Assembly: GCA_048939465.1 (NCBI GenBank)
Contig: JBHLPL010000112.1
Location: forward strand, 1-6,179
DNA: 6,179 nucleotides
Direction: 5' to 3'
DNA from: Promethearchaeota archaeon
Lineage (GTDB): Archaea; Asgardarchaeota; Odinarchaeia; Odinarchaeales; JBHLKK01
Below, piece by piece: positions 1 to 6,179 of this stretch. Each line of letters begins with the position of its first letter. Position 1 is the first letter of the stretch. The notes beneath the pieces were generated by a model, which ran no database searches, was not told where the DNA came from, and saw only the letters and a program-made list of their open reading frames with translations. A program made the position numbers and the translations under genes.

Positions 1-69
1 GATCCAGATGAGTTAAAGCGAAATCTAATGAAGATGGCAAATCGCTTGCAGAAATTTATAACGCTTTAG
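1..69 (+). CDS. 3' end of an unidentified gene, cut by the window start (DPDELKRNLMKMANRLQKFITL*)
   Basis: Frame 1 is open from base 1 to TAG at 67-69 and reads as a plausible amphipathic C-terminal helix. It is followed by a pyrimidine tract (70-84) and a TATA-like box. Too short to assign a family. Confidence 0.4.
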   Translation, partial: DPDELKRNLMKMANRLQKFITL

Positions 70-84
70 CCCCCCTCTTATTCT

Positions 85-99
85 GCAAAGCTTTTATAA
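85..99 (+). promoter_or_regulatory. Putative archaeal promoter (BRE/TATA) for the B3/B4-proS operon
   Basis: GCAAAGC followed by TTTTATAA (92-99), about 48 nt upstream of ATG 147. GGAG RBS at 139-142. Confidence 0.5.
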
Positions 100-146
100 T
101 CCGTTATCAATTACGGTTTGCGTACGCAGTCACTTCGTGGAGAGAA

Positions 147-848
147 ATGTATATGCGTCTACTGGCTCGAGAGCTACCTGAAAAGTACAAAGGCGTCTTA
201 GCTGCTGCAGCAGTTCTTAGGGGGGCGATCGGAATTGAAAAGACCTATTCCCAGGTTTACGATTCCATATCGGCAGAAATTAAGGAAAAGATAAGAAGCA
301 AATATCCAGCTTATGAAGAGATATCCAAAAATCAGATAATCCAGCAATACAGAGATTTCTTTGTAGACAAGCTTGGTTTACCTTCTGGAGTCTCCCCTAC
401 GAGTGAAACCTATGCTAGGAAGGTTGTAGCGAACGAAGAACTGGCCACCATCAATCCCGTTGTGGATATTGGCAATCTTGTTGGTGCTTTTACAGGATTT
501 CCGATAAGCGTATATGACGCAGATGCAATCGGAGACACTCTTTATATAAGGCCTGCAGAGGCGGGAGAAGAGTTCTTAGGAATAGGGGGGAGAGAACCAC
601 GCATCCTAGAAGGCGATGAGCTGGTCTTATCGAGCGACCAAAACATCGTATGTCTATACCCCTATGCAGATGGCGAAAATGTAAAAATTACCGCTGAAGC
701 CAAGAATCTACTTGTTATGGTAAGCGGAATCCCGGGTGTGTTCGGACTATCACTCTTATGGGCGTTGAAAATCTGCGTCAAGTATCTCAGCAACCTAACT
801 GGAGGAACGCCTGAACTAGTATTACAGGAGGGATACGATGAGCAATAA
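147..848 (+). CDS. Standalone B3/B4 domain protein (PheRS beta-subunit editing-domain homologue; putative trans-acting aminoacyl-tRNA deacylase), 233 aa
   Basis: Family-like motifs YRDFF..LG, INPVVDIGN, PISVYDADAI..L.IR.A..GEEFLGIG, E.VL...IV..YPY, and SGIPGV. No other PheRS-beta domains are present. The stop codon (846-848) overlaps the proS start by 11 nt. Confidence 0.87.
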   Translation: MYMRLLARELPEKYKGVLAAAAVLRGAIGIEKTYSQVYDSISAEIKEKIRSKYPAYEEISKNQIIQQYRDFFVDKLGLPSGVSPTSETYARKVVANEELATINPVVDIGNLVGAFTGFPISVYDADAIGDTLYIRPAEAGEEFLGIGGREPRILEGDELVLSSDQNIVCLYPYADGENVKITAEAKNLLVMVSGIPGVFGLSLLWALKICVKYLSNLTGGTPELVLQEGYDEQ

Positions 849-2313
849 AGGAGATCTTGAAAAGCCAAAGATGCTTCCAAGAAAGGAGGATTTTGCTGAG
901 TGGTACAATGAGGTTTTGTCCCTCGCTTCCATAATTGATTATTCATATCCTGTTAAGGGCATGGGAGTCTGGATTGATTATGGCTGGAAACTACGGAACA
1001 ACATCATGAACGTTATACGTCATTTGCTTGACGAAACAGGGCATAGAGAATTCTACTTCCCCTTTCTAATTCCTGAAAATATATTCGACAAGGAAAGCGA
1101 ACTGGCCAGCGGTTTTGAGGAGGAAGTGTACTGGGTAACCAAAGGCGGCACAAAACCTTTGAGCGTCAAACTGGCAATTAGGCCAACAAGTGAGACTTCA
1201 ATGTATCACATGTTTTCCAAGTGGATAAGGAGCTATACCGACCTTCCCCTAAAGGCATGGCAGCTTGTCTCAATTTTCAGATACGAAACAAGAGCCACAA
1301 AACCCTTAATAAGAGTACGCGAAGTGACTTCCTTTAAGGAAGCTCATACTGCTCATGCAACAGCAGAGGAAGCTGAACAGCAAGTAAAGGAAGCTGTTGA
1401 CATCTACAGAAGATTCTTTGACGCATTATGCATCCCTTATGTGATTTCCAAAAGACCTGATTATGACAAGTTTCCGGGCGCGGTATATACCATCGCATTT
1501 GAGACAGTCTTCCCAGATGGTCGAACTCTCCAAATCGGTTCAGTTCATTTTCATGCGGAGAATTTCGCCAGAGCATTTGACGTGAAGTACATTGATCAGG
1601 ATGGTAAAATGAACTACTCAAATACGACCTGCTACGGAATTTCAGAACGAGTTATTGCCAGCGAGATTGCAGTTCATGGAGATGATCATGGATTAGTACT
1701 CCCGCCAGACGTTGCACCGAAGCAGATCGTGATAGTACCTATACTCTTTGAATCTGATCCCAAAGTTGTTGAATACGCCCAAGGGATTTATGAAAAAGTC
1801 AAAGAGTCCTATACTGCAGAACTTGACACTCGAAACTTGAGGCCTGGAAGGAAGTTCTACGATTGGGAATTAAAAGGGGTCCCAGTTAGGCTCGAGATTG
1901 GTCCTGGAGAGGTGGGGGGCAGGTCTGTTACGGTATTTAGGCGAGATACTCTCAAGAAAGAAAAGGTGCCTTTGGACGATTTTGGCGAATATATAGACAC
2001 TTTGATGGACACCATTACTCGTGATATGTATGAAAGAGCGTGGAAAACCTTCAACTCCAAGAAACACGACGTATCCGCCTTCTTCTCGTTTGAAGATGAG
2101 TCAGACGCTGTATCGTCGTTGATTGACGCAGAATCGGGAGATTTCTTTGGAAGTGTCGCCAATGTTCCGATTTGTGGAGACATTAAGTGCGAACTGAAAA
2201 TCAAAGAGTACATAGATATTCTGGGCAGTCCTGTGGAAGACATTCCACCAAAAGGAAGCTGCATCTGTGGGAAAAAGGCTGAGAGAGTGATTAGAGTATC
2301 AAGGCAGTATTAG
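838..2313 (+). CDS. proS: Proline--tRNA ligase, archaeal/eukaryotic type (no INS editing domain), 491 aa
   Basis: F.EWYNEV, YPVKG, LAIRPTSET, motif 2 FRYETRATKPLIRVRE..FKEAH, motif 3 CYGISER, HGDD.GLVLPP..AP.Q, anticodon-binding domain RPG.KFYDWELKGVP.RLEIGP, C-terminal Cys cluster and terminal Tyr. GGAGG RBS at 827-831. Confidence 0.98.
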   Translation: MSNKGDLEKPKMLPRKEDFAEWYNEVLSLASIIDYSYPVKGMGVWIDYGWKLRNNIMNVIRHLLDETGHREFYFPFLIPENIFDKESELASGFEEEVYWVTKGGTKPLSVKLAIRPTSETSMYHMFSKWIRSYTDLPLKAWQLVSIFRYETRATKPLIRVREVTSFKEAHTAHATAEEAEQQVKEAVDIYRRFFDALCIPYVISKRPDYDKFPGAVYTIAFETVFPDGRTLQIGSVHFHAENFARAFDVKYIDQDGKMNYSNTTCYGISERVIASEIAVHGDDHGLVLPPDVAPKQIVIVPILFESDPKVVEYAQGIYEKVKESYTAELDTRNLRPGRKFYDWELKGVPVRLEIGPGEVGGRSVTVFRRDTLKKEKVPLDDFGEYIDTLMDTITRDMYERAWKTFNSKKHDVSAFFSFEDESDAVSSLIDAESGDFFGSVANVPICGDIKCELKIKEYIDILGSPVEDIPPKGSCICGKKAERVIRVSRQY

Positions 2314-2445
2314 ACATCGGGTCCAGACCAACCTAAAGGAAATCGCCGTTCTTCTTTTGAGAGCAAGACAGCGTGCGAAGAATTACTTGTTGAAAGATAC
2401 CTAATACCTGACCGCTCACACGATTGAGGTGTTCTGAGGAATTCT

Positions 2446-2461
2446 GAAAAGACTTATTAAG
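2446..2461 (+). promoter_or_regulatory. Putative BRE/TATA promoter of psmA
   Basis: GAAAAG (2446-2451) followed by TTATTAAG (2454-2461) in the 203-nt proS-psmA gap. This implies a transcription start near 2483-2487. Confidence 0.5.
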
Positions 2462-2516
2462 AGGAATGTGATACTGGAACGATGAATACTCACCTACTCT
2501 TGGATGGTGTATTCTT

Positions 2517-3233
2517 GTGTTCGAGAAGGATACCATGGGCTATGACCGTGCAATAACAGTATTCAATCCTGAAGGCAGATTATTCCAAGTTGAATACGCT
2601 ATCGAAGCTGTTAAACACGGTACTCCTGCTGTCGGGATTAAGGCCAAAGATGGCGTCGTCATAGTCGTGCAGAAAAAAAGTGCAACTAATCTTATGGATC
2701 CTGTCAGCGCAAAAAAGCTATTCATCGTAGACGATCATATCATTACCGCTTTATCGGGACTTCATGCAGACGGGCGTATACTTCTAGAGCATGCTCAGGT
2801 TCAGGCACAAATTGAAAAGCTAACCTACGCTGACCCCATATTGATTGAGACTCTGACAAAGAAGATCAGCGATACAAAGCAACTATACACTCAGAGAAGC
2901 GGCATTCGTCCTTTCGGCGTGGCATTGCTTATTGCAGGTGTTGATGCAAAGGGTCCGCAGCTTTATACGACAGACCCGAGCGGTACGTATTATGGCTGGC
3001 AAGCAACCTCGATCGGAAGTGACGCGGCCATTAAGCCATACCTTACAAAAAGATATAAGCCAGGCATGAATCTTGACTCTGCTGTTCTCTTGGGCGTTAA
3101 ATCAATAGCTAAGGCTGTTGAGACTATCTCTTCGGATATGATCCAAATAGGCACAGTCGATGCAAGAACCCAGAAGGCTCACATACTCTCGAATGAAGAG
3201 ACAGATAAATACCTTGTTGAAAAAAAAGAATGA
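2517..3233 (+). CDS. psmA: 20S proteasome alpha subunit, 238 aa (GTG start; ATG 2535 is an alternative)
   Basis: Signature GYDRAITVFNPEGRLFQVEYA, plus YTQRSGIRPFGVALLIAG and TDPSGTY. GGTG RBS at 2506-2509 lies 7 nt before GTG 2517. Archaeal alpha subunits usually have about 5-8 residues before YDR, which supports the GTG start. Confidence 0.97.
   Translation: MFEKDTMGYDRAITVFNPEGRLFQVEYAIEAVKHGTPAVGIKAKDGVVIVVQKKSATNLMDPVSAKKLFIVDDHIITALSGLHADGRILLEHAQVQAQIEKLTYADPILIETLTKKISDTKQLYTQRSGIRPFGVALLIAGVDAKGPQLYTTDPSGTYYGWQATSIGSDAAIKPYLTKRYKPGMNLDSAVLLGVKSIAKAVETISSDMIQIGTVDARTQKAHILSNEETDKYLVEKKE
3218..3230 (-). terminator. Putative oligo-T terminator of the NYN gene, embedded in the last codons of psmA
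   Basis: A8 at 3220-3227 reads TTCTTTTTTTTC on the minus strand, 14 nt after the NYN stop. Archaeal intrinsic terminators are U-rich tracts. Confidence 0.45.
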
Positions 3234-3241
3234 GATGAAAC

Positions 3242-3769
3242 TTACGTCTCCAATTTGAAGACATAATCCGCAGCATTTTGAAGCGCAATGCTGAACCCCG
3301 GATCAAATCCTATTACTGCGGTCTCTACGTTTTTCTCCTTGGACTTGCGTAACAGGGGAACACAACGAGCATGACGACTTGCTATCATAATGAGTTTGAT
3401 GTCTGAGTCTAACAGATAGTTCATTACATCAATTGCCATTTGAGCATGAACATCAACTGTACTGACCACGGGCTCAAATCCGCTGTTTGAAATCGCTTCG
3501 AAAAGCTTCTCTGGGGCATAGCGATCTAAATAGACTTTTGCGACCTGTACTCTCCCCAGCTCCTTTCCCGCATCCTTTATGTCTTCCAGTCGAATATTGA
3601 ACTCCTTTCTCAGGATATTTGGCCCGTCCACAAGTATTGCTATCTTCTTCTTAAGAAAAGGTAGGACACGCCTTACCATTTCCCATTTTCTCTTCTCCGG
3701 CTTCTTCGCTTTTCCTTTTCCCTTCTTTTTCTCTTTCTTCTCTTTGCTGTCTTCGTTCTCCGATACCAT
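3242..3769 (-). CDS. NYN/LabA-DUF88 (PIN-like fold) protein of the archaeal TIGR00288 type, with a Lys-rich N-terminal extension and a degenerate active site, about 175 aa
   Basis: KIAILVDGPNILRKEF, KVYLDRYA.EKL.EAI.N.GFEP, and VIG..PGFS.ALQNAADYV match the family as I recall it. I prefer ATG 3769 over GTG 3781 because AGGTG lies 9 nt upstream of it. Confidence 0.9.
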   Translation of the reverse strand: MVSENEDSKEKKEKKKGKGKAKKPEKRKWEMVRRVLPFLKKKIAILVDGPNILRKEFNIRLEDIKDAGKELGRVQVAKVYLDRYAPEKLFEAISNSGFEPVVSTVDVHAQMAIDVMNYLLDSDIKLIMIASRHARCVPLLRKSKEKNVETAVIGFDPGFSIALQNAADYVFKLET

Positions 3770-3805
3770 CAGGGAAAGCACCTGGCGAAATAAGACTCTT
3801 CCTGA

Positions 3806-3829
3806 TTTATAAACTAAACGATACTAAAC
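3806..3829. promoter_or_regulatory. Palindromic TATA box (TTTATAAA) between divergent genes, followed by a tandem ACTAAAC repeat
   Basis: TTTATAAA at 3806-3813 reads the same on both strands. ACTAAAC occurs at 3813-3819 and 3823-3829, 10 bp apart. Confidence 0.5.
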
Positions 3830-3882
3830 AGTTTCTATCTAATGATTTTCTGGTGATGAACAACAGTTCCGGAGGCTGCGTT

Positions 3883-4692
3883 GTGACAAATAGAGAATTC
3901 AGGTCATTTGCTCCTTTCATTCTAATCGCTCTCATATTCCTCTTTGGATTTCTTATAATAGGAAGTCCGTTTGAGTCTCTATTTTACCCTATGATATTTG
4001 TTGCGACGCTGACTTTCCAGGTAATCACAAACATATCCTTCAAATCTCTGGGACTGGATTTTCCGTCAGGCTGGAAGAAATCAACTCTGGCGTATTATAG
4101 CCTGGCTCTTCTATCAGTCTCGTTTCACGTAGCTGCGGGCATTGTGATTGGTGGCCTTCTCATCTCAGGCCTGACCGTACTGACTCCTGAAGTAATCGGA
4201 TTCATACTGATGGCACAGTTTGTCCAATTCGGCGTAGGATTCTTTGAGGAGTATTTATTCAGGGGCTATATACTTGCTGCTACAGAGCTTTACGGAAGAA
4301 GGGCCAGTCTTTCCATCTCTTCAATTTCCTTTTCTTTGCTGCATGTATTTGCAATTATTCCTTACGCTTACCCTGTGGAATCCATAATAATCTTCATTTT
4401 TAACATGTTTCTGGGCGGATGGACACTTGCCTTAATCCGTCAGAAGACCAGCTCTCTTATTCCTCCGATAGCCTTCCATGCTTCTTGGAACTTTTTTGGC
4501 TACCATCTATACGGCCTCACAGGATCTGAGATAACCTTCTTTAACGCAACTTATCTTATGCCAGATATACTGGTTAAGTTTGAGTTCAGTCTTATTACAA
4601 CCATTATATTCGCTGCATTGATTTTTGCGCTCAGCTTTGCTGGGGCACGAGATCAAGACTCTAATCAAAACGATCGTAAGATCGCCATCTGA
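3883..4692 (+). CDS. CPBP-family (CAAX protease-like/Abi) intramembrane glutamic endopeptidase, about 269 aa
   Basis: Multiple hydrophobic helices and the three family motifs EExxxR (FFEEYLFRGY), FxxxH (FSLLH) and HxxxN (HASWN). GGAGG at 3871-3875 sits 7 nt before GTG 3883; the ORF track starts at 3853. Confidence 0.93.
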   Translation: MTNREFRSFAPFILIALIFLFGFLIIGSPFESLFYPMIFVATLTFQVITNISFKSLGLDFPSGWKKSTLAYYSLALLSVSFHVAAGIVIGGLLISGLTVLTPEVIGFILMAQFVQFGVGFFEEYLFRGYILAATELYGRRASLSISSISFSLLHVFAIIPYAYPVESIIIFIFNMFLGGWTLALIRQKTSSLIPPIAFHASWNFFGYHLYGLTGSEITFFNATYLMPDILVKFEFSLITTIIFAALIFALSFAGARDQDSNQNDRKIAI

Positions 4693-4774
4693 CTGCATTA
4701 TCAAGTGTCGAGTTTCTGGCTCCACGAGTCTCAAGCGTCTCCAGACAAAGTGTGCGTGACTAATAATGGAAACA

Positions 4775-4793
4775 TTTATATAACAGTGTTATA
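4775..4793 (+). promoter_or_regulatory. TATA box overlapped by a perfect 7-1-7 inverted repeat (putative repressor operator)
   Basis: TTTATATA at 4775-4782, preceded by GGAAAC. TATAACA-G-TGTTATA at 4779-4793 is a perfect inverted repeat. Confidence 0.6.
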
Positions 4794-4854
4794 ATCTTGA
4801 TCAGAAGATAAGAAGTAAAATCTAGGGTAAAGCATGAGAAAAAGATGAGGTAAT

Positions 4855-5019
4855 ATGCACAAACATTCGGATGTAGTAAAGCAGGAATACAAGAAAGGTC
4901 AGATTTGGGAGTGCCAAGGCGGGTGTAAGAAAAGAATCCAGATCGTGGAACCCTGTAAGGGCGCTTGCGGATTCCTATTCTGCTGTGACGAGCCCATGAA
5001 GCTAGTCAAGGACGCTTAA
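4855..5019 (+). CDS. Desulforedoxin-like six-cysteine miniprotein, 54 aa (not in the ORF track)
   Basis: Manual translation: MHKHSDVVKQEYKKGQIWECQGGCKKRIQIVEPCKGACGFLFCCDEPMKLVKDA*. It resembles the desulforedoxin / desulfoferrodoxin N-terminal pattern G-x-x-[YW]-x-C...C...L-x-CC-x-E-P-M. GAGGT RBS at 4847-4851, with its own TATA box upstream. Confidence 0.8.
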   Translation: MHKHSDVVKQEYKKGQIWECQGGCKKRIQIVEPCKGACGFLFCCDEPMKLVKDA

Positions 5020-5039
5020 AAATACCTGCTTGGGCTATC

Positions 5040-5057
5040 CCCTTCCATTTTTTATAG
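5040..5057 (+). terminator. Pyrimidine/T6 tract after the miniprotein; may also serve as the TATA box (TTTTATAG) of the next gene
   Basis: CCCTTCCATTTTTTATAG lies 20-38 nt after TAA 5019. Confidence 0.35.
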
Positions 5058-5193
5058 AAGCTCGGGAGTTCAGTCTAGTGATTCTGCATGGTGTTTGAAA
5101 TCAGTGTGAATCAGAACCCTGGATTTGGCGTGGACTATTTCCTGCGTCGATAATCAATTCCCATACTCACCAGGAATATGGCAGGGTGGTTTT

Positions 5194-5987
5194 ATGGCTA
5201 GTGTAGAAGAACACCTTTCTAATAGAAAGGCGATCAGAGAGAGTAAGATAACCGAAGCTCTTCGAATAATTGATGCAGCAAGAGAGAATGGTGTGGTATT
5301 GCGGTTAATAGGTGGCCTGGCTGCTCGGAACCATTGTAAGATAATTAATTTCTGTGAGAGGGATTACTCAGACATAGATATGGTGGGTTTGAGCAGACAT
5401 GTTAAGAAGATCGCCGAATTGTTCAAGAAGCACGGATATAAAGAAAACAAAGATGTTATGATTGCAACGGCCGGTCACAGAATGCAGTTTTATAAGGGGA
5501 GCCCTGAAAACCATGTGGACATTTTTATAGATACTTTCGAAATGGAACACGACGTTGAGCTGAAGAATAGACTCACAATTGAGGATTATACGATAACATT
5601 GGCCGATCTGCTGCTCACCAAACTCCAAATATATAAAATAAATGAGAAAGATGTTCGGGACATACTTAGCACCGTAAAAGATAATTCAATAGGAGACGAG
5701 GACAAGCCCGGCATCATTAATGTCAAATACATTGCTAGAATCTGTGCGAAAAATTGGGGTCTGTACCACGATATGCTGGAAAACATCGAAAAGTGTCTTG
5801 GACTTATGCAGTATTATGATCTAACTCCCGATGAGGTCAGAATAATAACGGAAAGAATGAACATGTTGAGGGAAGCCATTGAGGATGAGCCCAAATCCCT
5901 GAAGTGGAAGCTGAGGGCCAGAATTGGTGAAAGAAAAGCTTGGAGAAAGGCGGTAGAAGATGAAACAAGAGATCTCAAGGAAAGATC
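5194..5987 (+). CDS. Uncharacterised nucleotidyltransferase-fold protein (DNA pol-beta superfamily), about 264 aa, 3' end clipped at a chimeric junction
   Basis: LIGGLA...RDYSDIDMV (GG...DxD), third acidic residue in HVDIF, then ADLLLTKLQI..INEKD..D, WGLY and PKSLKWKLRARIGER, as in a widespread uncharacterised archaeal/bacterial family. GGGTGG RBS at 5184-5189 before ATG 5194. No in-frame stop occurs before the foreign DNA. Confidence 0.8.
5984..5987. other. Probable chimeric junction at a GATC (Sau3AI/MboI) site
   Basis: PepP similarity on the minus strand ends at the codon next to this GATC, and the nucleotidyltransferase similarity ends just before it. The window also starts with GATC. 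Confidence 0.65.
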
Positions 5988-6179
5988 AGTAATCGAAGCA
6001 GATACTTTCATTTTTTCTATTTCTTCGGCACTCTTGACCAGGCGCAGTTCATGCACGATGTGGTTGAGATCGGTGAATTCACCCGGCGGTACGGCCCCCG
6101 AGGCCTCCTTGCTGCGAATGGTGTTGACCCAGCTCATGATCTGCCGGTCGAACTCCGCGCTGCGACCCATCGAGTAGTA
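5988..6179 (-). CDS. pepP: Internal fragment of a bacterial (proteobacterial-type) Xaa-Pro aminopeptidase P, 64 codons, incomplete at both ends
   Basis: The frame is open from the window end: YYSMGRSAEFDRQIMSWVNTIRSKEASGAVPPGEFTDLNHIVHELRLVKSAEEIEKMKVSASIT. This matches the PepP N-domain/linker pattern (YY.MG...EFD...W.N..RSK...G..PP.EF..L.H..H..RL.KS..E...M....I[ST]). GC is about 60% over 6031-6179 by hand count, against about 36% in sampled 60-nt lines of the adjacent gene. Confidence 0.88.

Follow-up and report, generated by a model that had tools for sequence, protein, structure and literature searches.

A B3/B4-domain protein encoded with an archaeal-type prolyl-tRNA synthetase in Odinarchaeia-type archaea: a candidate docked proofreading subunit

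The analyzed window is a stretch of 6,179 nucleotides at the start of a contig (JBHLPL010000112.1) from a Promethearchaeota archaeon, and all genes and features described here lie on its forward (+) strand. The 3' end of an upstream gene (...MANRLQKFITL*, 1-69) marks the left boundary of a two-gene cassette. This includes an open reading frame for a standalone protein with a B3/B4 domain, hereafter B34 (147-848, 233 aa), and proS, coding for a prolyl-tRNA synthetase (ProRS) of 491 aa (838-2313). Since homologues of B34 start with MRLL, the ATG at 153 is its likelier start, giving a protein of 231 aa (153-848). From a reading of the sequence, B34 is preceded by a TATA-box-like element, TTTTATAA (92-99), that lies about 55 nt 5' of its start and is a putative promoter, and by a Shine-Dalgarno-like element, GTGGAGAG (137-144). 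The two reading frames overlap by 11 nt (838-848), from the proS ATG at 838 to the B34 stop codon TAA at 846-848, and a Shine-Dalgarno motif for proS, AGGAGGG (826-832), is found within the B34 coding region, 5 nt 5' of the proS ATG. By eye, we could not find any box comparable to TTTTATAA in the final ~100 nt of the gene upstream of proS. The junction is bridged by contigs of four other metagenome runs from two further studies, which match positions 1-2600 at 99% or more without a single indel; the overlap is therefore not an assembly artefact, and the arrangement described in the earlier note, including a proS ribosome-binding site inside the B3/B4 gene, holds. On the right, the cassette is flanked by psmA, a conserved neighbour coding for the proteasome alpha subunit (2517-3233; NF003075, 303 bits).

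B34 belongs to the B3/B4 superfamily by both profile and fold. It matches the Pfam B3_4 family (PF03483) over residues 70-195 with 75.7 bits (cut-off 29.3), and its AF2 model (pLDDT 92.2, pTM 0.89) has the predicted B3/B4 fold, with CtdA structures as best Foldseek matches (9mkl/9f7e, TM 0.76-0.78) and only CtdA, PheRS beta and LRRC47 among the top 35. The synthetase carries the Pfam domains tRNA-synt_2b, HGTP_anticodon and ProRS-C_1 (residues 440-491), matches NCBIfam TIGR00408 with 529 bits (cut-off 437), and terminates in ...RQY, with the Tyr that ends the zinc-binding domain. A Pfam search gave no match to tRNA_edit/INS (PF04073) in either B34 or ProRS. The latter is thus, as had been proposed, an archaeal/eukaryote-type ProRS without INS editing domain. 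No second ProRS was found in the source genome, each genome examined having a single one. A canonical B3/B4 paralogue and a complete pheT are encoded elsewhere in the source genome. No homologue of YbaK/ProX (PF04073) was found in the source genome, which is 91% complete, or in the six genomes G001-G006; however, this family was found in only 9 of 41 genomes of the phylum, and as it is missing from most of them its absence from genomes with the B34-proS pair is not discriminating.

A word-indexed protein search returned three close homologues of B34 only, and a first scan of genome contigs with a B34 pattern gave no match; the family was therefore collected by an exhaustive profile search, which yielded 1,732 hits. 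We found the B34-proS pair in four Odinarchaeum genomes (G003-G006), in Odinarchaeota J65_bin.29, and in five metagenomic lineages (clusters P0004, P0005, P0006, P0007 and P0012), whose representatives are mutually less than 50% identical and have different outer neighbours. The order B34-proS-psmA-NYN is common to the window and one Odinarchaeum genome (G003). Across the pairs, the spacing between the two genes ranges from an overlap of 20 nt to a gap of 9 nt, and identity falls to about 28-30% for B34 and to 50% for ProRS. Linkage to proS is therefore not limited to a few close relatives, an outcome that the earlier note would have counted against its proposal, but spans a deep clade. The ProRS of the P0004 lineage has no match above 54% identity in 400 Asgard genomes. 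Among other loci, no B34 gene was next to proS at any of 79 named archaeal ones, and no proS next to B34 at any of 41 from Asgard archaea.

In the B34 tree, all linked members form one clade (SH-aLRT 97), and the window protein branches inside the standalone family as part of a derived clade. One further sequence (P0008) falls in the linked clade, on a contig whose 941 nt do not extend to a neighbouring gene. The ProRSs of the linked pairs also form one clade (SH-aLRT 99), whose tree is congruent with that of B34. Judging from these sequence comparisons, the linkage is of one ancient origin in one lineage, and B34 is inherited together with proS as a two-gene unit. As it arose once, the individual pairs are not mutually independent, and proS linkage is no general property of standalone B3/B4 proteins. 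Two genomes of the same genus as the source (G001 and G002) are devoid of the cassette: there, the end of the upstream gene directly precedes psmA, and the ProRS is a 37%-identical enzyme that does not have the insertion described below. Such co-loss could reflect a single deletion of the adjacent genes.

The structure prediction that had been called for gave a complex of B34 and ProRS with a score of 0.90 in three runs, against 0.00 for the best of three controls. For comparison, 58 of 80 complexes of solved structure and 2 of 110 mismatched pairs attain that score, counts that apply only approximately here, since the prediction used alignments of our own. Between runs, 98% or more of the contacts coincide, and the partner has a pLDDT of 89 or more. 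On the B34 side, the predicted interface consists of the clade-specific helix FGLSLLWALKICVKYL (residues 197-213, codons 741-791), with motif LLWALKxxVK, plus the C-terminal tail (residues 220-230, TPELVLQEGY, codons 810-842). On the ProRS side, it consists of features present only in this clade, namely insertions at residues 410-436 and a deletion near 456. The predicted docking site proper is an insertion just before the zinc-binding domain (residues 416-436, codons 2083-2145), and a second part lies in the zinc-binding domain itself around KIKEYID, with a clade-specific deletion of two residues (residues 450-459, codons 2185-2214). The insertion is present only where a B34 gene lies upstream. 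Residues L201, L202 and K206 of B34 are invariant across the linked clade, the LLWALK motif is absent from non-linked paralogues, and an LxLQE tail is common to the window, P0007, P0012 and the Odinarchaeum members. Consistently, the frequency of the major residue in interface columns is 0.64 in linked B34s versus 0.33 in 96 non-linked ones, whereas the rest of the protein shows similar values (0.52 and 0.49). The pocket residues are outside the predicted interface. The model thus supports binding of B34 to ProRS, and on the present evidence B34 looks more like a non-covalent subunit docked on the synthetase than like a trans-editor that diffuses freely. Of the ProRS-linked editing role put forward in the earlier note, the functional tie to ProRS is strengthened by the congruent trees and the predicted complex, whereas free action in trans is disfavoured.

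The earlier note was also right that the pocket motifs are diverged. The window protein has SPTSETYARK, IGN and YPYAD(G) in place of the canonical RPxxEALxRR, AYN and YPYRD, the form that 85-95 of 96 non-linked homologues, as well as the linked clusters P0004-P0006, retain. In CtdA numbering, L84, R86, R87, R172 and D173 are retained in 85-94 of the 96 non-linked members. Basal proS-linked members have these family-conserved pocket residues, and the subclade that groups the window with the Odinarchaeum sequences (n=8) has replaced them, mostly by hydrophobic or aromatic residues: L84 by Y/F (8/8), R172 by A/V/I/D (8/8), Y104 by G/V/I/L, and G116 by F (6/8), with D173 also lost in the Odinarchaeum members. 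Position 121 is S, F or C among sequences that are 73-81% identical. Other features persist: the N105 equivalent in seven of the eight derived members (N110 in the window), E82 in six, and YPY in all. The window protein itself retains E, R/K, N and D, and carries Y89, G109 and A174. From sequence, the diverged pocket could have been retargeted to some small substrate, for example Ala, or could have lost its catalytic function.

Several known systems resemble B34 in part. CtdA, a canavanyl-tRNA-Arg deacylase (PDB 9f7e, 9mkl; PMC10018355, PMC12449066, PMC12268091), is likewise a standalone B3/B4 protein of ~230 aa and the best structural match, although sequence similarity is low (phmmer E 5e-4, identity ~20%). 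Among its pocket and catalytic residues Y104, N105, G116, E118, C166, Q173 and E191 (PMC12268091, PMC12449066), only the equivalents of N105 and C166 (N110 and C169) are found in the window protein, which has G for Y104, S for G116, Y for E118, D for Q173 and S for E191; R172 also differs. CtdA is a free soluble enzyme that acts on tRNA-Arg, whereas the gene of the window protein is paired with proS and its product is predicted to dock on ProRS; the protein is placed among archaeal standalone B3/B4 proteins. Archaeal CtdA homologues are part of a clade named CtdA-2, whose function is unknown (PMC12449066), and the canonical archaeal standalone proteins probably correspond to that clade.

The B3/B4 module of PheRS, which edits Tyr-tRNA-Phe, shares with B34 the PF03483 profile and the fold and is, as proposed for B34, an editing module located beside a class II synthetase active site, but it is built into the beta subunit chain, whereas B34 is made as its own polypeptide and has ProRS as its partner. 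YbaK, ProXp-ala and INS correspond to B34 in proposed role, i.e. clearing the errors of a ProRS without INS, and YbaK is reported to act within a ProRS-YbaK-tRNA complex. Their fold is however unrelated to that of B34, and the docking site proposed for B34, an insertion confined to its lineage and adjacent to the C-terminal zinc-binding domain of archaeal ProRS, is unlike the YbaK system, the stoichiometry of whose editing complex is the topic of PMC6344894.

Taken together, we consider it somewhat probable that B34 is a dedicated non-covalent subunit of ProRS, most likely a post-transfer proofreading module. ProRS is known to err with Ala and Cys. A single mRNA would carry both reading frames, overlapping or abutting, and be translated into the two proteins, and the C-terminal LLWALKxxVK helix and tail of B34 would dock on the insertion beside the ProRS zinc-binding domain, leaving the substrate pocket free. 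The 3' end of tRNA-Pro mischarged with a small amino acid (Ala or Cys) might then enter B34, which would hydrolyse the ester bond as does the B3/B4 domain in PheRS, or CtdA in trans. The deacylase activity and its substrates are what we infer from fold and context. A more detailed version is plausible but more tentative: Odinarchaeia-type archaea may have a two-subunit ProRS, in which a PheRS-type B3/B4 module drawn from the widespread archaeal standalone family is docked on a lineage-specific insertion, and in which a polar pocket (R172, D173, L84) was rebuilt as a small aromatic/hydrophobic one that clears Ala-tRNA-Pro and possibly Cys-tRNA-Pro.

The same data would also fit, with a lower but appreciable likelihood, a ProRS-bound pseudo-enzyme, where the B3/B4 fold serves to scaffold the enzyme or to hold tRNA, for instance aiding binding or release of tRNA-Pro or stabilizing the synthetase, and editing chemistry is left only in the basal P0004-P0006 members. 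Loss of L84, R86/R87, Y104 and R172 in the derived subclade, and of D173 in Odinarchaeum, would be expected, as would the variable position 121 and the F at G116 in 6/8 sequences alongside a highly conserved docking helix; in CtdA, bulky residues at this position (G116H, G116W) abolish activity (PMC12449066). On the other hand, the equivalent of N105, which is essential in CtdA (PMC12449066), is kept almost throughout together with YPY and mostly E82, and the pocket is left unburied by the predicted interface. Moreover, L84 is always replaced by an aromatic and R172 always by a small or hydrophobic residue, and this consistency suggests a new pocket constraint rather than random decay.

A proofreading subunit also has to be weighed against a free deacylase of the CtdA-2 type, acting on an aminoacyl-tRNA unrelated to proline and sharing the proS operon only so that it is expressed together with components of translation. 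Standalone B3/B4 proteins are indeed common (147 of 400 Asgard genomes) and their neighbourhoods mostly unrelated, and about half of standalone AlaX-family deacylases lie near some synthetase (PMC13149037). Yet a canonical paralogue is already encoded elsewhere in the genome, the linked copies group apart in the tree and share a conserved surface that the non-linked ones lack and that insertions in their ProRS partner match, the complex model scores far above its controls, and genomes have either both B34 and its ProRS or neither, all of which make a free enzyme improbable. Finally, the single origin of the linkage and its absence from other archaeal proS loci might be taken to mean that the two genes became neighbours by chance in one lineage, neutrally and without any functional link. 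This is very hard to reconcile with overlapping or abutting frames that were kept while B34 diverged to ~28% identity and the outer neighbours changed, and with a conserved interface facing matching ProRS insertions.

To our knowledge, all known proline-codon proofreading activities use the INS/YbaK/ProXp fold, and the B3/B4 fold has been described in two settings only, the editing of PheRS and the free-standing CtdA discovered recently. We could not find in the literature any prior description of a B3/B4 subunit for ProRS; a 2026 deacylase-mining paper in Nat Chem, considered as a precedent, covers AlaX and not B3/B4. If B34 proofreads tRNA-Pro as proposed, ProRS errors would be known to be cleared in three independent ways, by INS, by YbaK/ProXp and by B34, and PheRS would no longer be the only synthetase with a B3/B4 editor as a subunit. 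The family would moreover offer a natural series for the retargeting or retirement of an editing pocket, beginning with the canonical paralogue, continuing with basal linked members, in which the pocket is canonical, and ending with derived members, in which it is rebuilt. All this takes place in Asgard archaea, a group whose translation machinery attracts broad interest.

A ProRS-docked B3/B4 module would also show that editing domains are interchangeable parts, recruitable by different synthetases. We could not find any fusion of B34 to ProRS, either in the profile search or in a word-limited search of longer proteins, which returned PheRS beta only. However, a profile built from the closest relatives of B34 identified B3/B4 modules fused to LysRS (class II and class I), MetRS and ArgRS, and in the tree these fusions lie near the base of the standalone family. 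They differ from B34, a separate ProRS-linked protein, in being covalent and in having partners that activate long-chain amino acids, but they show that the module has been recruited by different synthetases and point to the same interchangeability.

The pair lies on a contig (G000:C52, entire at 6,179 nt) of a 1.96-Mb archaeal MAG, 91% complete, where an ORF at 147-848 overlaps by 11 nt a second ORF at 838-2313. The first codes for a B3/4-domain protein (PF03483, 75.7 bits; cut-off 29.3), hereafter B34, and the second for an archaeal-type prolyl-tRNA synthetase (ProRS; TIGR00408, 529 bits; cut-off 437), in which a profile search identified tRNA-synt_2b, HGTP_anticodon and ProRS-C_1 domains and no INS/tRNA_edit domain. 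A TATA-box-like element, TTTTATAA, is present at 92-99, and the proS Shine-Dalgarno sequence AGGAGGG at 826-832, 5 nt ahead of the second ATG. Because close homologues begin with MRLL, ATG 153 is a likelier B34 start than ATG 147. Positions 1-2600 are covered at 99% or more, without indels, by contigs of two further studies, from four other metagenome runs on mangrove and other samples, and these contigs bridge the B34/proS overlap. Together with the ORFs and the position of AGGAGGG inside the B3/4 gene, these independent contigs establish that the overlapping arrangement described in the earlier note is real, and its claim of a ProRS devoid of an editing domain holds on the TIGR00408 match and the absence of any tRNA_edit/INS match.

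The contig belongs to the lineage of two same-genus genomes (G001 and G002), with which it shares 83% identity in psmA and 94-95% in the NYN gene. The organism itself falls in the Odinarchaeia, among the Asgard archaea. Its own genome (G000) has a single ProRS, closest among named genomes to that of Candidatus Odinarchaeota J65_bin.29 (61% identity), and encodes a complete PheRS beta elsewhere; no homologue of the tRNA-Pro editing family YbaK/ProX was found in this 91% complete MAG. It also contains a second standalone B3/4 paralogue (G000:C23, L001:1285-1989), 32% identical to B34 and canonical in its motifs (RPAGEALIRR, YPHRD). This gene is preceded by a radical-SAM gene and followed by an IFT52-GIFT/ABC_transp_aux-like gene; Odinarchaeum and many further Asgard genomes have orthologues of it. 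Standalone B3/4 proteins are present in 147 of 400 sampled Asgard genomes, unevenly by family (f4, 0/31; f9, 6/135; f22, 19/22), and in some (G031, G141, G143, G144, G314) a stop codon breaks the match.

We found a B3/4 gene directly ahead of proS in four Odinarchaeum genomes and a named Odin MAG, with B34s 28-31% and ProRSs 59-61% identical (full length) to those of the window. When 1.84 billion representatives were searched exhaustively with a profile, 1,732 family members emerged. Of the clusters other than that of the window, the four best (P0004-P0007), mutually less than 50% identical and with different outer neighbours, are all encoded directly before a ProRS gene. The same holds for P0012, where the following ORF starts MSGKVDKPKLLPSKSDF..., a ProRS N-terminus, while P0009 and P0010 have no ProRS gene directly downstream. 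Spacing between B34 and proS ranges from a 20 nt overlap to a 9 nt gap. No B3/4 gene lies within 2.5 kb of proS at any of 79 other named archaeal loci, and flanks of about 1.5-2.5 kb around 41 other Asgard B3/4 loci, drawn from various families, contain no proS. The linkage therefore extends beyond the contig on which it was noticed and its close relatives; it recurs, but inside one lineage. A divergently oriented gene for a 135-aa RHH/NikR_C-type regulator precedes the pair in Odinarchaeum and the P0007 lineage (L011, L017, L018, L020, L038), and is not present in the window.

A tree of 118 B3/4 sequences places all proS-linked B34s in one clade (SH-aLRT 97) together with P0008, whose 941-nt contig is too short to include a neighbouring gene; the window genome's own paralogue and those of Odin fall outside. 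Eight ProRSs with an upstream B34 gene also form one clade (support 99) in an 87-sequence FastTree phylogeny, where L033 and L035 have long branches and the window ProRS lies beside Odinarchaeum. The branching orders agree, with P0004-P0006 basal and the window and Odin groups derived. The pair has a single origin and has since been passed on, or transferred, as a unit.

The order B34-proS-psmA-NYN is common to Odinarchaeum and the window. G001 and G002 keep the flanking genes and lack the ~2.2-kb cassette, the upstream gene end ...NRLQKFI leading directly into the psmA leader, and the absence falls at a short stretch of local similarity (stretches compared: G001:C66, L149:1387-2916; G002:C159, L152; G001:C38, L150; G002:C138, L151). 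Similar short stretches flank the cassette in the window, GCAGTCACTTCGTGGAG (124-143) and AGACAGCGTGCGAAGAA (2366-2383), and the empty site of G001 holds one hybrid copy of them, a pattern that points to recombination between the flanking stretches as the route of deletion or insertion. The ProRS of G001 and G002 is encoded at a different locus and is only 34-37% identical to that of the window (the G001 copy is complete, whereas a contig end truncates that of G002). Among 86 archaeal ProRSs collected, those most closely related to it are euryarchaeal-type, about 45% identical, and the complete copy has no C-terminal insertion of the linked clade. Both genomes keep the canonical B3/4 paralogue. 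Within one genus, then, ProRS has been displaced.

The AF2 model of B34 is confident (pLDDT 92.2), and its closest structures are the canavanyl-tRNA-Arg deacylase CtdA (9mkl, 9f7e; TM 0.76-0.78), then PheRS beta. Prediction of a complex of ProRS and B34 scored 0.90 in all three runs, against 0.00 for the best of three controls; 58 of 80 solved complexes and 2 of 110 mismatched pairs attain such a score, counts that are only rough because our own alignments were used. At least 98% of contacts are common to the runs, and partner pLDDT is at least 89. No similar complex is known to have been solved, so that a score owed to a memorised structure seems unlikely. On the B34 side the predicted interface is formed by helix FGLSLLWALKICVKYL (residues 197-213) and the tail (220-230), with a few residues of the N-terminal part, and on the ProRS side by 416-436, 450-459, 476 and 489. 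In the ProRS alignment, an insertion at 410-436 and a two-residue deletion near 456 are found only in the B34-linked clade, and both are missing from the G001 ProRS and all other archaeal ProRSs compared (about 28 of the set). Mean major-residue frequency in the B34 interface columns is 0.64 in linked versus 0.33 in 96 non-linked proteins, and 0.52 versus 0.49 in the remaining columns; L201, L202 and K206 are invariant in the linked clade. The ProRS partnership, for which the earlier note had proposed structure prediction as a check, is supported, if not proven, by a model whose interface falls on clade-specific features. Three independent lines of evidence, namely operon conservation, these sequence features and the complex model, converge on a docked subunit, and we consider it probable that B34 binds ProRS.

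We placed B34 on CtdA numbering through a phmmer alignment and the pocket and catalytic residues reported in PMC12449066 and PMC12268091. Most of the 96 non-linked standalone proteins keep E82 (95), L84 (90), R86 (90), R87 (89), N105 (94), R172 (85) and D173 (94), and the basal linked members P0004-P0006 retain all seven. In the derived subclade (n=8: the window trio, P0007, P0012 and Odin), L84 is replaced by Y/F and R172 by A/V/I/D in all eight, and Y104 by G/V/I/L; Odin members additionally lack R86, R87 and D173. The window B34 retains E87, R91, K92, N110, C169 and D175 and is altered at Y89, G109, S121 and A174 (window numbering), confirming that its pocket motifs have diverged, with Y89 and A174 where the non-linked proteins conserve L84 and R172. 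The replacements share a consistent character, aromatic or hydrophobic, as would be expected if the derived pocket had been remodelled to take a small non-polar side chain. Hydrophobicity is likewise a feature of the Ala-specific pocket of INS, in line with the title of reference 67 of PMC12449066.

B34 might instead be a non-catalytic ProRS subunit: bulky residues at G116 inactivate CtdA (PMC12449066), and F occupies this position in six of the eight derived members, so that catalysis may be lost there. We regard this main rival as rather unlikely; the pocket and catalytic residues all lie outside the predicted ProRS interface. The best reading, which we hold with some reserve, is that B34 would be a dedicated, docked ProRS subunit of editing type, and would proofread mischarged tRNA-Pro. 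CtdA was described as the first trans-editor with a B3/B4 fold (PMC10018355, PMC12268091), and PMC12449066 assigns all its archaeal homologues to a CtdA-2 clade, of unknown and possibly different function, and mentions no linkage to ProRS. A full-text search, with most subscription journals outside its coverage, returned no description of such a B3/B4-ProRS system. The pair is confined to one archaeal lineage, mechanistically distinctive and open to direct test.

Elsewhere in the family, several B3/4 matches form fusion proteins with LysRS of class II (three cases, one of which adds tRNA_bind and HD domains) or class I, with MetRS, with ArgRS (carrying two B3/4 copies) and, in one case, with a tRNA_bind domain alone (P0117, P0135, P0136, P0066, P0152, P0058, P0122). 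None of these architectures turned up in the literature searched, and the profile-search and longer-protein matches include no ProRS-B3/4 fusion. Fusion to several synthetases indicates that the B3/4 module has repeatedly been co-opted, in most cases by enzymes for long-chain amino acids; among these partners ProRS stands out as odd, which fits the rebuilt pocket.

At the other end of the window, a long ORF (5125-6177) with a weak NTP_transf_5 match reaches the contig end. Its true 3' end is uncertain, since its final ~65 residues (about 5980-6177) form a low-complexity stretch that overlaps an opposite-strand 118-aa ORF (5814-6170); similarity in G001 and G002 covers residues 19-213 and 19-136, up to the ends of the fetched stretches.
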